Program-made: the position numbers and the translations under genes | Notes under the pieces: generated by a model | Databases searched by the model: none | Seen by the model: the letters and a program-made list of their open reading frames with translations, nothing else | Told to the model about the DNA's origin: nothing | Part shown: positions 1 to 64,000 of the stretch, one piece after another | Position numbering within the stretch: the stretch's first letter is position 1 | Layout: each line of letters starts with the position of its first letter | DNA from: Cellulomonas sp. | GTDB lineage: Bacteria > Actinomycetota > Actinomycetes > Actinomycetales > Cellulomonadaceae | Assembly: GCF_035634735.1 (NCBI RefSeq) | Contig: NZ_DASQCJ010000002.1 | Coordinates: 5,337 to 69,336 of the forward strand | Reading direction: 5' to 3' | Length of the DNA: 64,000 bases

Positions 1-2
1 AC

Positions 3-971
3 GCGGGCACGGCGGTCGTGCTGGTCACGCACGACCTCGGCGCGGTGGCGCGGGTCGCGGACCGGGTCGTGGTACTGCGGGACGGGCGGGTCGTGGAGCA
101 GGGGCCGACGGCCGCCGTGCTCGGCGCGCCCCGCGAGGCGTACACCCGCGAGCTGGTCGACGCGGCCAGGCTCGGCGACGGGCCGGGCGCGGTGCCGGAG
201 GCGGGGGCGCCGCTGCTCGAGGGCCGTGGGCTGCTCCGGGCGTTCCCGCTGCCGGGCGGCGGCGCGGTGACCGCGGTCGACGGCGTGGACGTCGCGGTGC
301 GCGCGGGCGAGGCCGTGGGCCTGGTGGGGGAGTCCGGGTCGGGCAAGACGACGCTCGCCCGGCTGCTGCTCGCCGCCGACGCCCCCGACGCGGGCGAGGT
401 GCTGCTGGACGGCCGGCCGTGGTCGGGGATGCCCGAGCGCGACCGGCGCGCGCTGCGGTCGGGCGTGCGGCTGGTGCCGCAGGACCCGCTGGGGACGGTC
501 GACCCGCGGCTGACGGTGCGGGCGGTGCTGCGGGCCGCGCTCGCGACGGGTCCGCGGCCGCCGGCGCGGGCCGACCGGGACCCCGCGGCCGCCGCGCTGC
601 TCGCGCGGGTGCACCTGCCCCCCGAGGTGCTCGACCGCCGGCCCCGCACGCTGTCCGGGGGGCAGCGGCAGCGGGTGGCGATCGCGCGGGCGCTCGCGTC
701 GGGGCCCCGGGTGCTGCTGCTGGACGAGCCGGTGTCGGCGCTCGACGTGCAGGTGCAGGCGGCGATCCTCGACCTGCTGGTCGAGCTGCGCCGGGACACC
801 GGCGTGGCGATGGTGCTCGTGTCGCACGACCTCGGCGTGATCCGGCGGGTGTGCGACCGGGTGCTGGTGATGAGCGCCGGCCGGGTGGTCGAGCAGGGGC
901 CGGTGCCGGACGTCTTCGGCGCCCCGGCCCACCCGGTCACCCGCGACCTCCTGGCGGCCCGCGCGGTCTGA
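3..971 (+). CDS. ABC transporter ATP-binding protein (peptide/nickel type, two ATPase domains), 5' partial
   Basis: Walker A GESGSGKT, signature LSGGQRQR, Walker B LLLDEP, H-loop SHDL. An earlier THDL shows the tail of a first domain; the frame is open to the window edge. Confidence 0.9.
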   Translation, partial: AGTAVVLVTHDLGAVARVADRVVVLRDGRVVEQGPTAAVLGAPREAYTRELVDAARLGDGPGAVPEAGAPLLEGRGLLRAFPLPGGGAVTAVDGVDVAVRAGEAVGLVGESGSGKTTLARLLLAADAPDAGEVLLDGRPWSGMPERDRRALRSGVRLVPQDPLGTVDPRLTVRAVLRAALATGPRPPARADRDPAAAALLARVHLPPEVLDRRPRTLSGGQRQRVAIARALASGPRVLLLDEPVSALDVQVQAAILDLLVELRRDTGVAMVLVSHDLGVIRRVCDRVLVMSAGRVVEQGPVPDVFGAPAHPVTRDLLAARAV

Positions 972-1001
972 GACGCGCGCCGGTCCAGCCGTTCCACCAC
1001 T

Positions 1002-1058
1002 CCCGCCGAGATAGGACCGTGGTCGGCTATCTCGCGCGGGAGGCCCTATCTCGGCGGG
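1002..1058. repeat. REP-like palindromic element (GAGATAGG family)
   Basis: Perfect 14-bp arms CCCGCCGAGATAGG (1002-1015) and CCTATCTCGGCGGG (1045-1058), with an internal partial CTATCTCG copy; lies between convergent genes. Confidence 0.8.
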
Positions 1059-1104
1059 TCAGGCGGCGCGCGGGCGGGTCAGGCGGCGCGCGGGCGGCGC
1101 GGCG

Positions 1105-2028
1105 TCAGACGGTGACGACGATCTTGCCGCGTGTGTGGCCCGTCTCCAGGGCGCGGTACGCCTCGGCGGCCTCCTCGAGCGGGTACGTCGCCGCGACCTC
1201 GACGCGCACGACGCCGCGCGCCGCGAGGTCGGCCAGGTGCGCCAGGTCGGCGCTGTCCGGGCGGACCCACACGTACTGCCCGCCGAGCTCGTCCCGGGCC
1301 CGGGCGTCCGTGATCGACGCGATCGTGCCGCCGGGGCGCAGCAGCGCGGGCGCGGTCTCGATCGCCTGGCCGCCGACGTAGTCCAGCACCACGTCGAACC
1401 CCTCCGGCGCGGCGGCGCGCGCGGCCTCGACCAGGCCGTCGCCGTACGCGACCGGCTCGGCGCCGAGCGAGCGCAGGTAGTCGTGGTTGCGCTCGGAGGC
1501 CGTGCCGACGACCCGCGCGCCCGCGTGCACGGCGAGCTGCACCGCGATCGAGCCGACGCCGCCGGCCGCGGCGTGCACCAGCACGGTCGACCCCTCGGCC
1601 ACGCCCGCGCGCCGGATGCTCTGCAGCGCGGTGAGGCCGGCGAGCGGCAGCCCGGCGGCCTGGTCGAACGGCAGCCCCGCGGGCTTCTTCGCGGCGGTGC
1701 GCACCGGCACGGACACGTACTCGGCGAGCGTGCCGTCCTGCACCACGTCCTTGCGGGCGTAGGCGAGCACCTCGTCGCCGACCTCGAACTCGGGGGTGTC
1801 CAGGCCGACCTTCACGACGGTCCCGGCGACGTCCCAGCCCGGCACGGCCGGGAAGCGGGTGTCCATCAGGCCCTGCAGGTGGCCCGCGCGCAGGTGGTAG
1901 TCCACCGGGTTCAGGCCCGCGGCGGCCACCTCGACCACGACCGTGTCCGCGCCGATGTGCGGCTCCGGACGGTCGACGACCCGGAGCACGTCGGCCCCGC
2001 CGAACTCCTCGTACACGACAGCTCTCAT
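1105..2028 (-). CDS. NADP-dependent oxidoreductase (MDR/quinone reductase-like)
   Basis: AAGLNPVD, PGWDVAG, HAAAGGVG nucleotide-binding motif, C-terminal GKIVV; start trimmed to MRAVVYEEFGG. Confidence 0.9.
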   Translation of the reverse strand: MRAVVYEEFGGADVLRVVDRPEPHIGADTVVVEVAAAGLNPVDYHLRAGHLQGLMDTRFPAVPGWDVAGTVVKVGLDTPEFEVGDEVLAYARKDVVQDGTLAEYVSVPVRTAAKKPAGLPFDQAAGLPLAGLTALQSIRRAGVAEGSTVLVHAAAGGVGSIAVQLAVHAGARVVGTASERNHDYLRSLGAEPVAYGDGLVEAARAAAPEGFDVVLDYVGGQAIETAPALLRPGGTIASITDARARDELGGQYVWVRPDSADLAHLADLAARGVVRVEVAATYPLEEAAEAYRALETGHTRGKIVVTV

Positions 2029-2154
2029 ACCGGTGCGAACCCGCCGCCGCGCCGCGGCATTCCGGGTGGTGGCGCGGCTCACGGCTCATCCCGACCGGGT
2101 GGTCCGGGCCGGGGGCGCCCGTCCTAGCGTCGGGAGCGCGGAGATCCTGACGGC

Positions 2155-2619
2155 GTGAGGAGCGTGGTGGCGGTGGAGTTCTGGTCCGACTTCTGGGACA
2201 TCATCTGGTGGTTCGTCTGGGCGTTCGTGTTCATCGCCTACCTGTTCGCCCTGTTCGCGATCATCACGGACCTGTTCCGTGACCGCGATCTCAGCGGGTG
2301 GTGGAAGGCGGTGTGGCTGATCTTCCTGCTGGTGCTGCCGTTCGTGACCGCGCTGGTGTACCTGATCGCGCGCGGCCGCGGGATGGCCGAGCGCAGTGCC
2401 CGGTCCGCGGTCGCGGCGCGGAAGGCGGGCGACGCGTACATCCGGGACGTCGCCGGGTCGGGGTCGCCCGGGCAGCAGATCGCGCAGGCCAAGGCGCTGC
2501 TGGACGAGGGCGCGATCAGCGCGGAGGAGTTCGCCGCGCTCAAGGACCACGCGCTGGGGCAGGTGCGGGTCGCGGGCGCCGGGGCGGACGGGGCCGGCGC
2601 GCACCGGGCGCCCGCCTGA
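2155..2619 (+). CDS. Membrane protein with PLDc_N-like N-terminus and C-terminal SHOCT domain
   Basis: Two hydrophobic helices with DLFRDRDLSGWWKAVW; SHOCT-like AKALLDEGAISAEEFAALK. Confidence 0.8.
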   Translation: MRSVVAVEFWSDFWDIIWWFVWAFVFIAYLFALFAIITDLFRDRDLSGWWKAVWLIFLLVLPFVTALVYLIARGRGMAERSARSAVAARKAGDAYIRDVAGSGSPGQQIAQAKALLDEGAISAEEFAALKDHALGQVRVAGAGADGAGAHRAPA

Positions 2620-2632
2620 CGGCGGGGCCGGG

Positions 2633-3313
2633 TCAGCGGCCGGCGGCGGGCGGCGCGGCGGGGGGTCGGGCGCCGCCCCCCGCGCCCCCGCCGCCCGCGC
2701 TCGCGCCCCCGCCGCCCTCGTCCCCGTCCTGCGCCCGGCGCACCGCGGCCAGGAACTCCCGCCCCACCAGCGCCGCGAACGCGAACCCGCAGATCATCTG
2801 CAGGGTCACCACGACCCGGGCGGGCCCGGTGACCGGGGTGATGTCGCCGAACCCGACCGTCGCCAGCACGGTCATCGTGAAGTAGATGGCGTCCAGGCGG
2901 TCGACCGGCTCGGTGAACGCCCCGGGCGTCGCGTCGGAGAGCGACGTGTACCCGGCGGCGAACAGCACGACGAAGAGCACGGTCGCGGTCACGAAGGCCT
3001 CGATCGCGCGGAGCACCGGGTACGGCGACCGGACCACGCTGCGGATCTGCCAGCCCAGCAGCGCGACGAGCAGCGTCAGGCCCGCCACGAGCAGCACGAG
3101 CGTCGCCGGGGTCGCGCGGTCGAGCGGGCGGCCGAGGTACAGGCCGACGATCAGCGCCGTGCTGCCGACCATGCGCAGCGCGGTGCGCAACCGGGCGCGG
3201 CGCCCCGACGGACGCCGGGCGTCGTGCGGCCCGGGTCGCGGTGCGGACGGTGCGGGCGTGGCCGGCTGCGCCTCCATCCGGCCATCGTGGCGGCGTGCCC
3301 GCGCCCGCGGCAT
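2633..3313 (-). CDS. Potassium channel family protein (ion-channel pore domain)
   Basis: Selectivity-filter motif TVLATVGFGDITP flanked by TM helices; the true start may be the downstream MEAQP. Confidence 0.85.
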   Translation of the reverse strand: MPRARARRHDGRMEAQPATPAPSAPRPGPHDARRPSGRRARLRTALRMVGSTALIVGLYLGRPLDRATPATLVLLVAGLTLLVALLGWQIRSVVRSPYPVLRAIEAFVTATVLFVVLFAAGYTSLSDATPGAFTEPVDRLDAIYFTMTVLATVGFGDITPVTGPARVVVTLQMICGFAFAALVGREFLAAVRRAQDGDEGGGGASAGGGGAGGGARPPAAPPAAGR

Positions 3314-3361
3314 CGCCCGCTGCGGGCGGTGTCGCCCCGGCCCGAGCCTCCCGCGCGACCG

Positions 3362-3775
3362 TCAGGCGGTGAGCCCGTGCCCGCGGGCGCCCGTGCCGGT
3401 CTCGAACCAGACGGTCTTGCCGCGCCCGGGGTGCAGCTCGATGCCCCACGCGGTGGCGAGCGCGTCGACCAGCCGCATGCCGTGGCCGCCGATCCGGCGG
3501 GCGTTCCCCGGCTTCACCAGGGGGAGCGTGGGGTCGGGGTCGGTGACCTCGACCCGGACGCAGTCGTCGTGGCACTCGGCGGTGAGCGCGATGTGCCGGT
3601 GCGCGCGGGTGTGCACGACGGCGTTGGTGAGGATCTCGCTGGTCAGCAGCTCGACGGTCCGCGCCGCCTCGGCGGTGGCGTGCCCGAGCTCGGCCTCGTG
3701 GGCGGCCCAGCGCCGGCCGGCGGCGACGGACCCGGGCTCGGGGTCGAGGACGAGGCGGTGCGGTCGGTGGCCCAC
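3362..3775 (-). CDS. ATP-binding protein, HATPase_c anti-sigma factor/RsbW-like
   Basis: LLTSEILTNAVVH N-box, VRVEVTDPD, GGHGMRLVDALATAWG, GKTVWFE; start trimmed to GTG at 3775. Confidence 0.85.
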   Translation of the reverse strand: MGHRPHRLVLDPEPGSVAAGRRWAAHEAELGHATAEAARTVELLTSEILTNAVVHTRAHRHIALTAECHDDCVRVEVTDPDPTLPLVKPGNARRIGGHGMRLVDALATAWGIELHPGRGKTVWFETGTGARGHGLTA

Positions 3776-3915
3776 GCGCGCTCCCTCCTTCTCGAGCCTG
3801 GTCCCGGCTGGCTGGGGACCAGGGTGGGCCAGGCGGGGCGCGCGCGCATCCCGAGCGCCCGGGGGGCGCCGCGCCGCACGGCGTCCGCACAGGTCCGGCC
3901 CGTTTCCTGTGCCGG

Positions 3916-3945
3916 ACCTGTCGACCACCTGTCGATCACCTGTCG
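3916..3945. promoter_or_regulatory. Three ACCTGTCG direct repeats at 11-bp period (candidate regulator binding array)
   Basis: ACCTGTCG starts at 3916, 3927 and 3938 in the divergent intergenic region. Confidence 0.55.
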
Positions 3946-4031
3946 GTCGCGCGCGGACGCTGCACGCGCGCCCCGCGGGGCCGATGGGGCGGGCGTGCGG
4001 CGGACGGTCCGCCGCGCAGGAGGAGGTCACC

Positions 4032-4634
4032 ATGAGCGTCGACGCCGTCAGCACGTCGTCCGCCCTCACCGCGCTGCTCGCCGCCCGGTCCGGCAGCACC
4101 GGCACGTCGGCGTCCCGGGCCGCCCCGCCCGCCCCGCCCGCGGGGGCCGTCGACGGCACCGCCACGTCCCGCGTCCCCGGCCACGTCGAGGCCGCCGCGG
4201 AGGCGCTCGGCCTGTCCACCGACGAGGTCGTCGAGGCGCTCCAGGACGGCGCGAGCCTCGCGGACCTCGCCGAGGAGCAGGGCGTCAGCCGGGACGACCT
4301 GGTCGCGGCCCTGGTCGCCGACGCGCCCGCCGACCTGCAGGCGATGGACGGCGTCGAGGACATGATCGGCGAGCTCGTCGACACGGCCGGGACGGCGGGC
4401 CCCGCCGGACCGCCGCCCGGCGGGTCGTCGGGCGTGTGGGGCGAGGCGCTGACCGCCGACCAGTCCGAGGCGCTGGACGCGGTGGCGTCGCTGCTGGGCA
4501 CCGACGCGCCCGCCCTGCTGGACCGGCTCTACGGCGGCGCCTCGCTCACGGACCTGCTCGCCGACGCCGGCGTCTCCGCGTCGGACCTGTCCGGCGCGGT
4601 CACCGGCGGCCTGCTCATCGACACCACCGCCTGA
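4032..4634 (+). CDS. Hypothetical protein with two helical repeat modules
   Basis: AGGAGG RBS before ATG; modules ALGLSTDEVVEALQDGASLADLAEEQGVS and LLGTDAPALLDRLYGGASLTDLLADAGVS. Confidence 0.7.
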   Translation: MSVDAVSTSSALTALLAARSGSTGTSASRAAPPAPPAGAVDGTATSRVPGHVEAAAEALGLSTDEVVEALQDGASLADLAEEQGVSRDDLVAALVADAPADLQAMDGVEDMIGELVDTAGTAGPAGPPPGGSSGVWGEALTADQSEALDAVASLLGTDAPALLDRLYGGASLTDLLADAGVSASDLSGAVTGGLLIDTTA

Positions 4635-4641
4635 GCCGTCG

Positions 4642-5967
4642 TCAGCCCGGGTCCGCCGCGGACCCGGGGCCCGCCGCCGCCGGCTCCTCCGGCGGCGGCA
4701 CGACCCGCACCCGCGCGATGCGCCGGCCGTCGACGGCCGTGACCTCGACCCGGTGCCCGTCGACGTCGACCGCGTCGCCGACCTCGCCGAGCCGCCCGAG
4801 CTGGGCGATCACGAACCCCGCGACGGTCTCGTACGGCCCGTCGGCGAGCGGCACCCCGGTGAGCTCGGTGAACTCCTCGATGGTGATGCCCGCGTCGTAG
4901 GAGCCGGGCGCGCCCTCGCGGGCCTCGGCGCCGGAGGACCCGGGCATGTCGTACTCGTCGCGGATGTCGCCGACGAGCTCCTCGACCAGGTCCTCGAGCG
5001 TGACGATGCCGTCGGTGCCGCCGTACTCGTCGACGACGACCGCGATGTGCACGCCCTCGCGGCGCATCGAGGACAGCGACGGCAGCAGCTTGTTGGTGCC
5101 GGGCAGCACGACGATCTCGCGCATGACGTCCCGGACCCGGACGCCCGTGCGGTCGGTCGCCTCCAGCAGCTCGCGGATGTGCAGGAAGCCCAGCACGTCG
5201 TCGAAGTCCTCGCCGATGACGGGGTACCGGGACCAGGGCTGGTCGCGGACCCGGTCGAGCGCGTCGGCGAGCGCGAGGTCGGCCTCCAGGAAGTGCACCT
5301 CGGGCCGCGGGCGCATCACCTCCGCCACCGAGCGGTCGGTCGCGGCGAACACGTCGCCGAGGATCCGCCGCTCGTCCTCGGGCAGGCCCTGGTGCGCGAT
5401 GACCAGGTCCCGGAGCTCGGCCTCCGACATCTCCTCGCTGGTCGCGTGCGGGTCCCCGCCGAACAGCCGGACGAGCAGGTTGGTCGACGTCGACAGCAGC
5501 CAGATCACCGGGCGCATGAGCGTCGCGAACCGGTCGAGCGGCGGCGCGACGGCCAGGGCCACCCGGCCGGACTGCTGCAGGGCGATGCGCTTGGGGACGA
5601 GCTCGCCCAGCACCAGCGACAGGTACGCGATGACGAGCGTCAGCACCACCAGGGCGATGGTGCGGGACAGCGCCTCCGAGGCGCCGAGCGCCTCGAAGAC
5701 GGGCGCGAAGTCGGGCGCGATCGTCGACGCGCCGTACGCGGCGGAGAAGAAGCCGGCGACGGTGACGCCGATCTGCACGGCCGCGAGGAACCGGTTCGGG
5801 TCGCGGGCCACGGAGGCGACGCGCGCGCCGCGGGCGCTCTGCCGCTCGAGGCGGTTGATCTGGCTCTCCCGGAGCGAGACGAGCGCGATCTCCGTCCCGG
5901 CGAACACCCCGCCGATCAGGATGAAGAGCAGGACGAGGGCGATGTTGCCCCAGGTCTCGGAGTCCAT
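4642..5967 (-). CDS. Hemolysin-family CNNM/CBS/CorC domain protein
   Basis: FAGTEIALVS, LVLGELVPKRIAL, CBS pair (WSRYPV; VVDEYGGTDGIVTLEDLVEELVGDI), C-terminal CorC_HlyC (YETVAGFV). Confidence 0.92.
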   Translation of the reverse strand: MDSETWGNIALVLLFILIGGVFAGTEIALVSLRESQINRLERQSARGARVASVARDPNRFLAAVQIGVTVAGFFSAAYGASTIAPDFAPVFEALGASEALSRTIALVVLTLVIAYLSLVLGELVPKRIALQQSGRVALAVAPPLDRFATLMRPVIWLLSTSTNLLVRLFGGDPHATSEEMSEAELRDLVIAHQGLPEDERRILGDVFAATDRSVAEVMRPRPEVHFLEADLALADALDRVRDQPWSRYPVIGEDFDDVLGFLHIRELLEATDRTGVRVRDVMREIVVLPGTNKLLPSLSSMRREGVHIAVVVDEYGGTDGIVTLEDLVEELVGDIRDEYDMPGSSGAEAREGAPGSYDAGITIEEFTELTGVPLADGPYETVAGFVIAQLGRLGEVGDAVDVDGHRVEVTAVDGRRIARVRVVPPPEEPAAAGPGSAADPG

Positions 5968-6207
5968 CAGCGGCGAGCCCCCGTGCGGTCGGCGCGGGCC
6001 GCCGGGCCGGTGCGCGGGGTGGTGCGGGCTCGCCGCACGGGACTGCAGGGCTGGTCAGGAGGCGACATCGCACCATTCCAGGGGCGCCGGGGGCGATCGT
6101 CAACCGCAGGCGCGCCGGGCTCCGCGCACACAGGACGCGCACAGCACGTCCCGGCGATCACCGCCCGGAACGGCCCGTGCGTGTCGGGCGCGGTCCCTAG
6201 GCTGACC

Positions 6208-8205
6208 GTGCCGGCGGCGCGTCGCCCCGGGAGGCAGCGGGACGACGGGGTGAGGCGTGTGAGGTCGGTGCGGGTCGCAGGGGGTCGGGGAGCCGCGCGG
6301 CGCGGGGTCGCGGTCGGCGTCGTGCTCGCGCTGGTCGGCGTGCTCGCCGCGTGCTCGGGCGGGGGCGACGACCGGCAGCGGACCGCCGACGCCCTCGCCG
6401 ACGCCCTCGCGTCGGGCGACTTCGCGGACGTCCCCCTGGACGGCGCCACCGCCGCCGAGGCGGGCGAGGCGCGCACCGCCGCCTACGCGGCCCTCGACCC
6501 GTGGCAGCCCGAGGTGGCGGCCGGTGACGTCGTGGCCGCGGCGGACGACGACGCGGCGGCGTCGGTCGAGCTGACCTTCACCTGGGACGTCGGCAGCAGC
6601 GCCGCGGCGTGGACGTACACCACGCACGCGAACCTGGCGAAGGTGGACGACGAGTGGCGGGCCCGCTGGTCGACGATGCTGCTGGCGCCGGACCTGGCGG
6701 CCGGCGAGACGCTCCAGGTGCACCGGGTGCAGGCCGAGCGCGCGGACGTCCTCGGCGCCGGGGACGCGGTGCTGGTGGAGTCCCGGCCGGTGTTCCGGAT
6801 CGGCATCGACAAGACCCGGATCCCGGCGGAGCAGGCGGACGGGGCGGCGCGCGAGCTCGCGGCGGCCCTCGGCCTGGACGCCGAGGCCTACGCGGCCCAG
6901 GTCGCGGCGGCAGGCGAGAAGGCGTTCGTCGAGGCGATCGTCGTGCGCGCGGACGACCCGGCGTACGACCGCGGCGCGCTCGCGGTGCTGCCGGGCGTGA
7001 ACATGATCGAGACCGCGCTGCCGCTGGCGCCGAACCGCGCCTTCGCCCGCCCGGTGCTCGGCACGGTCGGCCAGGCGACGGCGGAGGTCGTCGAGGACTC
7101 GGACGGCGCGGTCGTCGCCGGCGACCTGGCGGGCCTGAGCGGCCTGCAGGCGCAGTTCGACGCGCAGCTGCGCGGCGAGCCCGGGCTGACGGTGGTCGCG
7201 ACGGCCGGCGGCGCGCAGGAGCGGCAGCTGTTCCACGTGGAACCGCAGGTGGGGGAGCCGCTGCGCACGACCATCGACCCGGCGGTGCAGCAGGCCGCCG
7301 AGGACCTCGTCGCCACGGTCACCGGCAGCGCGAGCGCGATCGTCGCGATCCGGCCGTCCACCGGCGACGTCCTCGCGGCGGCGAGCGGGCCGGGCGGCGG
7401 CGGCATGTCGACGGCCACGCTCGGCCTGTACGCCCCCGGGTCGACGTTCAAGGTCGCGTCGTCGCTCGCGCTGCTGCGCGCGGGGCTGACCCCGGACAGC
7501 ACCGTCACCTGCCCGGAGACCGCCACCGTGGACGGCCGGTCGTTCCAGAACTACCCGGGGTACCCGGCCGACGCGCTCGGCGACATCACGCTGCGCACCG
7601 CGGTCGCCGAGTCGTGCAACACCGCGTTCCTCACCGCGGCGGGCACCGCGCCGCAGGAGGCGCTGGCCGACGCCGCGGCCTCGCTCGGCCTGGTCGCCGG
7701 CGCGGACCTCGGCTTCGCGGCGACGCTCGGCGAGGTGCCGGCCGAGGCGACCGGCGGCACCGACCACGCCGCGTCGATGATCGGCCAGGCCCGGGTGCAG
7801 GCGACGCCGCTCGGCATGGCGACGGTCGCGGCCTCGGTGGCCGCGGGCGCGCGGGTCACCCCGCGGCTGCTGCTCGGCACCGCGGGGGAGACCGCCACCC
7901 CGGCGCCGGACCCGGCGCAGCCGCTGACCACCGGCGAGGCCGACGCGCTGCGCTCGATGATGCGGGCCGTCGTGACCGAGGGCGGTGGCGACTTCCTGCA
8001 GGACGTGCCGGGCCCCGAGGTGATCGCGAAGTCCGGCACGGCGCAGTACGGGTCGGGCGACGACCTGCAGAACCACGCGTGGATGATCGCGGCGCAGGGT
8101 GACCTCGCGGTCGCGGTGTTCGTCGAGACCGGCGACTTCGGCTCGACGACGTCGGGCCCGCTCCTCGAGGCGTTCCTCCGCGCGGTGGCGGTGCCGGCGG
8201 CCTGA
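6208..8205 (+). CDS. Penicillin-binding transpeptidase lipoprotein with NTF2-like N-terminal domain
   Basis: Lipobox LAAC; SxxK PGSTFK, SxN ESCN, KSG triad AKSGTA. A TAGGCT -10 at 6198-6203 precedes GTG 6208 (alternative start 6250). Confidence 0.9.
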   Translation: MPAARRPGRQRDDGVRRVRSVRVAGGRGAARRGVAVGVVLALVGVLAACSGGGDDRQRTADALADALASGDFADVPLDGATAAEAGEARTAAYAALDPWQPEVAAGDVVAAADDDAAASVELTFTWDVGSSAAAWTYTTHANLAKVDDEWRARWSTMLLAPDLAAGETLQVHRVQAERADVLGAGDAVLVESRPVFRIGIDKTRIPAEQADGAARELAAALGLDAEAYAAQVAAAGEKAFVEAIVVRADDPAYDRGALAVLPGVNMIETALPLAPNRAFARPVLGTVGQATAEVVEDSDGAVVAGDLAGLSGLQAQFDAQLRGEPGLTVVATAGGAQERQLFHVEPQVGEPLRTTIDPAVQQAAEDLVATVTGSASAIVAIRPSTGDVLAAASGPGGGGMSTATLGLYAPGSTFKVASSLALLRAGLTPDSTVTCPETATVDGRSFQNYPGYPADALGDITLRTAVAESCNTAFLTAAGTAPQEALADAAASLGLVAGADLGFAATLGEVPAEATGGTDHAASMIGQARVQATPLGMATVAASVAAGARVTPRLLLGTAGETATPAPDPAQPLTTGEADALRSMMRAVVTEGGGDFLQDVPGPEVIAKSGTAQYGSGDDLQNHAWMIAAQGDLAVAVFVETGDFGSTTSGPLLEAFLRAVAVPAA

Positions 8206-8374
8206 TCCGGGCCCTGACCTGCGGGTCCACGGGAGCGACGCGGCCGGCGCGCGCCGACCCCGTCGCCGGTGCGTTTTGTCCGCTATGGCCCGAGTGGGTG
8301 AAATGGGTGTTCTGGGATGAAGTTTCCCGTCCGCCCCCTTCCGCTGCGCCCGGCGCCGGGCCTACAGTCGGGCT

Positions 8375-8452
8375 GTCAGCGACAAGGGCAAACCCTCCGC
8401 GAGGAGGGGACGCAAAGCCACGGGACCCCCGCAGGTCAGCCGGGCTGCCGAA
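8375..8452 (+). ncRNA. c-di-GMP-I (GEMM) riboswitch
   Basis: AGGGCAAACC-ctcc-GCGA-ggag-GGGACGCAAAGCC-acgggaccc...GTCAGCCGGGCTGCCGAA matches the class I consensus including the GNRA tetraloop; TACAGT -10 at 8363-8368. Confidence 0.9.
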
Positions 8453-8465
8453 CGAAGGATCTCCC

Positions 8466-8636
8466 ATGGAACAGCGCGGCTTCTTCGAGCCGGCCGAGCG
8501 CGACCGCTCGGACCTCCGCTCCGACGTGACGGGGCGCAGCGCGACCCGCCTCTCGTCCTGGTCCCGCATCGCGGCGACCCTCGCGACGCACGGCGACCTG
8601 GTCCCCGCGCAGCGCGAGTGCACCTCCGCCTCCTGA
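8466..8636 (+). CDS. 56-aa hypothetical small protein downstream of the riboswitch
   Basis: GAAGGA RBS then ATG GAA CAG CGC; GC-rich third positions; the only ORF between the riboswitch and the convergent gene. Confidence 0.65.
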   Translation: MEQRGFFEPAERDRSDLRSDVTGRSATRLSSWSRIAATLATHGDLVPAQRECTSAS

Positions 8637-8724
8637 CCGCACGCCCCCCGGGCGCCTGCGCCGGGCGCCCGTCGGCGTGCCCGGGCCCGGGCGCCCGCGC
8701 CCGGCGTGCCGGCCGCGGCCCGCG

Positions 8725-11292
8725 TCAGAGCTCGCCGACGCGCTGCATGTAGCGCATCGCGGCCCAGCCGACCGGGATGCGCAGCCAGTACGTGAGGACG
8801 CGGAACAGCACGGCGACCGAGGTCGCGACGCCGGGGTTCACGCCGATCACCGTGAGCGCGCCCGCGAGCGCGATCTCGGTCGTCCCGATGCCGCCCGGCG
8901 TCGGGGCGATCGAGCCGGCCGTGTTGCCCGCCAGGTAGACGATCGCGACCTGCACCAGCGACAGGTGCTGGCCGAACGCCAGCAGGCACACCTCGAATGC
9001 GAGGATGTAGCCGAACGTCGTGATGAGGTTGCCCGCGAGGCCGACCGCGAGCCGGAACGGCTGCCCGACCACCTCGATGAGCCGCGGCCAGGTCTGCTGC
9101 ACGGTCGGCAGCGTCTTCGCGGCCACCCACTGCCGCACCTTCGGGATCAGCATCGCGGCGCCGATCATCGCCGCGAGCACGCCGACCACCACGACGACGG
9201 TCGGGGACACCGTGAACCGCTCGAGCTGGTTCGTGCCGGACGCGACCGACAGCACCAGCAGCATCGGCAGCGTCACGACGAAGTGCGACACCTGGACCAG
9301 CGCGACGGTGGCCGTCGCCAGCGACGCGGAGGTGCCGCGGCGGGTGAGCAGCCGGAGGTTGATCGCCGCCGGGCCGATGCCGGCCGGCGCGGCCAGCGCC
9401 ACGAACGTCGACGCCGACTGCGCGACCGTCGCGCGCCACAGCGACAGCTTCACGGGGGAGAACGCGACCAGCGACAGCGCCGCCCCGAACAGCGTCGCCA
9501 TGCCGAGCAGGAACGCCAGCACGCTCAGCCGCCAGTCCGTCGTCGACAGCGCGCTGAGGATGGTCTGCAGGTTGATCGACGTCAGCAGGATGATGACGGC
9601 GGCGGTGGTGAGCAGGATGGTCAGCACGGCGCGCGCGCCGAACCGGACCAGCTGCACCGGCTCGACGTCGGCCTCGGGCAGCCGCGCCACCAGCGCGGAC
9701 CGGAGCTCGGCGAGCACCTCCTTGTGCGCGCGCAGCTCCTCGCGGGTGCGGCGGGGGAGGGTGATGGTCTGGAGCAGCGGGCCGATCGCGGCGATGTCGC
9801 CCTCCGGCAGCACCGCGACGGCCGACTCCAGGGCGCGGGCGGGCCCCACGCGGAGCGCGAGCAGCGCGACCATCTGCGTCCGGTCCATGCGCTGCGCGAG
9901 CTCCGAGGAGGCGACGTCGCCCTGGTCCCAGCCGACCAGCCAGACCGTGGGGTCGTCCGGGCCGTCGGCGACCAGGATCACGTCGCTGGTCAGCGCGCGG
10001 TGCGCGAGCCCCGCCTCGTGCGCCGTGCCGAGCTGGCCCCAGATCGCGCGGAGCACGTCGTCCGTGATGGCCTCGGGGTCGAGCTCGGCGAGCGACGTGG
10101 CCGCCGGCACGGGGTCCTGGACCAGCAGCATCGACGAGTCGGCCTCCGCGATCCCGCGCAGCGCGGGGTTGCGGACGCCCGCGGCGGTCGCGGTGTACGA
10201 CAGCAGGGCGGCGCGCTCGGCGGCCTGGCGCAGCGAGACGACCGACCGGCCGTCCAGGCCGCGCAGCCGCAGCGAGCGCCAGAACCGGCTGAGGAAGCCG
10301 ATCACCTGGCGGTCGCCGTCGAGCACGAGCACGTCGAGCTCCCGGCCGTCCTCGGTGACCATCTCGTAGGCGCGGTGCTCGGCGTACCGGACGGCCGCGC
10401 GGGCACCGGCGCTGGCGGGGACGGCGGGGGTGCCGGGCCGCGCCCCCAGCCCCGCGCGGCGGTGGTCGGCGTCGTCCGCCGCGTCGTCGTCCTCGTCGGG
10501 CACCCGGACCAGCACCCGCGGCTGCCAGCCCGCCCGTCGCACGCCCGCGACGAGGCTGGCGCCGTAGGCGCGCTCCGAGCGGACGCCCGACACGTACCGC
10601 ACGGCGAGGCCGGACGCGCGCCCCAGCAGCAGCGCGACGGCGACGCCCGGCAGCGACGCGCCCGCCGTGATGACCATGACGCCGACCGCGACCCAGACCA
10701 GGTTCCACGACCAGGAGACGGTCCGCCGGCGGCTGCGCGGGCCGGTCGCGGTGAGCAGGCCCGCGATCAGCGCGAGGTACTCGGGGATGGACAGCGTCAG
10801 CTGGCCGTTGAGGCGCACCGACAGGCCCGCGACCAGCTGGTCCGACCCCAGGTGGTCGACGAGCCAGGCGACGCCCGCCGCGGCGAGCACCGCGACGATC
10901 GCGGCGATGGAGGCCTCGACCATCTGCCGGCCCAGCCGGCGCAGGGCGAGCTCCGCCAGCACGGCGATGGGCACGAGGTAGGTGACGACGGTCTCGAGCA
11001 GCGTGACCGGCACGACGAGGATCTGCCGGAGCAGCGAGGCGAAGCCCTGCACGTCCTCCGCGACGCCGGACGTGGTGTTGTGCGCGTAGGTCGCCAGCGC
11101 CATGACGGCGACGGCACCGAGCAGGCTGAGCACGACGCCGAGCAGGTCGCTCGGGTGGTGCACCCGCACCGCCGGGGTGTCGAGCACCTGGGGGCGGCCG
11201 AGCCCGTCGAGCGGCACCGGTGTGCGCTCGGCCGCGGCGGGCCCGTCGGGTCGACCGGGCGCCGCCGGCGCGCTGGTCGAGGCGTCGGGCAT
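8725..11292 (-). CDS. Lysylphosphatidylglycerol-synthase TM (flippase-like) domain protein with central kinase-like domain
   Basis: C-terminal SIAPTPGGIGTTE and FRVLTYWLRIPVGW motifs; N-terminal TM bundle; soluble middle region with AHRAL. Confidence 0.8.
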   Translation of the reverse strand: MPDASTSAPAAPGRPDGPAAAERTPVPLDGLGRPQVLDTPAVRVHHPSDLLGVVLSLLGAVAVMALATYAHNTTSGVAEDVQGFASLLRQILVVPVTLLETVVTYLVPIAVLAELALRRLGRQMVEASIAAIVAVLAAAGVAWLVDHLGSDQLVAGLSVRLNGQLTLSIPEYLALIAGLLTATGPRSRRRTVSWSWNLVWVAVGVMVITAGASLPGVAVALLLGRASGLAVRYVSGVRSERAYGASLVAGVRRAGWQPRVLVRVPDEDDDAADDADHRRAGLGARPGTPAVPASAGARAAVRYAEHRAYEMVTEDGRELDVLVLDGDRQVIGFLSRFWRSLRLRGLDGRSVVSLRQAAERAALLSYTATAAGVRNPALRGIAEADSSMLLVQDPVPAATSLAELDPEAITDDVLRAIWGQLGTAHEAGLAHRALTSDVILVADGPDDPTVWLVGWDQGDVASSELAQRMDRTQMVALLALRVGPARALESAVAVLPEGDIAAIGPLLQTITLPRRTREELRAHKEVLAELRSALVARLPEADVEPVQLVRFGARAVLTILLTTAAVIILLTSINLQTILSALSTTDWRLSVLAFLLGMATLFGAALSLVAFSPVKLSLWRATVAQSASTFVALAAPAGIGPAAINLRLLTRRGTSASLATATVALVQVSHFVVTLPMLLVLSVASGTNQLERFTVSPTVVVVVGVLAAMIGAAMLIPKVRQWVAAKTLPTVQQTWPRLIEVVGQPFRLAVGLAGNLITTFGYILAFEVCLLAFGQHLSLVQVAIVYLAGNTAGSIAPTPGGIGTTEIALAGALTVIGVNPGVATSVAVLFRVLTYWLRIPVGWAAMRYMQRVGEL

Positions 11293-11419
11293 GGTCGCGA
11301 GTCTAGGCAGCGAGGGTCGTCCTGGGTGGCGCGTGCGCGCCCGTCGCGCGGAATCCGTCCTGGAGGATGACGCCTCCCGGGCGCGCTCTCCGTCGCGAGG
11401 ATGACCCCCGGGGGCTAGC

Positions 11420-12088
11420 GTGACCGGCAGGGACGCCGCCGGACGGGCGGCGGGCCCGACCCTCGAGGACCGGGAGGCGCGCGTGGCTCAGGACGTGGAG
11501 GGCCGGGTCGCGGCGGTGCTGCGGTCGGTCTGGTGGCTGCCGGTGCTCCGGGGCGTGCTGATGATCGTGCTGGGCCTGCTGCTCCTGGTGGAGCCGCTCG
11601 GCACCCTGGTCGCGCTCGTCTGGGTGTTCGGCGTGTTCGCCGTCGTCGACGGGGCGGTCGTGCTGATGCAGGCGCTGCTCGCGCGCGGGCGGCCGGGGTT
11701 CGGCTGGCTCGTCGCCGAGGGCCTGGTCAGCATCGCGTTCGGCGCGCTCATCATGCTGTGGCCCGACGTCACGGCGCTGGTGCTGTTCTACCTGCTCGCG
11801 CTCTGGGTGCTGGTGCTGGGCGTCACCGCGGTGGTCGTCGCCGTCACCCAGTACCGGGCGCGGGACCTGGCGTGGTCCGGGACGCTGGTCTTCGGGCTGA
11901 TCGGGTTCCTGTTCGGGCTGCTCCTGGCGATCAAGCCGCAGGGCACCGTGGACGTCATCCTCACCGTGTACGGGCTGTTCGCGTTCGTCGCCGGCGTCGT
12001 GATGCTGGTCTCCGGCTTCGCGACCCGGTCGCTGAGCCGGCAGCTCGCGGCGGACGGCCGCTCGGCGGGGTCGGCGCCGCTCTCCTGA
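11420..12088 (+). CDS. HdeD/DUF308 family membrane protein
   Basis: WWLPVLRGVLMIVLGLLLL...FGVFAVVDG repeat pattern; about six TM helices. Confidence 0.8.
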   Translation: MTGRDAAGRAAGPTLEDREARVAQDVEGRVAAVLRSVWWLPVLRGVLMIVLGLLLLVEPLGTLVALVWVFGVFAVVDGAVVLMQALLARGRPGFGWLVAEGLVSIAFGALIMLWPDVTALVLFYLLALWVLVLGVTAVVVAVTQYRARDLAWSGTLVFGLIGFLFGLLLAIKPQGTVDVILTVYGLFAFVAGVVMLVSGFATRSLSRQLAADGRSAGSAPLS

Positions 12089-12103
12089 CGGCGGGCCCCG
12101 GCG

Positions 12104-13009
12104 TCAGCGGATGCCGAGCGCCTCGCGCCACGCCACCGGGATCAGCGCGTAGCCCACGAACGCGACCACGTCGAGCACCGTGTGCGCCACCACGAGCGGC
12201 ATGGTCCGCCGCCTGCGCCGGTAGTACTCCGCGAACACCAGGCCCATCACGACGTTGCCCACGAACGGGCCGATGCCCTGGTACAGGTGGTACGACCCGC
12301 GCAGCACCGCGGACGTGACCAGGATGGCCGGGGTCCGCCAGCGCAGCTCGCGCAGCCGCTCCATCAGGTACCCGACGACGATCACCTCCTCCAGCAGCGC
12401 GTTCTGCAGGGCGGAGAGGATCAGCACCGGCACGGTCCACCACGCGGCGTTCAGCGCGGCGGCCTGCACCTCGACCGTGATGCCGACGGCCCGGCCGGCC
12501 ACGTAGAGCGCGAGGCCCGGCAGCCCGATCAGCGCGGCGAGCCCGAACCCGACGCCGAGGTCGCGGCCCGGGCGCGAGCCGTCCATGCCGATCCGGCGGG
12601 CGGCGCTCCGGCCGTTCGCGGACAGCAGGTACAGCGCCAGGGCGACCGGGACCAGGGCGAACCCGATCGACAGCAGCTGGTAGGTCAGGTCCAGGTACGG
12701 CCGGGCGGACCGGCTGGCGTTGAGCGTGGCGCTCTGCGAGGCGAGCGGGGTGCCCGCGGTGAGGCGCGCCGCGATGTTGACGACGGCGTACACGGCGGAC
12801 TGGCCGAGGGACAGCCCGAGGACGATCCAGATCTCGGCGGTGAGGCGGCGGCGCCGGGCGCGCTCCGAGACGGGCGGGGTGCCGGGGGCGGTCGCCGGCG
12901 CGGTGGCCGTACCCGGGGCGGGCGCCGTGGTCGCCACGAGCGCGGGCGGGGTGGCGCCGGGCCCCTCCGGGGCGGGCTCGGCGGTCGGGCGCGGGTCGCG
13001 GGCGGTCAC
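12104..13009 (-). CDS. CPBP (Abi/CAAX) intramembrane glutamic endopeptidase
   Basis: NALLEEVIVVGY, RGSYHLYQG, LVVAHTVLD motifs; start trimmed to GTG 13009. Confidence 0.9.
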   Translation of the reverse strand: MTARDPRPTAEPAPEGPGATPPALVATTAPAPGTATAPATAPGTPPVSERARRRRLTAEIWIVLGLSLGQSAVYAVVNIAARLTAGTPLASQSATLNASRSARPYLDLTYQLLSIGFALVPVALALYLLSANGRSAARRIGMDGSRPGRDLGVGFGLAALIGLPGLALYVAGRAVGITVEVQAAALNAAWWTVPVLILSALQNALLEEVIVVGYLMERLRELRWRTPAILVTSAVLRGSYHLYQGIGPFVGNVVMGLVFAEYYRRRRRTMPLVVAHTVLDVVAFVGYALIPVAWREALGIR

Positions 13010-13182
13010 GCCCGGCAGCGTAGGCCCCGCGGCTGACCGTCGGCTGGACGTGCTCTGTGCCGGTGGGCCTTGTGGTCGGGGGCGGCCCGCCGCTAGGTTT
13101 GCGACGCAAAGTAGTTGGCGAGCCGACCGGCCCGGTCGGTCCGCCGCCCCCAGCCGCACCGAGCGCACCGAGGACAGCCGCC

Positions 13183-13878
13183 ATGCCGCACCCCGCCGAC
13201 GCGCCCGACGCGCCCCGCGCCGCCGACGCCGCGGACCTCGCCGACGGCCCGCTCGACCCCGCGCTCGCGCGGGCGATCATCGAGGCCCAGCGCACCCGGG
13301 TCCGCACCACCGCCTACACCGACGACCGCGTGATCTTCGGCGTCTGGGCCGCCGCGTGGCTGGTCGGCTACGGGGTGCTCTGGGGGACGAGCGGCGACGG
13401 GGTGGCGGCCATCCCGTGGTGGGCGTGGGCGGTGTTCGGCGTCCTCATCCTCAGCGGCGTCGCCACGACCGTCCTGCACTCGGTGCGCCGGATGTCCGGG
13501 ATGGACGGCGTGAGCCGTCGCACCGGGCAGCTCTACGGCTGGTCCTGGTTCGTCGCGTTCGCCGCGGGGCAGACGCTCGTCGGCGGGCTCGCCGGCGCGG
13601 GGCTGCCGGACGAGGCGGTGACCCTGGCCGCCAACGGCATCTCGGCGCTGATCGTCGCGGTGCTCTACATGGCGGGCGGCGCGCTCTGGCAGGACCGGGC
13701 GCAGTTCGCCCTCGGGGTGTGGATGGCCGTGGTCGCCGCGGCCGCCACCGTGGTGGGGCTGCCCGGCACGTTCGTCGTCATGGGGCTGGCGGGCGGCGGC
13801 GGGATGGCCGTCGGGGCCCTGCTCGCGCACGTCGCGCAGCGCCGGGGCCGCGCGGCCCGCCGCGGGGCGGTCGCGTGA
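13183..13878 (+). CDS. Hypothetical multi-pass membrane protein
   Basis: About six hydrophobic helices; stop overlaps the next start (GTGA). Confidence 0.75.
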   Translation: MPHPADAPDAPRAADAADLADGPLDPALARAIIEAQRTRVRTTAYTDDRVIFGVWAAAWLVGYGVLWGTSGDGVAAIPWWAWAVFGVLILSGVATTVLHSVRRMSGMDGVSRRTGQLYGWSWFVAFAAGQTLVGGLAGAGLPDEAVTLAANGISALIVAVLYMAGGALWQDRAQFALGVWMAVVAAAATVVGLPGTFVVMGLAGGGGMAVGALLAHVAQRRGRAARRGAVA

Positions 13879-14177
13879 CGGACGCCGACCTCGACCCGGT
13901 GATCCACGCGCAGTCCCGGCTGCGGGTCGTCGCCACCCTCGCGGCCCTCGCCCCCGGCGACCGGCTCGCCTTCCCCCGGCTGCAGCAGCTCCTCGAGATG
14001 ACCGCCGGCAACCTGTCCACGCACCTGCGCAAGCTGGAGGAGGCGGAGTACGTGACCGTCGAGAAGACCTTCGAGGGCCGCACGCCGGCCACGTACGTCG
14101 AGCTGTCGCCGGAGGGCCGGGCCGCGTTCGCCCGGTACACCCGCGCGCTCACCGACCTGCTGGGCGGTGCCCGGTGA
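13875..14177 (+). CDS. Winged-helix transcriptional regulator (ArsR/MarR-like)
   Basis: LDPVIHAQSRLRVVATL, MTAGNLSTHLRKLEEAEYV, GRAAFARY. Confidence 0.88.
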   Translation: MTDADLDPVIHAQSRLRVVATLAALAPGDRLAFPRLQQLLEMTAGNLSTHLRKLEEAEYVTVEKTFEGRTPATYVELSPEGRAAFARYTRALTDLLGGAR

Positions 14178-15127
14178 CCGCCGGCGCGCTGGTCGAGCTG
14201 GACGGCGTCACCCGCCGGTACGGCGACGTGGTCGCGCTGGACGACGTGTCGCTGGCCGTCGGCGCCGGGGAGATGGTCGGCCTGCTCGGCCCGAACGGTG
14301 CCGGGAAGTCGACGCTGCTGTCCCTGGTGAGCGGTCTGCGCCGCCCCGACGCCGGCACGGTGCGGCTGGCCGGGCGCGACCCCCGCGACCCCGCGGCGCG
14401 GGCCGGGCTGGGCACCACGCCGCAGGAGACCGGGCTGCCGTCGACGCTGCGGGTCGGCGAGGTCGTGGACCTGGTCGCCGGGCACTACGCCGACCCCATG
14501 CCGCGGGGCGAGGTGCTGGAGCGGTTCGGGCTCACGGACCTCGCGCGCCGGCAGACCGGTGGCCTGTCCGGCGGGCAGCGGCGCCGGCTCGCCGTGGCGC
14601 TGTCGCTGGTCGGGCGCCCGCGCGTCGTGCTGCTGGACGAGCCGACGACCGGGCTCGACGTCGAGGCGCGGCACGTGCTCTGGGAGGCCCTGCGCGACTA
14701 CCAGTCCGGCGGGGCGACCGTGATCGTCACCAGCCACTACCTGGAGGAGATCGAGGCGCTCGCCCGCCGGGTGGTCGTGGTCGGCGCCGGCCGGGTGCTC
14801 GCCGACGACGACCTGCCGACGATCCTCGCGATGGCCGCCGCGCGCCGGGTGCTGGTCGAGGTGCCGGAGGCCGAGGAGCCCCGGCTCCGCGCGCTGGCCG
14901 GCGTGCTCGACGTGCGGCGCGAGGGCCGGCGCACGGTGCTGCTGGCCGGGGACGCCGACGCCGTCGTGCGGGCGCTGGTCCGCGAGGACGTGCCGTTCCG
15001 CGACCTCGAGGTCCGGGGCGCGTCGCTCGAGGAGGCGTTCCTCGCGCTCACGTCCGCGGCGTCGGCCGAGCCCGCGCCGTCCACGTCGGCCGCCACGTCC
15101 GTCACCACCGACCGGGAGCCCCGATGA
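14174..15127 (+). CDS. ABC exporter ATP-binding protein
   Basis: GPNGAGKST, LSGGQRRR, LLDEPTTGLD, SHYLEE. Confidence 0.92.
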   Translation: MTAGALVELDGVTRRYGDVVALDDVSLAVGAGEMVGLLGPNGAGKSTLLSLVSGLRRPDAGTVRLAGRDPRDPAARAGLGTTPQETGLPSTLRVGEVVDLVAGHYADPMPRGEVLERFGLTDLARRQTGGLSGGQRRRLAVALSLVGRPRVVLLDEPTTGLDVEARHVLWEALRDYQSGGATVIVTSHYLEEIEALARRVVVVGAGRVLADDDLPTILAMAAARRVLVEVPEAEEPRLRALAGVLDVRREGRRTVLLAGDADAVVRALVREDVPFRDLEVRGASLEEAFLALTSAASAEPAPSTSAATSVTTDREPR

Positions 15128-15918
15128 CCGCCACCGCGCCCGCCGCCCCCGCGTCCGCCGGGACCCGCTCCTGGCTCGCGCTCGCCCTGCTGCACACCCG
15201 GTTCCAGCTGCTGGAGTCCGTGCGGGTGCCGATCGCCGTCATCGGCAACCTGCTGTTCCCGTCGCTGGCGCTGCTGTTCTTCGTGGTGCCGCAGCGCGCG
15301 GTCGCCGACGACCCGCTGGCCTCGGTCGCGGCCGTCGCCCAGCTCGGGACGTTCGCCGTCATGTCGGCGTGCCTGTTCACGCTCGGCGCCGGGGTGTCCG
15401 AGGACCGGCAGCTCGCGTTCGACCCGTACGTCCGCACGCTGCCCGCGGGCGCCGGGCCCCGGCTGGCCGGGCGGATCGTCAACGCGATCGTGTTCTGCCT
15501 CGGCGCCCAGGTGCCGGTGATCCTCATCGCGGTGCTGCTGACCTCGGCGTCGGTGACCCCGGCGCGCGGCCTGGGTGGGCTCGCGATGGTGCCGGTGGTC
15601 GCGGTGCCGTTCACGCTGCTCGGCCTGGCGATCGGCTACGCGCTGTCGGCGAAGGCGGCGATCGCGGTCGTGCAGGCCGTGCTGTTCCCGCTCGCGTTCG
15701 CCGGCGGCCTGTTCCTGCCGCCCGAGGCGTTCCCGTCCTGGCTCGACGCGCTGTCCCAGGCGCTGCCGTCCCGGGCCGCCCGCGACCTGGTCGTCGAGGT
15801 GACGACCGGCATCGAGGGCTCGCCGTGGGCGCTGCCGGTGCTGCTGGCGTGGACGGCGGTCTTCGCGGCCCTGGCGGTCCTGGCGTACCGCCGCGACGAG
15901 GGCCGCCGCTTCCGCTGA
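15124..15918 (+). CDS. ABC-2 type exporter permease
   Basis: Six TM helices, LFPLAFAGGLFLP, ends YRRDEGRRFR; coupled to the ATPase by ATGA overlap. Confidence 0.88.
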   Translation: MTATAPAAPASAGTRSWLALALLHTRFQLLESVRVPIAVIGNLLFPSLALLFFVVPQRAVADDPLASVAAVAQLGTFAVMSACLFTLGAGVSEDRQLAFDPYVRTLPAGAGPRLAGRIVNAIVFCLGAQVPVILIAVLLTSASVTPARGLGGLAMVPVVAVPFTLLGLAIGYALSAKAAIAVVQAVLFPLAFAGGLFLPPEAFPSWLDALSQALPSRAARDLVVEVTTGIEGSPWALPVLLAWTAVFAALAVLAYRRDEGRRFR

Positions 15919-15980
15919 GGGGGTGGCGCTGCCGGGTTGCTGAGCCCGCCGTAGGTGGTCACCTGGAGCCATAGCCTGAC

Positions 15981-16724
15981 GTGATGACGCGGCGAGGTGA
16001 CCGGGCGATCCGTTCATCGGCGACGGCGGCTCTGGCCGCGACGACGGGCCTCGTGGCGCTCGTCGGCTGCGTGGCATCGAGCGGAACCCTCGACGCCCCG
16101 ATCGACTGGAGCACCGTCGACGGGAGCCCGGGCGAGTCGGTGTGCGGTCTACCGGCCGGCGACCAGAGCCCCCCGGAGACGCCCCCGGCGGTGACCTGGC
16201 AGGAGCGTGATGGCGTCGAGATTCCCGTGAGTCCGACGCTCGGGCCTGGGGACACCAGCGTGATGAACCGGTGCTACGCGCACTCACCGAGCGGAGCCCT
16301 GCTGGCTGCGGTGGGGCTGAGGGCGGACGAGATCCGGCACGGGAACGGCACCGTCATCGTCAACCGGGCGGCCAGGACGGGCGAGAGGCTGAGCGCCCTC
16401 GTCGACGGCGAGATACCGGACGTCTCGGATCTGCCCCACGACGCCACCGGGGAGCTCATCGGCTACCGGTTCGAGTCGGCACGCGACGACGACGTGACCG
16501 TGTCCCTGGCGTGGGCGTCCACCACGAGCGGCAGGTCGACGTCCGCGCGCATCCGCTTGCTCTGGGAGGACCAGGACTGGAAGGTCGTGATGCAGCCGAG
16601 CAACGGGATGTGGTCGGAGATCACGGCGGACGACCCGTTGGACCGCTTCGTCCGGTGGGGTGGTTCCCCGGGAGACTCGACCGACGCCCGAGCCTGGGCA
16701 CCAGCAGCGCGCCCCGTGCGGTGA
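15981..16724 (+). CDS. Hypothetical lipoprotein with atypical codon usage
   Basis: Lipobox LVGC; TAGCCT -10 at 15972-15977; many A/T-ending codons (CGA, GGT, TCA, ATT, ATA). Confidence 0.6.
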   Translation: MMTRRGDRAIRSSATAALAATTGLVALVGCVASSGTLDAPIDWSTVDGSPGESVCGLPAGDQSPPETPPAVTWQERDGVEIPVSPTLGPGDTSVMNRCYAHSPSGALLAAVGLRADEIRHGNGTVIVNRAARTGERLSALVDGEIPDVSDLPHDATGELIGYRFESARDDDVTVSLAWASTTSGRSTSARIRLLWEDQDWKVVMQPSNGMWSEITADDPLDRFVRWGGSPGDSTDARAWAPAARPVR

Positions 16725-16789
16725 GGTCGTCACGGCATGACGAGGTCGGCGGAAACGAGTGACGACCTCGCGCGGTTGTGACGACCTCG
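16723..16789. repeat. Nested double-palindrome element (GAGGTCGTCAC family)
   Basis: GAGGTCGTCAC 16723, CGAGGTCG 16741, then GTGACGACCTCG at 16759 and 16778; lies between convergent genes. Confidence 0.7.
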
Positions 16790-16810
16790 CGAACTCGCGC
16801 GCGCAGCGGG

Positions 16811-17563
16811 TCAGGCTCGGGCGAGCGCCGCGACCGCCTGGGCCACGGTGTCCGGGTCCGTGACCGTGTGGCCGCCCGCGGCGCCCCCGCCGCCGGGGCC
16901 GCCGTCGCCGGCCACCGCGCGGCTCGCGGACAGGTGCACCGCGTCGACGCCGGCCGCGACGAGCACCCCGATGTCGACCGGCCGCACCCCGCCGCCGGCC
17001 ATCACCTGCACGGCCCCCGCGGTGTGCTCGACCATCGCGGCCAACCGCCGCACGCCGTCGATGCTGCGGGCCTCGCCGCCCGAGGACAGCACGCGCGTCA
17101 CGCCGGCGGCGGCCAGGGCGTCCAGCACCGCGAGCGGGTCCGCCACGGAGTCGACGGCCCGGTGGAACGTGACCTCGCGGCCGTCCGCGGCGGCGACCAG
17201 CGCGGCGAGCGCCCGATCGTCGACCCGGCCGTCCGCGGTCAGCGGGCCGACCACCACGCCGTCGACCCCGAGGCCGACCGCGGCGCGCACCTCGCGCACC
17301 TGGACGTCGAGCTCGTCGGCGTCGTAGACGAACGACCCCGGCCGCGGCCGGACCAGCACGTGCACGCCCGTCGGCGTGGCGCCGCCGGCGGCGCGGGCCT
17401 CGCGCTCGGCCACGAGAGCCGCGAGCAGGCCGGCGCCCGGGGTGAGCCCGCCGGTCGCGGCGAGCGCGGCGCACACCTCGACGCGCGCGGCTCCGGCGTC
17501 GGCGGCCACGCGGTAGCCCGCCAGGTCCTGGACGGCGATCTCGAGGACGGGACGGGTCGGCAC
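16811..17563 (-). CDS. cutC: Copper homeostasis protein CutC
   Basis: LEIAV, AGAARVEVC, GGLTPG, VLVRPRPGSF, VTFHRAVD, VTRVLSSGG, VMAGGGV, AVHLSAS. Confidence 0.9.
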   Translation of the reverse strand: MPTRPVLEIAVQDLAGYRVAADAGAARVEVCAALAATGGLTPGAGLLAALVAEREARAAGGATPTGVHVLVRPRPGSFVYDADELDVQVREVRAAVGLGVDGVVVGPLTADGRVDDRALAALVAAADGREVTFHRAVDSVADPLAVLDALAAAGVTRVLSSGGEARSIDGVRRLAAMVEHTAGAVQVMAGGGVRPVDIGVLVAAGVDAVHLSASRAVAGDGGPGGGGAAGGHTVTDPDTVAQAVAALARA

Positions 17564-17623
17564 GGGCTGCTCCTGGCGGGCGCGGGGCGGCGGTCGGTGC
17601 TGACGGTAGCGCCTCCGCGCGCG

Positions 17624-17661
17624 CCGGCCCCGGGACGTCCGTGGGGACGCCCCGGGGCCGG
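17624..17661. terminator. GC-rich stem-loop between copA and cutC
   Basis: CCGGCCCCGGG(A)CGTCC / GGACG(C)CCCGGGGCCGG arms; no clear U-tract. Confidence 0.45.
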
Positions 17662-17682
17662 GGGTGCGGCGGGTGGCCGCGG

Positions 17683-20276
<2,594 letters not shown>

Positions 20277-20280
<4 letters not shown>

Positions 20281-20510
20281 AGCAGCGACTTCCGCGGCGT
20301 GACGGCGTAGCCGGCCTCGTCGACGGCGGCGGCGATCGCCTCGTCGGTCAGCGGCGCGTCCGAGATGACGGTCACGGGCGACGACCCGCCGGCGACCAGG
20401 TCGACCTGCACGTCGGTGACGCCGGGCAGCGCGGTGAGCTCCTCGCTCACGTGGCGGACGCAGTTGCCGCAGGTCATGCCGTCGACGGAGAAGCTGGTGG
20501 TCTGGCTCAT
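20277..20510 (-). CDS. copZ: Copper chaperone CopZ (HMA domain)
   Basis: VDGMTCGNC; AVDEAGY. Confidence 0.93.
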
Positions 20511-20542
20511 CGTGGTTCCTCTCGCGGTGCCGGTCGGGGGGT

Positions 20543-20824
20543 TCAGGAGCGGACGAGCCGGGCGATGGCCTCCGAGGCCTCGCGGACCTTCTCGGCGCCG
20601 GCCTCCGGGGACTGCCGGGCCGCGTCGACGACGCAGTGGCCCAGGTGGTCCTCGACGAGGCCGATGCTCACGGCCTGCAGCGCCTTGGTCACGGCGGCGA
20701 CCTGGGTGAGGACGTCGATGCAGTACACGTCCTCGTCGACCATGCGCGCGATCCCGCGGACCTGGCCCTCGATGCGCTTGAGGCGCTTGAGGTAGTCGTC
20801 CTTGTCGCCGCTGTACCCGTGCAT
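20543..20824 (-). CDS. csoR: Copper-sensing repressor CsoR
   Basis: RLKRIEGQVRGI, YCIDVLTQ, HLGHC ligand set. Confidence 0.95.
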   Translation of the reverse strand: MHGYSGDKDDYLKRLKRIEGQVRGIARMVDEDVYCIDVLTQVAAVTKALQAVSIGLVEDHLGHCVVDAARQSPEAGAEKVREASEAIARLVRS

Positions 20825-20876
20825 GTCCGCTCCTTCCGGGCGGGGCGCGACCGCACCCCGTCGTGGTCGGAACGCT

Positions 20877-20893
20877 ATACCCCCTGGGGGTAT
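20877..20893. promoter_or_regulatory. CsoR operator
   Basis: Perfect palindrome ATACCCCC-T-GGGGGTAT upstream of csoR, matching the TAC-C/G-tract-GTA CsoR-type site. Confidence 0.85.
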
Positions 20894-20915
20894 TCCGCGA
20901 GGACCGAGGTCCCGG

Positions 20916-21070
20916 TCAGCCGAGGGCGAGGAAGTCCTCCAGGTAGACCGCGACCTCGGTCAGCGTGGCGGCGTCCGCGTAGCCGGCGCGGCCGGTGACC
21001 GCGACAGCCGGACCCACACGAGCTCGCCGTGCACGAGCGGGTCCACGCCGGTGCCGGGGAGCGTCGTCAC
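20916..21070 (-). pseudogene. MazF/PemK-like toxin remnant (internal deletion plus frameshift)
   Basis: GTG overlaps the antitoxin stop. The N-terminal frame reads ...HGELVWVRL, and a different frame gives the C-terminus ...TGRAGYADAATLTEVAVYLEDFLALG*. Length is 155 nt. Confidence 0.65.
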
Positions 21071-21351
21071 GCGCGGGCCGAGCCGTACGGCGGCTCGCTC
21101 GCGAGCCCGTCCGCGGACACCGCGTCCCATGCCGCGGTCTCACGGCGGTAGGACTCCGCGAGGTCGTCGGAGGTCCGCGCCATCGCCTCGCGCATCGCGG
21201 CGAACCGCTGGTCCCGGAGCCACCGCTCGAAGAGCAGCTCCACGAACGACCCCGCCGTCACGCCCTGCTCGCGCGCCACCCCGTTGATCCGGTCCCGCAG
21301 CTCGGCGTCGATCCTGATCGTCGTCATGGTCATGGTCATGGTCATGGTCAT
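21067..21351 (-). CDS. Ribbon-helix-helix antitoxin (MazE-like)
   Basis: TTIRIDAELRDRINGVAREQGVT RHH pattern; acidic tail YRRETAAWDAVSADGL; five in-frame ATGs at 21351-21327. Confidence 0.75.
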   Translation of the reverse strand: MTMTMTMTMTTIRIDAELRDRINGVAREQGVTAGSFVELLFERWLRDQRFAAMREAMARTSDDLAESYRRETAAWDAVSADGLASEPPYGSARA

Positions 21352-21352
21352 G
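21323..21352. repeat. (GTCATG)5 microsatellite at the antitoxin start
   Basis: Five exact hexamers encoding MTMTMTMTM on the minus strand. Confidence 0.9.
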
Positions 21353-21398
21353 CGTCGAGGATGCGATCGGTATACCGGGTGCGTGGCTGTGCCGGCAC

Positions 21399-21647
21399 CT
21401 ACTCGGCCGGCGACGGCGAGGCGCGGATGCGGGCCGCCCACTCGTCGAGCGTCTCGACCTCGCGCGCGCCGGGGTTCTCCTCGAGCCGGCGGAGCAGCCG
21501 GAAGTCGTCCACCCCGATGAGCACGGCGACCAGCTCGCCGTACCGCCACAGCCCGACCCGCCCGCTCCCGAACGCGACCTCGTTCACCATCGACGCGAGG
21601 TGGGACCGGAACTCCCGCGCCGTCGCTTCCCTCGTGATCGTGTGCAT
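21399..21647 (-). CDS. Phd/YefM family antitoxin
   Basis: TAREFRSHLASMVNEV...RVGLWRYGELVAVLIGVDDF fits the Phd fold pattern. Confidence 0.75.
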   Translation of the reverse strand: MHTITREATAREFRSHLASMVNEVAFGSGRVGLWRYGELVAVLIGVDDFRLLRRLEENPGAREVETLDEWAARIRASPSPAE

Positions 21648-21796
21648 GCCTCGACGCTAGGGCCCGCGAGCGGCGCGACGGCGGTCGTCCACAGGCCGAC
21701 TTCGCGGGTGGCGGCGGTGCTGCGGACGGCTGCCGGTCGACCGCGTCCACGGTGTACCCCGGCGGGGGCGGGGTTCATTCTGAGCTTGAGTACACC

Positions 21797-22019
21797 GGGT
21801 ACGCGGTGTACGCGCGCTCGGAGCGTGGTCTGGTTCTGGTGGGGTACGCGGTGTACGCACGCCGAGAACGGGGTCCGGTTCTGGCGGGGTACGTGGTGTA
21901 CGCACGCCCGAGCGCGGTCCGGTTCTGCTGGGGTACGTGGCGTACGCGCGCCCGAGCGCGGTCCGGTTCTGCTGGGGTACGTGGTGTACGCGCGCTCGGA
22001 ACGGGGTCCGCTTCTGGCG
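21797..22019. repeat. Five tandem 44-45-bp repeats
   Basis: Units start at 21797, 21842, 21887, 21931 and 21975; approximate consensus GGGTACGYGGTGTACGCRCGCYCG...GGTCCGGTTCTGSYG. Confidence 0.9.
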
Positions 22020-22067
22020 GGGCCCCCCGTACGCGTGCCCCGTCGGCCCGCGGCGGCGGCCGCGGGG

Positions 22068-23213
22068 CTAGAGCCCGCTGCGGCGCGCGTACGCGCGGGC
22101 GTCGACGCCGCGCAGGTCGCAGAACTCGCGCACGGGGCCGGTCAGCAGCAGGTCCACGTGGCGCAGGTCGGCCACGGTGCGGGCGCCCAGCAGCGTCATG
22201 ATGTCGCCCACCTGGGTCAGCCAGGACTCGATGCGGGCGACCAGGGCGGCCTCGCCGTCGGTGAGCAGGGTGCGCAGGAAGCCGCCCGCGACGCCGACCG
22301 CGGTCGCCCCGAGGGCGAGCGCCCGGACGACGTCGAGCGGGTGCCGGACGCCGCCGGACGCCAGCAGGTCGACGCCGTCGACGGGCGAGGCGTCGAGCAG
22401 GCCCTCGACGGCGGACTGGCCCCAGGACGCCAGGTAGTCCATGCCGCCGTCCGTGCGGCGGGCGGACTCGATCGCGGTGAAGTCGGTGCCACCGCGGCCC
22501 GAGACGTCGACGGCGGCGACGCCGAGGTCGCGCAGCCGCGCGACGGTGCCGCGGCTCATGCCGGCGCCGACCTCCTTGACGACGACCGGGACGTCCACGC
22601 CGTCGACGATCGCGGCGATGTTGTCGGCCCAGCGCGTGAAGTCGCGGTCGCCCTCGGGCATGACGATCTCCTGCGCAGGGTTCACGTGCACCTGGAGGCC
22701 GTCGGCGCCGAGGATCTCGACCGAGCGGCGCGCCTGGGCGGGCGTGAGGTTCGCGTTGACGTTCGCCAGCACGAAGCCGTCGGGGTTGAGGTCGCGCAGG
22801 ACCCGGAACGACGGGATGGCGGCGGGCTCGCGGTGCAGGATGCCCGTGGACCCGGACGCGATCGGGACGCCGGTCTCGCGGGCGGCGATCGCGAGGGCCC
22901 GGTTGATCGTCGCGGTGTGGGCGGTGCCGCCGGTCATGCCGTTGATGTAGAGCGGCACGGGCCAGTCGAGCACCCGGCCCGTGGCCCGCAGGGACACCCG
23001 CGCGCGGTCGCCCGCGGCGAGCGGGTGGTTCATCGGGCGCACGTGGTCGAAGTCGCTCGGGCCGGGCTCGGCGTGCTGGGCGACGGCCAGGCGGACGTGG
23101 TCGTCCTTGCGGCGGGCGTCCTGCTCGGCGGGCGTCGCGCCGGCGGCGGCCCCGTGCTCGGTCCCGGCCGCCGGCTGGTCCTGACCGGACAGGTGTGCGT
23201 CGTCGCGGGTCAT
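22068..23213 (-). CDS. fni: Type 2 (FMN-dependent) isopentenyl-diphosphate isomerase
   Basis: RKDDHV, INGMTGG, LQVHVNPAQE, VVVKEVGAG, SGRGGTDF, ASGGVRHPLDV. Confidence 0.95.
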   Translation of the reverse strand: MTRDDAHLSGQDQPAAGTEHGAAAGATPAEQDARRKDDHVRLAVAQHAEPGPSDFDHVRPMNHPLAAGDRARVSLRATGRVLDWPVPLYINGMTGGTAHTATINRALAIAARETGVPIASGSTGILHREPAAIPSFRVLRDLNPDGFVLANVNANLTPAQARRSVEILGADGLQVHVNPAQEIVMPEGDRDFTRWADNIAAIVDGVDVPVVVKEVGAGMSRGTVARLRDLGVAAVDVSGRGGTDFTAIESARRTDGGMDYLASWGQSAVEGLLDASPVDGVDLLASGGVRHPLDVVRALALGATAVGVAGGFLRTLLTDGEAALVARIESWLTQVGDIMTLLGARTVADLRHVDLLLTGPVREFCDLRGVDARAYARRSGL

Positions 23214-24337
23214 CGGGCGTCCCCGGCGTCGCACGGCTGCTGGACCCGCAGCGACAGGTGCCGCACGTCGGACAGCTCCCAGTCGCGCAGCATGGGCGCG
23301 AGGTCGGTGTCGGCGTCGACCAGCACGATGCCGCAGTCGCCGCCGCCGGCGCCCGACGACTTGGCGGCCGCGCCGACGCTCTCGGCGGTCTCGCACAGCG
23401 TGCGGAGCGCGGGGGTCTCGATGTCGACGCCGGCGGCGCGGGCGAGGGAGGTGAGCAGGCCGCGGGCGCGGTGGATCTGCGCCTTCGCGGCGGGGGCGTC
23501 GTCGCGCTCGATGGCGTCGGCCAGCGCGTCCACGCACTCCCGGGAGGCGGCGAGGAAGTCGGGGTAGTGGCTCTCCGCGGCCCCCTTGCGGGACTGCATG
23601 CGCTCGACGAGCCGGGTGGTCGACGCGGGGACGCCGGTCCAGCCGACGACGAGGCGCATGGTGCGCGGGGTCGGCAGCCGGCGGACGGACAGGCCGGGCC
23701 AGTCGGCGTCGAGCAGCGCGGACAGCGGCCGCACGGCGCCGGAGGACTCCGCGGCGGCCTGGGCGGTGCGCAGCCAGTCGCGGTCGAGCGCGGCGTACCG
23801 GATCCACCCGCCGTACAGGCTCGCCGCGACGTCGCCGCCGGAGCCCATCGGGTTCACCGCGACGGTCGCGAGCAGCGCGAGCCGCAGCAGCCGCTCGGTC
23901 GGCAGGTCGAGCGCGTAGAACCGATCGAGGGCACGCACGGTGGCCGCGGTGACGGCGGCCGACGAGCCGAGCCCGAACTTCCGGCCCGACTGGTCGTCGA
24001 GCTCGGAGGTGATCGTGATGTCGTAGAAGCCGAGCTCGCGGCCCTGCTCCGCGGCGAACCGCTCCACGACGTCGATGGCCGCGAGCACGTAGTCGAACGG
24101 GCGGCTGTCGTGGTCGAGCACCACGCGGCCGCCGTCCCGCCGCCACACGACCGGCAGCCGGCCGTACTGGTCGGACGCGATGGACCCGGCGCCCTCGGCG
24201 CGCGCGAGCCGCACCGTGACGTGCCGGTCGACGGCGACGAGGACCGCCGGGTAGCCGGCCTCGACGACGGCGTACTCGCCGGCGACGAACAGCTTGCCGG
24301 GGGCGCTGACCTCGATGGGGGCGGTGGGCGTGGTCAC
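23210..24337 (-). CDS. mvaK2: Phosphomevalonate kinase (GHMP)
   Basis: SAPGKLFVAGEYAVVE, KFGLGSSAA, GSGGDVAAS, AAKSSGAGGGDCG. Confidence 0.93.
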   Translation of the reverse strand: MTTPTAPIEVSAPGKLFVAGEYAVVEAGYPAVLVAVDRHVTVRLARAEGAGSIASDQYGRLPVVWRRDGGRVVLDHDSRPFDYVLAAIDVVERFAAEQGRELGFYDITITSELDDQSGRKFGLGSSAAVTAATVRALDRFYALDLPTERLLRLALLATVAVNPMGSGGDVAASLYGGWIRYAALDRDWLRTAQAAAESSGAVRPLSALLDADWPGLSVRRLPTPRTMRLVVGWTGVPASTTRLVERMQSRKGAAESHYPDFLAASRECVDALADAIERDDAPAAKAQIHRARGLLTSLARAAGVDIETPALRTLCETAESVGAAAKSSGAGGGDCGIVLVDADTDLAPMLRDWELSDVRHLSLRVQQPCDAGDAR

Positions 24338-25329
24338 GCGGCACCCCCCGCCGTGACGCGCAGGTCCGGCCCGGGGCGCGCGGTCACCACGCGGCGGGTG
24401 CCGCCCTCGGACAGCGCCGCGGCGACGGCGGGCAGGTCGCGGCCGGCGCACAGCACCTTGACGTTCGGGCCGGCGTCGATGGTCGCCCAGCAGGGCAGGC
24501 CGTCCGCGCGCAGCGCCTGCACCTGGTCCAGCACGCCGACCGTGTGCGCGGTCCAGTACCGGACCGGCGGCCGGGCGCCGAGCATCGTGGCGTGCATCCG
24601 CAGGGCGTTCGACTCGGCGAGCGCGCCCAGCGCGGAGAGGTCGCCGGCGCGCACGGCGTCCAGCATCAGCGCGACGTCCACCTCGGTCGACTCGGTCCAG
24701 GACGGGAAGAACGGGGACGTCTCGACGGTGCGGCGCATGGCCTCGCGCGACGAGATCGACTTGGGGCCGGCGTCCAGCACGACCACCGCCATCGCCGGGT
24801 CGAGCGCGCCGCCGGCCTCGCCGCCGGGGACGGGCTCGGCGAAGGACGTGGCGTCGTCGGTGCCGGCGTGCCACACGACCAGGCCGCCGAACACGGAGCG
24901 CGCCGCCGACCCGGAGCCGCGGCGGGCCAGCCGGGACAGCGCGCGCGGGTCGAGGTCCAGGCCGTACGCGGCGGCCGCGGCGCCGGCGAGCGCGGCGAAC
25001 CCGCTCGCGGACGAGGCCAGGCCCGCGCCGGTCGGCACGGTCGACACCGAGGTGACCGTCGCACGGGCCGACGACCCGGCCAGCGCGCGGACCAGGTCGA
25101 GGAACCGGCGCACGCGCGCGACCTCGCCGTCCGACATCGGCCGGCCGTCGAGCGAGCCGGTGTCCTCGGTCGCGGCGGGGTCGAGCGTCACCGTGGTCGT
25201 GGCGTGGAACGCGTCGAGCGTCAGCGACAGGCTGGACGTCGCGGGCAGCGCCAGTGCCTCGTCGCGCTTGCCCCAGTACTTGGCGAGCGCGATGTTCGCG
25301 TGCGCGACGGCGGTCGCGGAGTCAGTCAT
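24334..25329 (-). CDS. mvaD: Diphosphomevalonate decarboxylase
   Basis: AHANIALAKYWGKRDE, PTGAGLASSASGFAA, RRGSGSAARS, TIDAGPNVKV. Confidence 0.95.
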   Translation of the reverse strand: MTDSATAVAHANIALAKYWGKRDEALALPATSSLSLTLDAFHATTTVTLDPAATEDTGSLDGRPMSDGEVARVRRFLDLVRALAGSSARATVTSVSTVPTGAGLASSASGFAALAGAAAAAYGLDLDPRALSRLARRGSGSAARSVFGGLVVWHAGTDDATSFAEPVPGGEAGGALDPAMAVVVLDAGPKSISSREAMRRTVETSPFFPSWTESTEVDVALMLDAVRAGDLSALGALAESNALRMHATMLGARPPVRYWTAHTVGVLDQVQALRADGLPCWATIDAGPNVKVLCAGRDLPAVAAALSEGGTRRVVTARPGPDLRVTAGGAA

Positions 25330-26348
25330 CCGAGGGGCACCTGGGCGGAGGGGGCGGCGGGGCGCCGCGCGTCGGTCCGGTGCAGCCACGTGCGCGCCGC
25401 TCCCGCGCGGCGCAGGGCAGCGGCGATCGTACCAGCGGACGCCGCGTCGGCCGCGAGCGCCAGCATGCATCCGCCCTGGCCACCGCCCGTGAGCTTGGCG
25501 CCCAGCGCGCCGGCCGCGAGGGCCGCGCCGACCAGCCGGTCGAGCTCCGGGGAGGAGACGCCGAGCTCCGCCAGCGCCCCGTGCGCGCGGGTCATCCGGG
25601 CGCCGAGCTCGGTCGGCCGGTCCAGGGCGAGGTCGTCGACCACGTCCCGGGTGATGGCGCCGAGCTCCGCGACCAGCTCCGCGCCGCGCGCCGGGTGCCG
25701 GTCCCGGAACGACCGGACGTCCGCGACCGCGACCCGGGTCCGGCCGTGCACGCCGGTGTCGGCGACGACGAGGTGCGCGCGCAGGGCGAGGTCGAGCGGC
25801 CGGATCTCCCCGGCCTGGAACCACACCGGCTCGGTCGAGGCGGTGGTGCGGGCGTCGAGCCCGCTGGGGTTGCCGTGCGCGACCCGCTCGCCGACCTGGA
25901 CCAGGTCGAAGTGCTCCTGCGCGGTGAGCGTGCGACCCGCCAGGTCCGCCAGCGCGAGCGCGAGCGCCCCGGCGGTGGCGGCGCTGGAGCCGAGGCCGCG
26001 GGCCGCGGGGATGGTCGACTCGGTGGACAGCACGATGTCGCGGTGCGGCAGGCCGAGGTGGTCGAGCGTCGCCTCGACCGCGGCGACCGGCGCGGCGAGC
26101 TGCTCGGGGGCGTCGGACAGGGCGCCCGAGTACAGGACGGACTCGAGCGCCAGCGGGCCCTCCTCGCGGCGGGCGACGGCGCGCATCGGCAGGCTGGCGA
26201 GCGGCAGCGCGATCGCGGGCTCGCCGTACACGACGGCGTGCTCGCCGACCAGGATCGCCTTCGCGCGCGTGTGCCCCGTCCCCGTGGCGCGCGGGGCGCC
26301 CGGGCCGGTGCTGCGCGGGTTCGAGCTCGAGATGGTCCGACTCCTCAC
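25326..26348 (-). CDS. mvk: Mevalonate kinase
   Basis: AKAILVGEHAVVYGEPAIA, STIPAARGLGSSAA, HGNPSGLD, GAKLTGGGQGG; GTG 26348 overlaps the upstream stop. Confidence 0.93.
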   Translation of the reverse strand: MRSRTISSSNPRSTGPGAPRATGTGHTRAKAILVGEHAVVYGEPAIALPLASLPMRAVARREEGPLALESVLYSGALSDAPEQLAAPVAAVEATLDHLGLPHRDIVLSTESTIPAARGLGSSAATAGALALALADLAGRTLTAQEHFDLVQVGERVAHGNPSGLDARTTASTEPVWFQAGEIRPLDLALRAHLVVADTGVHGRTRVAVADVRSFRDRHPARGAELVAELGAITRDVVDDLALDRPTELGARMTRAHGALAELGVSSPELDRLVGAALAAGALGAKLTGGGQGGCMLALAADAASAGTIAAALRRAGAARTWLHRTDARRPAAPSAQVPLG

Positions 26349-27697
26349 ATCAGGTGGGCGACGAACCACGGGGCCGCGTACAGCGACATGAACTGCACCC
26401 CGAAGTTGACGCCCAACCGGTTCAGCGTGCCGCAGGTCAGCCCGACCAGCAGCACGGCGAAGACGTTGACGAGCCCCGCGTCCAGGTAGGCCAGGAGCAG
26501 GACGAAGACGACGAACAGCGCCAGCACGGCCTCGTGCGGCACGTACCGGGTGACCAGCGCGGTGAGCCGGAACGAGTACCGCACCGCCAGCACGTACGAG
26601 AGCACCAGGGCGAGGGCCCCGCCCACGACCACCGCGACCACGAACTGCGAGGTGGACAGCAGCTGGTGCAGGTTGTTGTCCAGGGTCAGGACGGGCGGCG
26701 CGTTGAACAGCGCGTTCGCGGGGCCGACGGCGACCGGCGACAGCGGGAGCCCGACCGCGAGCAGCGGGATGATCACGCCGGCCAGGTAGGTCGAGTGCGC
26801 CAGCGCGGCCATCGAGGTGATCGCCCGGGACGACCGCTCGGTGGGCTCCTTCGCCCGGGCGCCGGACGCCTCGCCCATGAGCAGCGTCAGGGCGACCGGG
26901 CTGAGGAAGAACAGCGGCGTCGACGCCGCGGAGACCGTCGCCGAGGCGCCGAGCTCGGCGCGGGTCAGCAGCCGCCGCGGGCTGAGCGGCGCGCCCTTCA
27001 GCTCCGACCGCGTGATGACCACCGGCGTGCGGCCGGCGCGGGGGAGCGCGGCCCGCAGCGTCGGGTTGAGCAGCGTCGCCAGGCTGAGCAGCAGCGGGCC
27101 GGCGGTGATCGACAGGAAGAACGACACCGTGATCGTGCCGTCCTCGGGCAGCACGCCGGTCTGCCGGTAGAGCGCCTGCACGCCCTGGAACAGCAGGCCG
27201 AGCGGGATGATCGCCAGCAGCGACAGCACCTTGTTCTTCCCGATCAGCGCCAGGACCACCGCGCCGCCGACGAACAGCAGCGACCCGTACTCCCGGAGCT
27301 GGTCGGCGAACGGCGTGATCGCGCTCGCGATGAGCAGCGCCAGCGGCACCGAGATCAGCGTGCCGACCACCGACCCGGCGGCCATCTTGCGGATCGTCTC
27401 CGCCGCCCGGCCCTCCCGCTTCAGCAGCAGCGCGTGGTCGATCATCGGCGCCGACAGCACCCCGCCGGGCAGGCCGACCAGCGCCGTCGGGATCGAGTTG
27501 GTCAGGTTCAGGGTGACGACGGCGGCGATGAAGAACGCCAGCACGACCTGCGGGTCGGTGCCCGCGAGCACGAGCGCGAGCGTCACGGGCAGCAGCACCG
27601 ACGTCTCGTCGGTGCCGGGGATGAACCCGATCAGCGTGTACAGCGCGACGGCCGCGAGGGCGGCGGCGACCATCGGCAGCAGCAGGGAGAGGTCCAC
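26345..27697 (-). CDS. TctA-like (tripartite tricarboxylate transporter type) permease
   Basis: About 12 TM helices; N-terminal IGFIPGTDETSVLLP and NSIPTALVGLPGG motifs resemble the TctA GxxPG and IPG motifs. Confidence 0.75.
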   Translation of the reverse strand: MDLSLLLPMVAAALAAVALYTLIGFIPGTDETSVLLPVTLALVLAGTDPQVVLAFFIAAVVTLNLTNSIPTALVGLPGGVLSAPMIDHALLLKREGRAAETIRKMAAGSVVGTLISVPLALLIASAITPFADQLREYGSLLFVGGAVVLALIGKNKVLSLLAIIPLGLLFQGVQALYRQTGVLPEDGTITVSFFLSITAGPLLLSLATLLNPTLRAALPRAGRTPVVITRSELKGAPLSPRRLLTRAELGASATVSAASTPLFFLSPVALTLLMGEASGARAKEPTERSSRAITSMAALAHSTYLAGVIIPLLAVGLPLSPVAVGPANALFNAPPVLTLDNNLHQLLSTSQFVVAVVVGGALALVLSYVLAVRYSFRLTALVTRYVPHEAVLALFVVFVLLLAYLDAGLVNVFAVLLVGLTCGTLNRLGVNFGVQFMSLYAAPWFVAHLM

Positions 27698-27792
27698 GGA
27701 GGTCTTTCGGTGCGGGGCGCCCGCCCGGATGGGTGGCGGCGGGTGCGGCGGCTGGCGCGCGGGGGTGGGCGCGCGGCGGGGAGCGGGCGGCG

Positions 27793-28053
27793 TCAGGCCG
27801 GTGGCGGCCCCGCGTCGACGTCCTCGTCGGCCACGATCCGCACGTCCCGCTTGGGCCGGATCAGCGCCATCGCGGCGACGAACCCGACCACGGCACCGCC
27901 GAGGCCCCAGAAGAACTCCGAGGACCCGAGCGCCCGCCCGACGACGACCGCGGCGACCGTGGCGGCCGCCGTGACCGCGAGCGCCAGGACGAGGTCGCGC
28001 ATCGACACGCGGTCGCCCCAGATCTCGACGTACTGCTCGTCGTCGCTGCTCAC
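27793..28053 (-). CDS. Small two-TM membrane protein leading the transporter-mevalonate operon
   Basis: GAGGAGG RBS (28057-28063) before GTG; TAGGGT -10 at 28079-28084; MSSDDEQYVEIWGDRVSMRDLVLALAV... Confidence 0.75.
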   Translation of the reverse strand: MSSDDEQYVEIWGDRVSMRDLVLALAVTAAATVAAVVVGRALGSSEFFWGLGGAVVGFVAAMALIRPKRDVRIVADEDVDAGPPPA

Positions 28054-28281
28054 GTTCCTCCTCGGAGTCCGGACCGCCACCCTAGGACGTCCCCTGCGGG
28101 AAGCCTGTGCGGCGGTTGTGCGCGCGACGTGGACGTGCGGGTCGGAGCGCGGGTGGCCGACGGCCACTGTGGGGTGACCGCCCCCGACGCGGCAACTCGG
28201 GGCGACGCGCCGGGGGCCGACACGCCGAGGGTTCACCCGCTCCGGTGGCGGTGGGCCGAACCGTGCGGACGATGGATGAGC

Positions 28282-29175
28282 ATGAGCGACCAGACGACGC
28301 CCCAGGACCCGCAGACCCAGCACCCGGAGCCGGAGCAGCCGGCCCAGAACATCCCGCACCCCGGTCTCACGGACGACATGCGGCAGCAGCCCGACCACGG
28401 CGAGGAGTCGTACGTCGGCTCCGGCCGGCTCGAGGGCAAGCGCGCCCTCATCACCGGCGGCGACTCCGGCATCGGCCGGGCCGTCGCCCTGGCGTTCGCC
28501 CGCGAGGGCGCGGACGTCGCCATCTCCTACCTCCCGGACGAGGAGGAGGACGCGCAGGAGACCGTGCGGCTGGTCGAGGACGCCGGCCGCCGCGCGCTGA
28601 CCCTGCCCGGCGACATCCGCGACGAGGCGTTCTGCGCGCAGCTCGTCGAGCGCACGGTCGCCGAGCTCGGCGGGCTCGACGTGCTCGTCAACAACGCCGC
28701 GTTCCAGATGTCCCAGGAGAACGGGCTGCTGGACCTCACGACCGAGCAGCTCGACCGCACGTTCAAGACCAACCTGTACGCGATGTTCTGGATCACCAAG
28801 GCCGCGCTCCCGCACCTGCAGCCGGGGTCGAGCATCATCAACACCACCTCGGTGCAGGCCTACGAGCCCAGCCCGCAGCTCATCGACTACGCGACCACCA
28901 AGGCCGGCATCCTCAACTTCACGAAGGCGCTGGCGCAGCAGGTCGCCGAGCAGGGCATCCGGGTCAACGCCGTGGCGCCGGGGCCGATCTGGACCCCGCT
29001 GATCCCGGCGACGATGCCGGCGGAGAAGGTCAAGGAGTTCGGCGCGGACACCCCGCTGGGCCGCGCGGGCCAGCCGGCCGAGCTGGCCCCGGCGTACGTG
29101 TTCTTCGCGAGCCAGGAGAGCAGCTACATCACGGGCGAGCGCATCGGCGTCACGGGCGGCCGCTCGCTGGCCTGA
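28282..29175 (+). CDS. SDR family oxidoreductase (YghA/general-stress type)
   Basis: TGGDSGIG, NNAA, YATTK, PGPIWT. Confidence 0.93.
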   Translation: MSDQTTPQDPQTQHPEPEQPAQNIPHPGLTDDMRQQPDHGEESYVGSGRLEGKRALITGGDSGIGRAVALAFAREGADVAISYLPDEEEDAQETVRLVEDAGRRALTLPGDIRDEAFCAQLVERTVAELGGLDVLVNNAAFQMSQENGLLDLTTEQLDRTFKTNLYAMFWITKAALPHLQPGSSIINTTSVQAYEPSPQLIDYATTKAGILNFTKALAQQVAEQGIRVNAVAPGPIWTPLIPATMPAEKVKEFGADTPLGRAGQPAELAPAYVFFASQESSYITGERIGVTGGRSLA

Positions 29176-29184
29176 CGCTCCCTC

Positions 29185-29260
29185 CGCCGAGTTCGGCACC
29201 TCTGCACCCAGTTCGGCACCTCCAGGTGCCGAACTGGGCAGCGGAGTGCCGAACTCGGCG
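29185..29260. repeat. Nested double-palindrome element (GTTCGGCAC family)
   Basis: Outer arms CGCCGAGTTCGGCAC / GTGCCGAACTCGGCG; inner perfect hairpin CCCAGTTCGGCACCT-CC-AGGTGCCGAACTGGG; lies between convergent genes. Confidence 0.85.
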
Positions 29261-30004
29261 TCAGCCCGCGAGGGTGCGGGCGCGGAGCAGGACCGCGTCG
29301 AGCATCTCCTCCGTCAGGCGGCCGGTGAAGGTGTTCTGCTGGCTCACGTGGAAGCAGCCCAGCAGGGTCAGGCGCTCGCCGGTCGCCGGGCGGTCCAGGA
29401 CGACCTCGGCGCCGTGGCCGAACCGCGGGCGCGGGCGCGGCACCGCCCAGCCCTGCTCGCCGAGCGTCCGCAGCAGCGCGTCCCAGCCGAACGCGCCCAG
29501 CACCAGCGCGACCCGCGGCCGGACGAGCTCCAGCTCGCGCGCGAGCCACGGCCCGCACCGGTGCCGCTCCTCGGGCAGTGGCTTGTTGTCCGGTGGCGCG
29601 CAGTGCACCGGCGCGGTGATCCGGACGCCGGTCAGGGTCAGCCCGTCGCCGGCGTGCGTCGACGTGGGCTGGGACGCCATGCCGACGCGGTGCATCGCGG
29701 CGAACAGGAAGTCGCCCGACCGGTCGCCGGTGAACATCCGGCCCGTCCGGTTGGCGCCGTGCGCGGCGGGCGCGAGCCCGACGACCAGCACGGGTGCCGC
29801 GGGGTCGCCGAAGCCGGGCGCCGGCCGGGCCCAGTACTCCTGGTCCCGGTAGGCGGCGCGCTTCACGGTCGCGACGTGCTCGCGCCAGGCGACGAGCCGC
29901 GGGCAGGCGCGGCACTCGACCACGGCGCCGTCGAGCTCGGCGAGGTCGCGCGCGCCGGGCGCGGTCGCGGCGGGGAACCCGGGGTCGTCGGGCAGCGCGG
30001 GCAC
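29261..30004 (-). CDS. udgB: Family 5 uracil-DNA glycosylase (Fe-S)
   Basis: [39 protein letters not shown]-terminal HVSQQNT. Confidence 0.92.
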
Positions 30005-30015
30005 GGCGACGCGGC

Positions 30016-30636
30016 TCAGGCGAACCGGTCCGGGTCGCCCGCGCCCGCGCGGACCACCTCGGGGTAGCCCTCGGACCAGTCCACGACCGTCGTCGGCTCG
30101 GCGGACACCTCGCCCGCCTCGATCACGGCGTCGACCACGTGGTCGAGCTCCTCCTTGACCGTCCAGCCGTCGGTCTGCGGCTCGGTGTCGCCCGGCAGGA
30201 TCAGCGTCGAGGACAGCAGCGGCTCGCCGAGCTCGTGCAGGATCGCCTGCACCACCCGGCTGTCGGGGATGCGCACGCCGACGGTCTTCTTCTTGGGGTG
30301 CGCGAGCCGCCGCGGCACCTCCTTGGTCGCCGGCAGGATGAACGTGTACGGCCCCGGCGTCGCCGCCTTGATCGCCCGGAACGGCGCGTTGTCGAGCCGC
30401 ACGAGCTGCCCGAGCTGGGCGAAGTCCGTGCACATGAGCGTGAAGTGGTGCTTGTCGGTCAGGTGCCGGATCGCGCGGATGCGGTCGGCGCCGGTGTGGC
30501 TCTCCATCCGGCAGCCGAGCGCGTACCCGGAGTCGGTGGGGTAGGCGATCAGCGCGTCGTCGCGCAGCAGCTGCACGACCTGGCCGATCGACCGGGCCTG
30601 CGGGTCGTGGGGGTGGACGTCGAAGAACCGGGCCAT
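30016..30636 (-). CDS. Sua5/YciO/YrdC family protein
   Basis: [43 protein letters not shown]. Confidence 0.9.
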
Positions 30637-30707
30637 GCGCACGAGGGTGGCACGGCGCCCGCGCGCCGACCACCCCGGGATCGCGGGGCACGCGCCGGCG
30701 CGCGGAG

Positions 30708-31307
30708 TCAGCCCAGGACCGCCACCAGGAAGTCGGCCTCCGGCCCGAACGGCCGCAGGTCCCAGGTCGCGAACCGCTGCTGCACGGCGAACCCCGCGGC
30801 CGCGGCGTCGGCGTCGAGCGCCTCGAACGCGTACCCGCGACCCGCCCCGAACCCGACGACCAGCCGCCCGCCCGGCGCGAGGTGCGCGCGGATCCGCCGC
30901 AGCACCTCGGCCTCCGTCCCCGGCGCGACGAACGTCAGGACGTTGCCCGCCATGACCGCGACGTCGAACGGCTCGGCGACGCCCGCGGCGGGCAGGTCGA
31001 GCTCGGCCAGGTCGCCGACGTGCCACTCGCCCTCGGGGTGGTCGGCGCGCGCGGCCTCGACCAGCAGCGGGTCGACGTCGACCCCGACCACGGCGTGCCC
31101 GCGCCGCGCGAGCTCGCCGCCGACCCGGCCGGGTCCGCAGCCGGCGTCCAGGACCCGCGACCCGCGCGGCAGCATGGCGTCGACCAGCCGCGCCTCGCCG
31201 GCCAGGTCCGCGCCCTCGGCCGCCATCGAGCGGAACCGCTCGACGTACCAGGCGGACCGGTCGGGGTTCTGCTGGCCGATCTGCTCCCAGCGGGTGGGCT
31301 GGCGCAT
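30708..31307 (-). CDS. Class I SAM-dependent methyltransferase
   Basis: [30 protein letters not shown]. Confidence 0.9.
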
Positions 31308-31391
31308 GACGCTCCTCCGGACGGCGGCTGACGACGGGGCGGCTCCGAGCCTAGGGCCCGGTCCGCCCCGTCGTCCGGGACCGCCGGCGCG

Positions 31392-31856
31392 TCAGCGGCG
31401 GACGGCCTTCGTCGCCTTCTTGGCCGCCTTCGCGCCGGCCTTCTTGGCCGACGACGTCAGGGTGTCGATCAGGTACGACGCCGCGGCGCCCAGGATGACG
31501 ACGTCCTTCGCGATCCCGACGCCGTCCGGGTTCGGCCGCGGGTCGCCCTCGCCGCGGTGCAGCGCGGGGGTGCGGAGGTACATGCCGACGAGCGCCGCGG
31601 AGAACGCGGTGAACCCGGTGGCGACGACGACGCGGGGCAGCACCGGGACCAGCAGCGCCGTGCCCAGGCCGACCTCCGCGGCGCCCAGCGCCGTCGCGAA
31701 CGTCTTCGGCTCTACGCCGGACAGGAGCGGGTACGCGCCCGCGGCGGTGCCGTGCAGGCCCGTGGCCGTGTCCTCGTCGGCGCCGAGCTTGTCGAGGCCG
31801 GAGTTCAGGATGTACGCGCCGGCGCCCAGGCGCAGCGGCAGGTGGCGGAGCTTCAC
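31392..31856 (-). CDS. DoxX-like membrane protein
   Basis: [35 protein letters not shown]. Confidence 0.65.
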
Positions 31857-31923
31857 GCGGTCCTCCTCGAAGTGGGTGTGCCTCGACGCTACGGCGGCGC
31901 GCCCGGGCCCGCAGGGCGACGCC

Positions 31924-31954
31924 TTGACTTCGAGCGCGCTCCAAGGAGGACCGT
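31924..31954 (+). promoter_or_regulatory. MerR-type promoter/operator
   Basis: -35 TTGACT, 19-bp spacer, -10-like GACCGT; dyad CTTCGAGCGCGCTCCAAG (31928-31945). Confidence 0.7.
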
Positions 31955-31962
31955 CCTGTCCC

Positions 31963-32985
31963 ATAAGCCTCACGACCCGCACCCTCGGCAGCGCCGCGCA
32001 CGGCACCGCGCTCACCGTCTCCGCCCTCGGGCTCGGCTGCATGGGCATGTCCGAGTTCTACGGCGCGACCTCCACCCCCGGCTCCGACCAGGAGCGCGAG
32101 TCGGTCGCGACGATCCACCGCGCGCTCGACCTCGGCGTCACGCTGCTGGACACGGCCGACATCTACGGCCCGCACACCAACGAGCGCCTGGTCGGCCGCG
32201 CGATCGCCGGCCGCCGCGACGAGGTCGTGCTCGCCACCAAGTTCGGCATCGTCCGCGACCCGGACCCGACGGTGACCCGCCGCGGCGTCGACGGCCGGCC
32301 CGCGTACGTCCGGGCGGCGCTGGACGCCAGCCTGCAGCGGCTCGGCGTCGACCACGTGGACCTGTACTACATGCACCGGATGGACCCGGCGGTCCCCGTC
32401 GAGGACACCGTGGGCGCGCTCGCGGAGGCGGTGCAGGCGGGCAAGGTGCGGCACCTCGGGCTGTCCGAGGCCGGCCCGGCCACGATCCGCCGCGCGCACG
32501 CCGTGCACCCGATCACCGCGGTGCAGACCGAGTACTCGCTGTGGACCCGGGACGTCGAGGCCGAGGTGCTGCCCACGCTGCGCGAGCTCGGCATCGGCCT
32601 GGTGCCGTACTCGCCGCTCGGCCGCGGCATGCTCACCGGCGCGATCACCGCGGCCTCGGACCTCGCGGCCGACGACTTCCGCCGGGCCAACCCGCGGTTC
32701 GCCGGGGAGGCCTTCGACGCCAACCGCGCGCTGGTCGAGCGGGTGCAGGCGCTCGCGGCCGAGCGCGGCGTCACGGCGGCGCAGCTCGCGCTCGCCTGGG
32801 TGCTGGCCCAGGGCGAGGACGTCGTGCCGATCCCGGGCACCCGCCGGGTCCGCTACCTCGAGCAGAACGTCGGCGCGGCGGACGTGCGGCTCACCGCCGA
32901 GGACCTCGCGGCGCTCGCGGACGCCGTCCGGCCGCAGGACGTCGTCGGCGACCGGTACCCCGACATGTCGACCATCGGGCGGTGA
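31963..32985 (+). CDS. Aldo/keto reductase with apparent ATA in place of the start codon
   Basis: [57 protein letters not shown] is in frame at 31963, and the first ATG falls inside the conserved motif. Confidence 0.85.
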
Positions 32986-33004
32986 GCGGCGCATGCTGAG
33001 GGGC

Positions 33005-33415
33005 GTGACCGAGGACAGCCGCACCCTCACCATCGCCGAGGCCGCCGCGGCGACCGGGCTGACGCCGCACACGCTCCGGTACTACGAGCGCGACGGGCTG
33101 CTGCTCGACGCAGTCGAGCGCGCGTCCTCGGGGCACCGCCGGTACACCGAGCGCGACCTCGGCTGGATCCACCTGCTGACCCGGCTGCGCGCGACCGGCA
33201 TGCCGATCCGGGAGATCCGGGAGTACGCCGAGCTGGTCCGGCAGGGCGAGGGCACGGAGCCGCAGCGGATGGCGCTGCTGCAGGCGCACCGGGACGCCGT
33301 GCGGGCGCAGCTGGCGGAGGTGACCGAGCACCTGGCGGCGATCGAGATGAAGATCGACGTCTACGCGGGGCGGCTCGGGTCGGGGGCGCCGGTGCCGGAG
33401 GCGGCGGTGGGCTGA
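33005..33415 (+). CDS. MerR family transcriptional regulator
   Basis: TIAEAAAATGLTPHTLRYYERDGLL, GHRRYT, GMPIREI. Confidence 0.93.
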   Translation: MTEDSRTLTIAEAAAATGLTPHTLRYYERDGLLLDAVERASSGHRRYTERDLGWIHLLTRLRATGMPIREIREYAELVRQGEGTEPQRMALLQAHRDAVRAQLAEVTEHLAAIEMKIDVYAGRLGSGAPVPEAAVG

Positions 33416-33437
33416 CCGCGTGCCCCGGCGCGCCGCC

Positions 33438-35519
33438 TCACACCGGCGCCAGGTGCCCCGGCCGGACCTCGTAGTCCCCGGGCGCGAGCACCACCTCGCC
33501 CCGCCCGCCGGTCAGGGCGCGCAGGTCGAGCGCGTACCGGACGACCTCGGCCTCCGGCACCACCGCCTCGATCCGCACCCGACCGTCGTCGATGGTGCTG
33601 CTCGCGCTGATCCGCCCGCGCCGCCCGGACAGGTCGCCGAGCACGTCGCCCTGCGCCTCGGGCGGCACGACGACCGTGACCCGCAGCGTCGGCTCCAGCA
33701 GCACGGTGCCGGCGGAGGCGAGCGCGGCGCGGACGCCGGCGGCGGTGGCGGTGCGGAACGCCATGTCGGACGAGTCGACGGCGTGCGCCTTGCCGTCGTA
33801 CACCTCGACCTGGACGTCGACCACGGGGTGCCCGAGCGGGCCGCCCGCGGCCAGCGCCTCCGCGGCGCCGCGCTCGACGGCGGCCAGGTAGGACCGCGGC
33901 ACCGCGCCGCCGACCACGGAGTCGACGAACGCGAACCCCGACCCCGGGGGCAGCGGGCTGAGCCGGAGCTGCACGACGGCGAACTGCCCGTGGCCGCCGG
34001 ACTGCTTCTTGAGCCGGCCCTCGGCCTCCGCGGCCCGGGCGATCGTCTCCCGGTACGCGATCCGCACCGGCTCGGTGGTGACGTGCACGCCGAACACCCG
34101 GGCCAGCCGCTCGACCGCGACCGCGAGGTGGGCGTCGCCGAGCCCGCGCAGCACGGCCTGGTGCGCGGTGCGCTCGACCACCAGCGTCGGGTCCTCGGCG
34201 GCGAGCCGGGTGAGCGCGCCGGACAGCTTGTCGTCGTCGGCCTGGCTGACCGGGACCAGCGCGAGACCGATCACGGGCGGCCGGGCGGGCAGGGTCGCGG
34301 GGCGGACCGGCTGGGCGCGCGCGGCGAGCAGCGTGCCCGTCGGGGCGGAGCCGAGCTTGGCGACCGCGGCGATCCCGCCGGCGGCGACCGCGTCGACCGG
34401 CAGGTGCTCCCGGCCCCGGAGGCGGAACAGGCCGTGCAGCCGCTCCTCGCCGCCGGTGGGGGTCGCCAGCCGGTCCCCGGAGCGCACCGTGCCGGACAGC
34501 ACCTTGAACACCGACACCTGCCCCACGAACGGGTCGGCCACCGTGCGGAACACGTGCAGCACCGTCTCGCCGGCGGGGTCCGCGGGCAGATCGGTCTCCG
34601 CGCCGTCGTCGGGGCCGCCGCCCCCGACCCGCAGCCGCGCGGGCCGGTCCGCCGGCGCCGGGCCGATCTCGCACACCAGATCGGCCAGCCGGTCGATGCC
34701 GACCCCGGTGGCCGCGGACGCGACCAGCACGGGCACGGCCCCACCGGACGCGACCTCGCGGGCGAGCGTGCGCTCCAGGTCGACGGGGCCGGGCTCGTCG
34801 CCGGACAGGTACCGCTCCAGCTGGTCGTCGTCGTGGGCGACGATCTCCTCCGTCACCTCGCCGTGCAGCCGGTGCTCCTCCTCGGCGACGTCGGCGGGCA
34901 GGTCGCAGTCGCGGTGCCGGCCGTCGGCGCCGTAGTCGAACCCGCGGTCGGACAGCACGTCGGCGACCCCGTGCAGCGCCTGCTCCTCGCCGAGCGGCAG
35001 CTCCAGCGGCAGCACCGCGGCGGCGTCGTGCCCGGTGCGGACGGCCAGGTCGCGGACCTGGTCGAGCACCCGGTGGAAGTCGGCGCGGGCGCGGTCCTCC
35101 TGGGAGACGACGACGAGGCGGGGGATCCCCGCCTCGTCGCACCGCCGCCACGCCGCCTCCGTCCCGGACTGGACCCCGTCGACGGCGCTCACCACCACCA
35201 CCGCGAGGTCCGCGACCGCGAGGGCCGCGTCCACCGCCCCCGCGAAGTCGGGCGCCCCCGGGGTGTCCAGGAGGGTCATCCGGTGCGGGCGGCCCTGGCT
35301 GCACGTCCAGTCGAGGTCGGCCACGCCGAGCGCCACGGAGGAGCCGCGGGCCACCTCCTCGGGCTCGTGGTCGCAGACCGTCGAGCCGTCCTCGACCCGG
35401 CCGGCGCGGGGGACGGCCCCCGCGCGCAGCAGCAGGGCCTCGGCGAGTGTCGTCTTGCCGGATCCGGCGTGGCCGACGAGCGCCACGTTCCGGACCGTCG
35501 GCGTCGTTGCCGCGTCCAT
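33438..35519 (-). CDS. Elongation factor G-like protein (EF-G2 type)
   Basis: GHAGSGKTT, DTPG, IAYRETI, KKQSGGHGQFA, DSSDMAF, LLEP; G4 degenerate. Confidence 0.9.
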   Translation of the reverse strand: MDAATTPTVRNVALVGHAGSGKTTLAEALLLRAGAVPRAGRVEDGSTVCDHEPEEVARGSSVALGVADLDWTCSQGRPHRMTLLDTPGAPDFAGAVDAALAVADLAVVVVSAVDGVQSGTEAAWRRCDEAGIPRLVVVSQEDRARADFHRVLDQVRDLAVRTGHDAAAVLPLELPLGEEQALHGVADVLSDRGFDYGADGRHRDCDLPADVAEEEHRLHGEVTEEIVAHDDDQLERYLSGDEPGPVDLERTLAREVASGGAVPVLVASAATGVGIDRLADLVCEIGPAPADRPARLRVGGGGPDDGAETDLPADPAGETVLHVFRTVADPFVGQVSVFKVLSGTVRSGDRLATPTGGEERLHGLFRLRGREHLPVDAVAAGGIAAVAKLGSAPTGTLLAARAQPVRPATLPARPPVIGLALVPVSQADDDKLSGALTRLAAEDPTLVVERTAHQAVLRGLGDAHLAVAVERLARVFGVHVTTEPVRIAYRETIARAAEAEGRLKKQSGGHGQFAVVQLRLSPLPPGSGFAFVDSVVGGAVPRSYLAAVERGAAEALAAGGPLGHPVVDVQVEVYDGKAHAVDSSDMAFRTATAAGVRAALASAGTVLLEPTLRVTVVVPPEAQGDVLGDLSGRRGRISASSTIDDGRVRIEAVVPEAEVVRYALDLRALTGGRGEVVLAPGDYEVRPGHLAPV

Positions 35520-35574
35520 CGCACGTCCTTCGAGGATCAGGTGCCGGGACGGCCAGGCTAACCACGCCGGTCGC

Positions 35575-35619
35575 GGGAAAGACAGGGACCTCGGCCGCTG
35601 GTGCGACCGAGGTCCCTGT
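35575..35619 (-). terminator. Intrinsic terminator downstream of the FKBP gene
   Basis: 13-bp stem ACAGGGACCTCGG / CCGAGGTCCCTGT followed by CTTTCCC on the minus strand. Confidence 0.7.
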
Positions 35620-35642
35620 GCTGCGTGCCCCGCCGGGTGCGA

Positions 35643-36572
35643 TCAGGACGCGGCGAGGATGTCCACCACGAAGATCAGCGTCGAGTTGGCCGGGATGCTG
35701 CCCGACTCCTGGTCGCCGTAGCCGAGGTCCGGCGGGACGATCAGCAGCACCTGGCTGCCGACGGTCTGGCCGACCAGGCCCTGCTGCCAGCCCTGGATGA
35801 CGTTCGTCAGCGGGAAGGTCGTGGCCGAGCCGCGGTCCCAGGACGAGTCGAACGAGGTGCCGTCCCACAGCCAGCCGCTGTACTGCACGGTCAGGGTCTG
35901 GCCGGCCTCGACCGCCGCGCCGGCGCCCTGGATCAGCGGCTGCACGACGAGCTCGGTCGGCGGGTCGGTGTCGAGCGGCTCGATCGACGGCGCGCCGTCC
36001 TCGTCGAGGGTGACGGTCGGCAGGCCCTCGGGCAGCGGGGTCACCGCGGTGCCCTCGGCGCGGGTCGGGACCGCCTGGGTGCCGGCGATCTCGACGGCGA
36101 GCAGCGACGTCGTGCCGTTGGCCGGGTTCGCGAACAGGACGCGGGCGCCGACCTGCTGGCCGACGAGCTCGTCGAGCAGCGCCTGCGGCAGGTTGTCGCT
36201 GGTCGCGAGGTAGTCCTGCGGCTCGGCGCCGTAGGTGCCGCCCAGGGTGCTGCCGTCCTCGCCGCTCACCGCGGCGATGTTGACGGTGACCAGGTCGCCC
36301 TCGGCCACGGGGTCGCCCGTGCCGGGGGTGACGACCCGCGCGACCGGCGCCGAGACCGTGAACGGCTGCTCGAAGTCGAAGGTGGGCTCCTGGCCGGCGT
36401 CGCCGGTGAGGGTCACGGCCTCGAGGGCGGCGACGTCCTCGGCGGACGCCGTGGCCGCGGCCGTGGCGGTCGCGGAGGAGCTGGGGGAGGCGGAGTCGTC
36501 GGAGCCCCCGTCGCTGCACGCGGCGAGCAGCAGCAGGGACGCGGCGAGGAGGGTGGCGGCCGTACGGCGCAC
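35643..36572 (-). CDS. FKBP-type peptidyl-prolyl isomerase lipoprotein (two FKBP-like domains)
   Basis: Lipobox LAAC; VQYSGWLWDGTSFDSSW, VIQGWQQGL, IVPPDLGYG, IPANSTLIFVVDI. Confidence 0.92.
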   Translation of the reverse strand: MRRTAATLLAASLLLLAACSDGGSDDSASPSSSATATAAATASAEDVAALEAVTLTGDAGQEPTFDFEQPFTVSAPVARVVTPGTGDPVAEGDLVTVNIAAVSGEDGSTLGGTYGAEPQDYLATSDNLPQALLDELVGQQVGARVLFANPANGTTSLLAVEIAGTQAVPTRAEGTAVTPLPEGLPTVTLDEDGAPSIEPLDTDPPTELVVQPLIQGAGAAVEAGQTLTVQYSGWLWDGTSFDSSWDRGSATTFPLTNVIQGWQQGLVGQTVGSQVLLIVPPDLGYGDQESGSIPANSTLIFVVDILAAS

Positions 36573-36667
36573 GTGCTCGTCCTTCGGTCGGGTGCGGGGG
36601 TTGCGGTGGGCCATCGTAGGCGCCCTGGCTGGGACACCCCTGGGGCCGGGGTCGCGGGCGGCCTGCG

Positions 36668-37063
36668 TCAGGGCCGGGCGACCATCGCGTCCGCGTGCCG
36701 CACGATCCAGCCCATCAGCGGGAGCAGGTGGTCCGCCAGGTCCCGGCCGAGCGGCGTGAGCGAGTAGTCGACCCGGGGCGGGATGGACGGGGTGGCCTCG
36801 CGGAGCACCAGGCCGTCGGCCTCCAGCGTGCGGAGCGTCGAGGCGAGCATCTTCTCGCTGATGCCCTCGACCAGGCGGCGCAGCTCGCCCCAGCGCAGCG
36901 TCCGCTCGGACAGGGCGACCAGGACGAGGACGCCCCACTTGCTGGTGACGTGGTCGAGCACCACCCGGCTCGGGCACGCGGAGGCCAGCACGCCGTCGGT
37001 GAGCAGGTCGCCCAGGACCGATCCGGGGGTGGTCGGGGCCGTGTCCTCGATGCTTACCGCCAT
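36668..37063 (-). CDS. HxlR family winged-helix regulator
   Basis: CPSRVVLDHVTSKWGVLVL, GISEKML, PPRVDYSLT; divergent from the reductase. Confidence 0.9.
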   Translation of the reverse strand: MAVSIEDTAPTTPGSVLGDLLTDGVLASACPSRVVLDHVTSKWGVLVLVALSERTLRWGELRRLVEGISEKMLASTLRTLEADGLVLREATPSIPPRVDYSLTPLGRDLADHLLPLMGWIVRHADAMVARP

Positions 37064-37182
37064 GCCAGTACCTTACGCGAAAGTGGGTACCGGCGATCGG
37101 GAAGGGTGGGCGGGCGACCGCGGTTGCGGGAGGTGCCGGACGCGTCAGGCGGCCGGCCACCGCCCTACCTCGGAGGAACCTC

Positions 37183-38046
<864 letters not shown>

Positions 38047-38063
38047 CGGCCCGGTCTCCTCGT

Positions 38064-38135
38064 CGAGATAGGGCCGCCCCGCCGAGATAGGTCCCGAGGT
38101 GGTCCTATCTCGGCGCGCAGGCCCTATCTCGGCGG
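38064..38135. repeat. Nested double-palindrome element (GAGATAGG family)
   Basis: CGAGATAGGGCC 38064, GCCGAGATAGG 38081, CCTATCTCGGC 38104, GGCCCTATCTCGGC 38120; same core as the element at 1002. Confidence 0.85.
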
Positions 38136-38195
38136 GGGCTGGGGAGAGGAGCGCTCCGGATGCCGGGGCGGCCGGTCGGTGTGAGGCTCGATCGC

Positions 38196-39206
38196 ATGAC
38201 GCGATTCGGGTACACCCTCATGACCGAGCAGTCCGGGCCCAAGCAGCTCGTGGGGTACGCGGCCGACGCCGAGAAGACCGGCTTCGACTTCGTGGTCTCC
38301 TCCGACCACTACTTCCCGTGGCTCGACGAGCAGGGGCACGCGCCGTACGCCTGGTCGCTGCTCGGCGCCGTGTCGCAGGTGACGTCCCGCGTCGACCTGA
38401 TGACCTACGTGACCTGCCCGACCGTCCGGTACCACCCGGCCGTGGTCGCGCAGAAGGCCGCCACCCTCGGCGTGCTGTCCGACGGCCGGTTCACCCTCGG
38501 CCTCGGCGCGGGCGAGAACCTCAACGAGCACGTCGTCGGCGAGCGCTGGCCCGCGGTCGGCGAGCGGCACGACATGCTCGAGGAGGCGATCGAGATCATC
38601 CGGTCGCTGCTCGACGGCGACCGGCTGACGTTCGACGGCGTGCACTTCCGCACCGACTCCGCGCAGCTCTGGGACCTCCCGGAGTCCCCGGTCGAGATCG
38701 GCGTGGCGGTGTCCGGCGCGCAGTCGGTGTCCCGGTTCGCCCCGCTGGCCGACCACCTGGTGGCGACGGACCCCGAGGCGGACCTGCTGCGGTCCTGGGA
38801 CGAGGCCCGCGCGCAGGCCGCGGACGCGATCGGGGGCCAGGCGCCGCCGCCGTCGCGCAAGATCGGCCAGATCCCGATCTCGTGGGACCCTGATGCGGCC
38901 ACCGCGAAGGAGCGCGCGCACGAGCAGTTCCGCTGGTTCGCCGGCGGGTGGGGCGTGAACGCCGACCTGCCGACGACCGAGGCGTTCGCCGCGGCGAGCC
39001 AGTACGTGCGGCCGGACGACGTCGCGGAGACCATCCCGTGCGGGCCCGACCTGGACGCGATCGTCGCAAAGATCCAGCCCTACTGGGAGGCCGGGTTCAC
39101 GGACATCGCGCTGGTCCAGGTCGGCGACCAGGCGCAGCAGCGGTTCCTCGACGAGGTCGCCGAGCCGCTGCTGGCGAAGCTCCGGGACGCCGCGCCGTCC
39201 TCCTGA
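38196..39206 (+). CDS. LLM-class F420-dependent oxidoreductase (G6PDH family)
   Basis: TLMTEQSGP, SDHYFPW, TCPTVRYHPAVVAQ, LGLGAGENLNEH. Confidence 0.88.
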   Translation: MTRFGYTLMTEQSGPKQLVGYAADAEKTGFDFVVSSDHYFPWLDEQGHAPYAWSLLGAVSQVTSRVDLMTYVTCPTVRYHPAVVAQKAATLGVLSDGRFTLGLGAGENLNEHVVGERWPAVGERHDMLEEAIEIIRSLLDGDRLTFDGVHFRTDSAQLWDLPESPVEIGVAVSGAQSVSRFAPLADHLVATDPEADLLRSWDEARAQAADAIGGQAPPPSRKIGQIPISWDPDAATAKERAHEQFRWFAGGWGVNADLPTTEAFAAASQYVRPDDVAETIPCGPDLDAIVAKIQPYWEAGFTDIALVQVGDQAQQRFLDEVAEPLLAKLRDAAPSS

Positions 39207-39267
39207 ACCCCCCGCTTGCGCAACCGTCAGGTTTCTCACCCGATCAGTTGAGAGGGAGGTGCGGCCG

Positions 39268-39633
39268 ATGGCCGTCACCGCGTTCCAGGACCTGCCGCTG
39301 GCCGACCGCGACCGCGCGTGGGACGGCGCCGCCGCCGAGAAGCGCGTCCGCGCGTGGGCGGACGCCGAGGACGAGCCGAACCCGAAGTACCGCGACGCGC
39401 ACGTCTGGTACGACGCCGACGCCAAGCAGAACTTCACCGCCTACAAGCTGCTGATCGCCGACGTCGTGGGCGGGAAGCTCGTCGCGGTGCCGCGGGGCGT
39501 GTTCGCCGCGGCGGCCGTCATGCAGGGCTCGCGCGGCGGGGTCGACCTGCCGGCGAAGGACGTCGACCGGGTCAAGAGCCACCTCGCGAAGTACTACGCG
39601 AAGCTCGACGAGACCCCGCCCTGGGAGGACTGA
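39268..39633 (+). CDS. Conserved hypothetical protein
   Basis: GGAGG RBS; host-like codon usage; LPLADRDRAWDG...YKLLIADV...VPRGVFAAAAVMQGSRGG. Confidence 0.8.
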   Translation: MAVTAFQDLPLADRDRAWDGAAAEKRVRAWADAEDEPNPKYRDAHVWYDADAKQNFTAYKLLIADVVGGKLVAVPRGVFAAAAVMQGSRGGVDLPAKDVDRVKSHLAKYYAKLDETPPWED

Positions 39634-39794
39634 GGGCGGGTCGGTTCCCCGGTGCGGCGCGCGACCCCTCGCCGCACCCCCGCGCGGGGGCGTCCGCGGC
39701 CCCGCTCGCCGGGGCTGCGGACGCCCCGATTCGGGTGCCCGAATCGGCGCGGATCGCGTGACTCCGGGCTCCGGGGCGCCCACCATGGAGCACC

Positions 39795-40925
39795 GTGCCA
39801 CCCACCGACCGGGCCCCCGGGGCCCCCGCCGTCGCGCCCACCGCCCGTCAGATCCGCCGCTGGCGCCGCTACCTCGCCGACGAGCGCGCCGAGGCCGCCG
39901 CCTACCGTGATCTCGCCTCCCGCCGCACCGGCGAGGAGCGCGCGATCCTGCTCGCGCTCGCCGACGCGGAGAAGCGGCACGAGCAGCACTGGCTCGACCT
40001 GCTGGGCGACAGGGTCGGCCGCCCGCTGCCCGGCGACGTCCGGTCCCGCGTGCTCGGCGCGCTCGCCCGGCGGTTCGGCGGGGTCTTCGTGCTGGCGCTC
40101 GCGCAGCGCGCCGAGGCCCGGTCGACCTACGGCGACGACGTCGACGCCACGCCCACGATGGCCGCCGACGAGCGGATCCACGAGGAGGTGGTCCGCAGCC
40201 TCGCGATGCGCGGCCGCAGCCGGATGTCCGGCACCTTCCGCGCGGCGGTGTTCGGCGCGAACGACGGCCTGGTGAGCAACCTGGCGCTGGTGCTCGGCAT
40301 CGGCGCGAGCGGCGTCGCCACGTCGACCGTCCTGCTGACCGGGCTCGCCGGCCTGCTCGCGGGCGCGCTGTCGATGGGTGCCGGCGAGTACGTCTCCGTG
40401 CGGTCGCAGCGCGAGCTGCTCGAGGCGTCGCGGCCGAGCGCCCAGGCGCGGGACGCGCTGCCGCACCTCGACCTCGACGCGAACGAGCTCGCCCTGGTCT
40501 ACCGGGCCCGCGGCATGGGCGCCGACGAGGCCCAGGCCCGGGCGGCCACCGTGCTCGCGGACCTGTCGGCCGCCGGCGGGGCGTCCGCGGCGCTGCCCGC
40601 CCAGGAGGCGGCGAGCGCGGGCGAGGAGGTCGACGAGCACGAGACCGTCGGCAGCGCGATGGGCGCCGCGCTGGCGTCCTTCTGCTTCTTCGCCGGCGGC
40701 GCCATCGTGCCCGTCGTGCCGTACCTGATGGGCCTCGAGGGGTGGGCCGCCGTCGCGCTGGCCTCCGGGCTGGTCGGCATCGCGCTGCTCGGCACCGGGG
40801 CCACGGTCGGCGTGCTGTCGGGGTCGTCGCCCGCCAAGCGGGCGCTGCGGCAGCTGGCGATCGGGTTCGGCGCCGCGGCGGCGACGTACCTGCTGGGGCT
40901 GGCGTTCGGGACGTCGGCGGCCTGA
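39795..40925 (+). CDS. VIT1/CCC1 transporter with N-terminal rubrerythrin-like domain
   Basis: LADERAEA...LADAEKRH...ADERIHEE; RAAVFGANDGLVSN; GALSMGAGEYVSV. Confidence 0.9.
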   Translation: MPPTDRAPGAPAVAPTARQIRRWRRYLADERAEAAAYRDLASRRTGEERAILLALADAEKRHEQHWLDLLGDRVGRPLPGDVRSRVLGALARRFGGVFVLALAQRAEARSTYGDDVDATPTMAADERIHEEVVRSLAMRGRSRMSGTFRAAVFGANDGLVSNLALVLGIGASGVATSTVLLTGLAGLLAGALSMGAGEYVSVRSQRELLEASRPSAQARDALPHLDLDANELALVYRARGMGADEAQARAATVLADLSAAGGASAALPAQEAASAGEEVDEHETVGSAMGAALASFCFFAGGAIVPVVPYLMGLEGWAAVALASGLVGIALLGTGATVGVLSGSSPAKRALRQLAIGFGAAAATYLLGLAFGTSAA

Positions 40926-40969
40926 CGTGCCGGGGCGCCGCGCCCCGCGGCGCCCCGGGATGTCCACCC

Positions 40970-40985
40970 TGTGGGATGTGTCACA
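40970..40985. promoter_or_regulatory. CRP/GlxR-like site
   Basis: TGTGG-GATGTG-TCACA, 9/10 match to TGTGA-N6-TCACA. Confidence 0.55.
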
Positions 40986-40992
40986 CAGGGGG

Positions 40993-41011
40993 TGAGGTAA
41001 GCCTTGCCTTC
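40993..41011. promoter_or_regulatory. IdeR/DtxR iron box
   Basis: TGAGGTAAGCCTTGCCTTC matches 16/19 of TWAGGTWAGSCTWACCTWA, 16 bp upstream of the siderophore-interacting gene. Confidence 0.8.
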
Positions 41012-41027
41012 GGGTTACGGTGGCGGC

Positions 41028-41969
41028 ATGACAGCGTCCACCGCCGCGCCGGCCGTCACCACGCCGTTCCGGTTCTTCGACGTCCGGGTGTCGCGGATCG
41101 TGGACCTCAGCCCGTCGTTCCGCCGGTTCACGTTCACCGGCGAGGACCTCGACCAGTTCGCCGACAACGGCTTCGACCAGCGGATCAAGCTGCTGCTCCC
41201 GCTGCCGTGCGGCTACGACGTCGTCCCGACCGGCGAGTCCTGGTACCTGCAGTGGCGCGAGCTCCCGGACGAGCTCCGGCACCCGATCCGCACCTACACG
41301 GCGCGGACGGCCCGGAACGACCTGCGCGAGCTCGACGTCGACATGGTGCTGCACGGCGACGCCGGCCCGGCGTCCGCGTGGGCCGGCTGCGCCCAGGTCG
41401 GCGACTCGCTCGTCATCCTCGGCCCGAACCGCGAGCACGAGGGCCCGTCGGGCGGCATCGACTTCGTCCCGCCGGCGCACGCGGACCGCCTGCTGCTCGC
41501 CGGCGACGAGACCGCCGCGCCCGCGATCGCCGGCATCCTGGAGCGGCTGACCCGCGACGCCCGCGGCGAGGCGCTCATCGAGGTCCCGGTCACGGGCGAC
41601 GCGATCCCGGTCGACGCCCCCGCCGGCGTGACCGTCCGCTGGCTGCCGCGCGACGGCGCCGCGCACGGCTCGCTGCTGGTGCCGGCCGTGCAGGCCGCCT
41701 GCAAGCGGCTCATGCCGCACGACGCCCCGCTGCCCGAGGGCATGGAGCTCGAGGACGTCGACATCGACTCCGGCATCCTGTGGGAGGTGCCCGTCGACTG
41801 GTCGACCGGCGAGCCGTACCGGCAGTCCGCCGCGCTGTACGCGTGGCTCGCGGGGGAGGCTGGGGCGATCAAGACGCTGCGCCGGCACCTCGTCGGCACG
41901 TGCGGGGTGGACCGGAAGGCCGTGGCGTTCATGGGGTACTGGCGCGAGGGGCGGGCCGAAGGGAACTGA
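41028..41969 (+). CDS. Siderophore-interacting protein (ViuB-type ferric reductase)
   Basis: [53 protein letters not shown]. Confidence 0.92.
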
Positions 41970-41991
41970 GGGCCCCACCTCGCACGAGACC

Positions 41992-42027
41992 TAGACAAGT
42001 AGGTTCGGTTTTGGGAACTTACTTGTC
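41992..42027 (+). promoter_or_regulatory. Promoter with overlapping 13-bp inverted-repeat operator
   Basis: GACAAGTAGGTTC (41994-42006) and GAACTTACTTGTC (42015-42027), one mismatch; -35 TAGACA, 17 bp, -10-like GAACTT; ATG at 42028. Confidence 0.7.
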
Positions 42028-42687
42028 ATGAGTGGGATCGTGAGCACGGGAGACGCAGCGCAGCGCCTCGGGCTGTCCACCCGCCAGGTCCGCAAGCTGG
42101 TCGTGGCCGGTGCGATCAAAGAAGCGGCCCGCGGCGTGCTCGACGCCACGTCCGTCGATCATTACGCAGCCATCGACCGCAGCGGCACCAAGGCATGGGC
42201 GCCCGAGACGGCGTGGGCCGCCGTCGCCCTGCTCGCAGGCCTGGACGCTCCGTGGCTCGGGCGCGACCAGACCGCTCGCCTGCGACGCCGCCTGCGTGAC
42301 GTGACCCCGGAGCAGCTCGTCGAGCGCGCCCGGGATCGCGCGACCGTCGTCCACTACAGCGCTCACCGCTCGGTGCTGCCCCGCATCGGCGCGCAGATCG
42401 CTCGTCCTCCACGCGAAGCACTGGGGCTCGCGGCGACCATGGACGGCAGCACGGACGGCTATCTCGCCGCAGCCTCCCTCGACCGGATCGTCCGCGACAA
42501 CGCCCTGAAGGAGGACCCGGACGGCAACCTCACGCTGCGTGCCACCGCCGTGGAGATCGACGCGATCGAGACCCTCGTCGCGACCGACGTGCTGGCCGCG
42601 CTCGACCTCGCAGCCTCCCTCGACACCCGTGAGCGGTACGTCGCCCTCACCTACCTGCGGGAGGCGCTGGCGAGGCGGCGCCCGTGA
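42028..42687 (+). CDS. Helix-turn-helix protein, putative AbiEi-like antitoxin/regulator
   Basis: N-terminal excisionase-type HTH STGDAAQRLGLSTRQVRKLV; coupled to the next gene by GTGA overlap; atypical codons. Confidence 0.65.
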   Translation: MSGIVSTGDAAQRLGLSTRQVRKLVVAGAIKEAARGVLDATSVDHYAAIDRSGTKAWAPETAWAAVALLAGLDAPWLGRDQTARLRRRLRDVTPEQLVERARDRATVVHYSAHRSVLPRIGAQIARPPREALGLAATMDGSTDGYLAAASLDRIVRDNALKEDPDGNLTLRATAVEIDAIETLVATDVLAALDLAASLDTRERYVALTYLREALARRRP

Positions 42688-43475
42688 CCGATCGGCTCAC
42701 CCTGGGCGTGATGACACCACCGGGAGGCTGGGGACCGCCTTGGCCGAACGTCGCCGAGATCGAGTCGGTCCTCCCGCACGACAAGTGGACCCTCGTCGGT
42801 GGGCTCATGACGCAGCTCCATGCGGCGAGGAACGGCATCTACACCGTGCGACCCACGGACGACGTCGACATCGTGCTGCACATCGAGACGACCCGTGGCT
42901 TGCCGGCGAGGGCCGCAGCGGCCCTCGAGGGGATCGGCTACGAGCTCGTGCTCCCGCTCGACCCGCGAGAGAGGACCGCGCACCGGTTCAAGCGCGCCGG
43001 ACAGCTCGTCGACCTGGTGACCGCGCACAGGGAGACGTCGGTCGTCGAGCCCGGGGTGGTCGACGTGCTGATCGCCGACCATCCGGCGCCGAGCGTCGTC
43101 GGGACGTTGCGGGGCAAGGACATGGTCGCGATCGAGGGCGGTACGCAGGCTCTGCGCCGGACCGTGCTGGCGACGCTCGCGATCCGCGAGGCGCACCTCA
43201 CCACGATCAGCACCCCCTCAGTGTTCGGGGCGCTGGTCCTCAAGGCAGCGGCGTTCCGAACCGACTCGCGCGACCCGCAGCGACATCTGCAGGACGCGGC
43301 GATCCTGCTGGCCTGCCTGGACAGTCCGCTTGCCGCCCGCGAGCAGTACACCGGATCGGACCTCTCCCGGATGCAGACGCTGCAGCGGAACCTGCCGGAT
43401 GACGCGCCGCAGTGGCGGCTGCTCGGCGGGAGGGCAGCCGACGGGCAGGCCGCGCTGCGACTGCTCGTCGCCTAG
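42684..43475 (+). CDS. Putative nucleotidyltransferase toxin (AbiEii/MenT-like)
   Basis: WTLVGGL...RPTDDVD (GG plus DxD), VDLV, LVLKAAAF...RHLQD C-terminal K/D motif. Confidence 0.7.
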   Translation: MTDRLTLGVMTPPGGWGPPWPNVAEIESVLPHDKWTLVGGLMTQLHAARNGIYTVRPTDDVDIVLHIETTRGLPARAAAALEGIGYELVLPLDPRERTAHRFKRAGQLVDLVTAHRETSVVEPGVVDVLIADHPAPSVVGTLRGKDMVAIEGGTQALRRTVLATLAIREAHLTTISTPSVFGALVLKAAAFRTDSRDPQRHLQDAAILLACLDSPLAAREQYTGSDLSRMQTLQRNLPDDAPQWRLLGGRAADGQAALRLLVA

Positions 43476-43574
43476 CAGCGCAGGCACCACGAGCGTCACC
43501 GGTGGTCGAGTGGGGTCTCACTCGATGTCGTGAGCGGTGGCCGCGGAGCAGAGCGGTGCTCGACTTCCTCTCTC

Positions 43575-45050
43575 TCAGGCGGTGCCGATCGAGGCGGGTG
43601 CCTGGTCGCGCATCGCCTGCGAGGCACGGAACTCCGGGGCTTCCGCATCGGTGCGGTACTCGACGACCGCGATCTTGTGCTCGCGGAGCGCTTCCAGGAC
43701 CTGGTCGGGCGTGGCGTAGAAGAACTCGCGACGCAGGTTGATCCGATTGACGCGACGATCCGCGAAATGGCGGTGCAGCATCGCCTCGATGCCGTACGCG
43801 TCCTCGGAGAAGAACAGTGCGTGGACGTCGAAGTTGAACGGGACGGATGCGTCCGACAGCTCCTTGACGCGGTCCATCGGGTCCAGGCGCCGGGTCATCC
43901 CGATCTTGACGACGTGCTCGCCCATCGACCCCTGGTTCGAGATCACGTACACGTAGCCGGCCCGGACGTTCGCGGCCCGGTAGTCGACGTCGGCGATCGA
44001 CTGGTCGAGCTCCGCGAGCTTGGCGCGGAGCTCCGCAGCGCCCCGCTCGTCACCGCGGGCCTCGAGCGCCGCCAGAGCGTTGGCGTAGTGGTCGCGTTCC
44101 TTGTCCAGCTTCTCGCGCTCGCGCCGCAGCTCGTCCTCGGCGCGCTTGGCCTCACGGAGCTCCTCGCGGTGAGCGCGTTCGGCCTCCTTCACCGCCTGGA
44201 CCGCCGCGAGGTGCCGGACGGCCAGCTCGAGCTCGCGCATCCGCAGCTGGTGGTACTCCCTGGTGATCGCCAGGGCGATCATCTTCCCGTTCTTCGCGAC
44301 CCGTTCCGCCGACTTCTCCAGCCGTGCCTGCGCCGTGGACAGGCCGCCGGCACGGGCGGTCTTGATCGCGTTCTCCGCCTCGGCGTTGTACGCCGCCAGG
44401 AGCATCTTCGACATGTCGTTGACGAACGCCCGGCCTTTGGCGGCCGAGTTGTTGAACGTGAAGTTCGGCGCGGCGGTCGTCGCTCGCTTGGCAGCCATGC
44501 AGCTCTTGATCTGGGTACGGATCGCGGACAGCTCGGCAGCGAGGTGCGCGGAGTCCTCAGCGGGGTGCGGGAAGTCGTAGAGCCCGAACTCGGTGACGTC
44601 GATGGCGTTGCGGACGTCGATGGTCTGCGCTCGCAGCGTGGCGACCTCCCGGCGTGCCGCCTCGACCTGCGCGGCGACGGCGTCGAGCTCGTCGCGGGCC
44701 GCGGAGAGCTGGAGGCGGATCTGGGCGAGGTCCAGCGACCCGGTCTGCTGCAAGGTGCGGCGGAGCTCGTCGTTCTCGCGGGTGAGGTCCCTCGCCGCTG
44801 CTCGCGCTCCGAAGAGTCCGATCTTGCGCGGCGCGGCCTCGACGTCGGGGGCTGGCCCCAGACCGGCCGTCTGCGCCGGAACCGGTGGCACGGCACCGGG
44901 GGCCGCGGTGGGCGCAGCCGGCAGCTGCTGGACCGGGCGCGTGTGCTCGGTCCACCGATAGCCGTCCCACCATCGGACGACGGCCGGGTCCTGCGGGTCG
45001 GGGTACCAGCTCGGTGGCGTCGAACGCAGGCAACGTAGCGGGCCCGACAC
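43575..45050 (-). CDS. DUF2510 + coiled-coil/DUF4041 + T5orf172 (GIY-YIG-like) protein
   Basis: WYPDP...RWWDG..W N-terminus; long heptad region; GYVYVISNQGS...KIGMTRR...RVKEL...PFNFDVHA...E.MLH...REFF. Start uncertain. Confidence 0.8.
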   Translation of the reverse strand: MSGPLRCLRSTPPSWYPDPQDPAVVRWWDGYRWTEHTRPVQQLPAAPTAAPGAVPPVPAQTAGLGPAPDVEAAPRKIGLFGARAAARDLTRENDELRRTLQQTGSLDLAQIRLQLSAARDELDAVAAQVEAARREVATLRAQTIDVRNAIDVTEFGLYDFPHPAEDSAHLAAELSAIRTQIKSCMAAKRATTAAPNFTFNNSAAKGRAFVNDMSKMLLAAYNAEAENAIKTARAGGLSTAQARLEKSAERVAKNGKMIALAITREYHQLRMRELELAVRHLAAVQAVKEAERAHREELREAKRAEDELRREREKLDKERDHYANALAALEARGDERGAAELRAKLAELDQSIADVDYRAANVRAGYVYVISNQGSMGEHVVKIGMTRRLDPMDRVKELSDASVPFNFDVHALFFSEDAYGIEAMLHRHFADRRVNRINLRREFFYATPDQVLEALREHKIAVVEYRTDAEAPEFRASQAMRDQAPASIGTA

Positions 45051-45120
45051 CGCGAGCAGGGCCGTTCCCGGACGGGACGCCGCAGATGAGTGACAACCAC
45101 GCCGAGGGGGCCGTGCGGCC

Positions 45121-46068
45121 CTACACCGCCACCAGCTCCGCGCCGTCGGTCGGCTGGTCGCCCAGAGCCACGCCGCGGATCGCCGGGTCGTCGTACGTGC
45201 TCCAGTAGTACGTCGAGGTCCGCGACGAGAACAGCCCGGTGTAGATCGTCTTCTCGAACTCGCCGGACGCCATGGCCGCGCAGCCGTCCACCATCGCCAC
45301 CTGCTGCAGCGTGTGGAACGCGCGACTGACGTTCTCCTCCTCCGTGGCCTTCTCCGGGTAGTGCGCGTTCACGTAGGCCGCCCGGACGAACCGCGACGGC
45401 GAGGAGTAGTCGCCCGGGACCCCGCGCATGTGCGACCCCGAGCCGAACGGGGCCAGCTTCGCCCGCCCGAGCACCGTCTCGTCGGGGAACTCGGGCGAGA
45501 CGTTCAGGTAGTTCCGCAGGTTCTCGTGGTGCCAGCCGAAGCCCGGCTGGTTCGCCAGGACGTCGACGTCGTCGTCGAACACGCGCAGGCCGTCGGCCGT
45601 CTGCTCGAGGACGATCGCGCGGTCCGCGTCCCCGACGACCCAGTGCAGCAGCGAGCTCGGATAGCGCTCGTCGACCGGCCGGTCCACGATCACGACGTCG
45701 CGGAGCGCCGCCTCGACCTCGTCGACCGTGGAGAACTGCGCGGCCACCCAGAACGGGACCTCGAAGGCGGCGACGTTCGTCGCGCCCTCGACCGGTCCCG
45801 GCGCGTACTGCGCGTACCCCGGGAAGTTGAGGCCCGCGACGGCCAGCCCGGCGGCGTTGCCGCAGTCGAAGTACAGCGGCGTGCCCGCCTCCACGATCCC
45901 CATGCCGATGACCGCGTGGCGGACCTCCGCGACGGCGCCGAACGGCGACCGCGGGCGGTACCCCGTCGGCGTCACCACCACGCGTTCGCCGTAGCCGCTG
46001 GTCCAGTCGAGATTGCGCGCCAGGTAGAGATGTCCCTGGCCGTCCGAGAACCGGATTCCTGTGCACAT
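45121..46068 (-). CDS. Choloylglycine hydrolase / linear amide C-N hydrolase (BSH-like Ntn hydrolase)
   Basis: M-CTG N-terminal nucleophile, ARNLDW, AGLNFPGYA, LANQP, PGDYSSPSRFVR; no signal peptide. Confidence 0.92.
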   Translation of the reverse strand: MCTGIRFSDGQGHLYLARNLDWTSGYGERVVVTPTGYRPRSPFGAVAEVRHAVIGMGIVEAGTPLYFDCGNAAGLAVAGLNFPGYAQYAPGPVEGATNVAAFEVPFWVAAQFSTVDEVEAALRDVVIVDRPVDERYPSSLLHWVVGDADRAIVLEQTADGLRVFDDDVDVLANQPGFGWHHENLRNYLNVSPEFPDETVLGRAKLAPFGSGSHMRGVPGDYSSPSRFVRAAYVNAHYPEKATEEENVSRAFHTLQQVAMVDGCAAMASGEFEKTIYTGLFSSRTSTYYWSTYDDPAIRGVALGDQPTDGAELVAV

Positions 46069-46250
46069 GTCGTGGCCCCCTGCCGGAGCGGTGCCTCGAC
46101 CGGAGCGCCTCACGGCCGCGGTCGGGCTCGCTCGTCGTCGGCGCCCGAGCCCCCTGCGTACCGCCCGGACGCGCGTCGAGCATCCCGCGGGACGGCGCCC
46201 ACGGCATCTGGGCGGCTGCGCCGACGGGCGCGGAGGGCCACAGTGGTCCC

Positions 46251-46427
46251 GTGAGACGGAAGCACCAGCGGCTGCTCGGCGCGATCGGCGCCGTCGTGTT
46301 CGCGTGCCTGGCGGTGACGTTCGTGCTGCGCGGCGGGACGCTCGACCTCGTGATGGCGGTGCTCGCGACGGCGGTGGCGGTCGCCCACGCGTACACCGCG
46401 ATCACCGCACCGAGGCGCGAGCGCTGA
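46251..46427 (+). CDS. 58-aa two-TM hypothetical protein (absent from the ORF track)
   Basis: GTG AGA CGG AAG CAC...; MRRKHQRLLGAIGAVVFACLAVTFVLRGGTLDLVMAVLATAVAVAHAYTAITAPRRER. Confidence 0.55.
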   Translation: MRRKHQRLLGAIGAVVFACLAVTFVLRGGTLDLVMAVLATAVAVAHAYTAITAPRRER

Positions 46428-46454
46428 CCCGCCCGGCGCGGCCACCCCGCGCGA

Positions 46455-47396
46455 TCACGCCGCCGGCACCCGCAGCCGCGCGCTCGTGCCCTGCCCCGGC
46501 CGCGACCGCAGGTCCACCGACCCGCCGTGCCGCTCCGCGACGACGCGCACCAGCGCCAGCCCGAGCCCCGACCCCGGGGTGCCCCGGGCCTGCTCGCCGC
46601 GCGCGAGCTCGTCGAAGACCGTGTCGAGCTCGTGCGCGGGGATGCCGGTGCCGGAGTCGGCGACCTCGACCTCCACGACCCCGTCGTCGTCCCGCCCGCG
46701 GACCTCGACCGTCGAGCCGGCCGGCGAGAACTTCAGCGCGTTCGCGAGCAGGTTGTAGACCGCCAGGTAGAGCAGGTCGACGTCGCCGCGGACGTGCGGC
46801 AGCGGCCAGGGCGCCTGCGGCAGCTGCACGGTGATGGCGCGCGGGACGCCCGCCGCGGCGGCCTGGTCCGTCAGGTCGGCCGCCGCGTCCTGCACCACCT
46901 GGGCGAGGTCGACGTCCTCGCGCTCCAGCGGGCGGGTCTCCAGCTCGGCGATCTTGCGCAGCTCGGCGACGAGCGCGGACAGCCGGGCGGTCTGCTGCCG
47001 GAGGGTGTCGTGGGCGCGGGCGGCGGCCGGGTCGAGCGCGGCGGGGTCCGGGACGACGCCCGGCAGGGCGGCGCGCAGGGCGGTCACCGGGTTCTTCATC
47101 TCGTGGTCCAGGCGGAGCAGGAACCGGCGGTGCGCGGCGCGCTCCTCCTCGCGCCCCGCGCGCTCGGCCGCCTCCGCGGCGGCGGCCACGGCGCGGCGCC
47201 GGTCCCGCGCGACGGCCAGCGCCAGCAGGACGACGGCGGTCAGCAGCAGGCCCGGCACGGCGAGCGCGACCGGCAGCGGCGTGCCGACCACCACGCGGAG
47301 CGAGCGGCCCGACGCGAGCGCGACGCCCGCCCCGAGCAGCCCCAGGGCGGCGGGGACCAGCGCCAGCATCAGCGCGAGCCGAGCCCGGCCCCTCAC
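46455..47396 (-). CDS. Sensor histidine kinase (two TM, very short external loop)
   Basis: LDHEMKNPV H-box, NLLANALKF, DSGTGI, GSGLGL. Confidence 0.93.
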   Translation of the reverse strand: MRGRARLALMLALVPAALGLLGAGVALASGRSLRVVVGTPLPVALAVPGLLLTAVVLLALAVARDRRRAVAAAAEAAERAGREEERAAHRRFLLRLDHEMKNPVTALRAALPGVVPDPAALDPAAARAHDTLRQQTARLSALVAELRKIAELETRPLEREDVDLAQVVQDAAADLTDQAAAAGVPRAITVQLPQAPWPLPHVRGDVDLLYLAVYNLLANALKFSPAGSTVEVRGRDDDGVVEVEVADSGTGIPAHELDTVFDELARGEQARGTPGSGLGLALVRVVAERHGGSVDLRSRPGQGTSARLRVPAA

Positions 47397-48118
47397 GGCC
47401 GGGTCCCGCGCTGCACGGCGCCGCAGAACCGGTAGCCGCCCGCCGGCACCGTCTCGACGTACCGCGGCGCGGCCGCGTCGTCGCCGAGGACGCGGCGGAT
47501 CTCCGCCACCCGGTGGTCCACCGCGCGGCTGCTGACGGCGAGCTCGAACCCCCACAGCGCCTGGAGCAGCCGCTCGCGGGTGTGCAGCTCGTCGGGGTGC
47601 GTCATCAGGTAGTCGAGCAGCAGCGACGCCTTGGGGGTGAGCGTGACCTCCCGGCCGGCGACCCACACCCGCCGCGCGGTCCGGTCCAGGACCAGGTCGC
47701 CGCTGACCAGCCGCTCCGCCGAGGCCAGGGACGGCTGACCCGGGACCGCCCGGCGGAGGACGGCGCGGACCCGGGCGTGCAGCTCCTGGGGGTCGAACGG
47801 CTTGTTCAGGTAGTCGTCGGCGCCCTCGTCGAGCGCCGCGGACCGCTCGGAGGACTCGCCGACCTGGGTCAGCAGGACCACGGGCGTCCAGTCGCCGGCC
47901 GCGCGCAGCCGGCGGACCACCGACCGGCCGTCGAGCCGCGGCATGAGCACGTCGCACACCAGGATGTCGGGGCGCCACCGCGCGTGCACCGCGAGGGCGG
48001 CCTCGCCGTCGGCGGCGGTCTCGACCTCCAGCCCGCTGCGGGTGAGGAACGACGCGAGGCCGTCGCGGATCGCCTCCTCGTCGTCGACCAGCAGGACGCG
48101 CGGCGCGCCCGCGGTCAC
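47393..48118 (-). CDS. OmpR-family response regulator
   Basis: LLVDDE, DILVCDVLMP, GADDYLNKPF, YVETVPAGGYRF. Confidence 0.95.
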   Translation of the reverse strand: MTAGAPRVLLVDDEEAIRDGLASFLTRSGLEVETAADGEAALAVHARWRPDILVCDVLMPRLDGRSVVRRLRAAGDWTPVVLLTQVGESSERSAALDEGADDYLNKPFDPQELHARVRAVLRRAVPGQPSLASAERLVSGDLVLDRTARRVWVAGREVTLTPKASLLLDYLMTHPDELHTRERLLQALWGFELAVSSRAVDHRVAEIRRVLGDDAAAPRYVETVPAGGYRFCGAVQRGTRP

Positions 48119-48399
48119 CGCGTCCCGCCCCAGACGAGGAAGCCGGTGACGACGAGCGCGACGACCAGGTAGGTCGCGAGCGCGAGGTAGCCGAGGACCA
48201 GGCCGATGACCGCGCACGCGGTGCCGCCCTCGCCGCGCGTCCGGATCTGGCGCAGCGCGACGTGCCCGGTGACGACGGGGACGACGGCGAACCCCAGCAG
48301 GCCGAGCACGAGGGTGACGACGGCGAGGGCGTTGGTCGGCCGGACGACGACCTGCGGGTACGGCTGCGGCGCGGGCTGGTACGGCTGCGGGGTGCTCAT
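48115..48399 (-). CDS. DUF4190-type small membrane protein
   Basis: PTNALAVVTLVLG...GHVALRQIRTRGEGG...AVIGLVLGY. Confidence 0.85.
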   Translation of the reverse strand: MSTPQPYQPAPQPYPQVVVRPTNALAVVTLVLGLLGFAVVPVVTGHVALRQIRTRGEGGTACAVIGLVLGYLALATYLVVALVVTGFLVWGGTR

Positions 48400-48472
48400 C
48401 GGGGGCTCCTGGCGTCGGCGCTGGTCGGGCGGGGACGGGGCGGGTGGGGACGGGTGGCCCGGGCGGCGCGGG

Positions 48473-49021
48473 TCATCCCGGGGCCACCGCGCCGGTCGCG
48501 CTGCCCGGGGTGTCGCCGGACACCGCCGGGGTGCCCTCCTCCCAGGTCACGGTGACGGCGGAGGCCTCGACGGTCACGGTGGTGACGCTGCGGAGGGCGA
48601 CCTGCGCCCCCGCGCCGGAGACCACCAGGTGCCCGACGTCGCCGGCCACGACCACCGCGGCCGCGCCGCCGACCGTGAGGGTGTCGCAGTCGTCCGTGAC
48701 CTCGACTGCCGCCCCCGCCCGGCTCACGGCCGCGTCGCCGCCCGCGCAGGTGACCTGGGCGGTGGTGAAGGGGAGGAGCGCGGCGCGCCCGGGGAGCGCG
48801 GTGCCGCCCGGGCCGTCGCCGGTCGCGGGGCCCCGGGTCTTCGTGCCGCCCGACGGGCTCGCCCCGGCCGCCGGCTCCGTCCCGGCCGCGTCCGGCGTCC
48901 CGTCGGACGTCGCGCGCGGCGGCGCCGGCGTCGCGTCCGCGTCGACCACCTCGACGCTGCACCCCGCCAGGCCGAGGGCGACGACGCCCGCGAGGACCGC
49001 CAGGGCCGGGCGGCGCCTCAC
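48473..49021 (-). CDS. DUF3060-like lipoprotein
   Basis: Lipobox LAGC; beta-solenoid-like C-terminus VTCAGG...VTDDCDTLTVGG...GDVGHLVVSG. Confidence 0.65.
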   Translation of the reverse strand: MRRRPALAVLAGVVALGLAGCSVEVVDADATPAPPRATSDGTPDAAGTEPAAGASPSGGTKTRGPATGDGPGGTALPGRAALLPFTTAQVTCAGGDAAVSRAGAAVEVTDDCDTLTVGGAAAVVVAGDVGHLVVSGAGAQVALRSVTTVTVEASAVTVTWEEGTPAVSGDTPGSATGAVAPG

Positions 49022-50223
49022 GACGCCACCCCGGGCAGCAGGATCTCCACGCGCCGGTTCAGCTGCCGGCCCGCCGGGTTGTCCTGCCCGTCGACCTCGT
49101 TCGGCGCGACGGGGAGGTCCTCGCCGTGCCCGACGACGTCGAACGCGGTGCCGACGCCGCTGCGGGCGAGGTGGTCGGCCACCGCCCGCGCGCGGTACTC
49201 GGACAGCCGCTGGTTGAACTCGGCCGACGAGACGGAGTCGGTGTGCCCCTCGACCGACCCGGCCGGCGCCGCGACGGTCGCGAGGGCCGCGGCCAGCGCG
49301 TCGAGCGCGTCCTCGGCGTCGGGCCGGAGCTCCGCGGACCCGAAGTCGAACAGCACCCCGGCGTCCAGGGTGAGCGTGGCGCCGCACGAGGGCACCGGGG
49401 CGATCGTGCCCATCGACGGGAACGCGCCGAGCCGGGGCACGCGCGGCAGCGGGTCGACCTCGACCGGCACGCCGTCCACCGTCCCGGTGCCGTCGCCGAA
49501 GTTCTGCACCGTCAGCGTGCCGTCGGAGTACATCCCGGAGCCGTCGCCGTAGTTGACGATCCGGGTGTCCCCGTCGGACGCGACGCCGGACCCGTCCCCG
49601 TAGTTCACCACCGACCGGTCGCCGCGGGACCAGCCCCCGCCGCCGTCGGTGTGCACGTACACGCGCGTCGTGCCGTCGTCGTACACCCCCGACCCGTCGC
49701 CGTAGCTCACGACCGACACCCCGTCGGCGGCGTAGGTGCCCGAGCCGTCGCCGTAGACGGTGACGGTGGTGCCGTTCAGCACGTAGGTGCCCGAGCCGTC
49801 GCCGTAGTTCACCACCGACCCGTCCGGCGCGGTGAACACGCCCGACCCGTCGCCGTAGGCCAGCAGCGCACCGCGCCCGACCTCGACGGCGCCGCTCGCG
49901 TCGCAGCGCGTCGGCGTCACCGTCACGCCGGGGATGTCGCCGACGGCCGCGTCGACGCCGAGCGCGAACCCGGCGAGCGAGGCGTCGAGCATCGACAGGT
50001 CCGGCAGCACGACGAGCGGGACGGGCGGGATCTCTCCCGGCTCGTACCCGGCGACCGCGGGGAGCGCGGGCGTGGGCGCGGGGGCGCGGGTGGTCGCGGC
50101 GGGCGAGGCGGCGGGGCGCTCCCGCTCCCCGGCGGTCTCCGGCGCGTCGGTGCCGCAGCCGGTCAGGACGACCAGGGCGGCGGCGGTGAGCAGGGCGTGG
50201 CGGCCTCGCGGCTGAAGCGGCAT
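49018..50223 (-). CDS. OmpA-like domain lipoprotein with GDGSG repeats
   Basis: Lipobox LTGC; seven [YF]GDG[ST]G repeats; OmpA_C motifs VLFDFGSA, VEGHTDS, NQRLSEYRARAV, NRRVEI. Confidence 0.88.
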   Translation of the reverse strand: MPLQPRGRHALLTAAALVVLTGCGTDAPETAGERERPAASPAATTRAPAPTPALPAVAGYEPGEIPPVPLVVLPDLSMLDASLAGFALGVDAAVGDIPGVTVTPTRCDASGAVEVGRGALLAYGDGSGVFTAPDGSVVNYGDGSGTYVLNGTTVTVYGDGSGTYAADGVSVVSYGDGSGVYDDGTTRVYVHTDGGGGWSRGDRSVVNYGDGSGVASDGDTRIVNYGDGSGMYSDGTLTVQNFGDGTGTVDGVPVEVDPLPRVPRLGAFPSMGTIAPVPSCGATLTLDAGVLFDFGSAELRPDAEDALDALAAALATVAAPAGSVEGHTDSVSSAEFNQRLSEYRARAVADHLARSGVGTAFDVVGHGEDLPVAPNEVDGQDNPAGRQLNRRVEILLPGVAS

Positions 50224-50331
50224 GGCAGCACCGTAGGGGAGCGCGCGTCGCGGCGGGTCGCCGGTCTGTCGCAGCGGTGTCGCAGGTCTGCGACACGTCC
50301 GGCGCCGCGCGCGGAGGCCCCCCGTCGTCGG

Positions 50332-50345
50332 TTGCAACGTTGTAA
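50332..50345. promoter_or_regulatory. LacI-family operator (upstream of the regulator)
   Basis: TTGCAACGTTGTAA, near-identical to the sites at 51496-51522. Confidence 0.75.
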
Positions 50346-50355
50346 CCTCGCTCCC

Positions 50356-51393
50356 GTGGCGATCGAACCCGAGGGCAGGGCCGCCCCGACGCTGCGCGAC
50401 GTCGCGCAGGTGGCGGGCGTGTCGTTCAAGACCGTGTCCAACGTGCTCAACGACCACCCGCAGGTGCGGGAGGCGACCCGGGCCAGGGTGCTCGCCGCCG
50501 TCGAGCAGGTCGGCTACCGCCCGAACCTGGCCGCCCGGAACCTGCGGCTCGGTCGGAGCGGCGTCATCGGCCTCGCGGTCCCCGAGCTGAGCCAGGCGTT
50601 CTTCGCCCAGCTCGCGGACGAGGTGATCCGGGTCGCGGCGGAGCAGGACCTGGTCGTCCTGGTCGAGCAGACCGGTGGGCTGCGCGAGCGCGAGCTCGAG
50701 GCGCTGCGGAACCCCCGGCTGTCGCTGACCGACGGCCTGCTGCTCGCCCCGCTCGGGCTCACGCACGAGGACGTCACCCCGGACCCGGCGGGCCGGCCGC
50801 TGGTGGTGCTCGGCGAGCCGCTGTTCCCGGGCCCCGTCGACCACGTGACGATGCAGCACGAGGCGGCGGCGCGCGCCGCGACGGAGCACCTGCTCGGGCT
50901 CGGGCGGCGGCGGGTGATGCTGCTCGGCGCGCACGCCGCGGAGGAGACGGGCGTGGCGGCGCTGCGGTACGCCGGGTACCGGGCCGCGATCGAGGCGGCC
51001 GGGCTCGAGGTCGACGACGCGCTGGTGGTGCCGATCGAGACGTGGGACCGCAGCAGCGGGGCCGAGGCGATGGCGCGGGTGCTGGACGCGGGCGTGCGGA
51101 TGGACGCGGTGTTCGCGATGAACGACGACCTCGCGCTCGGGGCGCTGCGCTCGCTCCAGGAGCGCGGGGTGGCGGTGCCGGCGGACGTCGCGCTGGTCGG
51201 GTTCGACGACGTCGCCGACGGCCGGTACACCTTCCCGAGCCTCACGACGGTCGAGCCCGGGCGGCACGACATCGCGCGCGAAGCGGTGCGGCTGCTGCGC
51301 GAGCGGATCGACGACCGCGCCCGCGGCGAGCTCGAGCCCCGCGTGATCGCGCCGGGATTCCGGCTGGTCGTCCGGGAGTCGACGGGCTCCTGA
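50356..51393 (+). CDS. LacI family transcriptional regulator
   Basis: TLRDVAQVAGVSFKTVSNVLN, YRPNLAARNL, VFAMNDDLA, VGFDD, PSLTTV. Confidence 0.95.
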   Translation: MAIEPEGRAAPTLRDVAQVAGVSFKTVSNVLNDHPQVREATRARVLAAVEQVGYRPNLAARNLRLGRSGVIGLAVPELSQAFFAQLADEVIRVAAEQDLVVLVEQTGGLRERELEALRNPRLSLTDGLLLAPLGLTHEDVTPDPAGRPLVVLGEPLFPGPVDHVTMQHEAAARAATEHLLGLGRRRVMLLGAHAAEETGVAALRYAGYRAAIEAAGLEVDDALVVPIETWDRSSGAEAMARVLDAGVRMDAVFAMNDDLALGALRSLQERGVAVPADVALVGFDDVADGRYTFPSLTTVEPGRHDIAREAVRLLRERIDDRARGELEPRVIAPGFRLVVRESTGS

Positions 51394-51460
51394 CCCGCGG
51401 CTCCGCGCCGCCGGTCGCCGCGCGGCCGCCGCCGGCGCGCGCGGTCACCCGGCGCCGGGG

Positions 51461-51522
51461 TTGACACGCCGCCGCCCCGCCCCGCAAGATCGCACTTACA
51501 ACGTTGTCTTACAACGTTGTAA
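51461..51522 (+). promoter_or_regulatory. Promoter and tandem LacI operators of the sugar ABC operon
   Basis: TTGACA at 51461, CAAGAT at 51485; TTACAACGTTGTCT (51496-51509) and perfect TTACAACGTTGTAA (51509-51522). Confidence 0.85.
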
Positions 51523-51551
51523 GCGGGCTCATCCCGAAAGGACACCACGCA

Positions 51552-52808
51552 ATGAAGCGCACCCCCGCCCTCGTCGTCGCGCCGGTCTGCCTGGCGCTCG
51601 CCCTCGCCGCCTGCTCCGGCGGCGGTTCCTCCGACTCCGACGGCCCCGTCGAGCTGAACTTCTGGCACGGGTACACCGAGGCCGACGGGGACGTGCTCCA
51701 GCAGATCGTCGACGACTTCAACGCCGCCCACGACGGCGAGATCACGATCACCACGCAGGTGAACCCCTGGGACGTCATCGACGACACGTTCCTGCCGGCC
51801 CTCTCCGCGGACAACGGCCCGGAGATCGTCGCGATGCCGGCCGAGCGGCTGCCGGTGTACGCCGACCGCGGCGCGTTCGTCGACCTGGACGACTTCTACG
51901 CCGGCGACGACGCCACGCCCCACCTCAACGCCGGCGCGCTCGACATGGTGACGGTCGACGGCACCGCGTACGGCGTCCCGACCGGCTTCGTGCCGCTGGC
52001 GATGTTCTACAACCAGGCCCTGTTCGACGCCGCGGGCGTCGCGGTGCCGACGACCTGGGACGAGTGGGTCGCCGCCGCCGAGGCGCTCACCGTCGACCAG
52101 GACGGCGACGGCACGCCCGAGCAGTACGGCCTCGCGCTCGCCGACCACGCCACGGTGGGCAACGGGGTGTGGCCGTCGCTGTTCTACGGCAACGGCGGCG
52201 CGATCGTCGAGGACGGCCAGGCGGTCGTCGACTCCCCGGAGAACGCCGAGACGCTCGAGTTCTGGCACGACGCGATCACCGCCGGGAAGATCAGCCCGAC
52301 CGGCGTCGACGGCGTGAGCGGCGACAGCCTGTTCAGCAGCGGCCGGGTCGCGATGTACATCGGCGGCCCGTGGATGGCGACCGTCTCCGAGGAGAACGGG
52401 ATCGACTACGGCATCGCGCCGATCCCGGCCGGCCCCGAGGCGCAGGCCGCGTCCGCGATCGGCGTCTCCATGGCGCTCACCCGGCAGGCCGACCAGGCCC
52501 AGCAGCAGGCCGCGCAGGAGTTCTTCTCCTACTTCCTGTCCCGCGAGGAGTCCGTCGCCTGGGCGCTCGGCTCGGGCTGGCCCCCGCTGCGCACCGACGT
52601 CGCCGCCGACGAGGTGGACGAGAACCCGGTCGTCGCGGCGCTCACCGAGCAGGCCGAGCTGGGCCGCCCGCTGCTGCCCGGCGTGGTGAACAGCACCGAC
52701 GTGCTCACGGCCGTCGACGACCTGACCCAGCGGGCGATGGCCGGCGAGCCGGTCGACGACCTGCTCGCCGAGGCGCAGACCGCGATCCAGGCCGCGCTGG
52801 ACGACTGA
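51552..52808 (+). CDS. Carbohydrate ABC transporter substrate-binding lipoprotein
   Basis: Lipobox LAAC; LNFWHG, YGVP, MFYNQALF, FSSGRVAMYIGGPW. Confidence 0.92.
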   Translation: MKRTPALVVAPVCLALALAACSGGGSSDSDGPVELNFWHGYTEADGDVLQQIVDDFNAAHDGEITITTQVNPWDVIDDTFLPALSADNGPEIVAMPAERLPVYADRGAFVDLDDFYAGDDATPHLNAGALDMVTVDGTAYGVPTGFVPLAMFYNQALFDAAGVAVPTTWDEWVAAAEALTVDQDGDGTPEQYGLALADHATVGNGVWPSLFYGNGGAIVEDGQAVVDSPENAETLEFWHDAITAGKISPTGVDGVSGDSLFSSGRVAMYIGGPWMATVSEENGIDYGIAPIPAGPEAQAASAIGVSMALTRQADQAQQQAAQEFFSYFLSREESVAWALGSGWPPLRTDVAADEVDENPVVAALTEQAELGRPLLPGVVNSTDVLTAVDDLTQRAMAGEPVDDLLAEAQTAIQAALDD

Positions 52809-52824
52809 CCGACCCACCCGGACC

Positions 52825-52858
52825 GGCCGTCCCCGGGGCAGCGACCCCGGGGACGGCC
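52825..52858 (+). other. Intercistronic 14-bp stem-loop after the binding-protein gene
   Basis: GGCCGTCCCCGGGG-CAGCGA-CCCCGGGGACGGCC; typical position for an mRNA-stabilising hairpin. Confidence 0.7.
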
Positions 52859-52881
52859 TCACTCCCGAGAGGTACCGCCCC

Positions 52882-53850
52882 ATGACCACCGCGCACGCGA
52901 CGGGATCCCGCACGCGGGCCTACCGTGCCCCCGCCCCCCTCGGCGGGCGCCCGGACCGGAGCCTGCAGCGCACGCGCACCGGCGGGCGCCGGAACCGCGC
53001 CGCCCTCGCCTTCCTCGCCCCGGCGCTGCTCATCATGGCGGTGTTCGTCGCCTGGCCGATGATCTCGGCGCTGCAGCTCTCGTTCACCGACGCCAGCGGC
53101 TTCGGCGAGGCGCAGTGGGTGGGGCTGGACAACTACGCCCGGATCTTCACGGACGCCGACATCCGCGACGCGGTCGTCAACACCGTCGTCTACGCGGTGC
53201 TGTTCACCCCGACCGCCGTGATCGTGGCGCTCGCGCTGGCCCTGCTGCTGACGAACGACCGGCTGCCGTTCCGGGGGCTGTTCCGCACGTCCCTGTTCCT
53301 GCCGTTCATCATCTCGCTGGCCGTGGCCGCCCTGGCCTGGTCGTACCTCATCGACCCGCAGGTCGGGCTGCTGCACTACTGGCTGCGCGGGATGGGGATC
53401 GACCTCGGCAACGTGCTGCAGGACCCGACGCTGGCGATGCCGGCGGTCGCGCTGGTCGCGGTGTGGAAGAACTTCGGCTTCTACATGGTGATCTTCATGG
53501 CGGGGCTCCAGGAGATCCCGGGCTCGCTGTACGAGGCCGCCAAGATGGACGGCGCCGGCGCCTGGTCCCGGTTCCGGCACATCACGCTGCCGATGCTGTC
53601 GAGCACCATGGCGTTCGTCCTGATCTTCGCGATGATCGCCGCGCTCCAGGCGTTCGACCAGATCTACGTGATGACCGGCGGCGGCCCCTACGGGAACACC
53701 CAGACCGTCGTCATGGAGATCTACGAGTCCGGCTTCCGGAAGCTCGAGCTCGGGTTCGCCTCCGCCCTGTCCTACGTCCTGCTGCTCGCGACGCTGGTGC
53801 TGAGCGTCGTCCAGTTCGTGTTCTTCGGGCGCCGCGAGAAGGAGTCCTGA
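52882..53850 (+). CDS. Carbohydrate ABC permease
   Basis: VGLDNY, EAA motif LYEAAKMDGAGAWSRFRHITLP. Confidence 0.93.
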   Translation: MTTAHATGSRTRAYRAPAPLGGRPDRSLQRTRTGGRRNRAALAFLAPALLIMAVFVAWPMISALQLSFTDASGFGEAQWVGLDNYARIFTDADIRDAVVNTVVYAVLFTPTAVIVALALALLLTNDRLPFRGLFRTSLFLPFIISLAVAALAWSYLIDPQVGLLHYWLRGMGIDLGNVLQDPTLAMPAVALVAVWKNFGFYMVIFMAGLQEIPGSLYEAAKMDGAGAWSRFRHITLPMLSSTMAFVLIFAMIAALQAFDQIYVMTGGGPYGNTQTVVMEIYESGFRKLELGFASALSYVLLLATLVLSVVQFVFFGRREKES

Positions 53851-54734
53851 TGTCCGCCGCCACCCTCGCGCCGGCCACCGCGCCGCAGCGCCCCGCCGTG
53901 CGGGCCGGGCGCCGCCGCGTCCGCGTCTCGACCGTCCTCATGACGGCCGCCGTCGCGGTCACCACGCTGATCGTCCTGCTGCCGCTGTTCATCGTCCTGT
54001 TCACCGCGTTCAAGCCGACGGCGGAGGTCAACGCCTACCCGCCGACGCTGCTGCCCGACGCCTGGACCATGGCGAACTTCGAGCGGATCTTCTCCGACCT
54101 GCCGTTCGCCCGGCTGATCGGGAACAGCTTCCTGTTCGCCGGCGGCGTCACGCTGTTCGCCGTGGCGTTCGACGCGCTGGCCGCGTACGCGCTCGCCCGG
54201 ATCGACTTCCGGGGGCGGCAGGTGCTCCTGATCGCGATCATCGCGACCCTGATGATCCCGTTCCAGGCGACGCTGATCCCCGTCTACCAGATCGTCACCG
54301 ACCTGGGCTGGGTCAACACGTTCGCGGGCCTGATCGTCCCGCGCGCCGCCGACGCGTTCGGCATCTTCTTCCTGCGGCAGTTCTTCATCGGCCTGCCGCG
54401 GGACCTCGACAACGCCGCGCGCATCGACGGCGCGTCCGAGCTGCGCGTGTTCTGGCAGATCGTCCTGCCGAACGCCCGGCCCGCGATCCTCACCCTGGCG
54501 ATCTACATCTTCGTCAACAACTGGAACGACCTGCTCTGGCCGCTGGTCTTCACGACGCAACAGGAGATGGGCACCATCACATCCGGACTCACCCAGCTCA
54601 CCGGCCCCGGCGGCATCGTGCCGTACGGCGTCATGATGGCCGGCGCGCTCGTCGCGGTCGTCCCGCTGGTCCTCGCCTTCATGCTCGTGCAGCGCAAGTT
54701 CATCGAGTCCATCGCCACCACGGGGCTCAAGTGA
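53850..54734 (+). CDS. Carbohydrate ABC permease
   Basis: EAA motif LDNAARIDGASELRVFWQIVLP, NWNDLLWPL. Confidence 0.93.
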   Translation: MSAATLAPATAPQRPAVRAGRRRVRVSTVLMTAAVAVTTLIVLLPLFIVLFTAFKPTAEVNAYPPTLLPDAWTMANFERIFSDLPFARLIGNSFLFAGGVTLFAVAFDALAAYALARIDFRGRQVLLIAIIATLMIPFQATLIPVYQIVTDLGWVNTFAGLIVPRAADAFGIFFLRQFFIGLPRDLDNAARIDGASELRVFWQIVLPNARPAILTLAIYIFVNNWNDLLWPLVFTTQQEMGTITSGLTQLTGPGGIVPYGVMMAGALVAVVPLVLAFMLVQRKFIESIATTGLK

Positions 54735-56038
54735 CGGGGGTCGCGGCCGGCGGCCGCTGGTTCGAGGACGGGGCCCTGCACTTCGGGCTCGGCATCGAGG
54801 ACACGTTCGTGCCGCAGGGCGGCCCGGGCGAGCGCCCGATCGACGAGTACGCGCTCACCGACCACTACGCGCGGTACGCCGAGGACCTCGGCCTGGCGTC
54901 GGACGCCGGGGCGACGTTCCTGCGCTGGGGCGTGCCGTGGCACCGGGTCAACCCCGGGCGCGGGGTCTGGGACTGGTCCTGGGTGGACCGGGTGGTCGAC
55001 CGGTTCGGCGAGCTCGGGTTGCGGCCGGTGATCGACCTGCTGCACTACGGGACGCCGCTGTGGCTCGACGGGCAGTTCGCGCACCCCGACTACCCGCAGG
55101 TGGTGGCCGAGTACGGCGTCGCGTTCGCGGAGCGCTACGGCGACCGGGTCACGGACTACACGCCGGTCAACGAGCCGATGATCCACGCGCTGTTCTGCGG
55201 CGTGTACGGCTACTGGCCGCCCTACCTCACGGGGGACGCCGGCCTGACGACGATGGTCCGCGCGCTGGGCGAGGGCTTCGTCCGGACGCAGCGGGGGATC
55301 GCGGACGTGCTCGGCGACCGGGCGACGTTCATGCACGTCGACGCCTCGATGCGGTACGCCGGGGACGTCCACGGCGAGCACCGCGCGCAGGCCGAGCGCC
55401 TGACCCACCAGGCGCACCTCGTCGAGGACCTGGTGACCGGGCGCGTGGACGACGCGCACCCCCTGGTCGGCGTGCTGCGCGCGCACGGGACGTCGGACGA
55501 CGCGCTCGCGTGGTTCGCGGACCACGCCGTGCGGCCGGACGTGATGGGGGTCAACTACTACCCGCGCATCTCGACCGAGGTGTTCGAGGAGGGCGTGCAC
55601 CACGGCGGCGGGTTCGCCGACCCCCGCCCCGCGCAGGACGCCGGGGTCGCGGGTCTCGTGGAGGTGCTGCTCGAGGCCGAGCGCCGGCACGGGGCGCCCG
55701 TCATGCTGACGGAGACCGCCGTGACCGCCCCCGTCGCGGACCGGGTGGCCTGGCTGCACGAGTCGGTGGCCGCGATCCGCACGCTGCGCTCGGTGGGGCA
55801 CCGGGTGGTCGGCTACACCTGGTGGCCGGTGTTCGACATGTACGAGTGGACGTACCGGCACGGCACGGCCGAGCGGGAGGAGTACCTGCTGACGATGGGG
55901 CTGTGGGACCTGGTCGAGGACGGCGCGGGCGGGCTCGACCGGCGGCGGACGCCGGTGGCGGACACCTACCGCGCGCTGGCGACGGACGCCCGCGCCAACG
56001 GGGCGCCCGCGGAGGCGGAGCGCCGCTGGGCGGCGTGA
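54731..56038 (+). CDS. Glycoside hydrolase family 1-like protein
   Basis: RWGVPWHRV, DLLHYG, acid/base TPVNEP, GVNYY, nucleophile MLTET, GYTWW. Confidence 0.85.
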   Translation: MTGVAAGGRWFEDGALHFGLGIEDTFVPQGGPGERPIDEYALTDHYARYAEDLGLASDAGATFLRWGVPWHRVNPGRGVWDWSWVDRVVDRFGELGLRPVIDLLHYGTPLWLDGQFAHPDYPQVVAEYGVAFAERYGDRVTDYTPVNEPMIHALFCGVYGYWPPYLTGDAGLTTMVRALGEGFVRTQRGIADVLGDRATFMHVDASMRYAGDVHGEHRAQAERLTHQAHLVEDLVTGRVDDAHPLVGVLRAHGTSDDALAWFADHAVRPDVMGVNYYPRISTEVFEEGVHHGGGFADPRPAQDAGVAGLVEVLLEAERRHGAPVMLTETAVTAPVADRVAWLHESVAAIRTLRSVGHRVVGYTWWPVFDMYEWTYRHGTAEREEYLLTMGLWDLVEDGAGGLDRRRTPVADTYRALATDARANGAPAEAERRWAA

Positions 56039-56092
56039 CGGCGGGACGGCGGCGTCCCTGAGTGGTCGCCGAGCGCGGCTAGCGTCCGTCGC

Positions 56093-56824
56093 ATGCGGGT
56101 GGGCGTCTACGTCGACGGGTTCAACCTGTACTACGGCGCGCGCGGGCTCTGCGGCCGGTCGACCCCGGGGTGGCGGTGGTTGGACCTCCGGGCCCTGGCC
56201 GCGCACCTCGTCGCGGGGCGGCCGGGGTGGACCGACGCCTCGATCGCCCGAGTCGTGTACTGCAGCGCCAGGATCAGCGGGGCGGGCAACCCGGAGGGGC
56301 AGCGCGAGCAGGACACGTACCTCCGCGCGCTGCAGCGGTCGGGCTCCGTCGACGAGCTGTCGATGGGCCAGTACGTCGCGCGCGTGTCCTGCGCCCCGCT
56401 GGCGGTCGCGGGGCCGCGAGGGAAGCCGGTTCTCGCGCACCCGCAGTGGCCGCTGATGGTGAAGGACGGCGCGGGGGCCGGCGCCCCGGACGCCACGTTC
56501 ATGGCGTCGGTGGCGCGACGTGAGGAGAAGGGCTCCGACGTGAACGTGGCGTCGCACCTGCTGATCGACCTGTACGAGCGGCGCATCGACGCCGCCGTCG
56601 TGGTGAGCAACGACTCGGATCTGGCCTATCCCGTCCAGCACGCGCGGACCCGGATCCCGGTCGGACTGGTCAACCCCTCGCGCAACTACCTCGCGGGCAA
56701 GCTCGCGGGACGCCCGGACGACGGAGTCGGCGCGCACTGGTGGTGCCAGCTCCGGGCCGAGGACCTGACCCGGGCCCAGCTCCCGTCGAGGGTCGGGGCG
56801 CTGACGAAGCCGTCGCCCTGGTGA
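56093..56824 (+). CDS. NYN (PIN-like, LabA/DUF88) domain protein
   Basis: [23 protein letters not shown] acidic tetrad. Confidence 0.88.
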
Positions 56825-56863
56825 CGTCGCTCGAGGCGCGGTGACACGGGGCGATGCCGACGG

Positions 56864-57409
56864 CTACGCTGGCGGCACACCACCCGGCCCCTCTGGGGTC
56901 GGGTTTTCTCGTCCCCGGGGTCGGGGCGGTCGGGTCTCGGTGACGTGCACGTCCGCGATGTGCACGTCGACCGTCACCCGCTCCGGGACCAGCGCCGTGC
57001 CGAGCGTCCGCTGGACCTCCGCCAGCACCGCCGACCGCGCGGCCGCGGCGTCCGGCCCGATCGGGGACCCGTAGGCCACGCTCAGCCGGAGCGCCACGCC
57101 GGCCAGCTCGGCGTCGGGGGCGACGTCGACCTGGACGTCGAGCACCCGCGCCGGCGTCGCACCGTCGACCGCGCGGCGCAGCACGTCGACGAGCACGGGC
57201 GTCGCGACGGTGAACCGGCCGTCCGCGCTCCGCCCGGCGACGTGCGGACCCGGGCGGAGCGTGCGCCGGACCCGCTCGAGCACGGCTTCGCGCGCGCGGA
57301 CCCAGCCCGCGTCGGTGATCTCCCGCAGCGTGCCGGCCGCGCGCGCGACCACCTCGTCCGGGTGGTCGTGGTCCTCCGGGCGGCCGGAGGGGTCGCGGTC
57401 TACCGCCAT
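56864..57409 (-). CDS. Hypothetical protein with Asp23-like C-terminus, coupled to the ECF sigma
   Basis: Overlaps the sigma stop by 10 nt; C-terminal LRLSVAYG...VTVDVHIADV. Confidence 0.6.
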   Translation of the reverse strand: MAVDRDPSGRPEDHDHPDEVVARAAGTLREITDAGWVRAREAVLERVRRTLRPGPHVAGRSADGRFTVATPVLVDVLRRAVDGATPARVLDVQVDVAPDAELAGVALRLSVAYGSPIGPDAAAARSAVLAEVQRTLGTALVPERVTVDVHIADVHVTETRPPRPRGRENPTPEGPGGVPPA

Positions 57410-57957
57410 GGCGCCAGCCTCCTCCCCAGCGTGGTCCGCGCCCGGTGCACCGCACCCCGCACCGCGTCGACCGTCGTCGCCTGCACCCGCGCGACGTCGG
57501 CGTAGGGCATGCGCTCCACCTCCACCAGCATCCAGCACGCCCGCTGCATCGGGGGCAGCTCCCGCAGGGCGATCTCGAGGGCGTCGCGCAGGTCGGCGGC
57601 CTCGACCGCGGAGATCGGGTCGCCCGGGGCCGCGGGCAGCGCCGCCTCCTCGGGCAGCGGGGCCGCCGGGTGCCGCGCCTCGGTCCGGACCCGGCGCCGC
57701 ACGGTGTTGGTCAGGATGCCGAACAGCCAGGTGCGGACGGCCGCCTCGCCCCGGAACCGGTCGGCCGACAGCCACGCGGAGACGAGCGCCTCCTGGACGC
57801 AGTCCTCGGCCGCGCCGTCGTCGTGCAGCATCCGCCGGGCGTACCGGTACATGGCCGCGCCGTGCCGCTCGACCAGGGCCGCGAACGCGTCCCGGTCGCC
57901 GAGCCGTGCGCGCCGGACCAGCTCGGCGTCGTGCTCACCGGGCCTCACGGGCGCCAA
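57400..57957 (-). CDS. ECF RNA polymerase sigma factor
   Basis: DAELVRRARLGDRDAF, AEDCVQEALVSAW, VRTWLFGIL, region 4 LPPMQR...YADVA...VHRAR; start may be GTG 57948. Confidence 0.93.
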   Translation of the reverse strand: MAPVRPGEHDAELVRRARLGDRDAFAALVERHGAAMYRYARRMLHDDGAAEDCVQEALVSAWLSADRFRGEAAVRTWLFGILTNTVRRRVRTEARHPAAPLPEEAALPAAPGDPISAVEAADLRDALEIALRELPPMQRACWMLVEVERMPYADVARVQATTVDAVRGAVHRARTTLGRRLAPWR

Positions 57958-57964
57958 CCTAGCC

Positions 57965-57980
57965 TGTGACCCAGATCACA
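57965..57980. promoter_or_regulatory. CRP/GlxR-type binding site
   Basis: Perfect TGTGA-CCCAGA-TCACA in the divergent sigma/Asp23 promoter region. Confidence 0.75.
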
Positions 57981-58102
57981 GCGACCGCACCGTGACGACC
58001 CGGCCGCCGCGGGCACCCACACGTGTCAGGACGGTGCGGCCGAGCCGCCATCCGGGCCCGCGACCGGCGGGCCGGGCCGCCGCGCCGGACGAGGAGGACG
58101 AC

Positions 58103-58591
58103 ATGACCGGCACCACGCCCGCCCAGGCCGGGACCGTGAACGACGCCCAGGAGCTGACGCCCAAGGACCGCACCCGCGCCGCCGCGAGCGCGCTCAGCAC
58201 CGAGCGCGGGACCACCACGATCGCCGACACGGTGGTCAGCAAGATCGCCGGGATCGCGGCGCGCGACGTCGCCGGCGTGCACGACGTCGGCGGCGGCGCC
58301 CAGCGCGCCTTCGGCGCCCTCCGCGAGCGCATCCCGGGCGGGTCGACCAACTACTCGCAGGGCGTCAGCGTCGAGGTCGGCCAGTCCGAGGCGGCCGTCG
58401 ACGTCGACATCGTGGCGGAGTACGGGGTCGCGATCGCCGACGTGGCGGAGGCGGTGCGCCGCTCGATCGTCACCGGCATCGAGCGGATGACCGGGCTCCG
58501 CGTCATCGAGGTGAACGTCAGCGTGAACGACGTCTGGCTGCCGCAGGACGACGAGCAGGACGGCGAGCCCGCGCAGCCGCGGGTCCAGTGA
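58103..58591 (+). CDS. Asp23/Gls24 family envelope stress protein
   Basis: GTTTIADTVVSKIAGIAA, GVSVEVG, AVDVDIVAEYG, MTGLRVIEVNVSVNDV. Confidence 0.93.
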   Translation: MTGTTPAQAGTVNDAQELTPKDRTRAAASALSTERGTTTIADTVVSKIAGIAARDVAGVHDVGGGAQRAFGALRERIPGGSTNYSQGVSVEVGQSEAAVDVDIVAEYGVAIADVAEAVRRSIVTGIERMTGLRVIEVNVSVNDVWLPQDDEQDGEPAQPRVQ

Positions 58592-58968
58592 CCGGGCGCG
58601 CGCTGCCGGCGCCGGCGGCGGACCCGGCGGCGGACCCGGCGGCTGCGGCCGCCCACGCCGTGCGGGCCGCCGCGCTCGCGGTGCCGGGCGTGGTCCGGCT
58701 CAGCGCCGGCCCGCTCGGCGAGGTCGGGACGTACCTGGCGGGGGAGCGGGTCGCCGGCGTGCGCCTGGCGCCGGACGGCGTGCACGTGCACGTCGTCGTG
58801 GTCGCCGACCTGCCGATCCCGGGGACCGCCGCCGCGGTGCGGGCCGCGGTCGCGGCGGCCGCCGGGGACGGGTCGCCGGTGCACGTGCACGTCGAGGACG
58901 TGGACCCCGCGGGGCAGCAGCCCCGCGGGTCGCAGGTCCCGCACCGCGGGACCGGGAAGGACGCGTGA
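58588..58968 (+). CDS. Asp23-like protein
   Basis: AVRAAALAVPGVVRL, VHVHVVV, VHVHVEDV. Confidence 0.7.
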   Translation: MTGRALPAPAADPAADPAAAAAHAVRAAALAVPGVVRLSAGPLGEVGTYLAGERVAGVRLAPDGVHVHVVVVADLPIPGTAAAVRAAVAAAAGDGSPVHVHVEDVDPAGQQPRGSQVPHRGTGKDA

Positions 58969-59150
58969 TGAGCTCGATGACGACGACCGGCCTGCTGGCC
59001 GGCCTGCTGCTGGCGGTGGCGATCACCACCGGCGGCCTGGTGGGCTTCCTGCTGGCCCTGGTGCTCGGCGGCCTCGGCCTGGTGGTGGGGGCGCACGCCG
59101 ACGGGCGGATCGACCTCGGGGCGGTGCTCGGGGGGCGGCGCCGTGGCTGA
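58965..59150 (+). CDS. Small membrane protein (DUF2273-like)
   Basis: 61 aa, hydrophobic, GLLAGLLL...GFLLALVLG...DGRIDL; position typical of asp23 operons. Confidence 0.75.
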   Translation: MMSSMTTTGLLAGLLLAVAITTGGLVGFLLALVLGGLGLVVGAHADGRIDLGAVLGGRRRG

Positions 59151-59517
59151 CGTCCTGGTCCCCGCGCGGACTCAGGTGCCGACCGCGGCGCACGCGGTCG
59201 GCGGCCGGGTGACGATCGCGGACCGCGTCGTGGCCCGGGTGGCCCACCGCGCGGCCGCGCGCGCCTCGACGCCGGTCCGCCGGGGTCCCGTGGGCACGGA
59301 CCTCCCGCACGTCGACGTCGAGGTGGCCGGCCGGCGGGTGCGGGTGGCGGCGCGGGTGGCCGGGGCCTGGCCCGAGCCGGCCGCCGACGTCGCCGCGCGG
59401 GTCGCGGGCGCGGTGCGCGCGGAGCTGGAGGGGCTGGTCGGGGTCCGGGTCGACGACGTGCTCGTCACCGTCGAGGCCGTCGTGGCCGCGACCGAGGCGC
59501 GCCGGAGGGTGTCGTGA
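59143..59517 (+). CDS. Asp23-like protein
   Basis: GGRVTIADRVVARVA, VRAELEGLVGVRVDDVLVTV. Confidence 0.75.
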   Translation: MADVLVPARTQVPTAAHAVGGRVTIADRVVARVAHRAAARASTPVRRGPVGTDLPHVDVEVAGRRVRVAARVAGAWPEPAADVAARVAGAVRAELEGLVGVRVDDVLVTVEAVVAATEARRRVS

Positions 59518-60083
59518 GCGCGGCCGCGGCCCACGTGGCCCCGCCGGTCCCGGCGGCGCGGCCGGCCCGGCGCGCGGGCGCCGCCCGGGTGCTGGGGGTG
59601 GTGCTGGCGGTGCTGCTGGTCCTCGCCGGCCTGGTGCTGGCGCGCGAGGCGCTGGCCGCCGCGTCGCGGCTGGGCCTGCGCCCGTCCCAGGCGTGGCTGC
59701 CCGGCGTGCTCCGGGCGGTCGACGGCCGCCCGGTCGACACCACCGTCGCGGTGGTCGGCGGTGTGCTCGCGCTGCTGGGCCTCCTGCTGCTGGTCGCCGC
59801 GTGGCGGCGTGGCCCGGCCGACGTGGGGCTGCGCGAGGCGCCGGCCGCGCGGCTGGGTCCGGAGGACGTCGCGCGGCTGTCGTCCGCGACGGCGGAGGAC
59901 GTCGACGGGGTGCTGCGGGTCGCGTCGACGGCGACGGCGCGCGCCGTGCAGGTCCGTGTGCTCGGGACGGGGTCGCCGGGCCTGGCCGAGGAGGTGCGCT
60001 CCGCCGTCGAGGACCGGCTGGCCGGGCTCGACCCGGTGCCGCGGGTGCGCGTCGCCGTGCGGGACAGCGGGGCCGGGCGGTGA
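59514..60083 (+). CDS. Membrane-anchored protein of the Asp23 cluster (DUF6286-like)
   Basis: Two TM helices, then AEDVDGVLRVA... and VRVRVAV. Confidence 0.7.
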   Translation: MSAAAAHVAPPVPAARPARRAGAARVLGVVLAVLLVLAGLVLAREALAAASRLGLRPSQAWLPGVLRAVDGRPVDTTVAVVGGVLALLGLLLLVAAWRRGPADVGLREAPAARLGPEDVARLSSATAEDVDGVLRVASTATARAVQVRVLGTGSPGLAEEVRSAVEDRLAGLDPVPRVRVAVRDSGAGR

Positions 60084-60670
60084 GCGCGCGGCGCGGCACC
60101 GGCCTCGACCGCACGGTGCTCACCGTGCTCGGCCTGGTGCTGCTCGTCGCGGGCGGGCTCGCGCTCGCCGCCGGCGCGGGCTGGACGTCCGGGGCCCGGG
60201 TGGGGTCGGTCGGCCTCGACCCGTCGACGGTGGACGTGAGCGGCGCGGTCACGGCGACGGGCCGCTCCTGGTGGGCCGGTGCGTGCGCGGTCGCCGCGGT
60301 CGGGCTGGTCGTCCTCGGCATGCTCTGGCTGCTCCGGCACCTGCCGCCGGGCGGCCTGCCCGACCAGGCGCTCCCCGGGTCGCGCACCGGCGAGCGGCTG
60401 CGCGTGGATCCCGGCGCGGTGGCCCGGGGCGCGGAGGACCGGCTGGAGGCGGACCCGCGGGTCCGCGGCGCCCGGCTCGCCGTGCGGCGCGAGCGCGCGG
60501 GGCTGGTGCTCGCCGGGGAGGTGAAGGTCGACGCCCGGGTCGACCTGCCAGAGGTGGCGGCGCTGGTCGACCGGGTGCTGCGCGAGGCGGCGGGGGTCCT
60601 CGGGTCGCCGCTGGCCGGGCGGGTGCGGCTGCGGGTCGGCCGGCGTCGGGCGCGCGGGCCGGTGGCCTGA
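60080..60670 (+). CDS. amaP: Alkaline shock response membrane anchor AmaP-like protein
   Basis: LDRTVLTVLGLVLLVAG, two TM helices, C-terminal alpha/beta domain; last gene of the Asp23 operon. Confidence 0.65.
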   Translation: MSARRGTGLDRTVLTVLGLVLLVAGGLALAAGAGWTSGARVGSVGLDPSTVDVSGAVTATGRSWWAGACAVAAVGLVVLGMLWLLRHLPPGGLPDQALPGSRTGERLRVDPGAVARGAEDRLEADPRVRGARLAVRRERAGLVLAGEVKVDARVDLPEVAALVDRVLREAAGVLGSPLAGRVRLRVGRRRARGPVA

Positions 60671-60692
60671 CCGCGGCGCCGGCGCCCGCCCG

Positions 60693-61793
60693 TCAGCCCA
60701 CGGACAGGCGGAGGTCGCCCGGGTGACCGAGCAGCCCGCCCAGGCGGGCGGCCTCCGCCGCGAGCGCGTCGGCGGGGGGCGCCCCGGCCTCGGGGAACCA
60801 CGTCACCTCGACCGCCCCCGGCCGCGCGGCCCACGTCCCCGCCACCACCCCGCCGCGCAGCACGAGCGGCGCGCCGCGCGTGACGCCCGGCCGTCGGGCC
60901 GCGGGCACGACCCGGGTGTCGGCGGTCCCCGGCCCGAGCACCCACTGGTCGTGCCCGGCGAGCAGCGTGACCGCGTCGGTCGGCTCCGCCGCCTCGACCT
61001 CGGCCACGTGCTCGCGCAGCAGCAGCGCCGGCTCCCCGTCGACGGCCACCTCGGCCGCGGCGTCCGCCAGCACCTCGTCCGTCCAGCGCTCGACCCGCCG
61101 GCGGCCCGCGCTGAGGCCGTCGGCGAGCCAGTAGTGCAGGTTCGCCCGGGTCGCGGGCCCGTACGCGGCGAGGTAGCCGGCGACGGCCCTGCGCCCCGCC
61201 TCGTCCAGGTCGGGCAGGCCGCGCCACGCCGGGCTCGCGGCCGGCGAGGCGAGCGTCGGGCGGCCGTCCACCGCCGGCCCGAAGCACAGCTCGCCGTGCC
61301 AGGCCATCGGCTTGAGCAGCGTCATGCTCGGGTGCAGCAGCGCCGGCCCGAGGTGGGCGAACCGCGGGACCGCGGCCACCGCGGCGGCGAACGCCTCGCG
61401 GTCCAGCGGGCCGTCGGCGAGCGCGGCGCGGACCGCGTCGAGCAGCGCCGGCCAGTCGTCGGGCCGGAGGTCGTAGTGCTCCTGCCAGCTGCGCAGCGCC
61501 CACTGCCGGCTCGCGGTCCGGACGGCGAGCAGCACGCCCGCCTCGTCGGCGGCGAGCAGGTGCGTCGAGCCGCGGAGGGCGAAGGTGCGGATCAGCTCGC
61601 CCGAGGCGACGGCGGCGGCGACGGCGTCCGGGGCCGGGTCGGCCAGCCGCCGGCGCACCGCGAGGTCGGGGTCCCCGGACCAGGCGGGGACCGCCCCGAG
61701 GTGGCGCACGACGTCGGCGGCGGTCGCCGCGCCGGGACCGAGGTGCTGCCGGCCGAGCCGCCACGCCAGCGCCTGCGCCGACGAGATCGTCAT
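60693..61793 (-). CDS. AlkZ/YcaQ-like winged-helix (HTH_42) protein
   Basis: ALAWRLGRQHL, LIRTFALRGSTHL, GELCFGP, YLAAYGPAT, VLRGGVVAGTW; catalytic QxQ not evident. Confidence 0.8.
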   Translation of the reverse strand: MTISSAQALAWRLGRQHLGPGAATAADVVRHLGAVPAWSGDPDLAVRRRLADPAPDAVAAAVASGELIRTFALRGSTHLLAADEAGVLLAVRTASRQWALRSWQEHYDLRPDDWPALLDAVRAALADGPLDREAFAAAVAAVPRFAHLGPALLHPSMTLLKPMAWHGELCFGPAVDGRPTLASPAASPAWRGLPDLDEAGRRAVAGYLAAYGPATRANLHYWLADGLSAGRRRVERWTDEVLADAAAEVAVDGEPALLLREHVAEVEAAEPTDAVTLLAGHDQWVLGPGTADTRVVPAARRPGVTRGAPLVLRGGVVAGTWAARPGAVEVTWFPEAGAPPADALAAEAARLGGLLGHPGDLRLSVG

Positions 61794-61910
61794 GCCCGCC
61801 AGCGTAGGACCGGGGACCGACACCCGGTCGTGCCGCGGGGGGACCCCGCCCGCCCGGGCCGGTCCCGCGGGCGGATCCGCGCGGGTCGCCCGTGGTGGTG
61901 ACCTGGGGGC

Positions 61911-63017
61911 ATGCCGCACCCGTCCCCGTCGCGCGCCGTCCCCGCGCCCGCCGTGCCCGCCCCCGCCGTGCCCGCCGGAGCCGCCGCACCCGCCCCGCCC
62001 GCCCCGGGCCCGCAGCCGACCCGCTGGCGGTTCCTCGACTCGCTCCGCGGGTTCGCGCTCCTCGGGATCCTGCTGGTCAACGCCGTCGACCTCACCGAGG
62101 TGACGATGCACCGCGCGGGCGGCGCCGCCGTCGCCGACCCGGTCCGCGACGCGCTGCACCTCGCCGTGCAGACCCGGTTCGTGCCGATCTTCGAGCTGCT
62201 GTTCGGCATGAGCCTGTGGTTCGTGCTGTCGGGCGCCCGGCGGCGCGCGGCACGGGCCTGGGTGGTGCCCGCGCGGCGGATGGCGGCGGTGGCGCTGATC
62301 GGCGCGGCGCTCATGGCCGTCTACCCGGGCAACATCCTCGTCGAGTACGGCGTGGTCGGCCTGCTCGTCCTGCCCGTCGTGGCGCTCGCCCCCCGCGGGG
62401 TGGTGCTCGGCCTGGGGGTGGTGCTGACGGGCGCGGCGTACGCGTTCGCGGGCGGCGGGCTCGCCGCGACGCCCGGCCTGGTGCTCGCCGGCGCGGGGGC
62501 CGCGGCGTACGGGCTGCCCCGGGCGCTCGAGACCCGCACCCGGGGCGTCGCGCTCGTGTGCGCCGCCGCCGCGGTGCTCGCGGTGCCCGCCCTGGCGTGG
62601 CAGCTGACCCAGCCCGGCGACCCGCGGTTCACCACCGCCGGCGGGGTCGCCGGCCTCGTGGTGGCGGTGCTCTGGACGACCGGGCTGGCCCTGCTCTGGC
62701 GCACCCCGGCGCGGCGCGCGATCGCCTGGTTCTTCGAGCCGCTGGGCCGGATGGCGCTCAGCGGGTACGTCGGGGCGGCGGTCGTCCTGGCGCTCGCGGC
62801 CCGGGTGGTCGACTTCGGGTCGATGGCGACGGTGACGCCGGTGGTGCTGCTGTGCGTCCCGCTGATCGTCGCGCAGTCCGTGCTCAGCCGGCTGTGGCTG
62901 CGCCGGTGCGCGTACGGCCCGGTCGAGTGGGCGCTGCGGTGCGCGACCTGGTGGCGTGCGGTGCCCCTGCGCGCCGACCCCGCCGCTCGGCAGGAGCCGC
63001 GCCCGGCCCGCGGCTAG
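61911..63017 (+). CDS. DUF418/YeiB family membrane protein
   Basis: LDSLRGFALLGILLVN, FELLFG, LGRMALSGY, YGPVEWALR. Confidence 0.88.
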   Translation: MPHPSPSRAVPAPAVPAPAVPAGAAAPAPPAPGPQPTRWRFLDSLRGFALLGILLVNAVDLTEVTMHRAGGAAVADPVRDALHLAVQTRFVPIFELLFGMSLWFVLSGARRRAARAWVVPARRMAAVALIGAALMAVYPGNILVEYGVVGLLVLPVVALAPRGVVLGLGVVLTGAAYAFAGGGLAATPGLVLAGAGAAAYGLPRALETRTRGVALVCAAAAVLAVPALAWQLTQPGDPRFTTAGGVAGLVVAVLWTTGLALLWRTPARRAIAWFFEPLGRMALSGYVGAAVVLALAARVVDFGSMATVTPVVLLCVPLIVAQSVLSRLWLRRCAYGPVEWALRCATWWRAVPLRADPAARQEPRPARG

Positions 63018-63057
63018 GCTCGAGGGCACCCGCGCCGCCGACGACGAGGACACCCCG

Positions 63058-64000
63058 ATGGCCCGGACCAGTGACGACGTCGCCCTCGAGGACGCGCTCG
63101 ACCCCCTCGTGGTGGCGATGGACATCGGCTCCACCGCGACCCGCGGCGGCGTGCACGACGCCGCCGGCCGTCCGGTGCACGGGCTGCAGCACAAGGTGCC
63201 GCACGCGTTCACCGTCGCGCCGGACGGCACCTCGGTCATCGACCCCGACCAGGTCGTCGACGAGGTCGGGCGGGTGCTGGACGCCGTGGCCGGTGACCGG
63301 AGGCTCGGGACCCGCGTGGCGGGCGTCGCGCTCGACACGTTCGCCGCGTCCCTGATCGCGGTCGACGCCGCGGGCCGCGCGCTGACCCCGTGCCTCACGT
63401 ACGCCGACGCGCGCAGCGCCGCCGCCGTGGCCGCGCTGCGCGCGGAGCTGGACGAGCGCGCGGTGCAGCAGCGCACCGGGACCCGGATCCACACGAGCTA
63501 CCACGCGCCCCGGCTGCGCTGGCTCGCGACCGCCGAGCCGCGGGTCGCCGCCGCCGCGGCCGCGTGGTGGTCGCTCGGCGAGTACGTGTACGCGCGGCTC
63601 GTGGGGGAGCCGCTGGCCGGCACCTCGACCGTGGCGTGGACCGGGCTGCTCGACCGGCGCACGGGCGCCCTGGACGCCGAGCTGCTGGCGGCGGCGGGCG
63701 CGGGGCCCGGCGCGTTCTCCCCGCCGCGCGACACGTCCGCCCCCGCGACGCCCGTCGCCCCGGCCCGCTGGCCCGCCCTCGCCCGCGCCGCCTGGTTCCC
63801 GGTGGTCACCGACGGCTACGCCAGCAACGTCGGGTCCGGCGCGACGGACGCGACCGTGATGACCGCGTCGACGGCGACCTCCGGCGCGCTCCGGGTGCTG
63901 CTCGACGGGCCGGCCGACCCGCTGCCCTTCGGGCTGTGGAACTACCGCGTCGAGGCGGGCCGGACGCTGCTGGGCGGGGCGATCAACGACGTCGGCCGCG
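63058..64000 (+). CDS. FGGY-family carbohydrate kinase (gluconokinase-like), 3' partial
   Basis: AMDIGSTATR, TYADARS, HTSYHAPRLRWL, DGYASNVGSG, TSGALR, GGAINDVG; runs off the window. Confidence 0.85.
   Translation, partial: MARTSDDVALEDALDPLVVAMDIGSTATRGGVHDAAGRPVHGLQHKVPHAFTVAPDGTSVIDPDQVVDEVGRVLDAVAGDRRLGTRVAGVALDTFAASLIAVDAAGRALTPCLTYADARSAAAVAALRAELDERAVQQRTGTRIHTSYHAPRLRWLATAEPRVAAAAAAWWSLGEYVYARLVGEPLAGTSTVAWTGLLDRRTGALDAELLAAAGAGPGAFSPPRDTSAPATPVAPARWPALARAAWFPVVTDGYASNVGSGATDATVMTASTATSGALRVLLDGPADPLPFGLWNYRVEAGRTLLGGAINDVGR

Follow-up and report, generated by a model that had tools for sequence, protein, structure and literature searches.

A putative c-di-GMP-I riboswitch dedicated to a microprotein gene conserved in Cellulomonas

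The locus described here was analyzed within a 64-kb stretch of Cellulomonas DNA (64,000 nucleotides), which is referred to below as the window. It lies between a penicillin-binding protein gene and a convergent gene for an MprF-like membrane protein, and its features are listed below in the order of their positions.

Ending at 8205: the upstream gene, encoding a class B penicillin-binding protein with MecA_N, PBP_dimer, and Transpeptidase domains
8339-8344, forward strand: a -35-like hexamer, TTCCGC, conserved as CTTCC[GA] and located 18 nt 5' of the -10 hexamer in all related loci aligned
8363-8368, forward strand: a -10 hexamer, TACAGT, conserved as TAnnGT followed by C in all related loci
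G8375, forward strand: the predicted transcription start, 7 nt past the -10 hexamer (7-9 nt in relatives) and the first base of an invariant GUCAGCG
8378-8453, forward strand: a class I c-di-GMP aptamer, recognized by cmscan and by pairing counts
8379-8381 with 8449-8453, forward strand: helix P1 of the aptamer
8388-8413, forward strand: helix P2 of the aptamer, with a GCGA loop
8416-8446, forward strand: helix P3 of the aptamer
G8387, A8414, and C8448, forward strand: the equivalents of the ligand-contact bases G20, A47, and C92, assigned by alignment to the model
8454-8459, forward strand: a Shine-Dalgarno (SD) sequence, GAAGGA, abutting the 3' strand of P1 and lying 6 nt 5' of the ATG
8466-8636, forward strand: the microprotein gene, 56 aa and a stop codon, MEQRGFFEPAERDRSDLRSDVTGRSATRLSSWSRIAATLATHGDLVPAQRECTSAS, recognized by its family, dN/dS, and invariant residues
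8639-8680, forward strand: a G+C-rich hairpin after the stop codon, with arms 8639-8645/8674-8680 and 8649-8656/8664-8671 and without a U tract
8725-11292, reverse strand: the convergent MprF-like gene, 855 aa, encoding a membrane protein whose C-terminal domain is LPG_synthase_TM/flippase-like

The presence of a structured RNA at this locus was examined by Infernal cmscan with the Rfam 15 models. Only one RNA in the 64-kb window scored above its gathering threshold, at 8378-8453 on the forward strand. The best model for this segment was c-di-GMP-I-GGC (RF03167; score 68.5 bits, gathering threshold 59, E 4.3e-14, model positions 1-80 of 80), and another model of the same clan (CL00126) likewise scored above its own gathering threshold. 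The full-length alignment to RF03167 and its E-value place the match far beyond chance. An earlier note on this DNA had proposed a full class I c-di-GMP aptamer at 8375-8452, with an Infernal search as the check; the search confirmed the aptamer and its location, whereas the ends were corrected by Rfam to 8378-8453. The three preceding nucleotides, 8375-8377 (GUC), probably extend P1 by pairing with 8454-8455 (C8377-G8454 and U8376-A8455).

An alignment of 14 distinct aptamers was used to examine the secondary structure. The P1/P2/P3 structure was paired in 99% of 294 cells, as compared with 24-47% in slid controls. Three pairs, in P2 and P3, had changed on both sides, mostly between paralogues, and the covariation was drawn mainly from a paralogue, the aptamer being nearly invariant among orthologues. 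Since most of the pairs never vary, the covariance-model score is the main structural support. In L010 and several distant loci, the junction was 1 nt shorter.

The three bases of the ligand site were located by alignment to RF03167, in which G8387, A8414, and C8448 occupy model positions 10, 37, and 75, respectively. Their counterparts in the Vc2 aptamer, G20, A47, and C92, contact c-di-GMP (PMC4744006). The second and third bases stand 27 and 65 model positions from the first in RF03167 and 27 and 72 nt from it in Vc2, a difference that lies in the variable-length loop of P3. The aptamer of the window has the canonical G/A/C triad of c-di-GMP-I RNAs, and the G within AGGGC that the earlier note had taken as the G20 equivalent is indeed G8387.

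The association between the aptamer and the microprotein gene was conserved in all related loci scanned with Rfam (21/21), the aptamer being positioned 12-20 nt 5' of the start codon even where the encoded protein was only 30-45% identical to that of the window. The aptamer (76 nt) was 100% identical to that of the window in most of the 10 close loci that were compared, and the exact Rfam score of the window was obtained in 8 of 12 close loci. In these same loci, the ORF was 75-93% identical and the upstream spacer 51-72% identical, with a synonymous divergence of the ORF from the window of 0.16-0.57.

The region 5' of the aptamer was compared in the leader alignment. The -10 hexamer, which the earlier note had also read as TACAGT, was present in every locus at the same distance as TACAGT, TAATGT, TAGAGT, or TAGTGT. 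A scan for E. coli-type consensus promoters gave no match here, as expected for a high-G+C actinobacterium. The promoter region (8338-8375, forward strand) was unusually well conserved throughout the genus. Because the spacing between the -10 hexamer and GUCAGCG is conserved in the leader alignment, transcription likely starts at G8375, so that the RNA would begin with P1. The region is also covered by Logan contigs from soil or ant metagenomes or metatranscriptomes, which carry no strand or transcript ends and may include DNA; a paralogous copy of the aptamer causes their assembly to end within it.

On the 3' side of the aptamer, the sequence (A)AGGA was found 0-5 nt past the P1 3' strand CCGAAC in all loci of the leader alignment. 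Both this SD sequence and the ATG were conserved, and the spacer of 6-9 nt between them was unconstrained in sequence. The ATG of the window is at 8466, 13 nt past the end of the aptamer. The ribosome-binding site and start codon had been placed about 14 nt past the aptamer by the earlier note; the site itself held, at 8454-8459, with the start codon being at 8466 rather than 8467. A consensus terminator scan detected no terminator-like site between the aptamer and the ATG.

We then considered whether 8466-8636, which translates exactly to the 56-aa peptide first proposed, is a true gene. G or C ended 55 of the 56 codons of the window ORF, and the GC3 of the orthologues was 0.91-0.98. In a comparison of 12 genome loci and the window, the median dN/dS was 0.28 (78 pairs, pairwise Nei-Gojobori), indels occurred in multiples of three only, and the variable sites were distributed over the three codon positions as 21/17/38, with an excess at the third. 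Conservation and dN/dS, which had been suggested as a check of the peptide, indicated purifying selection. Further, the invariant C-terminal motif was encoded by synonymously varying codons, suggesting that the constraint acts on the protein and not on the RNA. Judged by these patterns of substitution, 8466-8636 is a genuine protein-coding gene.

A longer ORF from a GTG at 8298 (112 aa), which would extend across the aptamer, was rejected because this stretch is a conserved RNA and five orthologues have no in-frame start 5' of the ATG. Mechanically called ORFs at 8317-8529 and 8298-8636, both on the forward strand, cross the aptamer (...KEGTQSHGT...). In at least two database records, P0048 and P0092, gene callers had stretched the N-terminus over the riboswitch to give 82-92 aa, an annotation artefact.

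The distribution of the microprotein was examined by sequence searches. An initial search found 25 full-length relatives with 69-93% identity, and a profile search of 1.8 billion representatives, with another profile search after it, extended the family to 97 sequence clusters of 46-63 aa. All named members came from Cellulomonas, and several genomes already carry the protein as a "hypothetical protein". The ORF had been described as an unannotated orphan, a description that does not fit this genus-wide family. No match to the microprotein was found in Pfam, NCBIfam, or PADLOC, and no significant sequence match in the PDB, the best having an E-value of 0.19. The residues M1, R4, E8, R28, W32, R34, A36, P47, and Q49 were invariant across the deep family, and the conserved motifs were M[DE]QRG at the N-terminus and VPxQRE[CYH] at the C-terminus. 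AlphaFold2 with the family alignment predicted a single helix at residues 14-42, basic and amphipathic and carrying R-x3-W-x-R-x-A, in a low-confidence model (pLDDT 66). No hydrophobic span was found in the microprotein. The microprotein is soluble and specific to Cellulomonas, and it probably acts by binding a larger partner; this role is suggested by its form, that of a small, soluble protein whose termini are conserved and whose basic helix carries invariant Arg and Trp residues.

Most members of the family end in VPAQRE[YH]A[GA]AA (e.g., P0027, P0028, P0030, P0049, P0053, P0063, and P0085), and the clade of the window ends in QRECTSAS instead (C-terminal segment of the window, 8604-8633). 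The SsrA tag of M. tuberculosis ends in ...QRDYALAA, AADSHQRDYALAA (PMC4416901). As a lead only, the SsrA-like C-terminus of the family may be a built-in degron for ClpXP. A RiPP precursor was considered on account of the Cys/Ser/Thr-rich C-terminus and was rejected, since most family members have Tyr or His in place of the Cys and genes for modification enzymes are absent from the neighborhood.

The boundaries of the transcription unit were also examined. The hairpin at 8639-8680 is likely a terminator common to the microprotein gene and the convergent gene. The consensus terminator scan was negative at this site, since the hairpin lacks a U tract. A strong hairpin occurred at the same site in most orthologous loci, with a U tail in L023. 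The promoter at P1, the lack of an intervening terminator, and the hairpin past the stop codon indicate that the riboswitch and the microprotein gene are a monocistronic unit. A functional link to the upstream penicillin-binding protein gene was rejected, because this neighbor is replaced in more distant species. The next gene downstream is convergent, as the earlier note had it, and is the MprF-like gene; the central part of its product weakly matched small kinases (Bud32 and Kdo kinase, E about 0.006). The same note had called the small ORF the sole target of the riboswitch, which is true of this genome, but some relatives have a further co-directional gene beyond the strong hairpin. In several Cellulomonas species, a gene of this kind encodes about 125 aa, matches SHOCT or PLDc_N weakly, and lies past the hairpin and before the MprF-like gene (L014:3373-3756, L021:4329-4706, and L023:4269-4649); it is missing from the window.

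Our reading of these data is that the locus is a self-contained c-di-GMP output module consisting of a promoter, an aptamer, and a microprotein gene under translational control, with c-di-GMP favored as an OFF signal, and we give this reading a probability of roughly 0.7. Its parts differ in strength. It is very probable that a functional c-di-GMP riboswitch is joined here to a real microprotein gene. Control at the level of translation is somewhat less secure, although still the better supported choice: the SD sequence is flush with P1, no terminator precedes the ATG, and the layout is monocistronic. Translational control had been proposed before from the proximity of the ribosome-binding site, and the layout agrees with it, there being no room for a terminator before the ATG. 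For the direction of the switch, OFF has about an even chance.

The mechanism that we propose is as follows. The conserved promoter would start the RNA at or beside the first base of P1, and the 3' strand of P1 would lead directly into the SD sequence of the 56-codon gene, whose message would be ended by the hairpin past the stop codon. Binding of c-di-GMP would close P1 and lock the compact aptamer next to the site of ribosome binding, and the first A of the SD sequence may even be part of the extended P1. A rigid aptamer flush with the SD sequence would be expected to lower binding of the 30S subunit, so that ligand binding would set the amount of the microprotein at translation initiation.

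The leader and 60 nt of coding sequence from 13 orthologues were folded with RNAfold, and no conserved fold sequestering the SD sequence was found. The minimum-energy fold differed in each of the 13, and the SD sequence was mostly unpaired in the free ensemble. The one ground for favoring OFF is that no conserved anti-SD sequence would hold the site closed without the ligand. Two candidates for such an element were rejected. In the fold of the window itself, the 5' strand of P3 pairs with the SD sequence and AUG, and this pairing needs a non-conserved spacer, UCUCCC. The other candidate was a set of pyrimidine runs located between the -10 hexamer and P1; these are complementary to the SD sequence in just two loci, L016 and L027, and are probably located 5' of the transcript start.

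The strongest competing explanation accepts the module but reverses its sign, with c-di-GMP raising the output of the microprotein. One conjectured route is that closed P1 would bury the 5' terminus of the mRNA and shield it from 5'-end-dependent RNases, which agrees with the transcript being predicted to begin, in every locus, with the first base of P1. Vc2 is reported to control RNA stability (bioRxiv 10.1101/617340). Alternatively, the SD sequence might be presented in a favorable single-stranded context, and it is unpaired in the ligand-bound secondary structure; moreover, both ON and OFF switches are known among class I c-di-GMP riboswitches. However, no conserved anti-SD sequence or other OFF-state element was found that the ligand could relieve. 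We consider the opposite sign unlikely, although it has the best prospects among the competing explanations.

A different output was considered next, in which the riboswitch would mainly drive antisense transcription into the MprF-like gene and the ORF would be secondary. The MprF-like gene was the convergent downstream neighbor in every locus with enough flank. In L003-L008, its stop codon and that of the microprotein gene were only 7-17 nt apart, so that the two transcripts must overlap, and a survey found c-di-GMP riboswitches to be over-represented in antisense arrangements (PMC9943018). Against this, the protein encoded by the ORF is under purifying selection, the stop codon of the ORF is followed by strong hairpins in the window and most loci, other genes intervene between the ORF and the MprF-like gene in L014, L020, L021, and L023, and the platform contains no transcriptional element. 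An antisense output is quite improbable.

The identity of the ligand was also questioned, because the window and most relatives scored highest with RF03167, the model of the GGC variant (60-73 bits). The GGC variant was reportedly defined by Weinberg et al. in 2017. To judge from the RF03167 consensus, "GGC" refers to the bases at positions 20, 47, and 92. In this consensus, ACGCGAAgCc, model position 37 is a conserved G; the corresponding base of the window is A8414, ACGCAAAGCC. By score, the window RNA falls within RF03167 (68.5 against 59 bits), whereas the G replacing A47 that marks the variant is lacking; an A was found at this position in all 21 of the 21 related loci scanned and in the paralogue loci L025 and L027. 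Since A, and not G, occupies the A47 position, the RNA of the window is canonical c-di-GMP-I despite its top model, and the orthologues L016 and L020 were matched best by canonical RF01051 (62 bits, gathering threshold 35). A 3',3'-cGAMP sensor would be the other form of this alternative. Four orthologues have an A at the G20 position (L009:3023, L011:1956, L012:3921, and L020:3919), as in the cGAMP-sensing GEMM-Ib RNAs, and a G20-to-A change makes Vc2 bispecific (PMC6140456), but the window itself has G8387 there, with canonical G/A/C at positions 20/47/92. A ligand other than c-di-GMP is thus even less probable for the window than an antisense output. The G/A polymorphism at position 20 among the orthologues could reflect the move of an actinobacterial riboswitch to cGAMP or to recognition of both ligands. 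For annotation, a top match to RF03167 should be taken to indicate altered ligand specificity only once position 47 has been inspected.

Finally, it is hardly credible that the ORF is untranslated and merely part of a riboswitch-controlled non-coding RNA, because, although its product has no recognized domain, the dN/dS of 0.28, the 21/17/38 distribution of variable sites, the in-frame indels, the conserved SD sequence and ATG, and a frame kept open for 46-63 codons in 97 clusters all speak for translation.

The aptamer has a paralogue in this genome. In the genome run X2, in which the window itself was matched at 100%, another contig matched 8378-8428 with six differences, and the flanks of this second copy recurred in soil metagenome contigs (L027:3530-3844 and L025:26-100). 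The paralogous c-di-GMP-I aptamer scored 73 bits, with A at position 47, and was followed by AGGAG, an ATG, and a gene for a 74-aa BldC-family regulator (NF033787; 101 bits, cutoff 77). It has the same flush layout of P1, SD sequence, and ATG, and a promoter hexamer, TATAGT, at the same spacing. A literature search found no paper combining BldC with a c-di-GMP riboswitch. Together, the paralogue and the present locus suggest that Cellulomonas links c-di-GMP to small regulators through RNA. It is conceivable, if doubtful, that the microprotein is a genus-specific c-di-GMP effector, a short-lived regulatory adaptor acting together with the BldC-linked second riboswitch; its level would follow the riboswitch, and its turnover by ClpXP is suggested by the SsrA-like ending of most family members. 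If it were true, Cellulomonas would route c-di-GMP via RNA sensors onto two small regulators.

The c-di-GMP biology of Actinobacteria is known mainly through the Streptomyces proteins BldD and RsiG/WhiG. To our knowledge, c-di-GMP riboswitches have hardly been studied in this phylum, and our literature search found no paper relevantly linking Cellulomonas with such a riboswitch. As a genetic handle the locus is very clean: a single promoter and a single aptamer serve a single 56-codon gene, an arrangement conserved genus-wide. The switch belongs to a known class; what is new is a Cellulomonas example dedicated to a genus-conserved microprotein.

Among known systems, the RNA of the window shares with Vc2 of Vibrio cholerae (GEMM-I, RF01051) an aptamer of three helices, in which P2 carries a GNRA loop and P3 the receptor for it, together with the contact bases G20, A47, and C92; both RNAs occupy a 5' UTR that lacks an intrinsic terminator. 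It differs from GEMM-I RNAs in its high-G+C actinobacterial host, in a transcript that seemingly starts at P1, and in an SD sequence that follows P1 without a spacer and has no recognizable anti-SD partner. Its target is also a microprotein and not a motility, adhesion, or competence gene. In overall sequence, it is very near the consensus of the RF03167 variant but has A for G at model position 37. The GEMM-Ib class (Geobacter Gs1761) is approached by the four orthologues with A at the G20 position, whereas the window has G there; natural A20 RNAs can be bispecific (PMC6140456).

The closest counterpart of the whole arrangement is the CD1980.2 family of C. difficile, 58-aa proteins encoded behind class I c-di-GMP riboswitches (bioRxiv 10.64898/2026.06.10.731418). 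These proteins are membrane-associated, occur as five to seven paralogues, are controlled by premature termination of transcription, and promote sporulation (same preprint). In both cases, a dedicated riboswitch precedes the gene for a lineage-restricted protein of about 56-58 aa that has no known domain and was partly missed by annotation. In contrast, the Cellulomonas protein has no hydrophobic segment, is apparently single-copy, is joined to a translational platform, and belongs to another phylum. The two were compared by description, and no sequence relationship between them is expected. The Cellulomonas locus would thus stand beside C. difficile as a second, unrelated case of a class I c-di-GMP riboswitch dedicated to a lineage-specific microprotein.

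What the first reader, a model, noticed from the sequence alone, without database searches (positions are those of the whole stretch)
22068..28084. Candidate mevalonate uptake/salvage operon: small membrane protein + TctA-like permease + lower mevalonate pathway only
Seen: six co-oriented minus-strand genes behind one promoter-like region (TAGGGT -10, GAGGAGG RBS). They are an 86-aa two-TM protein, a 450-aa TctA-like permease, mvk, mvaD, phosphomevalonate kinase and fni. The last five are chained by 4-nt stop/start overlaps, including permease to mvk. No HMG-CoA synthase or reductase follows fni; a repeat array and TA remnants do. Known: Streptomyces-type MVA clusters run mvk-mvaD-pmk-fni-hmgr-hmgs, most actinobacteria use the MEP pathway, and TctA proteins are carboxylate permeases that usually work with TctB/TctC. 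Inference: the permease imports mevalonate (a carboxylate) and the four enzymes convert it to IPP/DMAPP. That would be a dedicated isoprenoid-precursor scavenging system, and I know of no characterised transporter of this kind.
Basis: partly seen in the sequence, partly recalled or inferred. Interest (0 to 1): 0.85.

Follow-up and report, generated by a model that had tools for sequence, protein, structure and literature searches.

The report
Candidate mevalonate import and salvage operon
A Cellulomonas operon joins a two-part membrane permease to the four enzymes that turn mevalonate into isoprenoid building blocks, and the same pairing in dozens of other bacteria points to this permease family as a bacterial mevalonate importer, for which I found no published gene.

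Summary
Six co-oriented minus-strand genes lie at 22068-28053: an 86-aa two-helix protein, a 450-aa TctA-family permease, mvk, mvaD, pmk and fni. The last five are chained by 4-nt overlaps. No HMG-CoA synthase, HMG-CoA reductase or thiolase lies in the 64-kb window.

- In 79 of 80 species-level genomes that carry this permease (Actinomycetota, Bacillota, Mollicutes-like), the small gene and the permease sit next to mvk-mvaD-pmk. The 80th contig ends 274 nt after the permease.
- The family is small and discrete. Exhaustive phmmer found 189 hits among 1.84 billion representatives.
- More distant members sit beside either mevalonate kinase operons or a lone class II HMG-CoA reductase (Achromobacter, Anaerococcus). 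Mevalonate is the one metabolite both enzymes use.
- Seven of eight carriers listed in a published pathway census have a full MEP pathway plus MVK and DPMD but no HMGS or HMGR. One has a complete MVA pathway.

Best reading: a binding-protein-independent, two-subunit mevalonate importer that feeds a lower-MVA salvage route. All evidence is computational. Whether this particular strain lacks hmgS and hmgR elsewhere in its genome could not be tested.

The parts
28105..28138 (-). Conserved GCAC-rich block upstream of the -10-like element. Possibly an operator or a -35 region.
   Evidence: Alignment of 15 Cellulomonas upstream regions. Function is inferred only.
28079..28086 (-). CCTAGGGT, a -10-like element (TAGGGT).
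   Evidence: Invariant in 15 of 15 Cellulomonas upstream regions. The sigma-70 consensus scan did not detect it.
28057..28063 (-). GAGGAGG ribosome-binding site, 3 nt before the GTG start.
   Evidence: Read. The GGAG core is conserved in the alignment.
27793..28053 (-). Small subunit, 86 aa, with two predicted transmembrane helices (residues 22-38 and 49-65). Motif: IE(I/V)W(G/N)D-V-x3-DL, TM1, LF(W/F)GLGG-V-GF, TM2, PKR.
   Evidence: Found in 78 of 80 loci by tblastn. Its stop overlaps or abuts the permease start in most non-Cellulomonas loci. Alignment A3 shows invariant W12, D14, G50, G57, F58, P67 and R69. No Pfam family. Homologous to the 160-aa partner in the Achromobacter HMGR operon: hhalign probability 97.4%, E = 1.2e-11. 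Hydropathy.
26345..27697 (-). Large subunit, a TctA-family (DUF112) permease of 450 aa. Proposed mevalonate importer.
   Evidence: PF01970 at 93.4 bits. Identity is 52-66% across phyla, making it the most conserved gene of the module. AlphaFold2 model is all-helical, pLDDT 80, pTM 0.80. No PDB relative by sequence or by fold. Only 189 phmmer hits among 1.84 billion representatives.
25326..26348 (-). mvk, mevalonate kinase. Its start overlaps the permease stop (GTGA).
   Evidence: TIGR00549 at 235.8 bits. Overlap read.
24334..25332 (-). mvaD, diphosphomevalonate decarboxylase (ATGA overlap).
   Evidence: TIGR01240 at 303.7 bits.
23210..24337 (-). pmk, phosphomevalonate kinase of the Gram-positive type (GTGA overlap).
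   Evidence: TIGR01220 at 423.6 bits.
22068..23213 (-). fni, type 2 isopentenyl-diphosphate isomerase (ATGA overlap). Last gene of the operon.
   Evidence: TIGR02151 at 327.7 bits.

Best explanation
The two membrane proteins form a binding-protein-independent, two-subunit secondary transporter that imports mevalonate. One is an 86-aa hairpin subunit. The other is a divergent TctA-family permease.

The transporter is made from the same transcript as mevalonate kinase, and the permease and kinase genes are translationally coupled. Imported mevalonate would therefore be phosphorylated at once, which traps it in the cell. PMK, MDD and IDI-2 would then carry it to IPP and DMAPP.

In most carriers this is a salvage route that runs beside a complete MEP pathway. 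In a minority it supplements a complete MVA pathway.

Shown here: gene identities, operon anatomy, conserved synteny, and the link of family members to mevalonate-using enzymes. Taken from the published census: the correlation with the MEP-plus-lower-MVA genotype.

Inferred: the substrate, the direction of transport, ion coupling, the physical complex between the two subunits, and the absence of the upper pathway in this strain.
For: 1. Synteny. In 79 of 80 species-level loci from at least two phyla, the small gene and the permease lie next to mvk-mvaD-pmk(-fni). In 68 loci mvk follows directly downstream on the same strand; the tblastn gap is 0-132 nt in 67 of them and 729 nt in one (L030). 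In 11 loci the arrangement is convergent. The one remaining contig ends 274 nt after the permease. No other flanking gene is conserved.

2. Cassette behaviour. In Enterococcus carriers the two genes sit between the pentapeptide-repeat gene and mvk. That position is empty in E. faecalis, which has the full pathway.

3. Family-wide association with mevalonate enzymes. Exhaustive phmmer found only 189 relatives. Reps P0214, P0216 and P0224 (38-45% identity) are again followed by mvk operons. Reps P0223, P0227 and the P0228 cluster (34-36% identity) sit in operons with HMG-CoA reductase: Anaerococcus, a JGI metagenome contig of unknown organism (L099), and Achromobacter/Delftia/Comamonas. The Anaerococcus and Achromobacter reductases match TIGR00532 at 483 and 426 bits; the 297-aa reductase fragment beside P0227 matches only the NADPH-type model TIGR00533, at 215 bits, below its 441.8 cutoff. 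MVK and HMGR share only mevalonate as a substrate.

4. The small subunits of the MVK-linked and HMGR-linked clades are homologous.

5. Genotype. A. naeslundii, A. oris, A. slackii, A. viscosus, C. glyciniphilum, C. uberis and E. wangshanyuanii are carriers. PMC10663253 Table S1 scores each of them as full MEP plus MVK plus DPMD, with no HMGS or HMGR. Achromobacter spanius and A. xylosoxidans are scored as full MEP plus a lone HMGRII. Such cells make no mevalonate, so the substrate must come from outside.

6. dxr and ispG lie 1.5-6 kb from the module in five Actinomyces loci.

7. Permease identity co-varies with the MVA enzymes: r = 0.84-0.88.

8. Contigs from metatranscriptome runs span the small/permease, permease/mvk and mvk/mvaD/pmk junctions. 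This is weak evidence, because DNA may be present in those libraries.
Against: - There is no transport, labelling or genetic evidence of any kind.
- One carrier type (L084, A. respiraculi) has HMGS, thiolase and HMGR right beside the permease and no MEP pathway. Import is not obligatory there.
- Some family members lie beside glpK, beside a thiolase/HMGS-like/DUF35 trio, beside CoA-transferase/hydratase/HMG-CoA-lyase-like genes, or beside nothing informative. Substrate range may vary across the family.
- The upper pathway could not be searched for in this strain's whole genome. C. taurus has a complete MVA pathway in two operons. A C. hominis-labelled genome has a permease-less lower operon.
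- Only the best 80 of 173 genomic relatives were inspected.
- The census genotypes rest on KOfam thresholds set by others.
Confidence: 0.78

Rival explanations
1. The module belongs to a complete MVA pathway in this strain. hmgS, hmgR and a thiolase would lie elsewhere in the genome, as in Gram-positive cocci and C. taurus. The permease would then only supplement endogenous mevalonate, and the operon would not be a salvage-only system. This rivals only the 'lower pathway only' part of the finding, not the transport function.
For: C. taurus has an incomplete MEP pathway plus a complete MVA pathway in two operons about 1 Mb apart. The A. respiraculi-type carrier L084 combines the permease with HMGS, thiolase and HMGR. 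A C. hominis-labelled genome has an additional kind of lower operon. Splitting the upper and lower operons is normal in Firmicutes (E. gallinarum L083, E. faecalis L082).
Against: Seven of eight carriers with a published genotype lack HMGS and HMGR and have a full MEP pathway. C. taurus is not among the 14 Cellulomonas carrier loci. The nine other Cellulomonas species in the census are MEP-only. No upper-pathway gene lies in the 64-kb window.
Confidence: 0.27
2. The permease imports a different small hydroxy- or carboxylic acid (for example HMG, glycerate or another C5-C6 branched acid), or is a general carboxylate permease. Its linkage to MVA genes would then reflect co-regulation or co-transfer rather than substrate supply.
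For: The Pfam family is named for tricarboxylate transport. Some distant members lie beside glpK or beside CoA-transferase/hydratase/lyase genes. Substrate cannot be read from sequence.
Against: Linkage holds in 79 of 80 loci and persists through rearrangements, both tandem and convergent. It recurs with a second, unrelated mevalonate-using enzyme, HMGR. In lower-only genomes the adjacent kinase has no internal substrate source. All other MVA intermediates are CoA esters or phosphates.
Confidence: 0.1
3. The permease is an exporter, acting as an overflow or detoxification valve for mevalonate or a pathway intermediate.
For: Microbes that overproduce mevalonate do secrete it (yeast, PMC11532745, listed). 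In L084 the pair follows hmgS on the same strand.
Against: Most carriers, and the HMGR-only Achromobacter, cannot make mevalonate, so they have nothing to export. Coupling to the kinase gene favours capture of an incoming substrate.
Confidence: 0.04
4. The two membrane proteins are not a transporter. They would act as a membrane anchor, sensor or regulator for the MVA enzymes.
For: No solved structure or assay exists for any close relative. The small protein has no known family.
Against: The match to the TctA permease model covers the full length. The predicted structure is a large, all-helical membrane protein. The family pairs with soluble enzymes of two different kinds, which fits substrate supply better than scaffolding.
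Confidence: 0.03

Closest known systems
TctABC tripartite tricarboxylate transporter (TTT family; Pfam TctA PF01970, TctB PF07331, TctC PF03401)
   Same: The large subunit matches the TctA model over its full length. NCBI names it a 'tripartite tricarboxylate transporter permease'. A small membrane protein is encoded just upstream. The presumed substrate is a carboxylate.
   Different: No TctC binding protein is conserved nearby. The small partner has 2 TM helices rather than 4 and matches no TctB model. Single-sequence phmmer does not reach the bulk of TctA proteins: 189 hits in 1.84 billion representatives. The proposed substrate is a monocarboxylic dihydroxy acid.
Gram-positive mvaK1-mvaD-mvaK2-fni operon (e.g. 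Enterococcus faecalis, L082)
   Same: Same four enzymes, the same order and tight coupling.
   Different: E. faecalis has no permease pair upstream and makes its own mevalonate with MvaS and MvaE. Most permease carriers have the MEP pathway and no HMGS or HMGR.
Streptomyces-type MVA cluster mvk-mvaD-pmk-fni-hmgr-hmgs (L081)
   Same: Same lower-pathway genes in the same order. mvaD is about 61% identical.
   Different: In Streptomyces, hmgr and hmgs follow fni and there is no transporter. In this window a repeat array follows fni and a transporter precedes mvk.
Mevalonate catabolism of Pseudomonas mevalonii (mvaA class II HMGR and mvaB lyase). From my own memory, unverified here: an inducible mevalonate transport activity was described biochemically in the 1980s.
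   Same: Relatives of the permease pair are operonic with a class II HMGR (matching TIGR00532, the model NCBI names 'degradative') in Achromobacter and Anaerococcus. This is the context in which mevalonate must be imported.
   Different: The window's operon is anabolic (kinase route to IPP), not catabolic. I found no gene assigned to the Pseudomonas transport activity.
Molecularly defined mevalonate transporters in eukaryotes: mutant MCT1 and evolved yeast Jen1 Y180C/G (PMC12405511)
   Same: The proposed function is the same: carrier-mediated mevalonate import.
   Different: These belong to an unrelated superfamily (MFS), and were obtained by mutation or directed evolution rather than occurring naturally.
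TRAP transporter membrane unit DctQ/DctM
   Same: Analogy only: a small membrane subunit encoded before a large permease subunit of a carboxylate importer.
   Different: No sequence or fold match was obtained. TRAP systems need a binding protein.

Membership tests
TTT / TctA family (Pfam PF01970) | Large subunit matches the TctA HMM above the gathering score over most of its length. | tested here: met
   93.4 bits against 28.9; residues 11-431 aligned to model positions 2-417 of 423.
TTT / TctA family (tripartite system) | TctB-type small subunit (PF07331, about 4 TM helices). | tested here: not met
   The window protein has no Pfam hit at E <= 0.01. TctB is not among the 25 listed of the 33 families that matched 37 orthologues at E <= 5. 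Two TM helices are predicted.
TTT / TctA family (tripartite system) | TctC extracytoplasmic binding protein (PF03401) encoded with the permease. | tested here: not met
   No conserved extra gene lies within +/-10 kb in the 80 loci. Precomputed Pfam lists for L084, L092, L094 and L098 show no PF03401. A TctC encoded elsewhere is not excluded. One lies 8 kb away in the Achromobacter locus L101.
TTT / TctA family | Transports tricarboxylates such as citrate. | not testable with these tools
   Needs uptake assays.
Classical lower mevalonate pathway | Mevalonate kinase, phosphomevalonate kinase, diphosphomevalonate decarboxylase and IDI-2 equivalogs are all present. | tested here: met
   TIGR00549 at 235.8, TIGR01220 at 423.6, TIGR01240 at 303.7 and TIGR02151 at 327.7 bits. 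All are above their cutoffs.
Complete mevalonate pathway | HMG-CoA synthase and HMG-CoA reductase in the same locus or window. | tested here: not met
   tblastn with class I and class II HMGR, thiolase and two HMGS queries gave no hit in the window or in the 80 loci. The positive control on L084 worked.
Complete mevalonate pathway | HMGS and HMGR anywhere in this strain's genome. | not testable with these tools
Proposed mevalonate-transporter family (small subunit plus TctA-like subunit) | The gene pair lies adjacent to an enzyme that uses free mevalonate (MVK or HMGR). | tested here: met
   The window and 79 of 80 loci are MVK-linked. P0214, P0216 and P0224 are also MVK-linked. P0223, P0227 and the P0228 cluster are HMGR-linked.
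Proposed mevalonate-transporter family | Small subunit carries the E(I/V)W(G/N)D...PKR signature. | tested here: met
   Alignment A3. hhalign to the Achromobacter partner gives probability 97.4%.
Proposed mevalonate-transporter family | Mevalonate transport activity. | not testable with these tools
   Needs experiments.

The most novel reading that the evidence does not exclude
A small, discrete two-subunit branch of the TctA superfamily is the bacterial mevalonate transporter, for which no gene has been named in the literature I could search. Joined to mvk-mvaD-pmk-fni, it forms a natural, horizontally mobile mevalonate-salvage module. That module would let MEP-pathway bacteria make IPP from mevalonate released by their neighbours or host. 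Carriers include oral Actinomyces, Corynebacterium, Propionibacteriaceae, some Enterococcus and this Cellulomonas clade. It would bypass the Fe-S enzymes IspG and IspH, and it would bypass fosmidomycin-type inhibition. Joined to a class II HMGR, the same transporter would feed mevalonate catabolism in Achromobacter, Delftia, Comamonas and Anaerococcus.
Probability: 0.7. Interest if true: 0.85.

Novelty: new variant of a known kind. Interest (0 to 1): 0.8.

Why it matters
I found no published gene for bacterial mevalonate uptake, although mevalonate feeding has been used for decades to rescue mutants and engineered strains. Engineers have had to evolve a yeast transporter to obtain a mevalonate importer (PMC12405511).

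A natural importer would have several consequences:
- It would explain the puzzling 'partial MVA pathway' genotype seen in many MEP bacteria. This pattern is visible in the census table of PMC10663253, whose main text does not mention salvage or scavenging.
- It predicts mevalonate cross-feeding in oral, gut, insect and soil communities.
- It predicts a bypass of MEP-targeting drugs such as fosmidomycin in carriers.
- It would give metabolic engineers a ready-made uptake part.
- It assigns a function to a divergent TctA/DUF112 clade that works without a binding protein.

Tried and rejected
- Motif scan for HMGR and HMGS in all ORFs. It found nothing, but the HMGR motif did not cover class I enzymes, so I replaced it with tblastn using real sequences from Streptomyces and E. 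gallinarum plus a positive control.
- PDB search by sequence and Foldseek search of the AlphaFold2 model. No meaningful match, so no structural analogy could be drawn.
- Rfam scan of 20500-29500. Only chance-level hits; no riboswitch or leader RNA.
- Sigma-70 and terminator scan. No promoter call. The one terminator-like site lies inside the permease gene and I judged it a chance match.
- Pfam scan of 37 small-subunit orthologues at E <= 5. Only scattered noise; TctB is not among the 25 of 33 matching families that were listed.
- Laying the strain's own contigs (run X1) on reference loci that carry HMGS/HMGR (L081) or the second Cellulomonas operon (L100). The whole-genome question for this strain stays open.
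- A protein-database search with an HMGS query, intended to find a Cellulomonas HMGS. I did not run it, because only the best 120 hits are listed and Streptomyces homologues would fill the list.
- E. coli Dxr, IspG, IspH and Dxs queries against the window. No MEP gene lies in the 64 kb.
- Literature searches for a bacterial mevalonate transporter, uptake, salvage or catabolism gene. Nothing relevant. The 'tcta' hits were primer sequences.
- I considered that cluster 11 of the flank analysis might be a TctC. It is a set of ABC ATPases.

Full report
**What is in the window**

The window has about 76% G+C. Its closest relatives are Cellulomonas of the hominis/pakistanensis group, whose permeases are 96-98% identical.

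Reading the minus strand and listing ORFs gives six co-oriented genes:
- a small ORF, 28053-27793 (GTG start, 86 aa);
- a permease, 27697-26345 (450 aa);
- mvk, 26348-25326;
- mvaD, 25332-24334;
- pmk, 24337-23210;
- fni, 23213-22068.

The four enzyme identities pass NCBIfam equivalog cutoffs: TIGR00549 at 235.8 bits, TIGR01240 at 303.7, TIGR01220 at 423.6 and TIGR02151 at 327.7. The permease matches Pfam TctA over its full length, 93.4 bits against a cutoff of 28.9. The small protein matches no family.

The permease/mvk, mvk/mvaD, mvaD/pmk and pmk/fni junctions are 4-nt overlaps (GTGA, ATGA, GTGA, ATGA). A 95-nt gap without a terminator-like site separates the small gene from the permease.

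Upstream of the small gene, CCTAGGGT is invariant in 15 of 15 Cellulomonas sequences, and a GCAC-rich block sits just before it. A conserved promoter or operator region ahead of the first gene is therefore plausible, although the sigma-70 consensus scan finds nothing.

Downstream of fni lie a 44-bp x 5 tandem repeat, a weak Phd/YefM-like ORF, and a csoR-copZ-copA copper cluster. Upstream lies a divergent SDR gene.

No HMGS, HMGR (class I or II) or thiolase is detectable in the 64 kb. No dxr, ispG, ispH or dxs is detectable either.

**Is the permease linked to mevalonate genes elsewhere?**

I scanned one genome per species (GTDB) with an alignment of the permease. The scan found 173 relatives, and the best 80 loci were fetched with 10-kb flanks. 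They come from:
- Actinomycetota: Cellulomonas, Corynebacterium, Pseudoclavibacter, Actinomyces, Ancrocorticia, Tessaracoccus, Propioniciclava and other Propionibacteriaceae;
- Bacillota: a set of Enterococcus species, Carnobacterium, Desemzia, Isobaculum, Tissierellia and [Clostridium] ultunense;
- Mollicutes-like genomes.

tblastn with the six window proteins shows the mvk operon adjacent in 79 of the 80 loci. In 68, mvk follows directly downstream on the same strand; the gap is 0-132 nt in 67 of these and 729 nt in one (L030). In 11 the arrangement is convergent. The one remaining contig ends 274 nt after the permease.

The small protein is found in 78 of 80 loci. Outside Cellulomonas its stop usually overlaps or abuts the permease start. 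It has a conserved signature, E(I/V)W(G/N)D...LF(W/F)GLGG.V.GF...PKR, and two predicted helices.

All-against-all clustering of flank ORFs found no other gene conserved across taxa. In particular there is no binding protein and no upper-pathway gene.

The permease is the most conserved member of the module. Its median identity outside Cellulomonas is 59%, against 43-49% for the enzymes. Its pairwise divergence tracks that of the enzymes, r = 0.84-0.88.

In Enterococcus carriers the two genes sit between a pentapeptide-repeat gene and mvk. In E. faecalis, which has no permease, those two genes are adjacent. The pair therefore behaves as a discrete two-gene cassette.

**How big is the family, and what do distant members sit next to?**

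Exhaustive phmmer against 1.84 billion 50%-identity representatives found only 189 hits at E <= 1e-3. All the organisms above collapse into one representative cluster. This is a small, discrete branch that single-sequence search does not connect to the mass of canonical TctA proteins.

I looked up the genomic context of ten of the more distant full-length representatives. Nine were looked up directly; the tenth, P0228, through cluster member P0512:
- P0214 (45% identity) is followed by mvk and an MVD-like gene.
- P0216 (39%) and P0224 (38%) are followed by mvk-mvaD-pmk-fni.
- P0223 (34%, Anaerococcus) lies in an operon with a sigma-54 activator, AtuA and a class II HMG-CoA reductase.
- P0227 (36%, a JGI metagenome contig of unknown organism) is followed by a 297-aa HMG-CoA reductase fragment.
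- The P0228 cluster (35%; Achromobacter spanius, A. xylosoxidans and A. mucicolens, Delftia, Comamonas thiooxydans) lies in the order HMG-CoA reductase, 160-aa small protein, permease.
- P0213 lies beside glpK.
- P0215 lies beside a thiolase/HMGS-like/DUF35 trio.
- P0220 lies among CoA-transferase, hydratase and HMG-CoA-lyase-like genes.
- P0218 (archaeal) has no informative neighbour.

The Anaerococcus and Achromobacter reductases score 483 and 426 bits on TIGR00532. The fragment beside P0227 matches only the NADPH-type model TIGR00533, at 215 bits, below its 441.8 cutoff. The Achromobacter small protein is homologous to the window's small protein: hhalign probability 97.4%, E = 1.2e-11.

Mevalonate kinase and HMG-CoA reductase are unrelated enzymes, and the only metabolite they share is free mevalonate. 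Free mevalonate is also the only MVA intermediate that is neither a CoA ester nor a phosphate, so it is the only one likely to cross a membrane on a carrier. This is the strongest argument for the substrate.

**Salvage or supplement?**

A published census of isoprenoid genes (PMC10663253, Supplementary Table S1) scores seven permease carriers as having a complete MEP pathway plus MVK and DPMD, with no HMGS, HMGRI or HMGRII:
- Actinomyces naeslundii, A. oris, A. slackii and A. viscosus;
- Corynebacterium glyciniphilum and C. uberis;
- Enterococcus wangshanyuanii.

A. viscosus was identified only from the JGI locus-tag prefix avisC.

The other twelve enterococci in the table have HMGS and HMGRII and lack a complete MEP pathway. 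Achromobacter spanius and A. xylosoxidans are scored as full MEP plus a lone HMGRII.

My own tblastn places dxr and ispG 1.5-6 kb from the module in five Actinomyces loci.

One carrier is different. In an A. respiraculi-type genome (L084) the pair lies between thiolase/HMGR/HMGS on one side and the lower operon on the other. The census scores that species as MVA-complete and MEP-less.

The family is therefore mostly, but not only, found where the cell cannot make mevalonate. In those cells transport must be inward.

**This strain**

I could not search its whole genome.

The indirect evidence points both ways:
- Nine Cellulomonas species in the census are MEP-only.
[quoted passage not shown] It does not appear among my 14 Cellulomonas carrier loci.
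- A genome labelled C. hominis carries a different lower operon, with PMK 67% identical to the window's, and no permease.

I put the chance that this strain lacks hmgS and hmgR at roughly 0.7.

**Mechanism proposed**

Shown here or taken from the census:
- the gene content of the operon;
- translational coupling of permease and kinase;
- conserved pairing of the small and large membrane proteins;
- association with mevalonate-using enzymes;
- association with genotypes that cannot make mevalonate (from the PMC10663253 census).

Inferred:
- The small hairpin protein (N-in, C-in by the positive-inside rule) and the TctA-like protein form one secondary transporter that works without a binding protein.
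- It imports mevalonate, with unknown ion coupling.
- MVK traps the imported mevalonate as the 5-phosphate.
- PMK, MDD and IDI-2 then deliver IPP and DMAPP for undecaprenyl phosphate, menaquinone and carotenoids.

Contigs from three ant-metagenome metatranscriptome runs (about 95% identical to the window) span several gene junctions. This is compatible with one transcript. It is weak evidence, because such libraries can contain DNA.

The AlphaFold2 model of the permease is confident (pLDDT 80, pTM 0.80). It has no relative among solved structures by sequence or fold, so I draw no structural analogy.

**Comparison with what is known**

At Pfam level the large subunit belongs to the TctA family. 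The two other defining parts of a tripartite tricarboxylate transporter, TctB and TctC, were tested and not found. I therefore file the system as a divergent TctA-superfamily transporter, not as a TTT system.

The enzyme half is a standard Gram-positive-type lower MVA operon.

I found no paper that names a bacterial mevalonate transporter gene or describes a natural mevalonate-salvage operon. PMC12405511 states that bacterial import systems exist, but it discusses only the mutant mammalian MCT1 and an evolved yeast Jen1 as defined transporters. The library does not hold most subscription journals, so an older or paywalled report cannot be excluded.

**Verdict**

The transport link is strong on comparative evidence. 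The salvage-only status of this strain is untested. I rate this a new functional variant within a known transporter superfamily, of high interest to isoprenoid biochemistry, microbiome cross-feeding, MEP-targeted antibacterials and metabolic engineering.

Noticed in passing
window 21797-22022: A 44-bp unit repeated 5.1 times (86% matches) lies directly downstream of fni. The unit occurs nowhere else in the window (5 matches against 0.01 expected, all within the array), and its 21-nt core has no exact match in any of the 101 fetched loci. Related contigs in runs X15-X17 skip 39 nt at 21802-21842, which suggests copy-number variation.
   Followed up: partly
window 21067-21750 (21323-21352 and 21399-21647): A weak Phd/YefM-like antitoxin ORF (23.7 bits, below the Pfam cutoff). 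Beside it is a perfect (GTCATG)x5 hexamer repeat that would encode MTMTMTMTMT on the minus strand. No toxin partner was identified.
   Followed up: partly
window 17683-20824: A copper-homeostasis cluster on the minus strand: a CsoR-type repressor (20543-20824), a CopZ-like HMA protein (20277-20510) and a CopA P-type ATPase (17683-20280).
   Followed up: partly
window 28105-28138: A GCAC-rich block (GCACGTCCACGTCGCGCGCACAACCGCCGCACAG) is conserved across Cellulomonas upstream of the invariant CCTAGGGT. It may be an operator for an unidentified regulator of the operon.
   Followed up: partly
L084 5668-16549 (GCA_011751985.1, Actinomyces respiraculi type): A complete MVA supercluster: HMGR, thiolase, HMGS, small protein, permease, fni, pmk, mvaD, mvk. 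It sits between the rseP-side genes and proS. In A. naeslundii, A. oris, A. israelii and A. stomatis the corresponding neighbourhood holds dxr and ispG followed by the salvage module. This looks like an in-place swap of MEP genes for MVA genes.
   Followed up: partly
L100 7990-12137 (GCA_977007775.1, labelled Cellulomonas hominis): A second kind of Cellulomonas mvk-mvaD-pmk-fni operon. Its PMK is 67% identical to the window's and is closest to Microbacteriaceae. It has no small protein or permease upstream.
   Followed up: partly
L101 6152-10689 (Achromobacter) and L097 851-8778 (Anaerococcus): Relatives of the permease pair are operonic with a class II HMG-CoA reductase. In Achromobacter the operon also has an NMO-like gene and a divergent GntR-type regulator. 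In Anaerococcus it also has AtuA, an AtuA-ferredoxin, a sigma-54 activator and rpoN. These are candidate mevalonate catabolic operons.
   Followed up: partly
PMC10663253 Table S1, row 1394, versus rows 1382-1393: Enterococcus wangshanyuanii is scored as having a complete MEP pathway and no HMGS or HMGR. All the other listed enterococci are MVA-complete. A clade of Enterococcus seems to have switched its isoprenoid pathway while keeping the lower MVA operon plus the permease.
   Followed up: no
L052, L059, L061, L080 (Tissierellia / [Clostridium] ultunense) and L092: Some carriers lack fni next to the operon. In L080, pmk is displaced about 3 kb. L092 (P0214) has only mvk and an MVD-like gene after the permease, which could indicate a variant lower pathway.
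   Followed up: no
P0130 (570 aa): One database protein, 93% identical to the Pseudopropionibacterium-type permease, is about 115 aa longer than its relatives. It could be a fusion of the small subunit and the permease, or a read-through caused by sequencing error.
   Followed up: no
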